From Octopus vulgaris (taxonomy: Eukaryota), in NCBI GenBank assembly GCA_951406725.2, contig OX597818.1, positions 103,788,001 through 103,852,000 on the forward strand: 64,000 bases of DNA, written 5' to 3'. The stretch's first letter is position 1. Each line of letters starts with the position of its first letter. The position numbers and the translations under genes were made by a program. The notes below the pieces were generated by a model. It saw nothing but the letters and a program-made list of their open reading frames with translations. It did no database searches and had not been told where the DNA came from. This document shows positions 1 to 64,000 of the stretch, in pieces.

Positions 1-379
1 ATAATAACAATAATGGAAGTGGAAATAGTGTAAAAGAGAAAGCGAAAGTGCAAATACTGATGAAAATAAGTATATAAATAAATATAATGCAGACGACAAT
101 CTCTGATTTATTTCAAACCATGTTCTAGGAGGACTGAAGTCACAGTCAATATGCAAACAATGCTTCAGTGGCATTAGCGTGTGCATCTACAGTTAAATAC
201 AGACGAATATTTTTTTTATATATCATATATTTATATGTAAATTATATGTAACCGTATAATATCCATGCACGTATATATATATGATTTTATATGTGTATGT
301 TTGCATCTGTATATGTATATACATGCAGATATGCATGAATTATGTATGTTTGTAAATATTCATATTCAAGTGTATGTAT

Positions 380-478
<99 letters not shown>

Positions 479-787
479 GAGAGAGAGAGAGGGGACATCG
501 TATTCTCCCTACGATGGGAATTTTTGCATGTTCAACTATAATTATTAACAGTCGGTATGAATAAAATATATAAACCTATAAGTTCATCTATGAAATTATG
601 AACAGAATGTATCAAGGAACAGCTGTAATCTGGATGTTGACAACAAGCTGATTCATAGCAACTGAACAAATCTCCTTTAATATGACTCGGCGTCTTCTGA
701 CATTAGTGGCAGAATATGTGCATTTGCTGTATGTATCTTTCATATACGGTAACGCGATATTCAGAATTTTGGATCTTCTTTTTTTTA

Positions 788-992
788 ACTATCTTTTACT
801 TGCTTTTGTCTTTTTAGTCATTTCACTGCGGTTATCATGGGGCACCACATTAAAGTTTTTTAGACGAGCAAATCGTCTAGTATTTATTCCAACGGTTTCG
901 TTTGCCGAACCGCTAATTTATAGGAATGTAAACACATAACCACATTTTTCTAGCGGTGTTGGGACGGATAAATACAGACCCAGAGACACACA

Positions 993-1081
<89 letters not shown>

Positions 1082-1250
1082 GTGTGTGTGTGTATGTATG
1101 TGTGTATGTATATATATACGACGGGCTTCTTTCAGTTTCCGTCTACCAAAGCCACTGACGAGGCTTTGGTTGGCCTGAGGCAAAAGTGGGTGCAATCAAG
1201 TGGGACTGAAATTGGAACCATGTGGTTGAGAAGCAAGCTTCTTACCACCC
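788..1250 (-). mobile_element. SINE family A copy (tRNA-derived, CORE-like), diverged, with internal (TA)n expansion
   Basis: Reverse-complement match to the copies at 2950, 7463 and 45402 (ACGACGGGCTTCTTTCAGTTTCCGTCTACCAAA, GGAACCATGTGGTT, TTTGCCGAACCGCTAA). Confidence 0.85.
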
Positions 1251-2399
1251 TGTCACAGGGCAACAATTTTGAACATGATTTAGGCCGAGTCGGCTTTTTC
1301 ACTTGATTTAAACTAAAATCGGTATGCTGATTTCAAAATTACTGTCAGTTTTCTATCACGTCAAATCTTATTTTCTACAACGTTCTCGCGACTAATCACA
1401 GTGGTATTGTTTATCCATAATTAACAGTGTTGGTTATCTGCTTTCATTATTTAATTGATAAGTAGATTCCACACGTTCATCATGGATGATGTTATTTACA
1501 AAAAAATTAGGCCTGTTATGTAAACATGAGATGGTTAAAAGAAATGCGTATATATATACTTATATGTATATACTAATACATATTTAGACAAATGCATATA
1601 TACGTGGTTTCGTAACCACAAACCTACTTACACATGCGAGTGGGCAACAATTGTGAACATGTTTGTGCACTTGATTTAAAGCGATAAAATATGCTGATTT
1701 CAAAATTTCACTGTCATGCTTTTATATCGCGTCAAATCTTATTTTCTACAACGTTCTCGCGACATATATCACAGTGGTATTGTTTATCCATGAAATTAAT
1801 CAGTGTATGGTGTATCTGCTTTCATTATTTGAATTGATAAGTAGGATTCCACACGTTCATCATGGATGATGCTTATCCAAAATTCTGTATACCTCCTTTT
1901 CCTTAATATATAAAAACTGTACACAAATAGAAACAATATATGCAAGTACAGATAAGCAATAGTTGAGAGCCTCCCAGACTCTAGATTATTCATCCAGGAG
2001 TAGGTTCACTGTGTCAAGAGTGGCTATCACAAATATAAAAATACCTATATTTGTACAAATATATTTACATAGAACATCAAAAATATTTATTTACATAGAA
2101 CATCAAAAATATTATAGAAGACTACGTTAAAGAATACATAATTTCTTAACGCGACAGCTGTTTCAGAAAGGTCGGAATTACGTAACAATTGTGAAATTCA
2201 TATTTTGGAAATAGTGGGTTTCAGCTAAGAACGCAGCATATGTATCGCAGCATCGGACAGGTTGCTCCTATGAGCAAAAATATGGAAAGTGAAAGCATAT
2301 TTACTTCATAGCATACAGTAAATAAAATATGAGTCCAGGCACGTGGAAAATTCCCCATCACTGCTAGCTAGACTCGCCTGTATGAGTGTCATATGTTAT

Positions 2400-2885
2400 G
2401 TAAACTGGATTAACAGACTAGTGGAACATTGAGCCGTTGCGTATAAAGACAGAAATCTAAGAAAAATTAATGACACTGAAAGAACACGGGGAGAAATTCA
2501 GTCAAAATCACCGATCTCCAAAGCTACTGTGATGTCCTATTCGACCTGTGCTATAAATCTAAGTTGGATTCTTAGAAAACTGGAGCACGTTCACCAAATG
2601 ATTGTAGACAGGAGGAAAGGTGTAGGGAAAGGGTCAGACCTAGATGCTACACATGTGGTAGTAATAAGTACAAAGTAAACTACATCCCGTATGAAAGAGA
2701 ACAGTTAGGAACGTTCCTCAGAATCACAAATAGCATAAGAAGTAAAATATGAACAACCAGCGATCGGAGAATTTATCCTTACGAAAAATCCTAGACACGT
2801 TCATAGGTGAAGTATATCTTGAGCAGGCAAACTGAAGACCATTTGGAGTAATTCATCTGGGACACTGGTTTTCATTTAGATTAGT
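2400..2885 (+). pseudogene. Possible highly decayed Penelope-like GIY-YIG endonuclease relic
   Basis: Broken-frame peptides QTSGTLSR, RKILDTFI and DTGFHL resemble PLE endonuclease motifs (GQTxRxL..R, RKxLE..FI, NxDxG). A degenerate hammerhead half lies at 2150-2260. Many stops. Confidence 0.3.
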
Positions 2886-2949
2886 TATGAAAAACTGTTG
2901 GGTAGGGAATAGTTATTAAATAACTGGTGGGTAGAGAGATTTGTTTCAA

Positions 2950-3353
2950 GTAGTCGCTGTGTGGTAAGTAGCTCGCTTACCAACCACATGTTTCCGGGTT
3001 GAGTCCCACTGCGTGGAACCTTTGGCAAGTGTCTTCTACTATAGCCTCGAGCCGACGAAAGCCTTGTGAGTGGATTTGGTAGACGGAAACTGAAAGAAGC
3101 CCGTCGTATATATGTATATATATGTATGTATGTGTGCATATGTTTTTGTGTCTGTGTTCGTCCTCCCCAACCACACTTGACAACAAATGTTGATGTGTTT
3201 ACGTCCCCGTAACTTAGCGGTTCGGCAAAGATGCCGATAAAATAAGTACTAGGCTTGCAGAGAATAAGTCCTGGGGCCGATATGCTCGACTAAAGGCAGT
3301 GCTGCCGCATGGCCACAATCGAATGACTGAAGCAAGTAGAAGAGTAAAAGAGA
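2950..3353 (+). mobile_element. SINE family A, near full length
   Basis: tRNA-like head (GCTGTGTGGTAAG...GGGTTGAGTCCCAC), CORE-like CCTTTGGCAAGTGTCTT, internal microsatellite, tail GCATGGCCACAATCGAATGACTGAAGCAAGTAGAAGAG. Confidence 0.9.
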
Positions 3354-4454
3354 ATGTTATAAAATATATCTGGAACGTCATACCACCAGCCTGATTTAAA
3401 CAGTAAACTTTGCATACCCTGCCTTTGTGACCATCGAAGAAGTCAGCCTGGTTATTTTCACACTTCTATCGGGATTTTCTCAGCAAACTTGTACTAACCT
3501 TGACCGCACACCAAAACATACGGATTAATATATCAGAGATATGTTAATCAGTTATTAACAGCGGATCGAACAATATTCCATACGTGATAGCTATGACTGG
3601 CATTCGCCATCGATGAATTCCTCTTACAGGATTAAAATTATTCCGGAGAATCCCCGTATTTCTATGGAACAATTTAAATTAAATTAGAGGTTGTTTCTTT
3701 ATGAAACATTTTACACGGGCTTATTGCATGCAGTGTTGGTTAAGGCTATAAATAAGCTGTTCTTCTTAACTGATAAATCAGTGCTAACGGGTTTGCGTTT
3801 ATCACACTTATATATGTTCATCAAATTCATGAAGATATCTATATGATTTATTCCCATTTGTTCATATTATTTGCGTTGACTTTAAAAAACAAACAAAAAA
3901 AAAACAAGCGTTCAGCAAATATAGAAGCTATGTTCTCATAAAGGGGGCAATGAACTCAGATACTCCGTACTTAATTGATCGATCAGTTAGATGTAGCAGA
4001 CGAATCTACTCCAGATAACGCAATAAAAGCGCATAGAGTAATACGAAGGACACACTGTATAATATAAGCTAAATATGCTATAAAGAAAACAGAATGTTCG
4101 TGTTTGCAAGGTTTGGTTTTAGATATGATCGATCGGAGCTAAACACAAACAAGAACAAGCTTATGATAGTGGTAAATCTTGACATGAGAATTATTAATTA
4201 AATATTTAATTAATTATTTCATCAATCTAATCAGTTTGTTTACACATATTTCGTCCTCCGTCTCTCTAGATACATACACACATACACATGCAAACACACA
4301 CACACACGTATATATGTGTATGTGTGTGTCTGTTTGTGTGTGCGCCCGGGACCTACAAATGATGTGCATGCAAACATATAGCATTAAACAGACACTTACA
4401 TTATATTACACATACACACACATATTTATATACATACATACATACATACATACA

Positions 4455-4534
<80 letters not shown>

Positions 4535-4591
4535 CACGCATACAGAAAGAGAGAGAGAGAGGAAGAGAGATACACAAACATGAATACATAA

Positions 4592-4689
<98 letters not shown>

Positions 4690-4915
4690 AAATAATGATT
4701 GAAGCTGAGATTTTATGCATAATGTTTATTCCATAGTTTGCAATCGTTTCAAGAACTTGCAGTATCAAATCACACATCATGTAAATTTATACTTATTTTG
4801 TAATCTATGCTAGAAAGCAGCATCGCAAACATATCTGTGGAATAAATTGAATTTAATAATATTATATACACACATTGATAATTGTACATATACATACATT
4901 TGTTTGTGTGTATAA

Positions 4916-4974
<59 letters not shown>

Positions 4975-5065
4975 CCACGCACCTTCGTGTTGGGGGTCAT
5001 CTTTGTTATCTCCCCTACTTATTCGCTCTCGTGTGTGACCCTTCTGTCTGGCAGTCGCCATGATA

Positions 5066-5243
5066 GATTGTTAGCCACTACACACATTTTTTTCTCTCCT
5101 TGTTTCTTTCTGTGTTACTTTCGGTGGAAGTGCGTAGGCTCGAAACGTAAAAGACTTTTGCTATTCCTGAGCGTTAGAATAATACATCTGTTTGTTTAGT
5201 ACACCAACTGTCTTCGACTTTTGCTTTTTCGTAAACTCCCCCT
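5066..5243 (+). mobile_element. Family D short element with atypical hammerhead motif (5118-5153)
   Basis: Matches the copies at 18775, 47288, 59575 and 25290; ends at a CA/TA tract. Confidence 0.8.
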
Positions 5244-5247
5244 ACAT

Positions 5248-5299
<52 letters not shown>

Positions 5300-5939
5300 G
5301 TACACACACATACACACAGAGATAACGAGGGAGAAGACTCAGATGACAACTTGCTCTCACTTTATTTCATGTTACATATGTTTCAGTATCGTGTAATTAA
5401 GTAACATCGCACTATAATACTATAAGTGCAGTATATATAATCAAAACTGGGTAGTACTTGCGCAGGAGAGAACACGCAAAGAAACAATATAGTCACTATA
5501 AAACACACACGCACATACATTTATATATCATATCGCTCTTCCATATTTGCTATGATCTTTTGACATTTATGTTTTGTTAGCTTCAGTCATAATACGTAAG
5601 AAATGCTGGAGCTCCTTCTCGAAGTCTTTTCAAGTCTGTTACTTGTTCCATCGTTGTATTATATCGAAATTTTGAGATACGGAACGTAAGCAAACCAACG
5701 CCAATTGTCGAGAGATTATGAGGGAGAATTTATAAAACAAAAAACACAAACATTTGGGTAGAATGCTCATACACACGATAACACACCACTACCACAAACA
5801 AGCACAGACACAGGCGCGCTCACACACATATGAATGTATATATACAGGCACACACACACATCTCAGCCCATTCAAACTTACTTCATTCTCTCCAATTTTC
5901 TTTCCTTCGCTCTCCAACTCCAATACACAACTGATACTT

Positions 5940-6630
5940 AATCTATCGACCCCGAAAGGTTAAACCGCAAAGTCACCCTCGGCGGAATTTGAACTCAGAA
6001 CGTAAAGAGAAACGAAATACGGGTAAGCATTTCGCCCAGCGTGCTAACGAATCTGCCAGCTCACCTCCTTTAAAGTAATATTTCCTACTTAAGGCACAAA
6101 GCAAGAAATTTTGGCGAATGAGGCCAGTCGATTACATCGACCCCAGTATGCAACTGATACGTAATTTATTGACCCCGAAATGATGAAAGAAATGTCGCTC
6201 TCAGCGGAATTTGAACTCAGAACGTAAAGACAGACGAAATACCTATTTTTTTACTACCCACAATGGGCTAAACATAGAGAGGCCACACAAAGACAGACAC
6301 ACGGATTAAGTCGATTATATCGAATCCAGTGCGTAACTGGTACTTATTTAATTGACCCCGAAAGGATGGAAGGCAAAGTCGACCTTGGCGGAATTTGAAC
6401 TCAGTACGTAAAGACAGACGAAATACCTATTTTTTTACTACCCACAAGAGGCTAAACACAGAGGGGACAAACAAGGACAGACAAACGGATTAAGTCGATT
6501 ACATCGACCCCAGTGCGTAGTTGGTACTTATTTAATCGACACCGAAAGGATGAAAGGCAAAGTCGACCTCGGCGGAATTTGAACTCAAAACGTAGCGGCA
6601 GACGAAATACCGCTAAGCATTTCGCCCGAA
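5940..6630 (-). mobile_element. SINE family B tandem cluster (about 4 partial units)
   Basis: Repeated GACCCCGAAAGGATGAAAGGCAAAGTCGACCTCGGCGGAATTTGAACTCAGAACGT blocks; B-box-like GAGTTCAAATTCC on the minus strand. Confidence 0.9.
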
Positions 6631-7462
6631 GGTTGTTCGGCGAATGCTGTATACTCATACCTCGTCTTCGACGGGAAAATCTTTCATGCAGTTATGCTGC
6701 TTCCCCTACTATGTCAAAATTCTCATAAATGCTGACCCATATTTCAAGTCATAAAATAGATTCTATTACCATTTGCACGCATGTGTGTTTAAACAAAGCA
6801 CTGTACAACTTACTTCATATATGGTTATTTCCGTGAAAATTATTTTTCTTCTCCAATGAATAACACGTTTTTCATAGGACAGCATGCAGCAGCAGTTAAA
6901 ATTATATAAATGCAATTTTTAGTGCAATATCATATACCTAGACCTTGTTTATTTTGGTCTTCGTTAAAATCAGATTTCTACCTACGTTCTCTACCTGCAG
7001 GAATGAGCTAGTATTTCGCTTATTTCTAAGGCAAATTCTATAAAATCTAATTAAGATCGTTTGAATAAATTTCCCTTCGACGCAATTATCCTTTTGCTAA
7101 ATTGGAATGTGACGGATGCGTAAGTCTAAGCCGCATCATCGGAAAATGATTTAGTATCAGCACTTTGCGCATCCGATTAAGTATTAATGAGCATGCAGCT
7201 TGTCGAATTGGGGTTACTCCGAAGAAGGGAATAGGAAAATGTCTTAGATTAGCGACGTAACACAAATCAATCTTCAGAAAATCTGTTGTACCAACGCCAT
7301 CGATGTGTGAATTTCTCCACTGGAAGATTAATTGTGAGCAAGCCTGCATTTCTTGTGCATATAATAGTAACACACATGTTATATAGGTGCATGTTGTCAT
7401 AAGTAAAATCGAACGCCAAAATATGGTGTGCATAATTGATTTTCATAGTACTTAGTATTAAT

Positions 7463-7653
7463 AGGCGTAGGAGTGGCTGTGTGGCATAGGCGTAGAAGTG
7501 GCTGTGTTGTACGTAGCTTGCTTACGAACCACATTGTTCCCTGTTCAGTCCCTCTGCGAGGCACCTTGGGCAAGCGTCTTCTACCATAGCCTCGGGCCGA
7601 CCACAGCCTTGTGAGTGGATTTGGTAGATGGAAACTGAAAGAAGCCCGTCGTA

Positions 7654-7740
<87 letters not shown>

Positions 7741-7951
7741 TTGTGTGTCTTTGTCTATCACGCCAACATCGCTTGAAAACCGATGCTGGTGTGTTTACGT
7801 CCTCGTAACATAGCGGTTCGGCAAAAGTGACCGCTAGAATAAGTACTAGACTTACAAAGAATAAGTCCTGGGGTCGATTTGCTCGACTAAAAGGTGGTGC
7901 TCTAGCATGGCTACAGTCAAATGACTGAAACAAGTAAAAGAGTAAAAGAGT
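7463..7951 (+). mobile_element. SINE family A full-length, duplicated 5' 24 nt, internal (TA)n(TG)n
   Basis: Head AGGCGTAG(G/A)AGTGGCTGTGT occurs twice; GGCACCTTGGGCAAG; tail CAGTCAAATGACTGAAACAAGTAAAAGAGTAAAAGAG. Confidence 0.92.
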
Positions 7952-8762
7952 TACAGCAATACTGAAAAGCGCTGTGAGCCTATAGGCTAAAAGCAAGTTT
8001 GTTTGAGGTTAAGATCCCTGTAGCGCGGCGACGCAAATCCACCATATTATATAATGAGGTTGTATTACGATGTTCTGAAAGAAAAGAGCCGTAAAACATT
8101 TTTTTTTTTTCGTTTTTGCTAGTCTGTTAACAAGCAAAAGTGTGATACGATGTGATATTTTATAGTAACAGAGAGTTCAGTGACCGGTTTATTTCTTGCA
8201 ATGGCTTTGGATTACCGTAGCGTTATTAGTAGCTACTATACACCGCTCGCTATCGAGAGGTATCGGTGTCGCAAATTTGATTTGGGTAGAGAATTTTTCT
8301 TCCAAATAAAGGCCGTTTTAGAAGAACAACTTCTCTTTTACATGACGCATTCGCCGTCAGAATGATAGGATGTTGTGTGCTTCTGCAGACGATGGATAAT
8401 TGTTTCATTGATGGATTATCATTTAAGTAATATTAAATTTAAAAAATACAAATTGAAGTGCAAGCACAAATTGAAGTGCAAGCTCTTATGAATGGTTCCA
8501 CATAAATATGTCTTTATGGCTTAGTTCTTTTTATCATGAGTTAATCACTAAACACAAATATACATGTTTGTACGTGTGTTGTTTTGATATATGATCGTTT
8601 TAGTGTTTTGCCTTTGCGGGTATCTACCTTGAATGTATGATTTTTAGTATATATATACACATACATTTCTCTCTGTCTCAAAACATACATGCATACATAC
8701 ATATGTATATATATAAATGGAAATATAAATATAAATATATATATGTATATATATAAATGGAA

Positions 8763-8816
<54 letters not shown>

Positions 8817-9319
8817 TTATATTTCCATTTATATATATATATGTATGTATGAATGTATGTTTAGAGACAGAGAGAAATGTTTGCCGTATCTGTAAATTTC
8901 ATCAGCGTTTCTATAATTATTTACAGACGATGACGGATCAAATTGCAAACTGCAATCGTTATCCTGTAGAATTCTATAGATACATCTGAAAACAACTATG
9001 ATGGCGAATATAGTAATAAACCTACCCAAATGGAAAGGCAAGCACAAGTACGTACAAGTACACACGCATTCCAAAACGTACAAATACCATTAGATATATC
9101 ACATATTCTGAATATATTGTCTCCTAATTGTATGTTAGTAATTATGGCTGTAGAGTGGTTATACAAGTCGGTGTATAGTTGTATTGATCTGTGAATATAT
9201 AAAAGCATTCGTGTAATTTACGATATTTTATCGCTTTGTACGCACAAACACACAAGCACACACTCATGTGTATGTAGGTTTGTGGTTACGAAACCACGTA
9301 TATATGCATTTGTCTAAAT

Positions 9320-9328
9320 ATGTATATA

Positions 9329-9416
<88 letters not shown>

Positions 9417-9499
9417 CATATATATAAACACATATATACACACAGATACATATATAGGCATGCATACAAGTAAATATGCATATGTATATATATATATAT

Positions 9500-9594
<95 letters not shown>

Positions 9595-9894
9595 TGTCTT
9601 GTGTGTATGTGTGGGTGTATCTCTGAAACAGTACGGATACTGCTGTGGAGGAATGAACAGGTAATATTTTATATTTGCATACACGTAAATATTTCTGTCT
9701 CAATCTACCTAACCATTTACCTGTTGCGTAATTACCTACTTACCTACGTTGTATCTATCGACATTACTTATAACTCTCTCACAACATATATAGATAGATA
9801 TACACGTATATATATATATATATATGTAAATATATATATATATATATATATATATTTACATATATATGTATATATATATATTACGAATACATAC

Positions 9895-9925
<31 letters not shown>

Positions 9926-9953
9926 TGCATATATATACACATATACATATTCA

Positions 9954-9997
<44 letters not shown>

Positions 9998-10000
9998 TAT
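9320..10000. repeat. Compound (TA)n microsatellite region
   Basis: Direct inspection; explains the YIYI ORFs. Confidence 0.95.
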
Positions 10001-11489
10001 ATGTGTTCGTATAAAATAAACATCAAGATAGAGAGTGGAGGATGAGGGCGAAATCTCGCGAGAACGACCGAGAGAAAGAGCGTTGTGTCTGCGCAACTAC
10101 GAATATAAAGGAAAAAAGGGGAGGAAGATAGTAAGGTGTTCAAAATAGAAATACAAATTATTGATTAAATTGAAATACATCCGCTGAAGTAAATATAGAC
10201 ATGGTAATATACATGAATAGAGCAGAACATTCTATGAATAAGTATTCTCTCAGGTTTCAGTGGTGAATATATGTTTGAACATATTCACATACCTTTGATA
10301 AGGGGATGAATGTTTATTAACTCCGACCAATATATTTATATTAGTCTTCAAAGATTCATGCCGTCAATACAAACAGTAAATTGTTGATTTATTAGACCGA
10401 CTTGTCCGATCTTATTACAAATTCAAATTGACTTGTATTATGGCGTATATGTCGTTATGCGATGTCTCAGAATACAACTAAATTAATATGCATAACGTAT
10501 ATATATATATGCGTGTGTGTGTGAGAGAGTGTTTTGAATGATTGTATGTGTGTGAGTGCGTGTGTGTGAGAGTGTATGTATATACATATGTACATATGCA
10601 TGTATATGTTTGTGCCCAAGTATATATATATATATATATGCACACATTCTCACACATACATATATGCATGCTTGTACGTCTCTTTGCATGTACCTCAAAT
10701 ATATTCAAAAGAAAAAACACACACACACACACACACGAATATATATACATATATAAACACATGGATATCATGTGTCCTGTGGGTGGGTGTATGTGTATAT
10801 TTAACTACTATATTCAATATATGTCTCTAATATATAAATAAGTTTTGAGATATAAACGTATATTACTAGAGGCAGCGATATTTCCATTGGTCAAGCGTAT
10901 ATGCGTGCATAGTGCATATATATATACATATATATATATATTTACCTATGAATATTTAGTTGTTTATATACACTAACGTGCATATACGCACACACCTACA
11001 CACACTTGTACGCAAGTTTATCACTTTAGCCAATTCATGAGCTAACGTGCTGTAGCTGACTGATTAACAAGTGATTTATGAAAAATAAAATCAATGATAA
11101 TTTGCAGGGAATGTCAATGATTTCATGTCAGACGGCATGACTTTTTATGATAAGATTGTAATAAATACTTTTGGTGAGATTGTTATTGCCCTAAAGAGTC
11201 CGAACAATTTTAGAAGGTGACTTATCATAAACAGAAAAGACTACAAGAATTTCTGGCAGCCAGAAATATATGTTGGACTTCTGTGAATGATATTTTGTCG
11301 GTTGAGGAAGGCAATACTTAGGGCCTTGTGGAGAAGTCTTATTAGTCAACAGCGATTGTGCAACCTCACCGCATTGAAAATATCCAATAACTATTTCAAG
11401 AACTGTAAATTTTATTCGATATTCCGAATAACAAGCATTAAGAATCACCATTTTGTTCTGTCCACAGCAAAAAGTGAAAGACAAAGTTA

Positions 11490-11589
11490 NNNNNNNNNNN
11501 NNNNNNNNNNNNNNNNNNNNNNNNNNNNNNNNNNNNNNNNNNNNNNNNNNNNNNNNNNNNNNNNNNNNNNNNNNNNNNNNNNNNNNNNN
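11490..11589. other. Assembly gap (100 N)
   Basis: Run of N. Confidence 1.
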
Positions 11590-11823
11590 TACTTGTTTGT
11601 ATCCTCTGTGTTTAGCCCCTTGTGGGCAATAAAGAAATAAGGAACGTTAGCACTCCGGTATTTCGTATGTCTTTACGTTCTGAGTGCAAATTCCGGCGAG
11701 GTCGACTTTAATTTTCATCCTTTTGGTGTCGATAAATTACGTACCAGTTGCGTAGTGCGGTCGATCTAATCGAATGGCCCCGTCCACCAAAATTTCGGGC
11801 CTTGTGCCTAGAGTAGGAGAGAA
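11590..11823 (+). mobile_element. SINE family B (tail of one unit plus second unit with alternative tail)
   Basis: TTTAGCCCCTTGTGGGCAATAAAGAAATAA followed by ACGTTAGCAC...TACGTTCTGAGTGCAAATTCC...CCTTGTGCCTAGAGTAG. Confidence 0.85.
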
Positions 11824-12057
11824 TATATTTTATTGTTTGTGTGAAAGCTTCTATTTAAAATATACGTGGAACATGTCTACTTGTTTAGTTCGTTGTGTAT
11901 GTTATACAGACGTTGGAGGTGAAAGACAAACTGTGATTTGCACATGGATTTTGAAAATTATTATTCTTATTTACTAGTTTCATTTACATTCATTGTATCA
12001 CGGCGATCATAGATTATCCATGACTAGTTCAGTCGTTTATATTTACGGCAGTATTAA

Positions 12058-12535
12058 TTTTAGAAATATTACATTTCTAAATATTTCATAGAGATATGAG
12101 CGTTAGTGAAGCGATTGAGTGGTTGTATACTGTCAACGTAACGTGACAGTCCCGTAAAGGGAATCACACCACCGCTATTTAGCCCTAGGAAGCCTCGACG
12201 CTCATATCTCATGAGATATTTAGAAATTTAAAATTTCTAATTTTGGTGATCAGTGAATAGATTTCACTGAAAATATATATATTTGCGGAGGCTTGGCAAA
12301 CATCTCAACTAGCAGGCCTTACTACCCTAGACTGATGACGAGCAAGACTCAGAAATATGCATGTCTCTAGGTGCAGGCCCTAGCTAGTGGGGGTGCTTGT
12401 CTCCCCTTGGCAAATATAAGGACACAGGAAATGCGTCAAAGCCGACGGGAAGCGTCGATGCTTCCTAGGACTAAATAGCGGTGGTGTGATTCCCTTTACG
12501 GGACTGTCACGTTAAGTTGACAGTATCCAACCACA
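12058..12535. mobile_element. Family E palindromic non-autonomous element (Penelope pseudo-LTR-like) with hammerhead
   Basis: Inverted arms ~12120-12200 / 12452-12533 and 12059-12112 / 12198-12241; second copy at 54054-54426. Confidence 0.8.
12326..12371 (+). ncRNA. Minimal type I hammerhead ribozyme motif
   Basis: CCTAGA-CTGATGA-C-GAG(CAAGA)CTC-A-GAAA-TATGCAT-GTC-TCTAGG: 6-bp stem I, canonical core, GUC cleavage triplet at 12363-12365. Confidence 0.75.
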
Positions 12536-12829
12536 CTATTAATTTTATTATTCGTGAAAAATGCAGTTTAGAGCGAATCTGTTATATCGTGGAAAATCTC
12601 AATCAATTGTTCTGGTTTTACATCTTACATTATTGTAACAGAGCATGTTTAGATTTGTGAGCTGCATAAATCAGTAACAACATTTCATCTCAATCATCGA
12701 AAGCAGAGTATTCGTTGATAAGTGCTGTTTATGTGATCACATGATATAATGAACCGCATCCGGAAAGATATGAATTTAGAGAGACTACACAATAGCTTTC
12801 ATCTTCATGCAAATAACGATAAACGTCAC

Positions 12830-13102
12830 TCTTTTGAAGCCTAGCCAGACTCATGGGACCGGTTTCCCGGTTTCTGTGGTGTATGTGTACCCCCCAGCTG
12901 GACGGGACGCCAGTCCATCGCAACGTTACTTAAGAAACAGGAAGAGAGAGTGAGAGAAAGTTGTGGCGAAAGAGTACAACAGTGGTCACCTCCCTGTCGG
13001 TGTTTTAGCTCAATAAACAGACACAACACCCGGTCTAGGAATCGAAACCGCGATCCTCCGACGGCGCGCCCGCTACCCTAACCACTGGGCCATTGCGCCT
13101 CC
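12830..13102 (-). mobile_element. SINE family C (tRNA head) with V-domain-like 3' part
   Basis: Minus strand GGAGGCGCAATGGCCCAGTGGTTAGGG...GGTTTCGATTCC, then GCGATGGACTGGCGTCCCGTCCAG, which resembles the V-SINE domain from memory. Confidence 0.8.
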
Positions 13103-13852
13103 TTCATGCAAATAGTGTAGGGTAATATGCGTGGTGAAGTTTACGTTTCAGTTCAGTAAATGAGTTCTTTTGAGTCAATATTGCAACGGAGAATCTGCAG
13201 GTCGCAGAGCCGACAAGCAACTCTGAAACTCAATTATGAATCTGACATTTAATTCTTTCTCTAATATGCATAATATCGACTTATATTTTTTTAAAATATT
13301 ACAACAACCACCAGTTATAATCTCTATATAAGCACGAAGTTGCAAGCATGAAAACAATAGAAAACGTTTCTATTAGAACACGGAAGCATAATTTTACTTT
13401 AAAATAGATTCTACGACACAAACCCAGGTAGGAAATTATTAGTTGCTAACACGATAATTCTAATCAGAATGAAGAAAATTTTAAATTCTGTTAGCAATGG
13501 AATCATTTTGTAATAGCAACTTTCAAACAACATATCACTGCAAATATAGAGCAATTTTGTAAAAAAAAAATTGAATATTTATATATTCAAATATTAAATC
13601 GAATTGCCATAAAGTTTGTAAGCTACAACATTATACCTATATAGGGTGTCGCTACAGCAATAACTTTACGCTGTATTCTACACATGATTCTGAACATGAG
13701 ATCTATGTCTACAACCTGTATTGATATTTCTATATTTCAATATGGTTTTTATTGTTTAGCTCCAGATCCATTCAAGTCGCGAACATTACCTTATTTTATC
13801 AGGTAATGTTATTCTGAAAATGCATTCCTTAATGAGAGCCTCTAGATGTTTT

Positions 13853-14237
13853 CACTTTGAGCGGCAGACTTTTAAAATAATTTCTTTGTAACTAAACACT
13901 TTTAAACTTCGTATACTGGCAGGATGTGTTACATAAAACATCTTTTTCTCTTGACTTTCTTGAGAAAATTTTGTATTTTGTCATAAATAACAGTGACAAA
14001 CTGATATGACACCCTTTTGACAAACAACCACAGAAATTGTATTCACCTCAATAGACGTCGTTGATTGGTTGAAATTGACGAAATGCAAGAAATTTAACAA
14101 AAAATACCTTACACACTACAGAATTTTCTCAAGAAAGCCAAATAAAAAGATGTTTTATGTAACACATTCTACCAGTATATGAAGTTTTAAAATGTTTAGA
14201 TACAAGAAATTATTTAAAATATCTGCCGGTCAAAGTG
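13853..14237. mobile_element. MITE with ~120-bp terminal inverted repeats
   Basis: CACTTTGAGCGGCAGA...TTCTTGAGAAAATT vs AATTTTCTCAAGAAAG...TCTGCCGGTCAAAGTG; related copy at 44141. Confidence 0.88.
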
Positions 14238-14580
14238 AAAATAGCCGAGCCTTTTTTAATAAAACATTGTGTGATATTATCGAAATTGTCTTCTATTTAT
14301 ACCATTCCTTCTGATCACGTAAAGGCTACACATCTTGCACGATTTTTATGTGTGCTTGCATGTGTGAGATATACAGGTGTAAACAAATCATTCAAATTGC
14401 AACTGACGTTTACTACAAATTAAATGAAGAGGATAACATCTGAATGAAATTAGTGCGAAGATCTGAAAAACAAGTGCTGCATTGGTTCAACAAGGAAACC
14501 ACACTACACATTCTCATTTATTGATATTCTTCCCTTCATAAGATATTTTTGAATTACCTCGTTCAGGGGTTGACAGATAT

Positions 14581-15214
14581 ATATTTCTTTACTACCCACA
14601 AGGGGCTAAACATAGAGGAGATAAACAAGGACAGACAAAGGGATTAAGTCGATTATATCGACCCCAGTGCGGAACTGGTACTTTATTTACCGACCCCGAA
14701 AGGATGAAAGGCAAAGTTGACCTCGGTGGAATTTGAACTCAGAACGTAACATCAGACGAAATACGGCTACGCATTTCGCCCGTCGTGCTAACGTTTCTCT
14801 CTTCTTTACTATCCACAAGGGGCTAAACACAGAGGTGGCAAACAAGGACAGACAAACGAATTAAGTCAATTATATCGACCCAAGTGCGTAACTGGCACTT
14901 ATTTAATCGACCTGGAAAGGATGAAAGGCAAAGTCGACCTCGGCCGAATTTGAACTCAGAATGTAGCAACAGACGAAATACCTATTTCTTTACTACCCAC
15001 AAGGGACTAAACACAGAAGAGTCAAACAATGACAGACAAACGGATTAAGTCGATTATATCGGCTTCAGTGCGTAACAGGTACTTATTTAATCGACCCCGA
15101 AAGGATGAAAGGCAAAGTCGACCTCGGCGGAATTTTAACTCAGAACGTAACATCAGACGAAATACGGCTACGCATTTCGCCCGACGTGTTAACGTTTCTG
15201 CCAGCTCGCCGCCT
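14581..15214 (-). mobile_element. SINE family B trimer
   Basis: Three head-to-tail units; complete head GGCGGCGAGCTGGCAGAAACGTTAAC at ~15212. Confidence 0.92.
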
Positions 15215-16176
15215 AGGAGTTGATAGATATAACACTAATGAAGGCTGGTGAACTGATAAAACTGTTACCATGGTGCAAGAGTTTTGTTCCAGCTCTTTTG
15301 TAATATGAGTTCAAATCTTCACATTGCAGCATGTGATCAGGTGACCAGTTTCTAGCTCTCACCTTTGAGCTTCGACAACTATCGCGAGCTACTCTTTGTT
15401 GTAAACACTAAGATGTCATTTTCAAGATCAGCTTGCTCCTTCTTATTTCCAGCTATCTCGAACACCTCTGCAGGAGCTTCAGGCAATACTCTTCCTCCTT
15501 TTAACGTTGTTATAGCAGCTAACTGTTACATTCACTGCATTCTATTTTCAATCATTTATTTGCACAAAAGTAACAATATGATTTCGGAAAACTCATAAAC
15601 AGACACTGGTATCCAGCTACGCTGCATTAAACTACGCAAAGTAGTGGTTAGCGACATTTCATTGAGTCCTTCAATCCTCATTTTCGATCTACAATTACGG
15701 AATTGCTGAACAAGAAATGTAGAATGCAAAGTAATATTTTTATTATAGTTTTTTGTTTTATTTTCAAGAAGATACATTAACCTTTTCCGAATTTCGGTCT
15801 TCTACTATTCTCTGCATCAAAATATATTTCGGTTTTAGTTTCCAACCCTCCACACCTATACATTATATTCTATATTTTAAAAAAAATTGATGATATACAG
15901 TTCTGAATACCATAATGAGGTTTTTTTTAAAAATTTTTTATCGAGCTACTTTAAATGCTTATGCTACGGACAGTATATTTCTGTATACACTTCCTTATTC
16001 AATTTCAGTCACTTCATTTACGTAAGAAGTAATATTATAAGATAGAATTTTAGTTCTCGTATCGAGTGCAATAACATATACTGTTTCCATCTAATTCATT
16101 TCACTAAGAATAGAACCATACAAACACATAATATAAATATATATATGGATATAGGTGTGTTTTTGTGTACGTATCT

Positions 16177-16776
<600 letters not shown>

Positions 16777-17394
16777 TTATGAATGTTTGTAAAAGCGAGT
16801 TGAGTATAATTCTGAAGTGCGCACATTTAAGTGTTCCATTCCGTTTTAGTATAGGTGTTTTGTCTAGTGATTCCATTAACCTCAATACATCAGTGTTTCT
16901 GTTTGTGTAAGAGCAGATAAAATGTTGTGACGCTAGCAAAAATTTATAATAATATTTGCTAAAAACACTTCGGAAAAAGGCTTGCAGAAATTCATATTGT
17001 TCAAGGATTTAATGTAGTTTCAGAAATATTTCGGAAGAAATCGATGTTAAAAAGTTTCGTGTGAGATGAGCCAGTCTACAGGAAACTATGGTTAGTGGCT
17101 CTGTGTATTTTACCTAGGGAAAGATGATACCATATTCAACTTGAAAGTATTATGTATGATTGAGAAGGATGACAGTAATGCCACGATCAATATCCCGAGA
17201 GGCAATTTTAAGTTAAAAACGAAAATAAATTCTGTTAATAAAGAATTTTTTTTTAAATGTTGTAGTTTGAAAACGATATCATTTACTTGCCTGGCGAATA
17301 GAAATTATTCGGGGGTATTTTACTGACGCGAAATGCAAAAATTGTTTTAGAAAGTAAAGTATTAAAATAGCTATCTATCAAACTATATACGTCC

Positions 17395-17478
<84 letters not shown>

Positions 17479-17644
17479 GTTGCCATCAGAAATGCAACAA
17501 TGTGCATACGTAAGCAGAGGCTTGTCAAATTGCACGTCTTTAGGGTAATATTTCCTCTCCAGTAGCTCTTTCTGTCATTTATTTTACATTCCGACCAAAT
17601 ATTGGCTTACAATATCTTTCACGAAAGTGTCATTGACTAGAATA

Positions 17645-17680
<36 letters not shown>

Positions 17681-18628
17681 TTAAATGCTAAACCTCTGGA
17701 AAGTTTTAAGAGTCTTTACAATTCCAGTGATGGCTTGCTTGTGTAGTCTTCGAATCAGCTTTCTCCTTTCTGGTTTTCAGAAGCCTAATTTCTCAAGATT
17801 ATTACTTATTCATTGCGTTACATACATAATTAGCGATGTAAACCTGCGCTTGGAATCTGGGTAACGTAATTCTAGATTTCTCGATAGATTAGCGTTGGTA
17901 TTTTCTCTTGTCGATGATCTTTTGATTTATGATAACATCCGCAGGGAATCTAACTTCCACAACCATACACAGTCTCTCTACACCTACCCAAATCACTATG
18001 TCAGTCCTATAATGTTTACATTTTGTAAACCACCAGTACTCCTTATTATGAGTGGCTTATGCCTTCTATCATACCGTGGCTTCTTATTTCTTTTGCCGCA
18101 CATTTCTCATTTATCATATTATACAATGTCTTAGATACACCATGCCTCATCCATAGATAATACCCTGATGACATTTTCGAACAACTGCTGATTTGGGTAA
18201 CAACTACGGTATTGATATACTCCAGCAAATTTGTTTTTTGTAGTTACAGATTCTTTTATAGATACAGCTAGAAATGAACTCTTTGCCTGTGGAGGTGTCG
18301 TTTTCCTCCTCTTCCTCTGATGTGTTGTTGACGTTGTCGTAACCAGCCATGGATTTGTAGTAACACTCTGCATGGTAAAGATATGTTTCAGTCGAAAATG
18401 CCTATGATCTTGAGTTAAAGGTTCCCTTAGTTAATTCATCTGGAGATTAACCAGTTATTTAATAAGGTTGATAATTCTCGCATCAAAGCTGGAAAGAATA
18501 TTCATCGTATTTTCGATAAATACTTTCTCCACGCCTAATATGTGACTTGTCGCTTCGAGTGTGGTATGTATGTATGTATGTATGTATGTATGTATGCATG
18601 TATTATGTACGTAAGTATGTAAGCGTGC

Positions 18629-18707
<79 letters not shown>

Positions 18708-18774
18708 CTCTAGGCATCGATGAATGTGCACGCATGCCTCAGTCTCTCTCACTCTCTCTCTCTCTCTCATGATG

Positions 18775-18968
18775 GATCATTAGCCACTACACACATTTTT
18801 TTCTCTCCTTGCTTCTCTCCTTGTATTTTTTCCGTGTCCCTTTCTGTAGAAGAGCGTAGGCTCGAAACGTAAAATACTTTTTCTATTCCTGTGCCTTATA
18901 CTAATACATCTGTTTGTTTTGTACACCACCTGTCTTCGTCTTTTGATTTTTTCGTAAACTCTCCCTAT
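18775..18968 (+). mobile_element. Family D short element with atypical hammerhead (18840-18875)
   Basis: TTAGCCACTACACAC...CTTTCTGTAGAAGAGCGTAGGCTCGAAACGTAAAA...CGTAAACTCTCCC(TA)n. Confidence 0.85.
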
Positions 18969-19444
18969 ATATATACATAAATAAAACGCAGTTATTTTAT
19001 TCCATACGCATAGAAATATATGACAAATAGTAGTTGAAAATGCACTGAGAATAGTCAAAATAATTTCTATGAATATATTTGAAGCTTTAACCGGTTTCAC
19101 AGTTTACACTGATTTTCAAAAAGTTCAAGTAGAATGACGTGGCTTCTGACTAGTGTTTGAAATTTGCCCCGTTTTTATAGAGAGTTCATGGCTCAAATTA
19201 GTATGTTTTTGTATAGGATTTGCTTGCTAGAGGATAGTCACGTGACTGGTCTTAGAAATTTTTGTAGGTTCCTAGCTACGTGCGTGCGTTAGTATCAATG
19301 GAAATGTTTGGCGTTGTAAGTTAAGGCTGACACAGTTGACTTTTCAGTCAACAGTGAACTTGTTTGGTCCACTGTGTTAGCCGCATCTTACGGCGCCACA
19401 TATTCTCAGTATATTTTCAACTATTTTCCGTATATATATATATA

Positions 19445-19668
19445 TCTTTTACTCTTTTACGTGTTTCAGTCAATTGACTGCGGCTATGCTGGAGCACCGC
19501 CTTTAGTCGAACAAATCGACCCGAGGACTTACTCTCTGGTAGCCTAGTACTTATTTTATCGGTCTCTTTTGCGGAATCGCTAAGTTACGGGGAAGTAAAC
19601 ACACCGCTATCGGTTGTCAAGCGATGTTGGGGGGGGGCCATCACAGACACACGCACATATACATACTC

Positions 19669-19707
<39 letters not shown>

Positions 19708-19714
19708 TAGCCTA

Positions 19715-19761
<47 letters not shown>

Positions 19762-19921
19762 GACACGCTTCATTCAGTTTCCGTGTACCAAATCCACTCA
19801 CAAGGCTTTGGTCGGCTCGAGGCTATAACTGAAGGCACTTGCGCAAGGTGCCACGCAGTGGGAATGAACCCAGAACCATGTGGTTGGTAAGCAAGCTACT
19901 TATCACACAACCACTCCTGCG
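19445..19921 (-). mobile_element. SINE family A full-length
   Basis: Reverse complement of the 7463 copy, with internal (TA)n. Confidence 0.92.
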
Positions 19922-19950
19922 ACGATATATATATATATATATATATATAA

Positions 19951-20125
19951 AGTTAATCCAAACAAGAAAGCACAAAAAAACACAACAACGCGAGGACGTG
20001 GAACAAATATAATATTATTGGACGCTCAGGAAAGAAGGAAGCTATTCGTCGGAAACATAGGAGAAGGCAAGATACAGAGAAGTGAAGACAGAGGGAAAAA
20101 AATCGCCAACGGTACACACGATCAC
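19951..20125 (-). mobile_element. Short (TA)n-flanked element, probably an internally deleted relative of family D
   Basis: Shares TTCCTGAGCGT with family D; minus strand retains a TTT-CCGACGA-A core remnant; TA tracts on both sides. Confidence 0.45.
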
Positions 20126-20134
20126 ATTTTGAAA

Positions 20135-20185
<51 letters not shown>

Positions 20186-22005
20186 TTATATATGTATGCA
20201 TAAATATATGTAGACATGTATACATGAGACACTATATTTATTGTGGTATAATTCTGTTATTTTATACTTCTAAACACCGTCACCCATTGCCCGTGAGTAA
20301 CTTCCTTTGATATACCTTTCCGCTTACAAATTGCATTTGCAATGTACATATTAACTGAATGATTTCTTTTTCTGAAAACATAGCCGTTCCACATTGTCAC
20401 TTTTTATTTTACTAATAAAACCGTGTTATTTTATACACTGAACTTAAAAACTGAAAGTTGTTAACAGATATTCGCAAAAAGGTTAACTGAACTGTGTAAC
20501 AGTACATTTTTTTATACGCTCAAAACCACAAACTCCAGCCGTTATTGTGGCACACGTTGGACATTTGTACGCATGTCAATGCATTTCCAATGTACCTTTG
20601 ATGCCCATGTGAGTTGTTGATAAATCAACAACAGAACGAATTTGTATATTTAACCCAGAGGAATATAGTCTTATTTAAAATGTCATTGTAGATTGCTTTA
20701 GCATCTAAGTCAGGTCGCATCGGGAACCTGGGATAGGTTGGTGGGTGTAGTGCAGTCGCTGATTACATAAATGATATCTTCTGCAGTAAGGAGATATAAT
20801 CGATATTTCACAAATAACAGGGGCCTGGAAAGTCATTAAATTTATACATGCATCTTCATTAAAATATTCATTAAATATGAATGCGAAAAACGTTACATAT
20901 GGTCATGATATAAGTTATTTAATTAAACGAAAACCCTTATTTTACACACATACATGCCTTTGGATCAATTGATTGAACCAATGGGTATGTCGATATTTTG
21001 TCACTTTACCCCCGAAATATGGATGTGGTAACAGTTGTGAGTTTTGAATCCTTCTTGAAACATTTCAATAAGTTGAATGATTTACGCAGGTCAGTTTGGC
21101 AAAGACACTGGCTCTGTTCGCGGGAATAATACATGTTTAAAAATGGAGATTCTATCTTAGACAAGAATATATTGGAATTTCTTTTTGCTTGGTTTCTCTA
21201 AAGAAATCTGAAATGTATGATAAATAGAACGATCAAAACTATGTATTGAATTTATGATGTTGTTAATAAAAATTGCGAAGAAGCAAAATAAAGCCGTCTC
21301 GCTTCAAATAAAAATAAACCTGATTCGGTCCAACGTTGCAATATATCATAACATGGTATAAATATTGCTGGCACAAGAAATGTTGCAAGTATCAGATGGA
21401 ATAATGTAATATTATGGTAAAATGTTCACTAAGTATTCAGCTTTTGCTGTGATGAATATAGTCAATCAAGAAACATATAGATTCAGGATTATATAACATA
21501 GGCAGAGGGAGCACTATTTATGTGATGTGAAAATCGTTGCAGCAGGCGATCTCTTGAGTTATAAAAAACTAACGCTGGGTAATAAAATTAGGGATCTTAG
21601 GTAAACTTCCAATATGATGCTAAAACGGAAATAATAAGTCACAATTTTAGTATTTTATTGCTTCAGGAGAGAGTTACTTTCTTTTGGTGCCTTATTATTT
21701 AACACAATCTACAATTCCGTTTCCACCCATTTACTTATTTATTATTTCTAAACTTTTCGTTGCATCCTGCAACATTTTCAATTGTCCTTGACTCCGTCCG
21801 TTATCAGACCTGCGTTCTTTTTGTTGATTTTTTGCTTGTACGTTTGTATGCGCGTCACTGTATATGTGTATACACATATGTATGTAACTATATATGCATG
21901 TATGTATGGCCACAGGTTTCGGTCTTCATTTGTGCATGTATCTGTGTATGTGTATGTGTGCTTGTCTGTCCGTATTACTTATGTACTTATCTATCTATCT
22001 GTTCA

Positions 22006-22051
<46 letters not shown>

Positions 22052-22102
22052 TGTATATATATGTACATATATAAATACACACACTCACACACACACACGT
22101 AT

Positions 22103-22158
<56 letters not shown>

Positions 22159-22164
22159 GTCTAC

Positions 22165-22514
22165 ATAGCATCGATTATATCGACTCCGGTGCGTAACTGG
22201 TACTTATTTAATCGACCTCGAAAGGATGAAAGACAAAGTCAACCTCGGCAGAATTTGAACTCAGAACGTAGCGGTAGACGAAATACCTGTTTCTTTATTA
22301 CCCACAAGGGGCTAAACATAGAGGGGACAAACAAGGACAGACAAACAGATTAAGTCGATTACATCAACTCTAGTGCGTAACTGGTACTTAATTTATCGAT
22401 CAGCAAAGGATGAAAGGCAAAGTCGACCTCGGCCGAATTTGAACTCACAACGTAACGGCAGACGAAATACCGCTAGGCATTTCGCCCGGCGTGCTAACGG
22501 TTCTGCTAGCTCGC
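22165..22514 (-). mobile_element. SINE family B dimer
   Basis: Same consensus blocks as 14581-15214. Confidence 0.9.
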
Positions 22515-22877
22515 ATTCTTGCAGTGACTCCATATTATAAAGTCATAAGTCCATCATGTGCACAAAGAGAAATATTAATTTCCTGGGAACAGTTAAAGAG
22601 TTTTGTATTTTTAGAGAAGTATAGTAGTTGCATTAGACGAATATTGAAATTGGATCACGTCAGGCAAAAAATTGGACCGAATATTAGTGTAGCGGTGAAA
22701 AGATAAGCATCTAGCTGTCAACGATACGCTTGTTTCGTGGTAAGGCTTAGAACTTAAGAAACTAGGAATATGAAATACGAAATTGGTCTAAAACATTGTG
22801 GAATCAGCAGATTAGAAATGCAGATGTCACAGCAGCAGCAAAACAGCCACCATCGACACCCAGCAACAGCAGTAAGT

Positions 22878-23255
22878 GGAGGCGCAATGGCGCAGTGGTT
22901 AGGGCAACGGACTTGCGGTCGGAGGATCGCGGTTTCGATTCCCAGACCGGGCTTTGTGTGTGTTTATTGAGAGAAAACACCTAAGGCTCCACGAGGTTGC
23001 GGCAGGGGGTTGTGGCGACCCCTGTTGTATTCTTTCGCTACAATTTTAACTCACTCTTTCTTCGTGTTTCTTGTCCCCGACTTCCTACACAACCGCTGAG
23101 GCTGGATGCGCATTCATCCATCCGTCGATGCTCTCGGTGTCAGGGGTTGACCTGCTTTCTCTTCTGCGGGTGTTACGAATAGCAAAGGACCACGTTTCGG
23201 ACTTCTCCCACTACACTCTGGGACGAAGACCGCTTCGCTCAACAAACAAACAAAC
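22878..23255 (+). mobile_element. SINE family C with a different 3' tail ending in (CAAA)n
   Basis: Head GGAGGCGCAATGGCGCAGTGGTTAGGGC...GGTTTCGATTCCCAGACCGGG matches the 12830-13102 copy up to ~23070, then diverges. Confidence 0.85.
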
Positions 23256-24504
23256 AGCAGCAGTGAAACAGCCACCTCCGACACTAACTCCTAGCAGTAG
23301 CAGTAGTAGGAGTCATCGCCACCATCATTGTAGTATCAGCAATAGTAGAATTAAATGAGAAGAAAAGGAGTGGATAATAATTTTCATGAACTTTGAGGAA
23401 CGGCGGAACATTTACAGACGCCATTGTCACAAATAAATGACAATTGAATGAAAGTAATTTGTTTTGTTTCTTTTTAATTAATAATTACATTAGTAAATAT
23501 TCTAATGGTCGTTGGTAAATAGCAAAAAGAACACAGAGAAGACGATATTTGTGTTATTTTATTTTCCCCTGCAAAGTTCATCTATTCCATTACAGAAAAC
23601 TAATATATTTGAACCGTTGTTCCAGTGCAATGTAAAGTCGTCCACAGTTCTATTGTGAACGTTGAATTGTCTCCGTCAATTAACAACATAGGTTTCTTCC
23701 CCAGAGCTTAGTTTCCTTCTCAATTATCTTTTTAAAATTCATAATCGATACGTTTTTTTTTATTCCTTTTCTTTCATGAACAAGATATTCAAAAGCTTTC
23801 ATGTCATTCCTCTCTTACTGTACTTTATATTTAAAAGTTAATATTATTTTCAGACATAATAAATACTAGCTATTGTTTTATGTCAATACATTATTTAAAA
23901 CAAAATATTGACTCACTCTTTTATTCTATTTGCTCTTTTCGTATCAAATAGTATTAATTCTGTAAATTCTGTAGTCCACAAGGTCAAACATTGATTAGTT
24001 CGTTCAATATAAGATCGAATGTGCGTAGGAGGGAATCGTATATTCAATTGCTTCTACCAACTTGTATTACAAGTACCAATTTTACTGAATAATATAGGCG
24101 GCATGTCATTGATAAATATGACTGACAAAATATTAAAGTAGAGCTTATCTAGAATTACTGCCTAATCAACATATTTCCCTCAGTCATATGCAGCTACAAA
24201 AATATTAAAATTCGGATAAGCAAATATTTTGATAAATATCATATAATTCTTACAGCTTCGTAGGTTTCTGAAGCGGCCGAGCCACATAGTAGTAATGAAC
24301 GACATCCCACATCCCGTTACAGTTTAAGGTCTTTCTTTTGGAGATACACAACACGCCAACATTTGTTGGCCAATACTCTATACTGTGAGGTATTACCTAT
24401 GGTTAGGACACAATAACAGCTGGAACATCTTGATATATATCTTGTCCTGGTGAAATATATATATAGAGAGAGATAGCGAAATGGATTACACTGGATGAAT
24501 TAAA

Positions 24505-24770
24505 ATCGTCCGTTACGATGAAGTATTTTCCAGTTAATTCGACTAACCGAACACCCTCCTCGTGAAATTCACGTGCAACTGGATGGGCACCTCACACGTA
24601 ACAAGGCTGAACCATAGAAATGCAGGTACTACTCATTTTTGCCAAATGGTTATACGGGAGTAATGTGAAATAAATGCCTTTATCAAGAGCGCAACACACC
24701 GCCGGAAATCGAACCGACGACTTTGTGCTTGTGACAAAAATAGACTGAACACTAAATCACGCGTCTTCAA
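24505..24770 (-). mobile_element. Old diverged SINE related to family C
   Basis: Minus strand GAAGACGCGTGATTTAGTGTTCAG...GGTTCGATTTCCGGCGG...CTTGATAAAGGCATTTATTTCAC; similar head at 35177. Confidence 0.6.
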
Positions 24771-25289
24771 ATGAATTCAGATACGAAATGTCTAAAGGAC
24801 ATTCACAGTAAATATTTGTTTGCCGCTCCTAGAAAAAAAAACATATTACGTTAAGTAGAAGTTTGACGTTTCAGGCTTCTCATTACGCGGCGAAATATGC
24901 AGAAACATTTAAAGAAGTGGAGGAAGTTGAGGGAAAATGAGATATGAAAAAATGAGTCAGAAAAAATAGCATGTTCTTGATCACGGACTCACACAAGACG
25001 CATATACATACGTAGATGCGTACATACACACACACACACATACATATACATCTATATGCGCGCGTACACACCTATATATTTAGGTGAAGATAGTCTTGGT
25101 CGGTTTATGGTGTTAGCCAGTTCGCCCCTTGTAGGTAATAAAAAATCATTATGGTGTTAGCCAGACCCTAAGCGCTTTACGGACGCGAAATACCGCGTAA
25201 CCCATACACCGGCCGTAACTATATCTAAATACTTTACTGCTGTATGACTTACAGTGTGATTAATGATTTACTGAGAGCATAATATATGT

Positions 25290-25365
25290 ATTCCTGAGCG
25301 TTATACTAATACATCTTTGTTTTGTACACCACCTGTCTTCGTCTTTTGTTTTTTTCGTAAACTCT

Positions 25366-25370
<5 letters not shown>
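25290..25370 (+). mobile_element. Family D 3' fragment
   Basis: TATTCCTGAGCGTTATACTAATACATC...CGTAAACTCTCCC(TA)n. Confidence 0.85.
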
Positions 25371-25408
<38 letters not shown>

Positions 25409-26086
25409 GATACCATTTAAGTGTGGTATATATGCCATAGAATTAACTTACACTTATTTATCAATGGCTGGCTGAATTTTATAGTAATATTCTGATCAAA
25501 TTAAACCGTTAATTTCTGAAAGCGAATATTTCCGGATGCTTCGAGTTTCCTGGAAACTTTTTACACCGTTAGAAAAGCGTATTTTCATTTCGTTTAAAAC
25601 ATTTAATAAAAGTGCTCGTAGAAAATACAATGTCTCCCATAAAATGTATAGTATAGCCATATAGCGTGATAATAAAGTCAGTGTTTATTAAGTTACTTTC
25701 CATTTTCCAAAATTTACGAGACTACAGACAAATTATGATCGTGTTTTAAACCGATGACCGTTCTGGACCATGATGTGTCAATAATGGGCAGCAATGCAAT
25801 AATAATCATCGACAAAGAATTATTTATCCACTTATTTATTTGCGCGCCTTCTCGTTCAGTGGTAGCCCTAAGTCTTCGACTGTTGACACTTGTGTATGCT
25901 AAGCTTTATCTTTCCCGTACCCAATAAAAATGTCTAATAGTTTGAGCTTCAGCGAAGCTTGAGTGTATTCTACTGAACCTTTCCGTGGAATCCACCTTTT
26001 TAGGAAGATCACAGTGACTCGGACCCTTAAACTACTGTGGTAACTTGAGTGCGCTTCATCGTGCTGCAAATAAAACTATATTTTAG

Positions 26087-26515
26087 ATGTTGTTGTATTT
26101 AGGAAGGGTCATTTTGCCAGTTTAGCCAACAAAGACACGCGCACTATATATTTGGTGTTAATTTGCTTCAGCTTTATTTATTTTTTACATTAATCTTAAT
26201 CTTATTTCGTCCACACACACAATAACTAAATATAGACACACATAGAGGTATACGCATGCGCAAATCAAAACATACAATAGGAATACAAAATACAAAAGGG
26301 CTGACCGTTAGTAAGGAGAGACAAACAAATGAGAAAGAAAAAAGCAAAGGACCACTGATGCGGTCACAGGAGTGTGACGAAAGAACGCTGGCCGAAATAA
26401 GATTAGGATTAATGTAAAAAGTAATTAACGCTGAAGCAAATTAACACCAAATATATAGTGCGTGTGTTTTTATTGGGTAAACTGGCAAAATGACCATTCC
26501 TAATTACAACAACAT
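26087..26515. mobile_element. Family F fold-back element (~125-bp inverted arms) with degenerate hammerhead (26349-26393)
   Basis: Arms 26087-26211 / 26392-26515; CCA-CTGATGCG-GTCACA(GGAG)TGTGAC-GAAA-GAACGC-TGG. Confidence 0.8.
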
Positions 26516-26599
26516 ATGTTTCAACACATGATTTCACATCAAGAATCTTGCAAAACAAATATATAAACGTATATTTTAAATGTTCTCCTGAATGTTCGG

Positions 26600-27260
26600 C
26601 ATGACAGTCTATTGCAACCTGTTCCAGTAAAGTGACCGGTGAAAATAACGTCAGAAAAGAACGATCCTCTTAATACATTTCAAAATAAGCCACACCTTCA
26701 TCTAACTCCTGGTTAATTAGCATAATGTTTCTCCATATTATGATGAATGTTAGGTTCCTTGTGGGTGAAATTGTAGTAGTTAATTTTGCCATTAATTTCG
26801 AATGTATCCTCACCACTACAAGTAACCCATATTGTAAAGTCTTTATTTTCTATGCGTCTTGCAATATAACCCTCGCAAAGCTCCGCAATTTGGTTTATAT
26901 TATCCTTCTTGAGAGGATGGAATTTCCTTGGAGTCTAACCTTTCCAGTGGTATCGCTTGAAATCAAGATTGACACAGAATTTTGAAATTCTTCTTTTACG
27001 TCGCTTGCTTTGTAAATATTTTTGACTTTTGACAACAAATTTCTGGTAAAATGTCTCTGCGTTTTTGGATTGCATTCATATCACCAGTATTCTGAACATC
27101 TGCTGCGAATATTTTGCAAAAATCTGCCTATTTTGAACAGATCTCCTCATTACTAATTCGAGTTATTGTACGTCACGTATGTGGATAATTTGAAACTCCC
27201 TCCTAAACTGTCTTTAAAGTCAGAACATGTTTCCACAATTGCGTAAGCACTTTAATATAA
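26600..27260 (-). pseudogene. Possible decayed Penelope-like ORF relic next to family F element
   Basis: Only short peptides (KPNCG; TYVTYNN) reminiscent of the PLE linker/Cys region; heavily disrupted. Confidence 0.25.
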
Positions 27261-27580
27261 ATTTCGTTTCCGTTGGATTTAGTCCGCATCCCAGTATTAT
27301 TTCATATGTGTTACACATCTTTGATATATGGATATGTGATGTTATCTTCCTGCACATCGGGATCGAGCCATTAACTACGTGGTAGCTAAGCAAACTTTTG
27401 CGCGGCATAAGGCTGTCTTTTGATAATTGGTAAAAAGTAATATATTCTATTTTGATGTGTGCTTCTTATCCGCAGGCCTATTCTTCATTTATCTCTGTCT
27501 CACACTATACAAACAATATGCGTGCACATATTGCATCTGCATATGTATGTGTATCTAAACATACATATATGTATATATGA

Positions 27581-27649
<69 letters not shown>

Positions 27650-27827
27650 TATGAACATTCATATATAAATACTCACACACATATATATATATACATATAT
27701 ATACATATATATATACGCATTTATTTATATATACACATATATATATATATGTATATATATAGATGTATATATATATACATATGTATATATGTATATATAT
27801 ATGTATATATATGTATATATGTATATA

Positions 27828-27893
<66 letters not shown>

Positions 27894-28373
27894 CGTATGT
27901 ATGAAAAGTGAAAAAGGTCGAGATACATTTATCTTCGTCCTGCATCCAACTTATTCTTATCGCTGAAACAGTCTCTGCTCTCTTTAGCAAATTATTTCTT
28001 TCTATTTTATCGTTATTGTCTTGGTAAGTAATATGCAGATATGTGAGGAAACGTTTTAGATTCTCGAGTCGCCTTACCATTTATAGGTTTCAAAAGAAAA
28101 GAAGAACGAAAAACAAAACAAAACAAAATAGATTGAGAACCGAGAGATTAAGGAAACAAGAAAAAAATTAGAGAGGGAGGAGTGAAGGAGACAAATAGAG
28201 AAAGGAGGAAAAGAGGAAGTACGTAACAGACATGATATTAAATGAACTTTGATCCATATGCTTACATATCTTGTAGAAATTATCGCTTCCCACATAAACT
28301 TTCTTCAGTATGATTTCCTTCGTGATCGATTAAGATATCCAAATAGTTTCAAGTAAACGCTTATGTATTTAGG

Positions 28374-28444
<71 letters not shown>

Positions 28445-28564
28445 GTATATGCATTTTTGCATGGACTTGTATATATAAACATATACACACGCCTATATAC
28501 AGCACGTACTAACACAGCGCATTGTATCTGCTTATATATGTATATATATCTGTGTTTTATGTAC

Positions 28565-28608
<44 letters not shown>

Positions 28609-28648
28609 ATACGTATATATTTTTATGTATGTACAGCACTGTGTTTAT

Positions 28649-28728
<80 letters not shown>

Positions 28729-29429
28729 ATATGTATTCATACACATACACACAGGCACAAACTCACTCACACACTCACACAGAGAAATAAATAAATATAT
28801 ATATATTATATATATATACGCGCATGAGATCAATGTTGCATTTATGTGTCTATGTGTATGTGCTTGTGCGCGTGCGTGTCTTTTTCTTGGACTTGCATTA
28901 CATGCAACCTGAATAAGTACGTCTATTTGGATTCACATCCAATTTTGATCGATACCATTTTTTCAAGATAGGTTCTGACCCTGACAGCTACAGCCCCTTC
29001 CTATTGCTTTCACTAGGTTTGGACGTTGATTAAACAGTACACCATTGTTCTATGTGATGAATGATACGTAACCAGAACTCTTGTATATTGTTACTGAAGG
29101 AGAGCAACCGGAATTTAGATCATCGTTGAAGTATACACCATACTTCAACCGAGAGTTTATAGTATGGTCCGTGGTGAGGCTGGTGGATAATTAGTAGTAC
29201 ATATGGTAGTCCCGAACAGACGTAAGATCGCAAAGTATTGTGGTAACATCTTTGAGACGTATTGAGAAAGAAAAATATATCGAAACGATTAATGTTTTTG
29301 CATTACTTAGAAGTATAACAAGGCATGAAAGGCCTAAATGAATAAAAGAATAATGAGTAGGATTAATTGAAAATATATCAAACATAGCTGTGTTTAGGTT
29401 TTCAGAACTACAACAATGCCTTGCCAATC

Positions 29430-29635
29430 TTTATCATCGCTGTCATTCTCGACTTCATCATCGTCGTCATCATTATCATTGTCATCGCCTTCATCAAAAT
29501 TGTCGTAGTGAGTTATCAAAATAATGTCTCTCGTGGCCGTCGTCGTTGTCATCATCATCATTAGTATCATCGACATAGTTGCCATCGCCGTACTCGTCAT
29601 CATCATCATCATCATTAACAACGTCGTCATCGTTG
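29430..29635. repeat. Degenerate (CAT/CGT)n trinucleotide repeat
   Basis: Direct inspection. Confidence 0.9.
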
Positions 29636-32600
29636 TGGCTTGACTGAAATGCTTTAAGACAAAATAAATTATTATTATTATTATTTTACTCTAGGTACAA
29701 GGCCCGAATTCTTGGAATCTTTGATTGTCAAAACCAAAGCACTGCAAGCTGTATTCCTGTTCTTCCGTCCTGTTGGGTGTAATCATGGAATTAGCGTTGG
29801 GCAATGTCCACCTCTACCATTATCTAAATGCTATTCAGAGTTCCAACTCCATTTGCAGAGCTTGACATCCCTTTATTTTTTAACATCAAGTAAGATAAAT
29901 TTCAAAGGATATCTTCATTTGCTACTCTGTATGAGCCAAGACGAAGTTTAATTGAGATACTATAATAACTTGGTAGTTATAATACCTGACCTGCATTATA
30001 TTATATATTATCTAAATAACATTTGTGTAATGCTGAACTGAAAAATAATTAAGTTGTGTTCGTTACATTTCTAAATTACATGGCAGATGTAACTGGATAC
30101 GATGTTATATCGCTAAATTCACTCTTGATAGACTTATAGACTCCCCTAAGTACAAGAATTTTTCGAGATGTCAAATGACTTCACTTGGCTATTGCCATTT
30201 GCAATTATATACCCGAAGAAGTGAGAATATTGTATTCTAATGATTCCTTTCGAATCCAGATTTGTGGATCCAGCTTTTAAAAGGTTTTGCTAATTGCATT
30301 TTTTGTTTGTCTGTTTTATATGAAACATTAATTTTTTCTGTATATTATTTTGTTATTGAGAGTGAAGAGTATGTAAACCGGTCATATTACACGTTTACTT
30401 ATATCAATCAACAGTTAAATGCAACTGTTTTGTTTCAGTTGCGACTATTCTGGTTTTTGGTTCAGTTATAAATGAATTTTTTTTTAAATATCAATGCTGG
30501 AGATTGGAGTTAAGCCTAATATGTATAGCTATAACAATCAATAATCTTTCACGTTGAATCAAAATTCTGCTGAAATAAGTAAATTTAAAAACATGAGAAA
30601 AAATATCATTTAAACAGACATCAATTTTAAACTCTTTATTTAACTACATTTACTAACGGAAGACGATTTGCATCTGCAAACGTTTTCCGATAGTAAAAGT
30701 GTCAGCATTTCTCTCCATTTGGATTAGTACTGATCAACTAAACAGATTAGTTCGGCAGCCATAATAATTGGAACGTCACAAATCCATATGATTTGCTAAA
30801 ACGATTTTTTTTTTGATTGATGCAACGTTTATAGTTCTAATCTTCACGCAAGCGTGAATATGGTCGTTTATTTTCTCCTTAGTTTTCTTTGCTTTGCTAA
30901 CCTCTTCCTTTCTTTTCTTTCGCTAACCTATTTGTTGCAATCTAATATTCTTTGTGTATCAGCCCCCACAATCAGACGTAAACTGTTGTGGACATCAACT
31001 GGAAAATTGCTGATATGGGTATGAAACGGAAGAACATAAAAAAACTTACAAATTAATATTTAAAAAAAACAGTACACAGGCCTTCATAACAATAATGATA
31101 AAATGAGAATCTTCAGCGTATTCAACAGATATACCGCATATTTTATGCGTTATTGACTACACTAATCAAGAAAATAATCTCTTTTTTTTTATCAGAGATG
31201 AAAATAATGTTTTGAGAATGGTTTCGTTACTGATTCTAAATCTGTCTTTAGATTTTCAGAGAAATGTAAAATTGTGACACATATTTTTGTGACATTTATC
31301 AATACTTAAATATATATTTTATATTTAATAACTTTTTATATAAAATATGTTCGTTTCTAGAAATAAACCATACAGCGTAGACTTCATTTGCTTACACAAA
31401 GTATTTTGGTTTTGCATCCAACTGTCCATTAGAATCCCATCAATATAAATAATATGTATTATACAAATTTTCAACCTGTTGTTGCTTTTCTTTTTATCTT
31501 TCATAGAATTTGAGTTAAACAAAAGAAATTCCTCATCATAACTTCATTGACATCTCATATTTTCTTCTATGCATTACATGAATATTTTAATGTACTCATT
31601 CTTCTTCATTATCACTGAGTACACACATTTTTGGGAAAGAATCTGGATAAGACAATATAAAGTGTATTTCTAATAAAACCAAGCTTGAAATATAGTGAGA
31701 GCGATTGATATTTTCAAATAAAATATCGATGTATAATAACCTACAAAGTTTTAGAATAGTGACTTAAAATCTACGAAGCTGTTATTCCTAACTACTGCAG
31801 GTTTACTTGATTTCAATGAGTTTTGTAATTTCCCTATCAACCCATTAAGCTCGGTCATTTAAGATTAAAACTTTTACATAAAGGATTATGGTTTAGAAAC
31901 GAATTGACTATACCTATTGTATTACCAAAATTCTATCTTCAACCAAGCTTCACCTGGAAAGTAATATACTGCTGGAATAAAAGCACAAATACTTAGGACA
32001 TACATTCTCTATATTTACTGCTCATATGTATTATAGTGATTCAGGTTCAACATATGGGCATAAGAAACAACAGCATGCGATAAATACAGCTTGCAATTTC
32101 ATTAGTATGACCGACATACTCAGTTGTCTACAGAGATTCCCTTCATAAACACCGTATTGACGATTGTTATTTACGATACCCGTGTTTTCTTATGTTTCAT
32201 TTAAGTGGACAGAATGTACATTGTAATATTAGCATTTGTATTTTGCTTCACATTAATGTTATACTACAAAACATGTCGTCTGTGGCTTTTTTTGATGAGT
32301 CGATTAAGATGTACCACTCAGAAGCGACAGAAGTCAACAGAAAAATTGTGAAGTGTGCATTAATGTCTTGGAACGCTGGAACTAATAACAATAGGCTATG
32401 AGGCGTCATTGTGATTTCCCTTTTACTAGCATACACTTTATTATAACTTATCTGGCTTCAGTCAGCGCAAGTGACATTCGGTCTTTCGTTAATAATATGT
32501 TAAGTATGTAACATTATTCACGTAACATTATTCACATGATTTTCAATAGAAATATCATGACTTATTCTATTTTATCCAGGCATGTTTAAAAAGGATCAGT

Positions 32601-33029
32601 ACTGCAACAAACTGCCTCTTCCTTACTGTCAATTACATTCTCATCTTTGAAGGACACTTATACAGATACTATATGAAAAAATACGGGAACTTCCTCCGTT
32701 ATATCCAACATAAAGTAGTATATAAATCTTATGTAACCCTAAGGCCAGGCGCATGACAAGAGGAGCTACAACTAAATGTTTAAGGCGAGGTTCAGGCAGA
32801 AGGTTTGCAGCTACGAGCTAAGCTTCGGTTAAAACTATAAAAATGAAATTTTCAAATTCAACAAATAAAATAATAAAATTGCGACACCTTTACATGCCCT
32901 AAAATATCGATTTAACGATAAAAGATAAATAGAATCTATACACAAAGAAACTTGTAGATAAATCTATTTTCTCTATCTCACTTGACCGCCGGTAGCGGAG
33001 AAATTTTCTAGAATTTTTTGGTACCCTAA

Positions 33030-33090
<61 letters not shown>

Positions 33091-33110
33091 TATATATATA
33101 TATATATATA

Positions 33111-33220
<110 letters not shown>

Positions 33221-33225
33221 CACAC

Positions 33226-33280
<55 letters not shown>

Positions 33281-33287
33281 CACACAG

Positions 33288-33332
<45 letters not shown>

Positions 33333-33335
<3 letters not shown>

Positions 33336-33750
33336 AGTTAAACGTTGGTGTTATTCAGATTCTTTTACTTCTAACAAATTTATCGAAGACATTAGTATTA
33401 TTCATTTCATCATTATACCCATCCATCACATTCTGTTAAAATGTCTTATTGATGACTTTTGTTTATTTATTTATTTCCCTGATGAGAATATTACATTGTT
33501 TTACACCAATATTACCAATTTTGTCTCCGAAACATGTGTCGGAAGTAGAAGAATTTGAATAACAACTGCGTTTAACTCCATTTATTTATTTATATGTATT
33601 ATACAAAAACGTTCACAGCAACCCGGAGTTTATACCTTTAAAAACAGGGTTTACGTCCTTATAACTTGTGTAATTTTTGCTGCCCTGGTAACTGTTTATC
33701 TATATTTCCGTGTTAATTGTAAACAAGGGAGAAATACATAAATCCATATA
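33333..33750 (+). mobile_element. Family G element with hammerhead and short inverted arm
   Basis: 33333-33373 is the reverse complement of ~33538-33580; homologous to 55740-56135; TA tracts on both sides. Confidence 0.75.
33473..33546 (+). ncRNA. Type I hammerhead ribozyme motif (stem II eroded)
   Basis: ATTTCC-CTGATGA-G...C-GAAA-CATGT-GTC-GGAAGT. Confidence 0.7.
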
Positions 33751-33774
33751 ACATCCATGTATATATATATATAT

Positions 33775-34192
33775 CATTATTGCCCATAGGAGGTTAAATA
33801 TAGAGATGACAAACAAGGACAGACAAAGGTATTAAAGTCGATTACATCGACCTAATGCGTAAATGGTACTTATTTTAATCATAATATGACATCGTAGGTG
33901 TAGGCTTCTATTCAACCTTTCTCATGGTATTACTTTTAAAAAGTATGAAAATATCATATAATCTACATTTATTGTAAATTTATAAGGTATATTATGATTT
34001 TTAACGTGCTATTTTATGTAGACTTGGGTGTAAATGTTCCCGTTCGAATCCCATTTTGTGAGGATTTCTTCACAGACACTTATAACACTATAAGTCGAAC
34101 TCGGCGGAATTTGAACTCAGAACGAAATGAAAGACGAAATACTGCTAACCATTTCGCCCGGCATGCTAACGTTTCTGCCAGCTCGGCGCCTT
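33775..34192 (-). mobile_element. SINE family B copy interrupted by a ~215-bp insertion (33881-34092)
   Basis: SINE tail half 33775-33880 and head half 34093-34192 flank sequence that is an inverted copy of 38526-38746. Confidence 0.85.
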
Positions 34193-34344
34193 AGCTACAA
34201 ATAAATATAATACGATAGCTTTATATGGACAAACACGCAACACTTAAGGTCTTTTGCCAGTATCCAGTATACTCCCAACTATACTCACAATTTGATGCCC
34301 TTACACACACTCAGGCGTGTGTATATGTGTGTGTGTGCACGTGC

Positions 34345-34382
<38 letters not shown>

Positions 34383-34586
34383 GCATGTAGATATGCAGAG
34401 AGATACAGCGATAGATACCGTATGGGATGTGTTTGTTTACAATTTAATAACTCCTTAAGGATTTTTAGGGGATTTAATAAAAATATTAGTTTACACTTGA
34501 GATTATTTAGGAAATATGAAAACATTAATAAAATTGGAGATGCCAAATCTTATTTTCATAAAACGTACATGATTACATATGCATAT

Positions 34587-34639
<53 letters not shown>

Positions 34640-35176
34640 ATATATGTATATATTTGTATATATATATATATATATGTATATTCATATATATGTGTGCATA
34701 TGTGTGTGTATGTATGTATATGCATGAACGTATGTAAGGTTATGTTATATGTATGCCTTAGTGCTACGCGGTATGAGCAACATGTTTTTAAAGGGATATG
34801 CAGGTAAATTAACTTTCAGTGTGTTTTCCCACGGTGATAAAAAAAATAAATAAAGGAAATAAAATCACACGCAATTAGAAAAAGCGGGATGTTGTAGAAA
34901 CTACCTCTCCTGCTCCCTTGAAGAAGGATTGCTGTTTTCCAATTTATTTTGTCAAACATTAATAGTTTGGTGTATTTGTGTTGCTCACAGAATTGCGGAA
35001 TAAGAAAGCGAAATACATATATAATCTCACCTGCCCTGCTTTACATGTCTCACAAATATATACAGATGTATATATAAATATATACATATACATGTGCATG
35101 TACACAAGCATACATATACATCTTACATTTACATATATATGTATATATATATATATACAGAGAGAGAGAGAGAGAT

Positions 35177-35558
35177 GAAGGCGCATGGCTCAGTGGTTAG
35201 ATCGTCGGACCGGGCTGCGTTTTGTGTTCTTCAGCAAGATAGTCTATTTCACGTTGCTCCAGTTCCCTAAGCTGTAGAAATAAGTTGCGACGTCACAGGT
35301 GCCAAGTTGTATCGGCCTTTGCGTAGCTGTGTGTGTCTCTCTCTTTCTCTTTCTCTCTCTTTGCTTGTCCCCCTGCCATCGCTTGACAACCTCAGCCGGT
35401 GTGTCTATGTACACGCAACTTAGCGGTTTGGCAAAGTTACGTGAAAATATGTACTAGGCTTTAAAAAATAGGTCTTGTGGTCGATTTCTTCGCCTAGAAA
35501 CATTAAAGGCGTTACTACAGCATGGCTACAGTCGAATGACTACTAAAAGTGAAAGAAT
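35177..35558 (+). mobile_element. Family C-type SINE head joined to a family A 3' half
   Basis: GAAGGCGCATGGCTCAGTGGTTAG head; then CATCGCTTGACAACC...CAGCATGGCTACAGTCGAATGACT. Confidence 0.7.
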
Positions 35559-35597
35559 ATGTATATACATATATATATATATATACATATATATATA

Positions 35598-35762
35598 TGA
35601 GTAGCTGTGCGGTAAGTAGCTTGCTTACGAACCACATGGTTCCGCGTTCAGTCCCACTGCGTGGTGTCTTGGACAAGTGTCTCCTACTATAGCCTCGCGC
35701 CGACCAAAAGCTTTTGAATGGATTTGGTAGACGGAAACTGAAAGACGCCCGTCGTATATATA

Positions 35763-35793
<31 letters not shown>

Positions 35794-36072
35794 GTATATG
35801 TGTGTGTGTGTTTGTATGTGCGTATATGTGTGTGTGTATGTGTGTGTGTGTGTGTGTGTGTTCGTGTATGTTTGTGTGTCTGTTTTTATCCCCCAACTTT
35901 GCTTGACAACAAATGCTGCAGTGTTTATGTCCCTGTAACTTAGTGGTTCGGCAAAAGTAACCGTTAGAGATAAGTACTAGTCTTACAAAGAATAAGCCCT
36001 GGGGTCGATTTGCTCGACTAAAGGCGGTGCTCCAGCATGATCAAAGTCATTTGACTGAACCAAGTAAAAGAG
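35598..36072 (+). mobile_element. SINE family A full-length
   Basis: Consensus match including tail GGCGGTGCTCCAGCATG. Confidence 0.92.
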
Positions 36073-36209
36073 GAACCACTAATTTACGGGTAGGCAAAGA
36101 GGTAGTTCTGAACCAGGATGCATGGACTTGGGTAGGAGGCCTCTCACCACACATCCACGCGTGCACACACATACACGTATACCACAGCGCCATGGACGTA
36201 TACCCACAA

Positions 36210-36212
<3 letters not shown>

Positions 36213-36242
<30 letters not shown>

Positions 36243-36296
36243 TGTATGTATGTATGTATGTATGTATGTATGTATGTATGTATAGATAGATAGATT

Positions 36297-36358
<62 letters not shown>
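36213..36358. repeat. (TATG)n + (GATA)n tetranucleotide microsatellites
   Basis: Direct inspection; another (GATA)n lies at 39521-39622. Confidence 0.95.
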
Positions 36359-37084
36359 GAGGGCGAGTTAGAGAAAGAAAGAGAGAGGTATATCACCATA
36401 ATTTAATTCTATTGGTACTCTTTTTGCATTACATTCCTCAACAGTAATTAACAACTCGTGCGTTCTCAAGTATATTTATTTTATGGTTGCATTTGCTATG
36501 TGGAAATCTAGTTTATAATTAATTTCACTGCTTTAGTACAAAAACCATTTTGTTTCTTTTCTCTACTGCATTACTCCTATTTCGTTGCATTATATGTTTT
36601 TGTGATTTCATTACCTTAAACTCTCGTTGTATTTCTTACCTAATATTTGCTCAAATAATGAACAAAATAGATTGAAATTTACGTTTACATTTCCGTAAAA
36701 TGCAAGGAAAATGAAGAGCTATAATTTCATGGAAAATGAAGAGCTATATGCTAACGTACGGAAAATATATCTCTCTATCTGCTTCACTCTTCCTCTTTTT
36801 CTGTCTCCCTCTTTCAATATTTATCTATCTATGTGTGTATCTGTGTGTCTGTCTGTCTATCAGTCTCTCTATGTATTTATCAACAATTGCTACATGAAGT
36901 GAAAACTAATTTTAATGCAACACTGTCAAACCATCGTTTTTCAGGCCTAAATTCTGAAGTTACTTTCAACAACGATCTTGTATAATAATAATAATAATAA
37001 TTATTATTATGTACTATACAAAAGTATAGATTAGTCCATTGGATTAATGTAAAATTTCAATTATAAGTGACCATAAAAGACAAA

Positions 37085-37131
<47 letters not shown>

Positions 37132-37611
37132 ACGAACTTCTTTCAGGTTCCAAATGCTTTTTGTTTGTCCGAGGCTTTAGTTTACAATATTTACCTATAG
37201 TCTTCCCCAATGAGACTGAACACAGAACCATGTGTTTAGGAAGCAGAGTTCCGACTGCGAGAACTCAGAAAATATTTGTGGTTTTCTGGCATAATCAGCT
37301 ATCTTATGCTGAAGCTAATCCCACATGAGGACATAGATCACTGGTTGCCTTTTTTTTTCATTTTGTCAGTGCTAGATGTCACCGAGACGCCAACACCATC
37401 GTTGTTCTTTCGCAAATGCTAAGAAATGTTTGATGGACTCATGCTCTGCTCACCGTTTGGGTTTTTTCTTTCTCCCAGACCTCTCTTTAAAAAAAGAAGC
37501 TTATGATATCACATAAGTTCTTTCAACTGTAATGAAGAATATTCCACATGAATATATGCCGCGTTGCTTGGGACGAACTACATGAAATGTAGAATGGACA
37601 AAAGAAATGAA

Positions 37612-38110
37612 AGCGACAAGTGCAGAATGAATATGTGGTGTGAGGGGTGAAATGACATGTCACACTGTTAGCAAATTAGTACAGCATGATTACAAGAGAC
37701 GACCTAACAATGTAGCCAGAGTGAACCATTGCAAGTCCAGCGGAAATCACGGCCTATAGAGAGGTGAAACACGGTGTGAACAATTCCCAGGGGTTACCGA
37801 GAATGAAAGTTACAAAATCCTGTGGGATGCAATGATTAAGTAGTCACCAGATCAGGAATTAGCAACCTGATGCTGTTTGGGTGAACTAAAAAGAAAGAAA
37901 ACTTACACGATAATCGACATAGCATCTCCCAGTAGCAACAGGATCGAAGAAGAAAAAAAACTGAACAACTATGACGATTTCAAGTTAGAAATAATACGCA
38001 GGTTATGGGCAATGAAGAGAGTGGATGCGGTGACAGCAGTAATTGGTGCGCTTGGAAATATCAGCACCCAACTACCAAAGGGACTTTTAAATAATGGTAC
38101 TAATGTAAAG
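37612..38110 (+). pseudogene. R4/Dong-like non-LTR retrotransposon C-terminal relic (zinc knuckle plus restriction-like endonuclease)
   Basis: Frameshifted peptides DKCR..CG..GE..H, DYKRRPNNVAR, ENESYKILWD, QPD, IIDIASP, NYDDFKLEI.RRLWAMKRVDAVTAVIGALG match the RLE-clade motif order. Confidence 0.85.
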
Positions 38111-38175
38111 AATATCATTGATTGAAACTGTAAGATTTCTCCCAGTATTTGTTTTTAAATTTCACACTTATTCCA

Positions 38176-38243
<68 letters not shown>

Positions 38244-39043
38244 TTATATATGACAAGCTTCTTTCAATTTCTGTTTACCAGATTCAATTTTCTGGGCCCG
38301 AGGATATCGTAAAAGACGCTTGCCTGAGGTACCATACTGAAGTACTGGGCCCGGAACGATGTAGACGCAAACATCTTAACACAGGTAGTTATGTATATTT
38401 CCAAACGCATAGGATGCTCCGCTACAAATGAATACATTTCAGTATCTTGGTACACGATCTGACTCATATATAAATATGGTAAATTTGGGCCAAAATCCCC
38501 GAAAAGATGGGATTCGTATGCCAAATATATTGTTATAAGTGCCTGTGAAGAAATCCTCACAAAATGGGATTCGAACAGTAACATTTACACCCAAGTCTAC
38601 ATAAAATAGCAAGTTACAAATCATAATATACCTTATAAATTTACAATGAATATAGATTATATGATATTTTGTTACTTTTTAAAAGTAATACCATTAGAAA
38701 GGTTGAATAGAAGCCTACACCTACGATGTCATATTATGATTAAAATTTTGCAATATGTGTTCGCCATTTCTATCTTACTTTTTATAACCCAGCTTTTAGG
38801 GTTTAATGTTAGGTATAAGAACAAAACCTTAAACACGTTTATTGGTAATCTCAATGTTTACTGAAAAGGTTTGTTTTTTATACAAGGCTATATTCTATTT
38901 TCAAATAATGTGCATGCACTGACGTTAGCCACATTACACTAATACTTGAAGGTGAAATTCAGATCTCATGAAAAAGTGAAGTTTTGTGCTTACTGTACAA
39001 AAATAGTACAACACCAGATGACGGTTGCGCACAAACTCACACG

Positions 39044-40221
<1,178 letters not shown>

Positions 40222-40324
40222 TATGTATGCCATAGCTACACACATACATATAGCTACGAGCGTGCGTGTGCATGCGTTTATGTGTCTGTGCGCCTGCGTC
40301 TGTGCGTAATTGAAAAACAACATT

Positions 40325-40722
40325 TATTATATTTTATTGCCCAAATAGGGCTAAACATAGAGGGGACAAATAAACACAGCCAAAGGGATTAAGTCGATTA
40401 TATTGACCCCAGTGCGTAAATGATGAAAGGATGAAAGGCAAAGTTGACCTCGGCAGAATTCGAACTCAGAACGTAGTGGCAGACGAAATACCTATTTATT
40501 TACTACCCACAAGTAGCTAAACACAGAGGGGGACAAACAAGGACAGACAAACAGATTAAGTCGATTATATCGACCCCAGTGCGTAACTGGTACTTATTTA
40601 ATCGACCCCGAAAGGATGAAAGGCAAAGTTGACCTCGGCGGAATTTGAACTCAGAACGTAGCGGCAGACGAAATACGGCTAAGCATTTCGCCCGGCGTGC
40701 TAACGTTTCTGCCAGCTTACCA
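40325..40722 (-). mobile_element. SINE family B dimer
   Basis: Consensus blocks; head ends CGTTTCTGCCAGCT. Confidence 0.92.
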
Positions 40723-43059
40723 TTATTGATGTTCCTATTTTAGTTATAGTTGTGGATGTTTTTCTGACGGTCAGATCTTATGGTACAAACTTATGTTCAA
40801 ATGCCTTCCATAGTTGACCATCCCGGAGTATTCTTTTTTTATATATAAATTATGTCAAATGTGTCCTATTGCTTATATGAAAAGGTGATATTTAGGAAAA
40901 CAAATTAATAACCATTTTTAGCAGATCAATAGACCATATAAACAAGCTTTTGTTAAATTGAATCTATCTTTGTAGAAATATCCGAGTAGGTTGATACGGT
41001 GAGAGATATGGACATGAATGACTGTGGTAAATTAGTGAAAAAGTGATTGAGATAAAGTGAGAGAGAGAAAGTGAGAAGGAGATGAGAGAAGGAAAGAAAG
41101 AGACAGAAAGGGAAAGAGAAAGATGAGAAGATCATACAATGTTTTGAGACAGAGACAGGTGACGAATTCCTGTAGTCAGATTACAATGAAGAACGTTTCA
41201 GAGGTGTTTGTAATGCATTATAGGAGATGGAAGGAAAAGAAAGATGTATGAGAACAGCGTAGCGAGACTAGACGGAAGAATACAGACAGTAAATCAGACA
41301 GAGAGATTATGAATAAGTAGATAAATAGATAACCATCTAGATGTAGCAAAACAGTTCGAAAATCAAATTTAGAGAACATGATATTGATTTTACTTTGAAG
41401 AGACAAACATAGTAACATATTGTGTCGTTGTGCATTGTCGATTCAATTGACCTCCGAATATGACGGTTATTTATATTAGAAGCATTCGGTAAATCAAATA
41501 CAATTCCGACTGCTGCAGATATCTGAAGGAAAGCAGTAAAACTTTAAACTCTACTGCTAGACGAACTTAAGAGAGAAACCACATTTAGAATGAAGATAGA
41601 GTAAATAAAATTCTCAATCGATATAGGGGTGTGTATGACAGTAATACGGTGAGAAACGAAAGTGAAACAAAAGCAAAAAAAGAAGTATGAAAAAATTCAA
41701 CATAAAATAAAGACGATGTTATAAAGAAAGTGTGAAGAACTTCAGAACTTTCTAAACTATTATACGACATTTTTGTAGAAATAAATTAATGACTTGTGTT
41801 GACTTCTCCATTTATCTTTCTATTCATTCCAACTTTTCCTTCACGTTTTTGCCGTTCACTAAATCTGACTTCTTTCTTTGTCTGGAAATTTCGGAATTTT
41901 TCCTGATGTTGTCGTTGTACATTTTTATTAGTTCTGTATGTTGTATTTTCTGTATATTTGCTTTCCGATTTTTATAGTTGATATTTCCTTTATCTTTAAT
42001 TGTTGCATAATTCATTATTATAATGAACAGAATTTCCTTCACCTAGTTAAAAAAAGAAAACGAAACAAGATGATTTCTTTACAGTATCAACAACTTCAAT
42101 TCTTTTATATTTGAAAGCTGAAGGTTATAAAACAATTAATGAAATGTCTCCTGAAAGTCTTCACTAAAGCTATTTTTATATGCTCTGTTTTTATAGAATT
42201 ACCTGGAGGGCAAATAAGTAGTTGTCTGTCGAATGACACGGGTTTATTGAAATATACCACAATAACATCATATGTTATATAATCTTGAGAGATAAAAGCA
42301 TATTGATGGACAGAGAGGACAGAGTCTCCTTGAACTACAAAACACAATAGCTATCAGGGAAACCGGTAATTAATTTCGTCCAGTGATTCTCTCCTAGAAC
42401 GTCAGCTTTCTTGACTTCACTTCAGAACCACGATCATTTTCCATGTTAAAATTACAGTTCTTGCAGACATATATTGCTTTTGGCTCCCCTAATACATTCA
42501 AGTAAATAAACCCTTTTTCTACTAGAAATAATTAAAACAGTATGTGTTTCCGACTTTCACTGGTGTTCAGGTATAATTTCAAAGAACCTCTGACTCTAGG
42601 GTTGATTTTAACTGAGAAAAGATGAAATAATCGATACGTTTAGCATTTTTAACTCCTACAGTCATATTAGCGACAAGTTCCCTATCGTTATATTTACATT
42701 ATATAGAACCCATTGTGATACAGTATACACACACCGAGGAGCCAGCACAACAAATTCGAATGCATACAGCTATTTGAAATTCAAGTATTATAAGTGATAT
42801 CTTCCACAGATTATAACTTACAACCGATTGAAAAATTTACCTGAAATGACTTTAAATACACTTGGGTCATGTCCATAACGACGTTGCCTATAGAATTGCT
42901 TAACCGAGGTTAAACCACAAACACACCGAAACATCTATTATTATCATCCGCATAGTGTTGATACGATTATTACTGAATACCATTAGTACTCTCCATGCAT
43001 TGTTGCATTGATTTTTTTGTATTTATGTATTTATCTTTCGTTCTTGATACGCACGCTCC

Positions 43060-43099
<40 letters not shown>

Positions 43100-43130
43100 T
43101 ATATATGTTTAAATGATATATCGCATGTTC

Positions 43131-43185
<55 letters not shown>

Positions 43186-43210
43186 GTGTGTGTGTGTGTG
43201 TGTGTGTGTA

Positions 43211-43286
<76 letters not shown>

Positions 43287-43344
43287 TTAATAGCCTGATA
43301 TCTAAATATATATATATATAGTAAATAAATGGTACAACAAGGCA

Positions 43345-43386
<42 letters not shown>

Positions 43387-44027
43387 TTTATACATACATA
43401 AGTGTATATATATGTCTCTGTGTGTGAATATATATTTACATCTGTGAGCATGTATATATGATGAGCTTCCGGAAATTTCTATGCACTGATCATTACCCGC
43501 ACATTTTTGATTAACCATGCGGTTGTGAAGTTACGTTCTTACGCATTGCACTCACTTGATTTGAAGAAAGAAAAGTGTTTGAAAACTTCGAGAAAACACA
43601 AAAGGTAAATTTGAAAACTTGTGCTAGACTTCGTATATTCTAAGCGTCTCAGTTTACTGAAGCCACGTATATAACAAAATGAAATAGAATACAAATTATA
43701 AAATAACCAGGCAAATGTATTTCCAAAATCAATACCTACCGAATCAGAGTATTCGGTCATAATACCACTCTCTATATTTTGACTGAATCAAAGCTATCAC
43801 ACGTAGAGATTTGATACATCAATGTTATTTTACTGACGTTGCTTTAAGTGCATTACCGAAAATTACTCAGGCTTGTGGAATGAAAATAATCTACCGATTT
43901 TATCTAAAGAATAAAGAGCATTCAAATAATGAATAAGCAATTCATATGAATGCATAGAGTTTCAAGATACCTTCATGGAGCAACATTGAAATAGATGATT
44001 CAAATAACAAGGAGAGTAGTAGAAGTA

Positions 44028-44106
<79 letters not shown>

Positions 44107-44140
44107 CAGTAGCAGTAGTAGTAGTAGTTGTAGCAGTATA

Positions 44141-44431
44141 GATCTTGTAGCTTTTGACCAGCAGATTTAGAAAATTTTTTTTGTAACTAAAACCTTCGTA
44201 TACTGGTAGAATGTGTCATATAAAATCTATTTTGCTCTTAGCGTTTTTGAGAAAAGTTTATATTTACGAAGTTATTTCGTTTTAAAGTTGTCGTATCTAG
44301 GTAATTTCAACCAATCAATGACGTGTATTCAGCTGAATAAAATTACTGCCTTTGTTTGTCAACAACAGATATTGAAAGTGTTTAGTTACAAAAAATTATT
44401 TTCTAAATCTGCCGGTCAAAAGGTAAAGATC
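44141..44431. mobile_element. MITE (relative of 13853-14237) inside an (AGT)n microsatellite
   Basis: TIRs GATCTT..AGCTTTTGACCAGCAGATTTAGAAAA / TTTTCTAAATCTGCCGGTCAAAAGGTAAAGATC; (AGT)n at 44016-44138 and 44433-44540. Confidence 0.85.
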
Positions 44432-44432
44432 C

Positions 44433-44494
<62 letters not shown>

Positions 44495-44495
44495 T

Positions 44496-44541
<46 letters not shown>

Positions 44542-44687
44542 GAAAAATTTTGACAAAATCAAACAGGAACTTGGTGGGTACTTTTATTTTCCAACGGCCA
44601 GGAAAGTTGATAATGGTGAGATGTGATCTTCATATCGAAATAACGGAAACGAATATCGCAAGCCATTATTTCCAACTTCTCAACATC

Positions 44688-44902
44688 AATAATCCTTTCT
44701 ACAATAGGTACAAGGCCAGAACTTTTGTGGGAGGGGAATAATCGATTACATCGACCCAGTACGCAACTGGTATTTATTTTGTCGAGCCCGAAACGATGAA
44801 GAGGCAAATTCGACCTCGGTAGAATTTGAACTCAGAACCTAGCGAGAGGTGTCTGAAACACCACTAGGCATTTCGCCAGGGCGTGCTAAAGATTCTGCCA
44901 GT
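44688..44902 (-). mobile_element. SINE family B monomer with alternative tail
   Basis: AATAATCCTTTCTACAATAGGTACAAGGCC tail; GAATTTGAACTCAGAAC; GATTCTGCCAG. Confidence 0.85.
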
Positions 44903-45004
44903 TTTGTTTTTATAATGTTATGCTTCAATATAATACACTTCACGGTTGTACGTCTCTCTCAAGATACGTCTCTGACCTTCCTGAACATATTCTTGTATTT
45001 TCCA

Positions 45005-45399
45005 CTAGCAGTATCGCCCGGCGTTGCTCGGGTTTGTAAGGGAAATAACTATATAAGCATTTTTAGAGATGTAAAGTATAATAGCCATCTCAATATGGCT
45101 AACCACAAAGAGTGGGGTTACTGTTGGCTTTTTATGGCTCTGAGATTTAATAATACATTTTTAGAGAGTTACTTCCCTTATATATGCCAAAAATGCATTA
45201 AAAATGAGAAAAATTGATGGTAATTTTTATTTTAAATCGTAGACTCATCGTAGACGCGCGCTAATACCCAGAAGGGCTCGATATGAATCACGACTATAAA
45301 ATACCCGGTTTTGGTTAAACTGCACCGCAAAATGTGGGAGTAGTTAGGAATCTAAATCAGGAGACAGACAGCACACAACCTTACTTTTATATATAAAGA
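45005..45399 (-). mobile_element. Non-autonomous Helitron
   Basis: Minus strand: A|TCTTTATATAT ... hairpin CCCGAGCAACGCCGGG, CGATACTG, CTAG|T. These are canonical TC/CTRR ends in an AT target with no TSD. Confidence 0.88.
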
Positions 45400-45401
45400 T
45401 T

Positions 45402-45639
45402 ACTCTTTTTACTCTTTTTTACTCTTTTTACTTGTTTCAGTCATTTGATTGCGGCCATGCTGGAGCACCGCCTTTAGTCGAGCAAATCGACCCCGGGACT
45501 TATTCTTTTGTAAGCCCAATACTTATTCTATTGGTCTCTTTTGCCGAACTGCTAAGTGACAGGGACGTAAGCACACCAGCATCGGTTGTCAAGCAATGCT
45601 AGGGGAACAAACACAGACACACAAACATATTCACACACA

Positions 45640-45679
<40 letters not shown>

Positions 45680-45842
45680 TACGACAGGTTTCTTTCAGTT
45701 TCTCGTCTACCAAAATCCACTCACAAGGCATTGGTCGGCCCGGGGCTATAGCAGAAGACACTTGCCCAAGATGACACGCAGTGGGACTGAACCCGGAACC
45801 ATGTGGTTGGTTAGCAAGCTACTTGCAAACAGCCACTCCTAT
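45402..45842 (-). mobile_element. SINE family A full-length
   Basis: Close to consensus. Confidence 0.93.
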
Positions 45843-46569
45843 TGCTTTGTAAGCGTTCCTCCTATTCGTGTCCCAATCCTAATGTTATCTACAGTCCCAG
45901 TATTATATTTTGAAGTCATTAGTTATATTTCACTCTCGTTTTGCGTAAATCTTACACATTACTGAGATGCATATTCAATATCTTATTTCACTGTCTTTGA
46001 GCATTATATGCGTGTGATCCAAGATATCTGAAATCTATTTACGCGTCTTAACTTTGTATTCTTTCATGACATAATGTGTTGGTTTGACTGATTGGAAACC
46101 ATAAACTCAGTTTTATAATCTTTGATATGTAATCCGATCAGTTTTGGTGATTCCCTCTTTTTTCTGCAAATGATGAGCTTCATTGGTAATTATTGGAAGA
46201 ATTATATAATTCCGCATCAAATCGTTCGAACTAATAGCTTCAAAGAAGGCTTCTTTTTCCATAAAATTTTCGAATGCTGATTGCACCTGCAGTGTTACCT
46301 AAGATAGTGTATAACTGCATACTCCGAATCTGCTAAGGAATATGAATGATATAATAGCATATAGGTACTGGTTTTAATACGTTTGTATTCCTTTAATTTG
46401 CAGAGGTATTGAGCTTTCTGAACGAAACAAAACTTTAGTTACATTTACTTCATTCCAGAGGAATTGCTTTATAAGTGGGTGATTTTTTAAAAACAGTTCA
46501 CTGTAAATTTTAGCGGCAAATTTCGTCCTGTTTATACACTTTACTCCAGAGATAGACAAACTTAGAATA

Positions 46570-47082
46570 TCTTTATATATAAAACTGTAGTTGTGTGAGT
46601 GTCTGTCTCCTACGATTTAGATTCCTAACTCCTCCCACATTTTGCGGTGCAGTTTAACCAAATTCGGGTATCTTATAGTCGTGATTAATATCGAGCCCGT
46701 CTGGCTATTAGCGCGCGTCTACGATGAGTCTACGATTTAAAAAATAATTTAACATCATTTTTTATTCCATTTTAATGCATAATTTTTCGTGTGTCGATGG
46801 CGGCGGAGTTGGCGTCCATGGTCACGCCTGCACCTGTTTGCTTCTCCCCCTTCTTCCCTCCCTCGTGAAGCTGTGGGGAAAGGAGTGTAAGGAAATCAAC
46901 GTCGTAATGCGTTGTCAAGGAGACCAGCGTTCTTTTAGAACAACGACTTCATGGCTTGAAGACACCAAAACAGAAATGGCTAAGAAAGCCCGAATTGGCA
47001 TCTATAAGGGAAGTAACTCTCTAAAAATGCTTATATAGTTATTTCCCTTACAAACCCGAGCAACGCCGGGCGATACTGCTAG
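46570..47082 (+). mobile_element. Non-autonomous Helitron (same family as 45005-45399)
   Basis: A|TCTTTATATATAAAA ... CCCGAGCAACGCCGGGCGATACTGCTAG|T. Confidence 0.9.
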
Positions 47083-47235
47083 TCTTTATTTAAATCTTTA
47101 AATTTTCTTTCCTTAACAATAAATTTTGTTCGAGAAGCAATCCAGTCTTGTTCTATTTTCTGGTTGTTTCCTTACTATCAAACACGTTCTCTTCGCTCTC
47201 ATGCCTCTCACACTTCCTTTCTCTCACCCTCTCTC

Positions 47236-47284
<49 letters not shown>

Positions 47285-47287
47285 ATA

Positions 47288-47478
47288 GATCGTTAGCCAC
47301 TACACACATTTTTCTCTCCTATTTTTTCTTTCCTTTTTTCTCTCCTTGTTTTTTCTGTGTCCCTTTCTGTAGAAGAGCGTATGCTCGAAACGTAAAAGAC
47401 TTTTTCTATTCCTGAACGTTATACTAATACATCTGTTTGTTTTGTACACCACCTGTCTTTGTCTTTTGTTTTTTTCGT

Positions 47479-47490
<12 letters not shown>
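47288..47490 (+). mobile_element. Family D short element with atypical hammerhead (47363-47398)
   Basis: CTTT-CTGTAGAA-GAG(CGTATG)CTC-GAAA-C-GTA-AAAG. Confidence 0.85.
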
Positions 47491-47547
<57 letters not shown>

Positions 47548-47564
47548 CAAGATCTAAATAAATT

Positions 47565-47696
47565 TGGCTTACGGCTTTTTCCAGTAGTCTTTAAAGCTAC
47601 GCTACTGATAGGTTTACTTAGTGGTCTATTGATCAGCTGAGAAAATTCGAACGACATGAAAAAAAGAAAATATCAATGCTACTTTCGTCAGAGCCA
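47565..47696 (-). ncRNA. Type I hammerhead motif with long stem-II insert
   Basis: Minus strand TGGCT-CTGACGA-A-AGTAG...~90 nt...CTACT-G-GAAA-AAGCC-GTA-AGCCA; perfect 5-bp stem I. Confidence 0.6.
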
Positions 47697-48179
47697 CTTC
47701 TGGTAATAGCAAACCAGAACACCAAAGGAATATACGTGTATGGGGAAGGAAAAAAATAGGGCAAATGATACGTAGAATAGAGAAAAGCGGAAGACATGTA
47801 GCAAGAAGGTGAAGAGAAAGAACGAAAAAACAGAAGAACAGAAGAAATACTTACTTAATAGAAGGAGGGAGGATAGTATTGTCAAAATGTTGGAAACAGA
47901 GGACAGTCATAAATCTTTAGTGTTTGCAGTCAGGTCAACACATGAAAATATTTGATTTGTGTTTAGATTAGATATACTCCAAATATGTTGAAATTTGATA
48001 TGGGCCATTTACACACATGGACAAATTAAGTCCTTCATATATATGGACGCTGATGTTATCAGGTATAGTAAGGGAATACGTACAAACATACATATATGTG
48101 CGCGTGAATGTGTGTGTGTGTGTGTGTGTTATGTAAGTGCATTTCACAACTATACACACAAACACACTTATATACATAC

Positions 48180-48247
<68 letters not shown>

Positions 48248-48261
48248 GTATATGTATATAT

Positions 48262-49697
48262 ATCCTTAAATCCTTAAAAATTGTTTTAGCCCGAAGGCCG
48301 CGACCATGCTGGGGCACCACCGCTGAATGAGCTACACTAATATGTGAATCCACCTCTGATACGTGGCACTTGATCAACAAGGGAATTCAATGCTGCTGCC
48401 CGCATCTGCGTCTCCTGTCGTGAGGTAGGTTCATTTGAGACTCCCGACAAGAAGAGATCCAGTTTAGTTTTAAAGAAACCCACATCCACACCATGTAAGT
48501 CTCTCAGGCATTTAGGGAGGATGTTAAAGAGCTGTGGTCCTCTGAAACCCAAGCTGTTGCAGTATCTGGACCTGTATTTTGATGGTGATGTTGGAATCTT
48601 TGGCACCATGTAGTGGCGCCCTGTTCTGCAGGTTGGGGTAACTTTGAATGACCAAAGTTTGGGACAAGACCCTCCAGGATTATCCAGATGTATATCACCG
48701 CATATCTCTCCCGCCTCCGCTCTAGGGAGAAGAGGTTTAATAATTTCAGTCTTTCCCAGTAGCTGATATTTTGCATTGAGACGATCTTCTTTGTGTAGAA
48801 TCTTCTTTGAATTGCTTCGAGTTCTGCTGTTTGTTTTATATTGTGTGGTGACCATAGTTGGGAGCAGTAGTCCAAGCGGCTGAGGACGAATGTTTTCCAT
48901 AGGACCATCAGTGTCTCCTTCTCTCTTGTTCTGAAAGTTCGGAGAATCCATCCAGCTAGCCGTCTGCATTTTATCACCAGATTAGCAATATGCATTTGGA
49001 AAGATGCATCATTGCTCATGTCAATGCCCAGGTCACGCACTGATTTTGACTCAGGGATTGCAATTCTTCCTGGGCCAGTGTATCCAGTCTTCACGTCATT
49101 TACCTTTGTGTGCCAGTAGCGCAGGGCCTGGAACTTACCTGCATTAAACTGCATGTTGTTGTCCTCAGCCCACCTGTATATTGTGTCCAGCTCATGTTGC
49201 AGATGCGCAATATTTTCAGGGTTTTGTATTGCGTGGGAGACTTTTGTGTCATCTGCATAGCTAGCAAGGGTGGTCATCGTAGCAACTGAAGGCATGTCTG
49301 AAAGGGCCACTATGAACATCAGTGGCCCCAAGACAGTGCCCTGTGGGACACCGCTTGTTATTTGCGTTTCCTTGGAGGTGGCTCCATTGCTCACAACTGC
49401 CTGTTTTCTGTCTTTTAGGAAGTTGTGCAGCCACTCTCCAAGTTTTCCCGCCTATGCCGAGACCACGCAGTTTGTGACAGATCATACCATGGTCGACTTT
49501 ATCAAAGGCTTTTGCAAAGTCGAGATATATTACATCCACATTTGAGCCATTTAGTAGCTGTTTCAACACCCAGTCATAGTGTTGCAGGAGCTGTGTTAGG
49601 CAGCCTCTACCTGGTCGAAATCCATGCTGGGTGTCAGACAGCAAGTCATTTTCTTCAAGGAACATGATTAGTTTCTTGCGGACTATTCGTATATCAT
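48262..49697 (-). mobile_element. 5'-truncated CR1/L2-group LINE: frameshifted reverse transcriptase, 3' UTR and (TTTAAGGA)n tail
   Basis: QHGFRPGRGCLTQLL, VIYLDFAKAFDKVDH, GVPQGTVLGPLMF, YADDTK, RLDYCSQLWSP and LERRRER across ORFs 49261-49743, 48504-49394 and 48337-48969. Confidence 0.95.
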
Positions 49698-49864
49698 TGC
49701 TTTTTGCAGCATGTTTGGATAGGGATATTCGTGTCTTTCTCATGAAAAAGCTTTGCCGTAATACCCTGTCTTTGCAATCTATCTTTGCATGTTTTCTCCC
49801 TGGTCCCCGTATATTTTGCTTTGAATGCTATACAATATAGATTTTTTGATGTTATGTACTTTTC

Positions 49865-50658
49865 TTTTCCAGAGAACCATCAGTGTCTCCTTCTCTCTTG
49901 TTCTGAAAGTTCGGAGAATCCATCCAGCTAGCCGTCTGCATTTTATCAACAGATTAGTAATATGCACTTGGAAAGATGCATCATTGCTCATGTCAATGCT
50001 CAGGTCACGCACTGATTTTGACTCAGGGATTGCAATTCTTCCTGGGCCAGTGTATCCAGTCTGCATGTCGTTGTGTACCGGTAGCGCAGGGCCTGGAACT
50101 TACCTGCATTAAACTGCATGTTGTTGTCCTCAGCCCACCTGTATATTGTGTCCAACTACTGTTGCAGATGCGCAATATTTTCAGGGTTTTGTATTGTTTG
50201 GGAGACTTTTGTGTCATCTGCATAGCTAGCAAGGGTGGCCATCATAGCAACTGAAGGTAAGTCTGAAAGAGCCACTATGAACAGCAGGGGCCCCAAGACA
50301 GTGCCCTGTGGAGCACCGCTTGTTATTTGTGTTTCCTTGGAGGTGGCTCCATTGCTCACAACTGCCTGTCTTCTATCTTTTAGGAAGTTGTGCAGCCACT
50401 CTCCAAGTTTTCCGCCTATGCCGAGACCACGCAGTTTGTGACAGATCATACCGTGGTCGACTTTATCAAAGGCTTTTCCAAAGTCGAGATATATTACATC
50501 CATATTTGAGCCATTTAGTAGCTGTTTTAACACCCAGTCATAGTGTTGCAGGAGCTGTGTTAAGCAGCTGCTACCTGGTTGAAATCCATGCTGGGTGTCA
50601 GACAGCAAGTCATTTTCTTCAAGGAACATGATTAGTTTCTTGCGGACTATTCGTATAT
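49865..50658 (-). mobile_element. Second, partial copy of the same LINE RT segment (stop codon and frameshifts)
   Basis: ORFs 50156-50629 and 49779-50066 repeat the same motifs; same 5' truncation point. Confidence 0.93.
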
Positions 50659-50796
50659 TTAAATTCTTTGAAAATGTTTTTTTCTTATATGGGATATTGT
50701 GTTTTCATTTCCTTTCATGAAAACTTTGAGCGTACACCCTTTGTCTTTCAATCTATCTTTCTGTTTCTCTCCCTCTCTCTCTCTCTCTCTCTTTCT

Positions 50797-50847
<51 letters not shown>

Positions 50848-52618
50848 TCTCTCTCTCTCCCTCTCCTTGTCTGATATATATGTATGTATGTATGTAGGTA
50901 GGTAGGTATTATGTATATACAGAGAGTCGTGCAGTATTTCTGTCACTGAACGTATCTGACAATGATTGTATTGCTACTTTTAGAACGTTAATATATTAAG
51001 AACGTTCACTACATCCTGCAGTGCTGTGTCCATAAAACCCATAGAAATGTACATACGACTGACAACTTCCAGCAAAAACATCAACTCTCGTTTTCCTTGG
51101 CTATTCCTTGTATACAGGAAAATATAAGAATATGTATATTCAAATAAAAGATACCTCAATGTATCTATGTTGTTTATATTTCCTTGTAAAAGGCGTATAT
51201 ATTTGTTGAAGAAATGCTGCTGTTTTATCTATACATCGATCTAAGAATAAGCCCTACCATCAAGATGCAGAAAAAAATTATTTTGCACGATATCTCACTC
51301 CAAATATTCTTTTCTTTATGATATAGATTCTGCTAGAATTATCCATAAATATAGTTGAAGAACATATTTAAGTCATATCTTGAGACAGTTACTACGTAGA
51401 TTAACTTGTCATTTAGATATTTTCTTCTCTAGAGGCATAGATATAGATATAATAGTTTGCCGCCATATATTTGACGATGAGTATGGGTGCGTTTCATATA
51501 TACACACATACACATATGAAAATCTGCAGACACATATATACATAAATATATATCAAAATATATATATATTTCCATAAATAAATGAATAAGATGGAGTGGA
51601 TATAAACAGGGTTCGAGTCGAACGTAACAATATGCTACGGGAGTTTATATGGTTGTATATATATATATATTTATGAACCGCTTCTGTTCTGTATGACTTC
51701 GTAAATGGCTGTATATATATATATATATATCACTCATAACACATATGCTACATACATATATATATAAATCCTTCCACATATTTCGCCCTCACTACTTTAT
51801 CCGCATCTTTTCATGCTGTTGCCTAATCCTTCTTCCGAATTGCTGTTTTGTAAGACGCATGCTACATACTTTCTATCTCAAATAATGCTACATTATCAAA
51901 ATATTGTTTTTGTTTTCCAATTTTCACTGAGAGCAGCTTTTTCATTCTTGTTCCTACTTGAAATAAAACATTTATTCAAGTTCAACTGAAGAAGGTTCTT
52001 CCCACAGCGGATCTGATTTTGAGGCGTTCATCTAACTTTGCTTCAATTCCCCATAAAAGAATTGCATTGCTTTGAATACTGGTATTGCTCTCCCGGAGGC
52101 TTGCATACATACGTAAATACATACAAATTCACACAGATATGCACATAATATATATGTGACGATGATATATATATATATACAAGTATGTGACAGTTTAAGC
52201 ACTATGTATGACCTTTGTAAATCTTATATTTATTTGTAAAAATAATATGCTTGAAATTTATTGGATACTGTGTTTCCAGTAGCTACCTGAACATCATAGA
52301 TCCACTGACAAACATACTTATGAGGCATCTTCACAAACCATACTTCAACAGTCTTTTCCGATAAAAAAAATTGTTGAATTACAACGGTGATATATAATGG
52401 AACAACACTAAGTATCGGCCTTTGTAAATCTTAATTTTTAATCTGTGTGCAGTTCTATGTGTCTCTGAAATGCTTTAGTTCAGTGAAAAATTTTCTCTCA
52501 ACGATGAAAATGAAACAAAAGCCTTGTATAAAGATTATTGAATACATCTCTAGCGAAATATTATCACAAGATATCTGTAGACTTTATCAGTAAGAATGAC
52601 GCCCTAGCAATTCATAAT

Positions 52619-52657
<39 letters not shown>

Positions 52658-52780
52658 TATATATATATATAGATAGATAGATAGATATAGATATAGATAT
52701 ATATGTACATATATATACATACATATATATATAAATATATATATATATATACAAAATAAATATAAGAGAGTGTGTGTATG

Positions 52781-52814
<34 letters not shown>

Positions 52815-52851
52815 GGTTTCTCGTACATATATACATACATATATATATAAA

Positions 52852-52886
<35 letters not shown>

Positions 52887-52993
52887 GTTACATATATATA
52901 TATGTTTATATATATATACATATATATAAATATACATGCATATACATAAATATATGTATATATATACATACATATATATAAATAAATACATAC

Positions 52994-53052
<59 letters not shown>

Positions 53053-53056
<4 letters not shown>

Positions 53057-53580
53057 TAAAAACGGTAAGATAAAAGAAAGAAAGAGACCTCAATATTATG
53101 TAAATAGAAGAATTTATCTGTAAATATAATATGTGAAAATTATTCTGTAGCCAAGATAAAACTGAGTTTTATCACACCACCATCTCATCGGATAAACGCT
53201 ATGAAAAAAGACCGTTATACAAAGGGAAATTACCGTGTTATAGACCGCTATTTATAGAAAAGCGCCATTCGAATGAAGATGTGTACGTTTTTCTAGTGAT
53301 GTACACGTACGCATGTGGGTGTGCGAGCGGATGAGTGTGCTTACGCGTATTCTATGAACTTTTTTACCGTATCTTAATTAGTGGTCATTCGAATAGCGCT
53401 TTTCTATAAATACTGATCTATAACACAGTAATTTCCCTTTGTATAACGGTCTTTTTTCATAGCGTTTTTCCGATGGCCGGATAACTGAAGAGATGGTGGT
53501 GTAAATTTCCACCTCGGCATCCGAAACTCAGAGTTTTATCTTGGCTACCGAATAATTGTCACATATTATATTTACAGATA
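53053..53580. mobile_element. Family H fold-back element between (TA)n tracts, with hammerhead in the right arm
   Basis: Inverted arms ~53115-53277 / 53385-53580. Confidence 0.85.
53479..53541 (+). ncRNA. Type I hammerhead ribozyme motif
   Basis: GATAA-CTGAAGA-GATG...CATC-C-GAAA-CTCAGA-GTT-TTATC; GUU triplet at 53533-53535. Confidence 0.72.
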
Positions 53581-54053
53581 TATATATATATATATTATTC
53601 CGTTCAAGATCCTCTGTCAAAATACATTAAGAACTCAAGAAGGTACGATCGTCGTTTTCTGAAGCACTATATTATTGTCGTGAATCCTTTTGCAATATCG
53701 AGTAATGATTACTGTTTGTGAATTCATTCGCACAACTTTTCGTAATGTAATCAAGAATTTCTAAATACCAACTCAGAAACTCAATGTGTCTTCCAGGTCA
53801 GGTTCATCGTGATCTACATGATAGTAATTGAATGAACAAAACATTCACTCTTCATAAACACAGACCTCTGTGATGTCACATACTTTCTCGTGCCAACCCC
53901 AGATAAATATTATACGTTCTCTTATGTCTCCACATGACAGAAGTTTTGATGAAAATGGTCTAACAATATTTTTCGCATTAACGTTTGTCTTCAGTCAAGA
54001 GGATAGTTATCTGTTTTAATCCAGGACAGTCATTTTAGTGGATGTCATTGTAT

Positions 54054-54426
54054 ATTAGAAATATTAAATTTCCAAATATCTCACAGAGATATGAGCAGTG
54101 GTGGAACGATAGAGCAGTTGTATACTGTCAACTTAACTTGACAGTCCTATAGAGGGAATTACACCACCGTTATTTAGCCCTAGGAAGCATCAACGCTTCC
54201 TGTCGGCCTTGACACATTTCCTGTGTCCTTAGGTTTACAAATGGGAGACAAGCACCCCCAACAGCTAGGCCTGCACCCAGAGGCGTGTTTCTGAATCTTG
54301 CTCGTCATCAGTCTGGAGTTGCATGGCCTGCTAGCTGAGATATTTAGGAACTTAATATTTCTAATTTTGGTGGTGTAATTCCATCTATGAGACTGTCAAG
54401 TTAAGTTGACAGTATACAACTGCTCA
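54054..54426. mobile_element. Family E element, second copy; hammerhead on minus strand (54277-54316)
   Basis: Homologous to 12058-12535; CCAGA-CTGATGA-CGAGCAAGATTCA-GAAA-CACGCC-TCTGG (4-nt deletion at the cleavage site). Confidence 0.82.
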
Positions 54427-55203
54427 TTGTATATTGTTTTAGCGAAAAATTCATTTCGCATTGGGGGGTAGTACCTTAATTATAATTCTGGCAGGGGCTA
54501 ATAACATGTGTAATATCTAGCTCAGTAACAGACATCATCCATATTGTAGAGGTTTCATTAAGCGCCCCGCTGTCTCATTTTTGTACTAAGTATTGTGCAG
54601 TAATCTCCTGTTCTTCGATTGCAGATGCATAGCCTTTAAAGGAGGATGTAATACAGCGGTCAAGCGTCCATCATGTCAATATTACTAATTCTTCAGGTCT
54701 TTGCAAAACATACCCTTTCCTAGTTTTGTTTCGTATGCTGTGCGTATATATATCATTTTTTGTGTGGAAGAAATGAGAAGATATAGGGTCCACTGAGGTA
54801 TCGCTTTTGAGTTTGGGGAACTGGTTTTCCACAAATGTGTGTGCATATGTATGTATGTACGCCTATGTGTGTATGGGTGTGTGTGGGCATGTTAGGGGGT
54901 GCATGATAGGTGTGTGCGTGGATATGTGGGTGTATGTGTGTGGGCATGATTGCGTTCAAAACTAAAATCAAGAAAAACAACACGGAGACCAAAGAACAGA
55001 ATTATTTTGTTCTTCAGTAAGAAATTTAGAGATTGTAAGATCTTTTATATTTGAAGCTACAAGCTTCTCTTAACATTAAATTGGTAGAAAGAAATATTAT
55101 TTATGAAGACATGATAAAAGAAACGGCATATAAGAGAAATATATACCCGAAGGCGTATATATCTGTATGTACGGATATTCACACATGTATACATATACAT
55201 AAC

Positions 55204-55245
<42 letters not shown>

Positions 55246-55739
55246 GAATTGAGGTAATCAGATCAGATGGTTCATATTTGTAGATATTTATTTATATATT
55301 ACATTTTTTACATATATATCATATCATATCATTCGGATTTCGGATTAGCGCTTGCTCCCATATAATACTTACAAAGTAAAGAGAGAGCGAATAATATTTT
55401 TAAACACCAGTATAATGACGTAGTGTTCTATTATATACCTTACGTATTTGGCTTGGTTTATCATTGAAACGACTTGAACTGCAACTTAAACAAGGGTGAT
55501 TTGTAACGGCCTATCAACCAGGGCTCTAAGTGGTTCTGGGTTGAGCTATTTTTCATTATTTTTTCTAAAAATACTCTTGTAAACACGGTTATAGAGCGAG
55601 CATACAGATGTAAGCATTGGCAAAAACATACATTTAGTGTATATAAGTAGTCTCTATCATTATATATAATTTAAACTTTAATTTCCTTTATATTTAACAT
55701 TCACTATTAATATCCCTACTCTTTCTGTTAGCTACTTAT

Positions 55740-56131
55740 GACGTTATATCATAGAAGGTTTTTTTTAAACAATATTAATAGCGTTCTGTCAATCGCTATA
55801 CAAATCCATCATTTTTTGCTAAACTGTCTTATTGACGAGTGTCGTTTTTTTCACTTTCCTGAGGAGAAGATTGCATTGTTTATACCATTTATTCTTTTGA
55901 ATAGTATCAGTGGAATTTTCGAAACATGTGTCGAAAGTAAACATATTTGATTACACCTGCGTTAAACTCCATTTATTTATTCATATATTATTCAAAATAT
56001 TCAACGTATACACGAAGTTTCTACCTTTATAAACAAGGAGTTACAACACCTTTACTTGTGATATTTTTGCTGTCCTGGTAACTATTTATTTTTTTTTTCG
56101 TGTTAATTGTTAACAAAGTAAAAATACACTC

Positions 56132-56135
<4 letters not shown>
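55740..56135 (+). mobile_element. Family G element, second copy
   Basis: Collinear with 33400-33750 (GCGTTAAACTCCATTTATTTATT, TTTTTGCTGTCCTGGTAACT, CGTGTTAATTGT). Confidence 0.75.
55853..55938 (+). ncRNA. Type I hammerhead ribozyme motif, best preserved
   Basis: ACTTTC-CTGAGGA-GAAGATTGCATTG...CAGTGGAATTTTC-GAAA-CATGT-GTC-GAAAGT; 6-bp stem I, 12/13-bp stem II, GUC at 55930-55932. Confidence 0.82.
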
Positions 56136-56191
<56 letters not shown>

Positions 56192-56282
56192 GAGAGAATT
56201 AGCAGACAAAACATGTGAGTGTATTTCTTGTTATAATTAAAGGTAGTTATACGAGATAAGTTATTAGAAAATAATGCGTAAA

Positions 56283-56379
56283 TTATCTTACAGCTGTTTC
56301 TAGAATAGCTTAGCATGTGGAGCATATGCTATTGAACAACGATTTGCATGCAAGCCATTTATTTCGTCATCGGAGAGAA
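56283..56379 (-). ncRNA. Hammerhead-like motif with CCGATGA core and long stem II
   Basis: Minus strand TCT-CCGATGA-C...ATGGCTTGCATG...CATGCTAAGCTAT...A-GAAA-CAGCT-GTA-AGA. Confidence 0.5.
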
Positions 56380-56524
56380 AGAATTAAGGATATCCCTTAG
56401 CTCTTGCTTCACCATAAGCTGGCTTGTCTACATCGTTAAGGTACTCACTCAGCTCACTCAGCAACCACGTGGTTTCGTCTTCGGCCTCAGGCGATATAAT
56501 ATGCACGTGAAACACAAGCGGGAT

Positions 56525-56943
56525 TAATAATCCTTTCTACTATAGGCACATGACCTGAAAATTGGGGGAAGGGTATAGTCGATTACATCGACCGAAGTAC
56601 TCAACTGGTATTTATTTTATCGACCCCAAACGGATGAACAGCAAAGTCGACATCAGCGGAATTTGAACTCAGAACGTGAAGACGGACGAAGTTCGCTGAG
56701 TATTCCGTCCGGTGTGCTAACAATTCTTATTTCTTTATTGCCCAGAAGGGGCTAAAAATAGAAGGGACAAACAAGGACAGACAAAGGGATTAAGTCGATT
56801 ACATCGACCCCAGTATTTAATTTATCGATCCTGAAAGGATGAACAACAAAGTCGACTTCGGCGGAATTTGAACTGAGAACGTGAAGACGGATGAAGTGCG
56901 CTATGCATTTTGCCCGGTGTGCTAACGATTCTACCAGCTCGCT
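56525..56943 (-). mobile_element. SINE family B dimer carrying both tail types
   Basis: Consensus blocks; flanked by the direct repeat ACAAGCG(G/A)GATTAATAAT (probable TSD). Confidence 0.88.
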
Positions 56944-58563
56944 GGGCCCTACAAGCGAGATTAATAATTCTTCAATATGCAGAGGTACTAACAACAAGAT
57001 ATTGCAGGACACTGGAATTTGCATAAAATTATACCAGTTATAGAGCCAAGTAAATCCCATGTGACGTAAGATCAAACAGATCCGTTACACTCCAATACTT
57101 AAAAGGCTAAGCGACATATATTTGCTGTAGACATCCACTTCTAAACCGTGATATGTATTCAAACACTACAAATTCCAAAACCAAAGCATGAAGTCATGCT
57201 TTGTTCAATAAAAATCATTCCGAAATAAACATCATTCTCCATCTGCATCAATAAACCTTCCGAATACATGCCTACAAAATCTACTCACATAAAAATATTT
57301 TTGAAATGTATAGAAAACTATATTAAGAAACAGAACTCTAACATGCAAGTTATTTACTACTTCACCAAGCATGTGTGATATAGAAAACGGTCGCATTCAT
57401 GACTTGCCATTTTTCCGAAAAGCAAAAGAACTGACATTTAGCCCACTCTTTTCAAAAATTTCCTACGGGAAGTTATTGTAGCGCAAAGCATATAGACAGG
57501 TTCATATACAAATGCCATCACACTTACGATTTCTCTTCATTTTACAAATTTTGTTACAGAACTGTTTACCCCCACGTCCCTGAAATTCCCTATAAATTTG
57601 AAACTGTAATTAGACATTATCCCTGTTATCAACATCAGAGAACATCAAATACAGGCTGCGACATAAGCAAACCTCCTATGGTGCTCTCGTTCTCGCTCAG
57701 GAGTAATCACATACTGACGAATTTCCTAGGAGTCATCAACTACATACAATGAGGAATCGAGCCCATCGTTTTAGAACAAAACAGGCAATATCAATAGTTC
57801 AGAAAATAATACAATGCAACAGTGATGAAGTACATTCAATCTCTGCTCCATTTCAAACTGCAATTAATTAAAACAACAGGCCGCACAGGCATGGCGCATG
57901 GTAACAAGCGTACTTTAATATAACGAAACCCAAATTTTAGCGATGTAAATCGCCCGATAACATCGTTCCCATCGCTCTGACATAGACATATAGGGCAACC
58001 ATCATACCTCGTAAGGCGACAGATATAAACTAACGTAAGCAACAGAAACAGCTTCATCGTCAGCAGCTTCACTATCCTCAAACACCATGCTAAGCTGCCG
58101 AATGCTGGGTGTAAGAAAGAGTTACTGTCGCTTCCTATCTTTCTGCTATTGTTGCCGACACCAGGCGTTAAATATGAGACACATAGTGACACATGGACTA
58201 ATCAGGAGCCACATACACATTTTAGAGAACTAGAAAGAATGGAGGTGTACATCGCATCCAGGCTGCCATACAGCCATTGCTGTTGGAGCATGCAGTATGA
58301 TTCTCGATAAGAGCAGGCAAAGTATACGCTGGAACAGAGCACTGTTGGCTGGACCTCTTTGTTCATCGGATAGCGTGTTTACTACGAGGTCCTTCGATCA
58401 GAGTTGTCATGTGGTTACGCAATACCAACAACAAAACTCTTTGTCTATTGAACATTTACTGATTTTACCAACTTTAATTGTATCTGTAATTCTATTGTAA
58501 TCCGCAAATAAACAAGACCTTGCAATAGGTACAAATAATTACCAATCATGTAAATATATATAA

Positions 58564-58610
<47 letters not shown>

Positions 58611-59574
58611 ATGCGTTACCATCTTAAATAAAAGCGTTTTTCAAAATTATTTTAGGTGTCACAACGGATATTATTAAAAGAGTATTTCTAAACTGAAACG
58701 GTTATTATTTGTTAAAACTAATATGGGTAGATAATTGTTTAGGTGTTGAACCCCAGGTGGCTCCTTGTCGATCACAATCACCATCAAGAGATTCCAGCTG
58801 CAACAACATTTTTTTCCCATCTCGATTGTATATCAAAGTGTGGTTCTTTACTTTTTGATATATTTTCATGGCGTCTGCAGTCGATATTGCTGCTATTTAT
58901 ATCAGGTGAAATGTCAAGATATAACATACAGATTCTTTGGGGGTAAAAGTGCTTTTGCTTTGCTAAAAATCATGTTATTTGTGTTTGGTGTATGTATGCG
59001 TAGATATAGCTCATATGAGATTTACTTTTGGCTTGAATAAATATTTCTTTTTTTTTTCGTTTTTTGATAACATTTCTGTTTTCGTATGAACATGCGTGTG
59101 TGTTTATATTTGATGTCCAGGTTCATATTGATGTTTGATATATTGTTTGTGTGATAGCTTCGTTGTGCTTGTGGATGTTCATATTATGTGCATAATAGCT
59201 TTTGTTTTGTCTTTGTATTTGTACTATTTGGAAGCTGGGTTGTTATTGATGGTATATGTAACCCATGATCTCTTTGTATTAGTTGTCTTTGTGCCAATGG
59301 ATGTGTTCGCATTTCGGTGTATTGTAAGGGTTATGCCTGTGTGTATAAGCTTTAGTGTTTCTTTTTATACTGTTTCAAATTCGGACCATTTCTCTTATTT
59401 TCTAATGAAGCAACATCTTCGAATCAGCTCTCTATAAAAGCCGTATCATCTTCAGTATATACTCAAATCTCCTATCACAAAGGTCTGGTGTAAACAGCGT
59501 TTAAATTTCCCACACAAACACACACACACATACACACACACACCACGCAAACACGATTACTGAAATCTACTAGT

Positions 59575-59742
59575 CTCTCTCTCTCTCTCCCTCTCTTTCT
59601 CTCTCTGTTTATTTTCTCTTATTCCTTCCTGTTGAAGAGCGTATGATCGAAACGTAAAAGATTTTATCATTTATCTCGAGCGTCAAACTAGTACACACCT
59701 CCATACACCTGTCTTCGTCTTTTGTTTTTCTATAAACGTCAG

Positions 59743-59745
<3 letters not shown>
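59575..59745 (+). mobile_element. Family D element, diverged (hammerhead-like motif 59625-59660)
   Basis: CTGTTGAAGAGCGTATGATCGAAACGTAAAAG...CACCTGTCTTCGTCTTTTGTTTT. Confidence 0.75.
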
Positions 59746-59812
<67 letters not shown>

Positions 59813-59814
<2 letters not shown>

Positions 59815-60008
59815 GAGTAAGGACATAAATGCGAAAGAAGGTGGAAAAAAGTACTCGAATACCAGATGTAAAAACGGTTACTCAGAGTTTCCCAATCCCA
59901 TTCTTCGGAAAGTTTTGTTTATATTCTAAACAAAATTGTCCGACGAACGGGAACGTGAAACTCTGAGTAACAGTTTTTATGATATTTCTGCTGCTTTTCA
60001 ATAAAGTA
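59813..60008. mobile_element. Family I short palindromic element with two back-to-back hammerhead motifs
   Basis: 59870-59977 is an imperfect palindrome; flanked by TA tracts. Confidence 0.7.
59932..59977 (+). ncRNA. Minimal type I hammerhead, U4C core variant
   Basis: AAAATTGT-CCGACGA-ACG(GGAA)CGT-GAAA-CTCTGA-GTA-ACAGTTTT; GUA at 59967-59969. Confidence 0.7.
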
Positions 60009-60024
60009 TATATTTATGAATATA

Positions 60025-60060
<36 letters not shown>

Positions 60061-61554
60061 TGTATGTATGTATGTATAAACGAATGGAATTGCCTTACTA
60101 ATTAGTATTCCTCCTACCCACCCACCCGATGTGCCCTGCAGTAGTATTGAAGTTGAGAGCCATAGTTCAGATGCCAACTCCTCAACAACGTGACCATATT
60201 TACTTTTCAAGCTATGTCACCTTTCCTCTGTAAGCATCGAACTTAAAGTGCATCTCACTTCGTTGTATAATATTAGCCAAGACTAGCTCGTTAACACAAA
60301 TTATTCTCTTGAGACAAATCAGTGCATTTAAAATAGCAGAAATTCTAGAATAAGCTATGGCAGGTGTTCTCTTCTAATAGAGGTCAATATTAAATCGATG
60401 GAGGCATGGTGCGAATCGAAGCAGCCTTAGGTTTTATTTTTTATTTCACATTCATATTTATAAGATGTACTACCGGAATATGTAAACTATATTTCTCACC
60501 TCAATATACATATACTTATTTGATTTAGGAAATAATATTTAATGCGCTTCGATAATTTTGTAATATATTGTTCGATGGTGCTGTTAAGAAAATTTCGATG
60601 TTGGTTTATAATATTGGTTCAGCCGCACTAAAGCTAATTACTTTGAAATAATTGCGTTTGTAGATTATTGACAAACACCAGTTATCAATATTTGTGAAAC
60701 AATGGAAAAATGGTACAAATAACGAAACAGTAGGAATTTGATTTCGTTTTAGCATACATAAATGAAATTCATTCCTGTAAAACATTAAATCACATAACAA
60801 TGCTTCATCTATCAATGTCGACAAAGTGATGTGACCACGGTGCTTTGTTTGCAATGCATCTGTGCACATGTCACACATTTCTTGAGATTACAGGCAGAGA
60901 AGAAATATCATAGCACTCAGTGGGAATTTAAATCTGTAGACAGGATTCAAAAATGAGATGCAAAGAGCAGGAAGAAATTATACAGGAATGCACACGCTCC
61001 GTAACTATCGCATGCGATTTGTACCCTACTGAAATATCGGACATATAGCTTATTCTTTTTATTATCTTCAAATAATGAAAATAAATTTCACATTTGTGAG
61101 ATTTGAAATCACAGTGATTAGTTTTGGAATTGTAACATTAAGTAGTACGTCTGAGAATTAACACATTTAGCATTTCGCCTCCCAGAGGTGTATAGGAAAG
61201 CGTAATTAAATGTGTTCATTCGCTCTTTGTAAACGCACTTGATATCAATTTCAGAACGATGACATTCTAATGATTTCCCAAATAAATAAATTCAGATGTG
61301 AAATGGTGATATATCCCTCAAAGTATCTGTCAACCTTATCTTTAAAGATGATGACAGATGAAAGTAATTTTCTGTCAGCAATAATTTCATTTATCGGAGT
61401 AAGATTTCATTCGACGATAGCTAGATCGGCAACCAGACGCACACAGATGACTAATTATACACACATTAGTTTGTGTATCCAAGATTCCCCGCTAGTGTGT
61501 ATATATATATGTACTGATGTATGCATCAACATATAAATATATGTATGTATATGC

Positions 61555-61615
<61 letters not shown>

Positions 61616-62412
61616 TACACACACATACACATAAATATAGATAGGTAGAGGGATAAGCAGATAGATAGATCTATATATATATATATACATATAGAAAGAG
61701 AGAAAGAGATAACGACAATAGACGAGCGGACATATTTGTATGAGTCTGAGGGGGGGCAGGTGTGTGTTGATATGAGACCGTGCGAGTCTGATTGTGCATG
61801 CGTGTATGTGTATGAATGTATTTATCTATCTCATTATCTGTAACTTTCAACCATTCTGTATCTTTCTATCTATCTATCCGTCTACCTGTCTATCTATCTA
61901 ACTATCTGTCTCTCTATATACACAATCGTATGTGATGCATAATAACGGAAGGAAACATGTCAACAATTATTATATTGATGATGGCTAATAGAAATATAAA
62001 ACTAGATACTAAGTTATACCATAGCTAACGTTGTTGCTATGTTAATGTATTTATAATTACATTTTCAGTGTGTTACCCACACAGACATTGTCATTAGTTC
62101 GGGTGTCAATGACGAGTCCATATTCATCATTCGGATATAGCTGTAATAAATACTGTCTGCCCGTCAAACGCCTTAATATGAACATTTCCTTTGTAACGGA
62201 AACCGTGTTTTTACTAAGCACCAATGAACCATGAGAATCAAAATAAAAGATGGAGAGAATAAATTTACTTTACATACACGTCCCTTGTCATAAAGTGACT
62301 TTCACTCACGTAATACAATTATCTTATATATATATAATATACATAATTACATATATATATGTATATACATACATACATATGAATATATCCATATCTATGT
62401 ATGCATGTATGC

Positions 62413-62446
<34 letters not shown>

Positions 62447-62481
62447 ACGCATAATATATATGATTATGGATGTGTGCGTAT

Positions 62482-62542
<61 letters not shown>

Positions 62543-62907
62543 TCCCTAAATGTCTATATACAGACGAAATCTCATAGTCATACATTTACACATAAACATG
62601 TGTGTGCATATGTCTGTGTGTGTGCATGTGTGTGTGTAAATCTCTTTCTGTGTATGTGTATATGTGTGTGTGTGTGGTCATGTATGTGAATTATAAGTGC
62701 CCATATTGATTATGTTTGTAATATTCTTATTGTTGTGTATTATTATATTACAGTATTTATGTTGTTTCTATTTCCTTCCATTGATCAAGCAAACATTACT
62801 TCGTGTATAATATATGTGCAATATAATATATACAATATATATATATATATATATGTACACACACACGCGCGTGCTCAGCCGTACGCATCCACACACACAG
62901 ATACATG

Positions 62908-62944
<37 letters not shown>

Positions 62945-63141
62945 TCGTAGATATATGGAAAGCATCATCATGATAAGTTTATGAATAGATAATCCACAAG
63001 GAAATCATATAGTAAATGTTTAATAAACATATATTGAGTCTCAAGTGTTTCCAAATGAAAATAGAAACCATAAATAAAAAATGCATGACTCCCGGCTGCA
63101 TTTACTGAATTTTTCATTTGTATGAGTCTGTGTTTGTGCCC

Positions 63142-63239
<98 letters not shown>

Positions 63240-63257
63240 ACATAAATAAATAAATAA

Positions 63258-63297
<40 letters not shown>

Positions 63298-64000
63298 ACA
63301 TAAATAAATAAATAAATATATATACATACATAAATATATATATATATATGCACATGTTGTCATTATACATCTTTATATATGCGGACAAATATCTGGTGCT
63401 ACAAAATTATTAGTGTATTATTTTTATTTCAATTCACAGAATGTTTATTGTTTATTTGGCAAAATACAACGGTTTTCTTTCTGCCATTGTCAACGATGTG
63501 ATTGTAAATTTCACTAGTAATTGAAAGGACTACACATTATCCCGCATAGACGCCCCTGTGCCCCTTGATGTGTTTGCTTTGGATGCCTACAGAATCTAAG
63601 GCGGTTGACGTTGCCAAGCAACACCAAATGTCTCAGAACCTCCCGAAATAATTGTGCATATCAGATGAAAGAGTTATTCACAGGACTTTTAAGAAACATT
63701 TCTTTTCTATGCGTAATCGTGATATAAGTTAGCGGTGGCGATATGTTGATATTGAAAAGTTTTTTTCTTTTATTGAACTAATTTAAGTTTTTTTTTATAG
63801 CGACCATCGCATACACATAAATGCAATTCGTTATTGTCCGCTCGCTTCAGAAATTGATATTTGCTTATAGTTAATTTAGCCTAAACTCTGGATTCACAAG
63901 AAACATGGTCACAAGTTACCCAAGAAAGGATGCGCAAATATAGAGCACAGATCAGAGAGGAACAGCGAGAATATATAATAAAAATAGGAACAAGGCAATA

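What the first reader, a model, noticed from the sequence alone, without database searches (positions are those of the whole stretch)
12058..12535. Family E: nested inverted-repeat element whose hammerhead covaries between copies
Stem I is CTAGA/TCTAG at 12327-12370 and CCAGA/TCTGG at 54277-54316 (minus), a compensatory U-A to C-G change. It is extended by GGCC..TGCA/TGCA-GGCC. Both copies have an unusual C...A juxtaposition closing stem II. The two loci contain the same modules in different inverted arrangements, as expected for PLE pseudo-LTR-type integration rather than for a TIR transposon.
Basis: partly seen in the sequence, partly recalled or inferred. Interest (0 to 1): 0.7.

Follow-up and report, generated by a model that had tools for sequence, protein, structure and literature searches.

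The report
Retrozyme hammerhead with fixed C·A mismatch
This stretch is one copy of a 353-base, protein-free repeat with about a thousand or more copies in this animal genome, likely pasted in by Penelope-type retrotransposon enzymes, and its predicted self-cutting hammerhead RNA keeps a C·A mismatch where hammerheads normally have a G–C pair.

Summary
Largely confirmed. 12060-12539 is one insertion of a 353-bp non-coding unit with a type I hammerhead. It has two arms back to back and an 11-nt flank duplication; copy 2 (54054-54425) is built alike. Among 212 insertions, 227 of 276 3' ends fall at two sites about 57 nt apart. 41 of 44 two-armed insertions use one site at each end, and 16 of 20 with plain flanks have a target duplication. 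This is published Penelope-like (PLE) integration anatomy, not a TIR transposon. The distinctive feature is C10.1·A11.1 in place of G10.1–C11.1. It is kept in three families whose stems covary (1,495 exact motif hits) and in one phage-like metagenome contig. Rfam misses it, and three literature searches did not find it (one key paper was unavailable). Cleavage is untested, truncated copies do not start at the cut site, and no autonomous partner was found. The scan earlier noted two-armed insertions in other retrozyme families of this genome, but not this family or this mismatch.

The parts
12052..12062 (+). Copy 1, left copy of the target duplication (TATTAATTTTA, includes 2-3 nt of microhomology with the element end)
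12060..12202 (-). Copy 1, inverted arm, unit positions 211-353; outer end is 3' end site B (with the ~57-nt tail); joins the other arm over a 4-nt overlap at 12199-12202
12199..12539 (+). Copy 1, main arm, unit positions 311-353 then 1-299 (wraps round the unit); outer end is 3' end site A
12326..12371 (+). Type I hammerhead: stem I 12326-12331/12366-12371, core CTGATGA 12332-12338, C10.1 12339, stem II 12340-12342/12348-12350, loop CAAGA, A11.1 12351, GAAA 12352-12355, self-complementary helix III 12355-12364, predicted cut after C12365
12308..12388 (+). Extension of stem I beyond a UAC/U internal loop (predicted loop 1); start of the long rod that carries the hammerhead
12537..12547 (+). Copy 1, right copy of the target duplication
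54045..54056 (+). Copy 2, left copy of the target duplication (TCATTGTATATT)
54054..54341 (-). Copy 2, main arm, unit positions 62-353; outer end is site B
54276..54317 (-). Copy 2 hammerhead, short-helix-III subfamily, C10.1·A11.1 kept, cleavage triplet decayed to GCC (predicted inactive)
54335..54425 (+). Copy 2, inverted arm: unit ~324-353 plus a few bases, a jump over a short GGTG microhomology, then 240-296; outer end is site A
54424..54435 (+). Copy 2, right copy of the target duplication

Best explanation
The stretch is a copy of a 353-bp non-coding repeat with a type I hammerhead fold that keeps C10.1·A11.1, and it is likely a non-LTR retrozyme copied in trans by an endonuclease-bearing Penelope-like element. 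Shown: unit length, partial head-to-tail tandems, scattered 5' truncation, two fixed 3' ends about 57 nt apart, AT-rich targets, back-to-back arms with one end of each kind, target duplications on those insertions, covarying stems I-III and the fixed C·A. Inferred: (1) tandem copies are transcribed and the hammerhead cuts after GUC, as a dimer through the palindromic helix III in the short subfamily, and monomers may close to circles; (2) a PLE protein makes a staggered cut of about 10 nt in AT-rich DNA; (3) each free DNA end primes reverse transcription inside the RNA, one at site A and the other at site B; (4) the two cDNAs run through the ribozyme and round the unit and join at a microhomology, giving the two-armed insert with a duplication; (5) when only one end is extended, an uninverted, 5'-truncated copy without a duplication results. 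C·A is predicted to fill the 10.1-11.1 slot as a wobble under the A9·G12 pair, keeping the four-step helix II and the loop 1-loop 2 contact, probably at a lower cleavage rate.
For: Unit and tandems; 60 of 212 insertions hold a segment longer than one unit. 3' ends: 118 at A and 109 at B of 276, in windows covering 33 of 353 positions; 81% AT beyond them in 140 flanks. Two-armed insertions with both ends defined: 41 of 44 are A+B (binomial p 8e-10 against 0.5), including 17 of 18 among loci fetched by the hammerhead pattern alone; the sister family F2 gives 8 of 10. Duplications: 16 of 20 A+B insertions with non-microsatellite flanks, 3 of 53 uninverted, 2 of 380 cross-paired controls. Arms of one insertion are about 92% alike against about 86% to other loci. 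Hammerhead: core positions 97.8% conserved against 92.0% for the unit (64 rows); stem II 96.7% paired with changes on both sides at all 3 pairs (40 rows); F2 stems I-III 91.1% paired, 6 of 13 pairs with double changes (39 rows); helix III self-complementary in 109 of 129, loop 2 ending in A in 123 of 129. C·A in 47 of 64 similarity-fetched copies, T·A (CpG decay) in 9, G–C in none. 344 plus 1,151 exact C·A core hits against 0 and 8 for controls. The monomer is strongly self-paired, z about -8.5 in 2 of 2 copies. The genome holds intact RT + GIY-YIG ORFs. Literature: two internal RT start sites, both strands extended, AT-rich cuts (PMC11167929); inverted pLTR, tail at one end, 8-10 bp TSD (PMC3846280); mussel retrozymes of 350-390 bp (PMC7229834).
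Against: No cleavage was measured. 5' ends do not pile up at the cut site: 1 of 55 segments starts within 3 nt of it and 29 cross it, which fits a circle but equally an uncut multimer. In both long-subfamily monomers folded (2 of 2), G8-A9-C10.1 pairs with the GUC triplet at probability 0.95-0.99, an inactive fold; window copy 1 folds the same way. No autonomous PLE with this unit or this hammerhead was found among 50 GIY-YIG loci or beside family loci; the PLEs read carry other hammerhead types. Mispairs at 10.1-11.1 other than U·U are reported to cut worse than U·U (PMC3088659). In vitro, a PLE did not need its hammerhead to insert (PMC11167929), and 8 of 9 frog retrozyme dimers did not cleave (bioRxiv 2026.07.22.740005). 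Pair counts count related sequences, not independent events; on the F2 alignment the number of covarying pairs did not exceed shuffles (317 of 500). In F2 only 2 of 8 A+B insertions showed a duplication, many having microsatellite flanks.
Confidence: 0.8

Rival explanations
1. Same mobile element, but the C·A hammerhead is catalytically silent or nearly so. The unit spreads from uncut tandem transcripts, and the fold is kept as a structural or protein-binding signal.
For: No 5'-end peak at the cut site (1 of 55); the competing G8A9C10.1:GUC fold in the long subfamily; PLE insertion in vitro is independent of hammerhead cleavage (PMC11167929).
Against: All catalytic bases, the GUC triplet (77 of 87) and a palindromic helix III that swaps ACAUGU/ACUAGU/ACUGCAGU are kept across three families. 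The same C·A core with a stable helix III occurs in a phage-like contig (L363).
Confidence: 0.2
2. The inverted arm arises by self-priming (fold-back) on an antisense template, as proposed for rotifer Penelope, not by priming from both target ends.
For: Proposed in PMC3846280; short overlaps at the inner junction; one A+A case (L609) and one F2 case (L559) are fold-backs that include the flanks.
Against: Self-priming alone does not predict that the outer ends are one A and one B in 41 of 44 cases, nor internal jumps within an arm as in copy 2; a purified PLE extends both target strands from two RNA sites (PMC11167929).
Confidence: 0.12
3. C and A are extra nucleotides on each side of an ordinary R10.1–Y11.1 pair (the known bulge after A9 plus an added A), rather than a replacement of that pair.
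For: An unpaired base between A9 and G10.1 is common in PLE hammerheads (PMC4209133); the next pair is G–C in most copies.
Against: With C·A counted, helix II has the four steps and 5-6-nt loop of canonical type I hammerheads (PMC4209133); without it only three. The next pair is A–U in 7 of 39 F2 copies. PLE minimal hammerheads have 7-8-bp helix II and no added base before G12 in the passages read.
Confidence: 0.25
4. A TIR DNA transposon (MITE) with a chance hammerhead-like core.
For: Copy 1 taken alone has an 84-bp, 95% inverted repeat and a flank duplication.
Against: 148 of 212 insertions have no inverted ends; arm lengths differ at each locus; copies are permuted partial tandems with scattered 5' truncation.
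Confidence: 0.02

Closest known systems
Metazoan non-LTR retrozymes (Cervera & de la Peña 2020, PMC7229834; passages and section 14 read, supplement unreadable; Li et al. bioRxiv 10.64898/2026.07.22.740005, parts 1-3 of 5 read)
   Same: Non-coding unit of about 350 bp, GC below 45%, type I hammerhead, tandem copies, strongly self-paired RNA, co-occurs with autonomous PLEs.
   Different: C10.1·A11.1 core; mostly dispersed partial tandems of 1-4 units rather than long arrays; no homology to a pLTR of an identified PLE; RNA and circles not shown here.
EN+ Penelope-like element insertions (Arkhipova et al. 2013, PMC3846280, passages; Craig et al. 2021, PMC8557442, passages; Frangieh et al. 2024, PMC11167929, main text parts 1-2 of 4)
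   Same: Partial tandems, inverted 5'-truncated arm, optional tail at one end, two RT start sites, AT-rich targets, TSD with inverted structure, none at simple 5' junctions.
   Different: No ORF; tail about 57 nt rather than 30-40; the one-A-one-B rule is counted here (41 of 44), whereas the papers say only that the tail is often at one end and Frangieh saw no strand difference in start sites.
Natural hammerheads with a mismatch at the base of helix II: U10.1·U11.1 (Perreault et al. 2011, PMC3088659, section 8 and passages; axolotl HHR_Amex2, PMC7229834 passage)
   Same: Intact core with a non-Watson-Crick 10.1-11.1 position.
   Different: Here the mismatch is C·A, fixed in three families and more than a thousand copies; it also allows an alternative pairing of G8-A9-C10.1 with the GUC triplet.
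Minimal PLE hammerheads (Cervera & de la Peña 2014, PMC4209133, results and discussion read)
   Same: Palindromic helix III for dimer cleavage; a nucleotide after A9.
   Different: Those keep G10.1–C11.1, have 7-8-bp helix II and poor loop 1; these have canonical 6-bp helix I, a conserved UAC/UGU bulge and a short helix II.

Membership tests
Non-LTR retrozyme | Non-coding unit of about 150-450 bp, low GC | tested here: met
   353 bp, GC 42-44%, no ORF of 110 aa or more over either window copy
Non-LTR retrozyme | Type I hammerhead in the unit | tested here: met
   Core, three helices and GUC conserved with covariation; variant at 10.1-11.1
Non-LTR retrozyme | Head-to-tail tandem copies, at least some with two complete hammerheads | tested here: met
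   L010 and L038 hold two and three hammerheads in tandem; L020 has four units, two with core deletions
Non-LTR retrozyme | No LTR, PBS or PPT | tested here: inconclusive
   Ends are permuted unit positions, not fixed LTRs; PBS and PPT were not scanned for
Non-LTR retrozyme | Self-cleavage and circular RNA in vivo | not testable with these tools
   No run on record as RNA and no raw reads; contigs cannot show ends or circles
PLE-mobilised insertion | Two 3' ends (tail), inverted 5' arm, partial tandems | tested here: met
PLE-mobilised insertion | TSD of about 8-10 bp with inverted structure, AT-rich target | tested here: met
   16 of 20 against 3 of 53; match lengths 11-16 nt including microhomology; 81% AT
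Autonomous PLE or its pLTR | RT + GIY-YIG ORF flanked by this sequence | tested here: not met
   No homology of the unit to the PLE ends in 50 GIY-YIG loci (best hit 38 nt, E 0.02); RT fragments near family loci look incidental. The search was a sample of 6,136 candidates, so a partner is not excluded.
Canonical hammerhead core | G10.1–C11.1 (R–Y) pair closing helix II | tested here: not met
   C·A 47, T·A 9, G–C 0 of 64; no Rfam hammerhead match
TIR DNA transposon / MITE | Fixed terminal inverted repeats in all copies | tested here: not met
   148 of 212 uninverted; arms variable

The most novel reading that the evidence does not exclude
C10.1·A11.1 defines an active, unrecognised hammerhead subtype that arose independently in animal retrozymes and in a phage tRNA array and is invisible to Rfam. 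It may act as a built-in switch, since C10.1 lets G8-A9-C10.1 pair with the GUC site. The strict one-A-one-B ends record a dimeric PLE enzyme priming the two target strands at two different sites of the RNA.
Probability: 0.45. Interest if true: 0.62.

Novelty: new variant of a known kind. Interest (0 to 1): 0.45.

Why it matters
G10.1–C11.1 is described as the most conserved hammerhead pair after A15.1–U16.1 (PMC3088659), with U·U the natural exception found in the papers read. A C·A version that has spread in three families with covarying stems would widen the consensus and show that descriptor and Rfam searches miss a class of genomic ribozymes. It can be tested with a 50-nt transcript. The insertions also give counts for the PLE integration step (one start site per target strand, duplication only when both ends are extended), which turns the open question of how PLEs finish integration into a concrete in vitro prediction. 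The element class and the insertion anatomy are already known, which caps the score.

Tried and rejected
Rfam: the whole-window scan listed only microsatellite-driven miRNA and snoRNA-type hits among the 150 of 252 rows shown; no hammerhead in 12000-12600 at E up to 10 or in L363, L004, L089, L200 at gathering score. Expression: no RNA holder listed. Contigs of four runs guessed to be RNA cover all 30 bins of the unit and include an end-to-start joint, but tandem DNA gives the same joint, so this is not used as evidence. Genomic sign of cleavage: no 5'-end peak at the cut. Autonomous partner: a recalled Pfam accession was not in the library; GIY-YIG search gave 148 scored matches, of which 30 loci and 20 longer stretches were read with no link; PLE ORFs near L190, L130, L071, L491, L617 and L618 are opposite-strand, interrupted or unrelated. 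Viral contigs: 80 pattern hits, 2 with a 3-bp stem II, none with stem I. Metagenome contigs: 80 hits tested of 119 found, 2 passed the filter, only L363 convincing. MAFFT misaligned the 3' side across helix III lengths, so stem I across subfamilies was counted by core anchoring and formally only within F2. The fourth fold used a range that missed the hammerhead and was ignored; one of six copies failed to parse and one misfolded. Papers not held: Lünse et al. 2017, Hammann et al. 2012, Nelson & Uhlenbeck 2008; supplement of PMC7229834 unreadable. DIRS-type split repeats were considered from the nested inversions and dropped once the unit proved a permuted tandem.

Full report
What is at the coordinates. 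The window lies in a 2.8-Gb animal genome (G000); earlier scan notes call it octopus-like, which I did not test. Copy 1 has stem I CCTAGA/TCTAGG, core CTGATGA at 12332-12338, then C, GAG-CAAGA-CTC, A, GAAA, a self-complementary helix III and GTC ending at 12365. Copy 2 (minus strand) has CCAGA/TCTGG and the same C...A, but its triplet has decayed to GCC, so it is predicted dead. Only these two copies are in the window. Rfam found no hammerhead here.

The family. Similarity searches gave 2,364 and 3,199 first-look candidates, and one exact 29-nt motif has 1,004 hits with 0 in the control. Mapping loci onto one natural copy shows a 353-bp unit in permuted partial tandems. It has no ORF, 42-44% GC, and folds far better than shuffles (z about -8.5 in 2 of 2 copies). 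Copy 1 is an inverted arm (unit 211-353) back to back with a main arm (311-353 then 1-299). Copy 2 is a main arm (62-353) with an inverted arm that jumps internally. Arms within an insertion are about 92% alike, against about 86% to other loci, so they come from the same or a closely related template and the insertions are not recent.

How it inserts. Across 212 distinct insertions from 252 loci with a hit, 64 are back to back and 148 uninverted. Of 276 3' ends, 118 lie at site A (unit 286-302) and 109 at site B (344-6), about 57 nt apart; 49 lie elsewhere. The DNA beyond is 81% AT. Of the 44 two-armed insertions with both ends at a defined site, 41 have one A and one B, 2 are A+A and 1 is B+B; 20 more have an undefined end. 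Loci fetched only by the hammerhead pattern give 17 of 18, so query bias does not explain it, and the sister family F2 gives 8 of 10. A flank duplication of 11-16 matching bases, including microhomology, is present in 16 of 20 A+B insertions with non-microsatellite flanks, 3 of 53 uninverted ones and 2 of 380 cross-paired controls; in F2 it was seen in only 2 of 8. Both window copies have one. This is the anatomy published for Penelope: inverted pLTR, tail on one end, 8-10-bp TSD, and microhomology without TSD at simple 5' junctions (PMC3846280, passages; PMC8557442, passages). A purified PLE cuts AT-rich DNA, extends both strands and starts at two internal RNA sites that bound the tail (PMC11167929, main text). 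I infer priming from both ends of a staggered cut, one at each site. Two searches for twin priming or TSD with PLE terms returned 1 and 4 papers, and the two I read passages of gave no such count. Earlier scan notes describe two-armed insertions for other retrozyme families in this genome.

The ribozyme. These are subfamily differences, not independent events. Core positions are 97.8% conserved against 92.0% for the unit. Helix III comes as ACAUGU, ACUAGU, ACAUGCAUGU and, in F2, ACUGCAGU and others, and is self-complementary in 109 of 129. That is the signature of dimer cleavage (PMC4209133, results and discussion). Helix I is 6 bp, followed by a UAC or UGU bulge, and loop 2 ends in A in 123 of 129, consistent with the loop-loop contact of canonical type I motifs (PMC4209133; PMC6155905, passages). 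Stem II is 96.7% paired, with double changes at all three pairs across families. Within F2, stems I-III are 91.1% paired; cells with double changes exceed all shuffles, but the number of covarying pairs does not.

The C·A position. In 64 copies fetched by similarity, not by the motif, 10.1/11.1 is C·A in 47, T·A in 9 (C is followed by G, so CpG decay is the likely cause), G–C in none and other or gapped in 8. Exact patterns with C·A give 344 hits for GAG/CTC stems and 1,151 for stems with G or C at the middle pair (control 8); in the 100 listed, that middle pair is Watson-Crick in about 92 by my reading. A G–C pattern of like spacing gives 486 hits (control 19); the patterns differ, so this is only a rough comparison. 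The C·A hits fall into family E, a distant sister F2 (357 bp) and an older group with GCC/GGC stems. Runs under three organism labels hold the hammerhead with only C>T listed at 10.1 (12-22% of depth) and nothing listed at 11.1. One metagenome contig, L363, has a complete type I hammerhead with C·A, 6-bp stem I and a GAAA-capped helix III, just behind a tRNA in a tRNA/tmRNA array. The papers read call G10.1–C11.1 highly conserved (PMC4209133) and give U·U as the natural exception (PMC3088659, section 8; PMC7229834, passage). Searches found no C10.1·A11.1, and one search listed no cephalopod retrozyme paper among its 20 of 87 hits. Lünse et al. 2017 on PLE hammerhead variants was not held, and the PMC7229834 supplement could not be read; either could contain this variant.

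Results against the reading. Cleavage is not shown. 5' ends are spread round the unit, with 1 of 55 within 3 nt of the cut and 29 crossing it, so the template was a circle or an uncut multimer, and I cannot tell which. In the long subfamily, including window copy 1, the predicted fold pairs G8-A9-C10.1 with GUC (0.95-0.99 in 2 of 2 monomers), whereas two short-subfamily copies form stem II; ViennaRNA ignores tertiary contacts, so this may be a switch, a defect or an artefact. The genome has intact RT + GIY-YIG ORFs (781 aa), but those read carry other hammerhead types and share no sequence with the unit. Li et al. (bioRxiv 10.64898/2026.07.22.740005, parts 1-3 of 5) found pLTR homology for 24 of 57 frog families and cleavage in 1 of 9 dimers.

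Verdict. It works like, and by the testable features is, a non-LTR retrozyme moved by PLE machinery (confidence 0.8). It is not a TIR element and not a pLTR of an identified PLE. The class and the insertion anatomy are known. The fixed C10.1·A11.1 core is a variant I could not find described, and the A+B rule is a useful count on a known feature. Novelty: new variant of a known kind; interest 0.45.

Noticed in passing
L363:1475-1535 (minus strand): Complete type I hammerhead with C10.1·A11.1 and a stable GAAA-capped helix III, 14 nt behind a tRNA gene in a phage-like tRNA/tmRNA array; not detected by Rfam.
   Followed up: partly
L200, L062, L130, L197 and others (G000): Sister retrozyme family F2, 357-bp unit, same C·A core, 8-nt palindromic helix III, two 3' ends about 45 nt apart, two-armed insertions 8 of 10 A+B.
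   Followed up: partly
L116, L122, L125, L185, L189, L191, L568-L571: Older group of C·A hammerheads with GCC/GGC or ACC/GGT stems and UAUUGA-type loops; unit not defined.
   Followed up: no
L163:610-4291 and its 3' UTR near 5260-5300: Young, abundant PLE with a 781-aa RT + GIY-YIG frame and an upstream 359-aa frame; its 3' UTR has a hammerhead-like motif with the U3-A8 core variant and short internal repeats.
   Followed up: no
L165:4760-4810, L190:1055-1105: Second PLE family (99% identical copies) with a minimal hammerhead in the 3' UTR; both loci read have C3 replaced (CCGAAGA) where L136/L171 and L177 have CTGAAGA.
   Followed up: no
unit positions 33-42 in L035, L037, L050, L078, L082, L085: The TA-rich stretch of the unit is a hot spot for secondary insertions, including an F2 retrozyme inside family E (L078).
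   Followed up: no
L010, L020, L038: Units within one tandem differ at diagnostic sites (A-B-A pattern in L038; both stem I variants in L010), which suggests mixed multimer templates or template switching.
   Followed up: partly
L609, L559: A+A inverted copies whose flanks are reverse complements of each other: fold-back duplications, a different process from the A+B insertions.
   Followed up: no
window 48337-50704 (minus): Fragments of a LINE reverse transcriptase ORF, partly duplicated; unrelated to this finding.
   Followed up: no
window 11490-11589: Assembly gap of 100 N about 470 bp upstream of copy 1.
   Followed up: no

What the first reader, a model, noticed from the sequence alone, without database searches (positions are those of the whole stretch)
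55853..55938. Family G: best candidate active hammerhead, with stem I covariation
Stem I is ACTTTC/GAAAGT here and ATTTCC/GGAAGT at 33473-33546 (a U-A to C-G compensatory change plus C-G to U-G). N7 varies (G vs U), and CGAAACATGTGTC is invariant although the flanks are clearly diverged. This is the pattern expected for selection on ribozyme structure.
Basis: partly seen in the sequence, partly recalled or inferred. Interest (0 to 1): 0.75.

Follow-up and report, generated by a model that had tools for sequence, protein, structure and literature searches.

The report
Penelope retrotransposon hammerhead, long stem II
This is a predicted self-cutting RNA motif (a hammerhead ribozyme) at the tail of a broken copy of a known kind of jumping gene that carries it in thousands of places in this genome; its fold was conserved in the parent elements but not in this copy, and a closely related offshoot kept multiplying after a change in the catalytic core that likely weakens cutting.

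Summary
55853-55938 is a type I hammerhead motif in the 3' pseudo-LTR of a 5'-truncated Penelope-like element (PLE; 55542 to about 56135). A pattern for the motif matches 4,098 places in this genome. Full-length relatives encode RT plus a C-terminal GIY-YIG nuclease with Hydra-clade motifs, but lack that clade's CxCX5C linker.

The 8-nt stem III palindrome stays paired, which points to dimer cleavage. Inserted copies decay neutrally (core 1.9% vs flank 1.8%), 33473 is a damaged old copy, and 'CGAAACATGTGTC' is not invariant. 'Best candidate active' is therefore unsupported for this locus.

The most interesting part lies outside the finding: a derived lineage with intact ORFs carries U4C (499 matches) and later core-adjacent changes, a natural test of whether cleavage matters for PLE spread. 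PLE hammerheads are published, and this scan noted long-stem-II Hydra-type hammerheads on other DNA before. Cleavage was not tested.

The parts
55542..56135 (+). 5'-truncated copy of a Penelope-like element (end of ORF plus 3' pseudo-LTR), subfamily S1
   Evidence: 92-93% identical to full-length copies L171/L172 from 55542 on; 94-97% to 39 other genomic copies
55543..55650 (+). Last 35 codons and stop of the RT/GIY-YIG ORF, including the CxH motif
   Evidence: same C-terminus as the 775-aa ORF of L171
55853..55858 (+). Hammerhead stem I, 5' strand (a distal U-rich extension lies at about 55846-55851)
55859..55865 (+). Core box CUGAGGA (C3-A9; N7 = G)
55866..55920 (+). Long interrupted stem II, 55 nt (7+5+4+5 bp)
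   Evidence: MFE -14.6 kcal/mol, z -4.15; 8 of 13 basal pairs change on both sides across subfamilies
55921..55932 (+). GAAAC, loop III AUGU, GUC; 8-nt quasi-palindrome ACAUGUGU; predicted cleavage 3' of C55932
   Evidence: cleavage site by hammerhead numbering, not tested
55933..55938 (+). Hammerhead stem I, 3' strand
56135..56187 (.). (TA)n microsatellite at the 3' junction (likely insertion target)
   Evidence: 28 of 30 related segments end in (TA)n, read by eye
33414..33760 (+). Older, more truncated copy of the same PLE family (S3-like), hammerhead at 33473-33546 with a 16-nt stem II deletion
   Evidence: 73% to the 55853 copy, 81-86% to its best genomic relatives
33309..33402 (-). Inverted partial copy attached to the 5' end of the 33414 copy (typical PLE insertion structure)
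   Evidence: 78% inverted match to 33508-33603

Best explanation
55853-55938 is a type I hammerhead motif in the 3' pseudo-LTR of a truncated copy of a Penelope-like retrotransposon; in full-length tandem source elements two such motifs likely pair through their palindromic stem III and would cut the read-through transcript after GUC, while this lone copy is likely an inert by-product. Shown: the motif, its place 280 nt behind the ORF stop, the RT/GIY-YIG ORF and direct and inverted repeats of relatives, covariation between subfamilies, neutral decay of inserted copies. Inferred: in pLTR-ORF-pLTR or head-to-tail arrays the motifs recur every 2.9-3.6 kb on one strand, 255 nt ahead of the start codon, and form a double hammerhead, probably slowly and perhaps with help from the element's protein; cleavage would trim the 5' end of the unit RNA or release unit-length RNA. 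Insertions run 50 or 200 nt past the cut site, so the template for reverse transcription is likely uncut or circular RNA. Purifying selection acted only on elements that went on to transpose, and it appears to have relaxed or shifted in the U4C offshoot.
For: Longer copies carry RT (DKT, FD, YRDD) and a C-terminal IYQC..FYIG nuclease with CxxC and CxH. L171 is pLTR-ORF-pLTR with 783-bp repeats 99.5% alike, motifs 2,863 nt apart, cut site 255 nt before the ATG. L184 is a head-to-tail array with motifs 3,625 nt apart. 19 subfamily representatives: 83.6% of cells paired, 14 of 34 pairs changed on both sides (shuffles 9.9, 3/500 as high), covariation score 0.229 vs at most 0.115 for slid controls. 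Stem III 8-mer paired in 19 of 19 (centre U-A 11, U-G 7, C-G 1). The dimer fold gains 10.8-15.1 kcal/mol over two monomers. Core vs flank substitutions in inserted copies: 8/416 vs 106/5791 (young set), 22/412 vs 372/6564 (old set). Literature: hammerheads are general in PLE pLTRs and work weakly, as dimers (PMC4209133); the Anolis PLE hammerhead cuts only with its protein and is not needed for insertion in vitro (PMC11167929).
Against: No cleavage data. The Rfam score is below the gathering threshold. The RNAalifold consensus is an alternative, non-catalytic pair of hairpins, and that fold is the MFE of the window copy with flanks. On the 43-row alignment the number of pairs with two-sided change did not exceed shuffles (8 vs 9.2). 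Rows are related along two ladders, so shuffle counts are not probabilities. No pile-up of insertion ends at the cut site. A lineage with U4C amplified to 499 matches. RT identity rests on motifs and on comparison by eye with printed Hydra alignments; Pfam gave no RT or GIY-YIG hit.
Confidence: 0.85

Rival explanations
1. This locus is itself an active, host-selected ribozyme.
For: All 14 core positions and stems are intact in this copy, and its active fold is only 2.2 kcal/mol above the MFE.
Against: 21 of 30 young copies are equally intact and core decay equals flank decay; the copy is 2.2% from its group majority, slightly more than the mean 1.5%; no intact same-strand partner in the window.
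Confidence: 0.05
2. The RNA is a two-state switch: an inactive fold (stem I 5' strand paired with stem II 5' strand, stem II 3' strand with stem I 3' strand) is itself selected and keeps cleavage off until the element's protein or a dimer partner refolds it.
For: RNAalifold picks this fold. Pair 2.5:10.4 is kept in 19 of 19 representatives (C-G 9, U-A 6, U-G 4), better than either canonical partner (17/19 and 14/19). In S10/S11, changes that break stem II pairs keep the alternative pairs.
Against: Largely a by-product of a U/C-rich strand beside GAA. Few independent events, all transitions at that pair. Pairs 2.6:10.5 and 2.7:10.6 hold in only 11/19 and 10/19, and C17A breaks the 3' hairpin in 5/19. 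Template-switch mutation perfects such hairpins without selection (own knowledge). A stem I/stem II tertiary contact would give the same signal.
Confidence: 0.2
3. The structure is kept mainly as a protein-binding or RT-positioning element, and catalysis is vestigial or dispensable.
For: The U4C lineage has 499 matches against 418 for U4-intact S1, includes the copies with intact ORFs, and then fixed C17A, C11.1U and loss of pair 2.6:1.6 while keeping stem II. Catalytic mutants did not affect insertion in the Anolis PLE (PMC11167929).
Against: The other 13 core positions stay invariant in 19 of 19 representatives apart from H17; the sister lineage (59% aa identity) keeps the whole core. U4C lowers but does not abolish activity in a viroid (PMC3088659, passage). 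GUA is a common cut site in Hydra-clade hammerheads.
Confidence: 0.25
4. It is a non-autonomous retrozyme (short tandem repeat giving circular RNA).
For: Type I hammerhead with palindromic loop III, as in amphibian retrozymes (PMC7229834).
Against: The motif is contiguous with a coding RT/EN ORF in every longer copy examined, 5' ends are scattered, and no short tandem unit exists at either window copy.
Confidence: 0.02

Closest known systems
Hydra clade of C-terminal EN+ PLEs and their hammerheads, e.g. Hydra-1_Obim (Craig et al. 2021, PMC8557442; sections 11 and 12, passages, and parts of the supplement read)
   Same: DKT, RW motif, C-terminal GIY-YIG with CxxC and CxH around the E and N residues, no CCHH, unit under 3 kb in the S1 lineage, (TA)n insertions, type I hammerhead with AC..GU palindromic stem III behind the ORF.
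   Different: No CxCX5C linker (replaced by a 54-165-aa Asn/Ser-rich stretch); RWL for RWK; stem II region 53-59 nt against about 25 nt at most in the 26 Hydra rows of File S2; a different family from Hydra-1_Obim (other hammerhead sequence); a U4C sub-lineage.
[quoted passage not shown]
   Same: Type I, in pLTRs, many truncated solo copies, opposite-strand pairs, palindromic 15.2-16.2 region, predicted dimer cleavage, families full of covariation.
   Different: Much longer stem II; no extra nucleotide between A9 and G10.1; 4-nt loop III kept.
Anolis PAc (Poseidon) PLE hammerhead (Frangieh et al. 2024, PMC11167929; passages read)
   Same: PLE pLTR hammerhead; insertions extend past the cut site; no ends at the cut site found.
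   Different: Other clade; there the ORF starts inside the ribozyme, here 255 nt downstream of the cut site.
Rfam RF00163 Hammerhead_1
   Same: Whole model matched (1-45/45), all core positions present.
   Different: 51-nt insertion in place of the 10-nt loop II; 25.7 bits, under the gathering score 34.

Membership tests
Type I hammerhead ribozyme | Core CUGANGA, GAAA, UH with C3-G8, G10.1-C11.1, A15.1-U16.1 | tested here: met
Type I hammerhead ribozyme | Stems I, II, III supported by covariation | tested here: met
   (14 of 34 pairs); weaker on pair counts
Type I hammerhead ribozyme | Loop 1/loop 2 tertiary contact | tested here: inconclusive
   candidate 2.5:10.4 pairing; cannot be told from an alternative hairpin
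Type I hammerhead ribozyme | Self-cleavage 3' of H17 | not testable with these tools
   no raw RNA reads available
Penelope-like elements (EN+) | Single ORF with RT and GIY-YIG endonuclease | tested here: met
   775-aa ORF with RT motifs and IYQC..FYIG; matched by eye to the printed Hydra alignment; Pfam silent
Penelope-like elements (EN+) | Pseudo-LTRs from partial tandem copies, 5' truncation, inverted 5' segments | tested here: met
Penelope-like elements (EN+) | RT phylogeny with PLEs and TERTs | not tested
   no reference PLE proteins were held as stored sequences
Hydra clade | C-terminal EN, DKT motif, no CCHH, CxxC and CxH flanking E and N | tested here: met
   SDKT in 4 of 4 ORFs checked; CLLC at 735 and CKH at 763 in L171
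Hydra clade | RWK motif | tested here: inconclusive
   RWL in all ORFs checked
Hydra clade | CxCX5C linker between RT and EN | tested here: not met
   absent in 5 of 5 ORFs checked; so filed as Hydra-like, not as a strict member
Hydra clade | Insertion into (TA)n | tested here: met
   28 of 30 3' junctions by eye
Naiad/Chlamys | N-terminal endonuclease | tested here: not met
   EN is C-terminal
Non-LTR retrozymes | Non-coding 150-450-bp tandem units each with a hammerhead | tested here: not met

The most novel reading that the evidence does not exclude
This Hydra-like PLE family records a ribozyme being switched off: a long-armed, two-state hammerhead kept under structural selection through a dozen successive subfamilies, then crippled by U4C and further changes in an offshoot that went on to make about 500 more copies with intact ORFs. 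That would be a natural knock-out showing that hammerhead cleavage is dispensable for PLE retrotransposition in an animal. The same family targets (TA)n without the zinc-finger linker proposed to do the targeting.
Probability: 0.25. Interest if true: 0.6.

Novelty: new variant of a known kind. Interest (0 to 1): 0.33.

Why it matters
The finding as stated is ordinary: PLE pseudo-LTR hammerheads are published and this locus is one of thousands of decaying copies. The family is still useful. What hammerheads do for PLEs is an open question (PMC8557442 and PMC11167929 say so), and here natural variants form a ladder from an intact core to U4C, C17A and C11.1U forms that can be assayed side by side. 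The long stem II explains why standard descriptors and the Rfam threshold miss such motifs. (TA)n insertion without the CxCX5C linker bears on the proposal that this linker directs microsatellite targeting.

Tried and rejected
Rfam on the whole window: the 150 rows shown of 252 were microsatellite-driven miRNA and snoRNA matches with no hammerhead; the local scan found it.

Pfam on ORF pieces and whole ORFs: no RT or GIY-YIG family. PDB sequence search: nothing below E 0.29. ESM Atlas: sequence not held.

Expression: no RNA holder listed on record; four runs guessed to be RNA were contigs only, covered the family but gave no ends, strand or level. This is no evidence either way.

Footprint of cleavage in insertion ends: 3 of 30 segments start at +1/+2 (two of them 119 bp apart), all with 3-4 nt of microhomology. 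Genome-wide, 4 matches for a +1 junction pattern vs 1 for a -2 control among about 469 copies, 3 of the 4 sharing one microhomology junction: no pile-up. None of 146 motif rows breaks off at C17 (by eye).

A first clustering on downstream flanks failed because many copies end about 50 nt after the motif; upstream flanks were used instead. Dating by divergence did not cleanly order S1 and late U4C: mean pairwise 6.8% vs 2.8%, but median nearest 1.3% vs 1.6%, n = 8 each.

A second U4C origin in the older S2/S3 background (24 matches against 307; control T-to-C 4 in 400 sites) is unresolved: the 8 copies inspected sit on different haplotypes, so a mutation hot spot at the C run is possible.

Naiad and selenoprotein readings were rejected (EN is C-terminal, ORFs have no in-frame TGA). 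Lunse et al. 2017 (PMC5785218) is not held and is known to me only through a review passage. Paper searches for 'hammerhead'+'octopus', 'hammerhead'+'U4C' and 'Penelope/hammerhead/CCGAUGA' listed nothing on this family or on a U4C PLE lineage; subscription journals and Repbase/Dfam were not searchable, so the family may already be catalogued.

Full report
Observation. The described bases are present at both places. A core-and-stems scan of the window gives three type I candidates: 33470-33549, 53479-53541 and 55853-55938. Rfam Hammerhead_1 matches 55853-55938 end to end at 25.7 bits, under the gathering score because stem II holds 55 nt. That stem II folds well by itself (z -4.15), whereas the whole motif does not beat shuffles (z -1.48). 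The predicted cut is 3' of C55932.

What it belongs to. The window lies in a 2.8-Gb animal genome. The 55853 copy has many 94-97% relatives (3,060 candidates, 40 scored), the 33473 copy only 81-86% relatives. A two-box pattern matches 4,098 places, the reversed control none. Copies share the 3' end, have scattered 5' ends and often an inverted 5' segment. [quoted passage not shown] Three natural copies hold an unbroken 775-aa ORF, one between 783-bp direct repeats 99.5% alike. The window copy keeps only the last 35 codons. By the criteria of Craig et al. 2021 (PMC8557442, section 11; supplement passages) it has the Hydra features DKT, no CCHH, CxxC/CxH and (TA)n insertion, but RWL for RWK and no CxCX5C linker in 5 of 5 ORFs checked. 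I therefore call it Hydra-like. No RT tree was built, and Pfam gave no domain hit.

Covariation. The stem I difference between the two window copies is fixed between subfamilies. Trees built on the upstream flank without the ribozyme (111 copies, FastTree; 71 rows, IQ-TREE; rows were those with enough homologous flank, out of 198 and 208 motif copies) give two ladders of subfamilies. With one representative per subfamily (19 rows), 83.6% of cells pair, 14 of 34 pairs change on both sides (5 in stem I, 8 in stem II, 1 in stem III), and slid controls reach at most half the covariation score. On a 43-row alignment the cell counts were also above shuffles but the number of covarying pairs was not. 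Rows are related, so these are not p-values. Pair 2.2:1.2 reads U-A in 16, C-G in 2 and unpaired in 1 representative, and on the ladder goes U-A, C-G, U-A. The stem III 8-mer stays self-complementary in 19 of 19 (AUAU, AUGU, ACGU loops), and a double-hammerhead dimer is 10.8-15.1 kcal/mol more stable than two monomers. This fits the dimer model for PLE hammerheads (PMC4209133; review passage PMC6765202).

Selection is not on the copies. In 30 young and 30 old copies chosen by overall similarity, core positions are hit as often as flanks (1.9% vs 1.8%; 5.3% vs 5.7%), and 21 of 30 and 13 of 30 keep all 14 core bases. The 33473 copy has lost 16 nt of stem II and cannot fold as a hammerhead cheaply. 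The 55853 copy is intact, but so are hundreds of others (418 exact matches to its 5' half), and it has no intact partner nearby. Activity of this locus is neither shown nor specially likely.

Likely working. In pLTR-ORF-pLTR and head-to-tail arrays the motif recurs 2,863 or 3,625 nt apart, 255 nt ahead of the ATG in L171. Inferred: two motifs pair through stem III and cut a read-through transcript. Insertions end at +47 to +63 (17 of 30) or about +200 (13 of 30) past the cut (the pattern lay downstream of the cut, so ends at C17 could not be seen there), none of 146 motif rows stops at C17, and 5' junctions do not pile up at +1. So the copied template is likely uncut or circular. This agrees with the Anolis PLE, where the hammerhead needs the protein and its mutants still insert in vitro (PMC11167929, passages).

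Two side results. (1) An alternative fold, in which each 5' strand pairs with the other 5' strand, is the RNAalifold consensus, and pair 2.5:10.4 holds in 19 of 19 representatives. Base composition explains much of this and independent events are few, so it is a lead only. (2) The ORF-intact relatives of the window's subfamily carry CCGAAGA, i.e. U4C (6 of 6 loci in which the motif was in range; 499 exact matches). They nest inside S1 with stepwise C17A, C11.1U and loss of pair 2.6:1.6 (supports 93/76, 97/90, 98/91, 97/86, 99/96; one U4C row falls in a noisy cluster, and rows with inverted flanks give long branches). U4C is reported to lower activity considerably in vitro while a viroid stays infectious (PMC3088659, passage). 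The sister lineage, 59% identical in protein, keeps the full core. Relative ages were not cleanly resolved.

Comparison and novelty. Hammerheads in PLE pseudo-LTRs, Hydra-clade ones included, are published. The 26 Hydra rows of File S2 have stem II regions of about 25 nt at most, against 53-59 nt here; a long stem II has a precedent in a spike-moss PLE in the same table. Earlier AI notes of this scan describe long-stem-II Hydra-type hammerheads in another genome and a CCGAUGA retrozyme elsewhere in this genome; I did not test those. Supplements of the bioRxiv preprint (10.64898/2026.07.22.740005, part 1 of 5 read) and of PMC4209133 were not seen and may list related motifs. Verdict: a real motif, a new structural variant of a known kind, ordinary at this locus; interest 0.33.

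Noticed in passing
L171:3530-3604, L162, L172-L174, L191-L210: Offshoot of the window's subfamily with U4C in the hammerhead core (499 exact matches), then C17A, C11.1U and loss of a stem I pair; includes copies with intact 775-aa ORFs.
   Followed up: partly
L171:996-3323, L175, L177, L178, L179: ORFs lack the Hydra CxCX5C linker (Asn/Ser-rich stretch of 54-165 aa instead), yet the family inserts into (TA)n.
   Followed up: partly
window 53479-53541 (+): A separate type I hammerhead candidate (6-bp stem I, 31-nt stem II region, palindromic ACUCAGAGU stem III) followed by (TA)n; probably another PLE family.
   Followed up: no
L184 (G000:C1:119516200-119526100): Head-to-tail array of near-identical 3,625-bp PLE units with 899-codon open frames and intact ACGU-loop hammerheads; many 899-codon copies genome-wide, so a young sister family.
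   Followed up: partly
L211-L240, relative to the cut site: Insertions end at two preferred places, about +52 and about +200, suggesting two RT start sites; recurrent very short insertions join an inverted 3' end to +1 through GAAA microhomology (L241, L242, L244).
   Followed up: partly
L246-L253: U4C also occurs in 24 copies of the older S2/S3 background, about 7 times the control T-to-C rate; minor source element or mutation hot spot, unresolved.
   Followed up: partly
L014:610-732, L018:3052-3158, L091:1916-2023, L094:2741-2842, L189:479-513: Hammerhead-like motifs of unrelated repeat families (loops AATT, GATC, CGAG, GATT) in fetched flanks.
   Followed up: no
window 6126-6611 and 14585-15165: Tandem 184/217-bp units of a common SINE-like repeat; the same repeat starts near 33780.
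   Followed up: no
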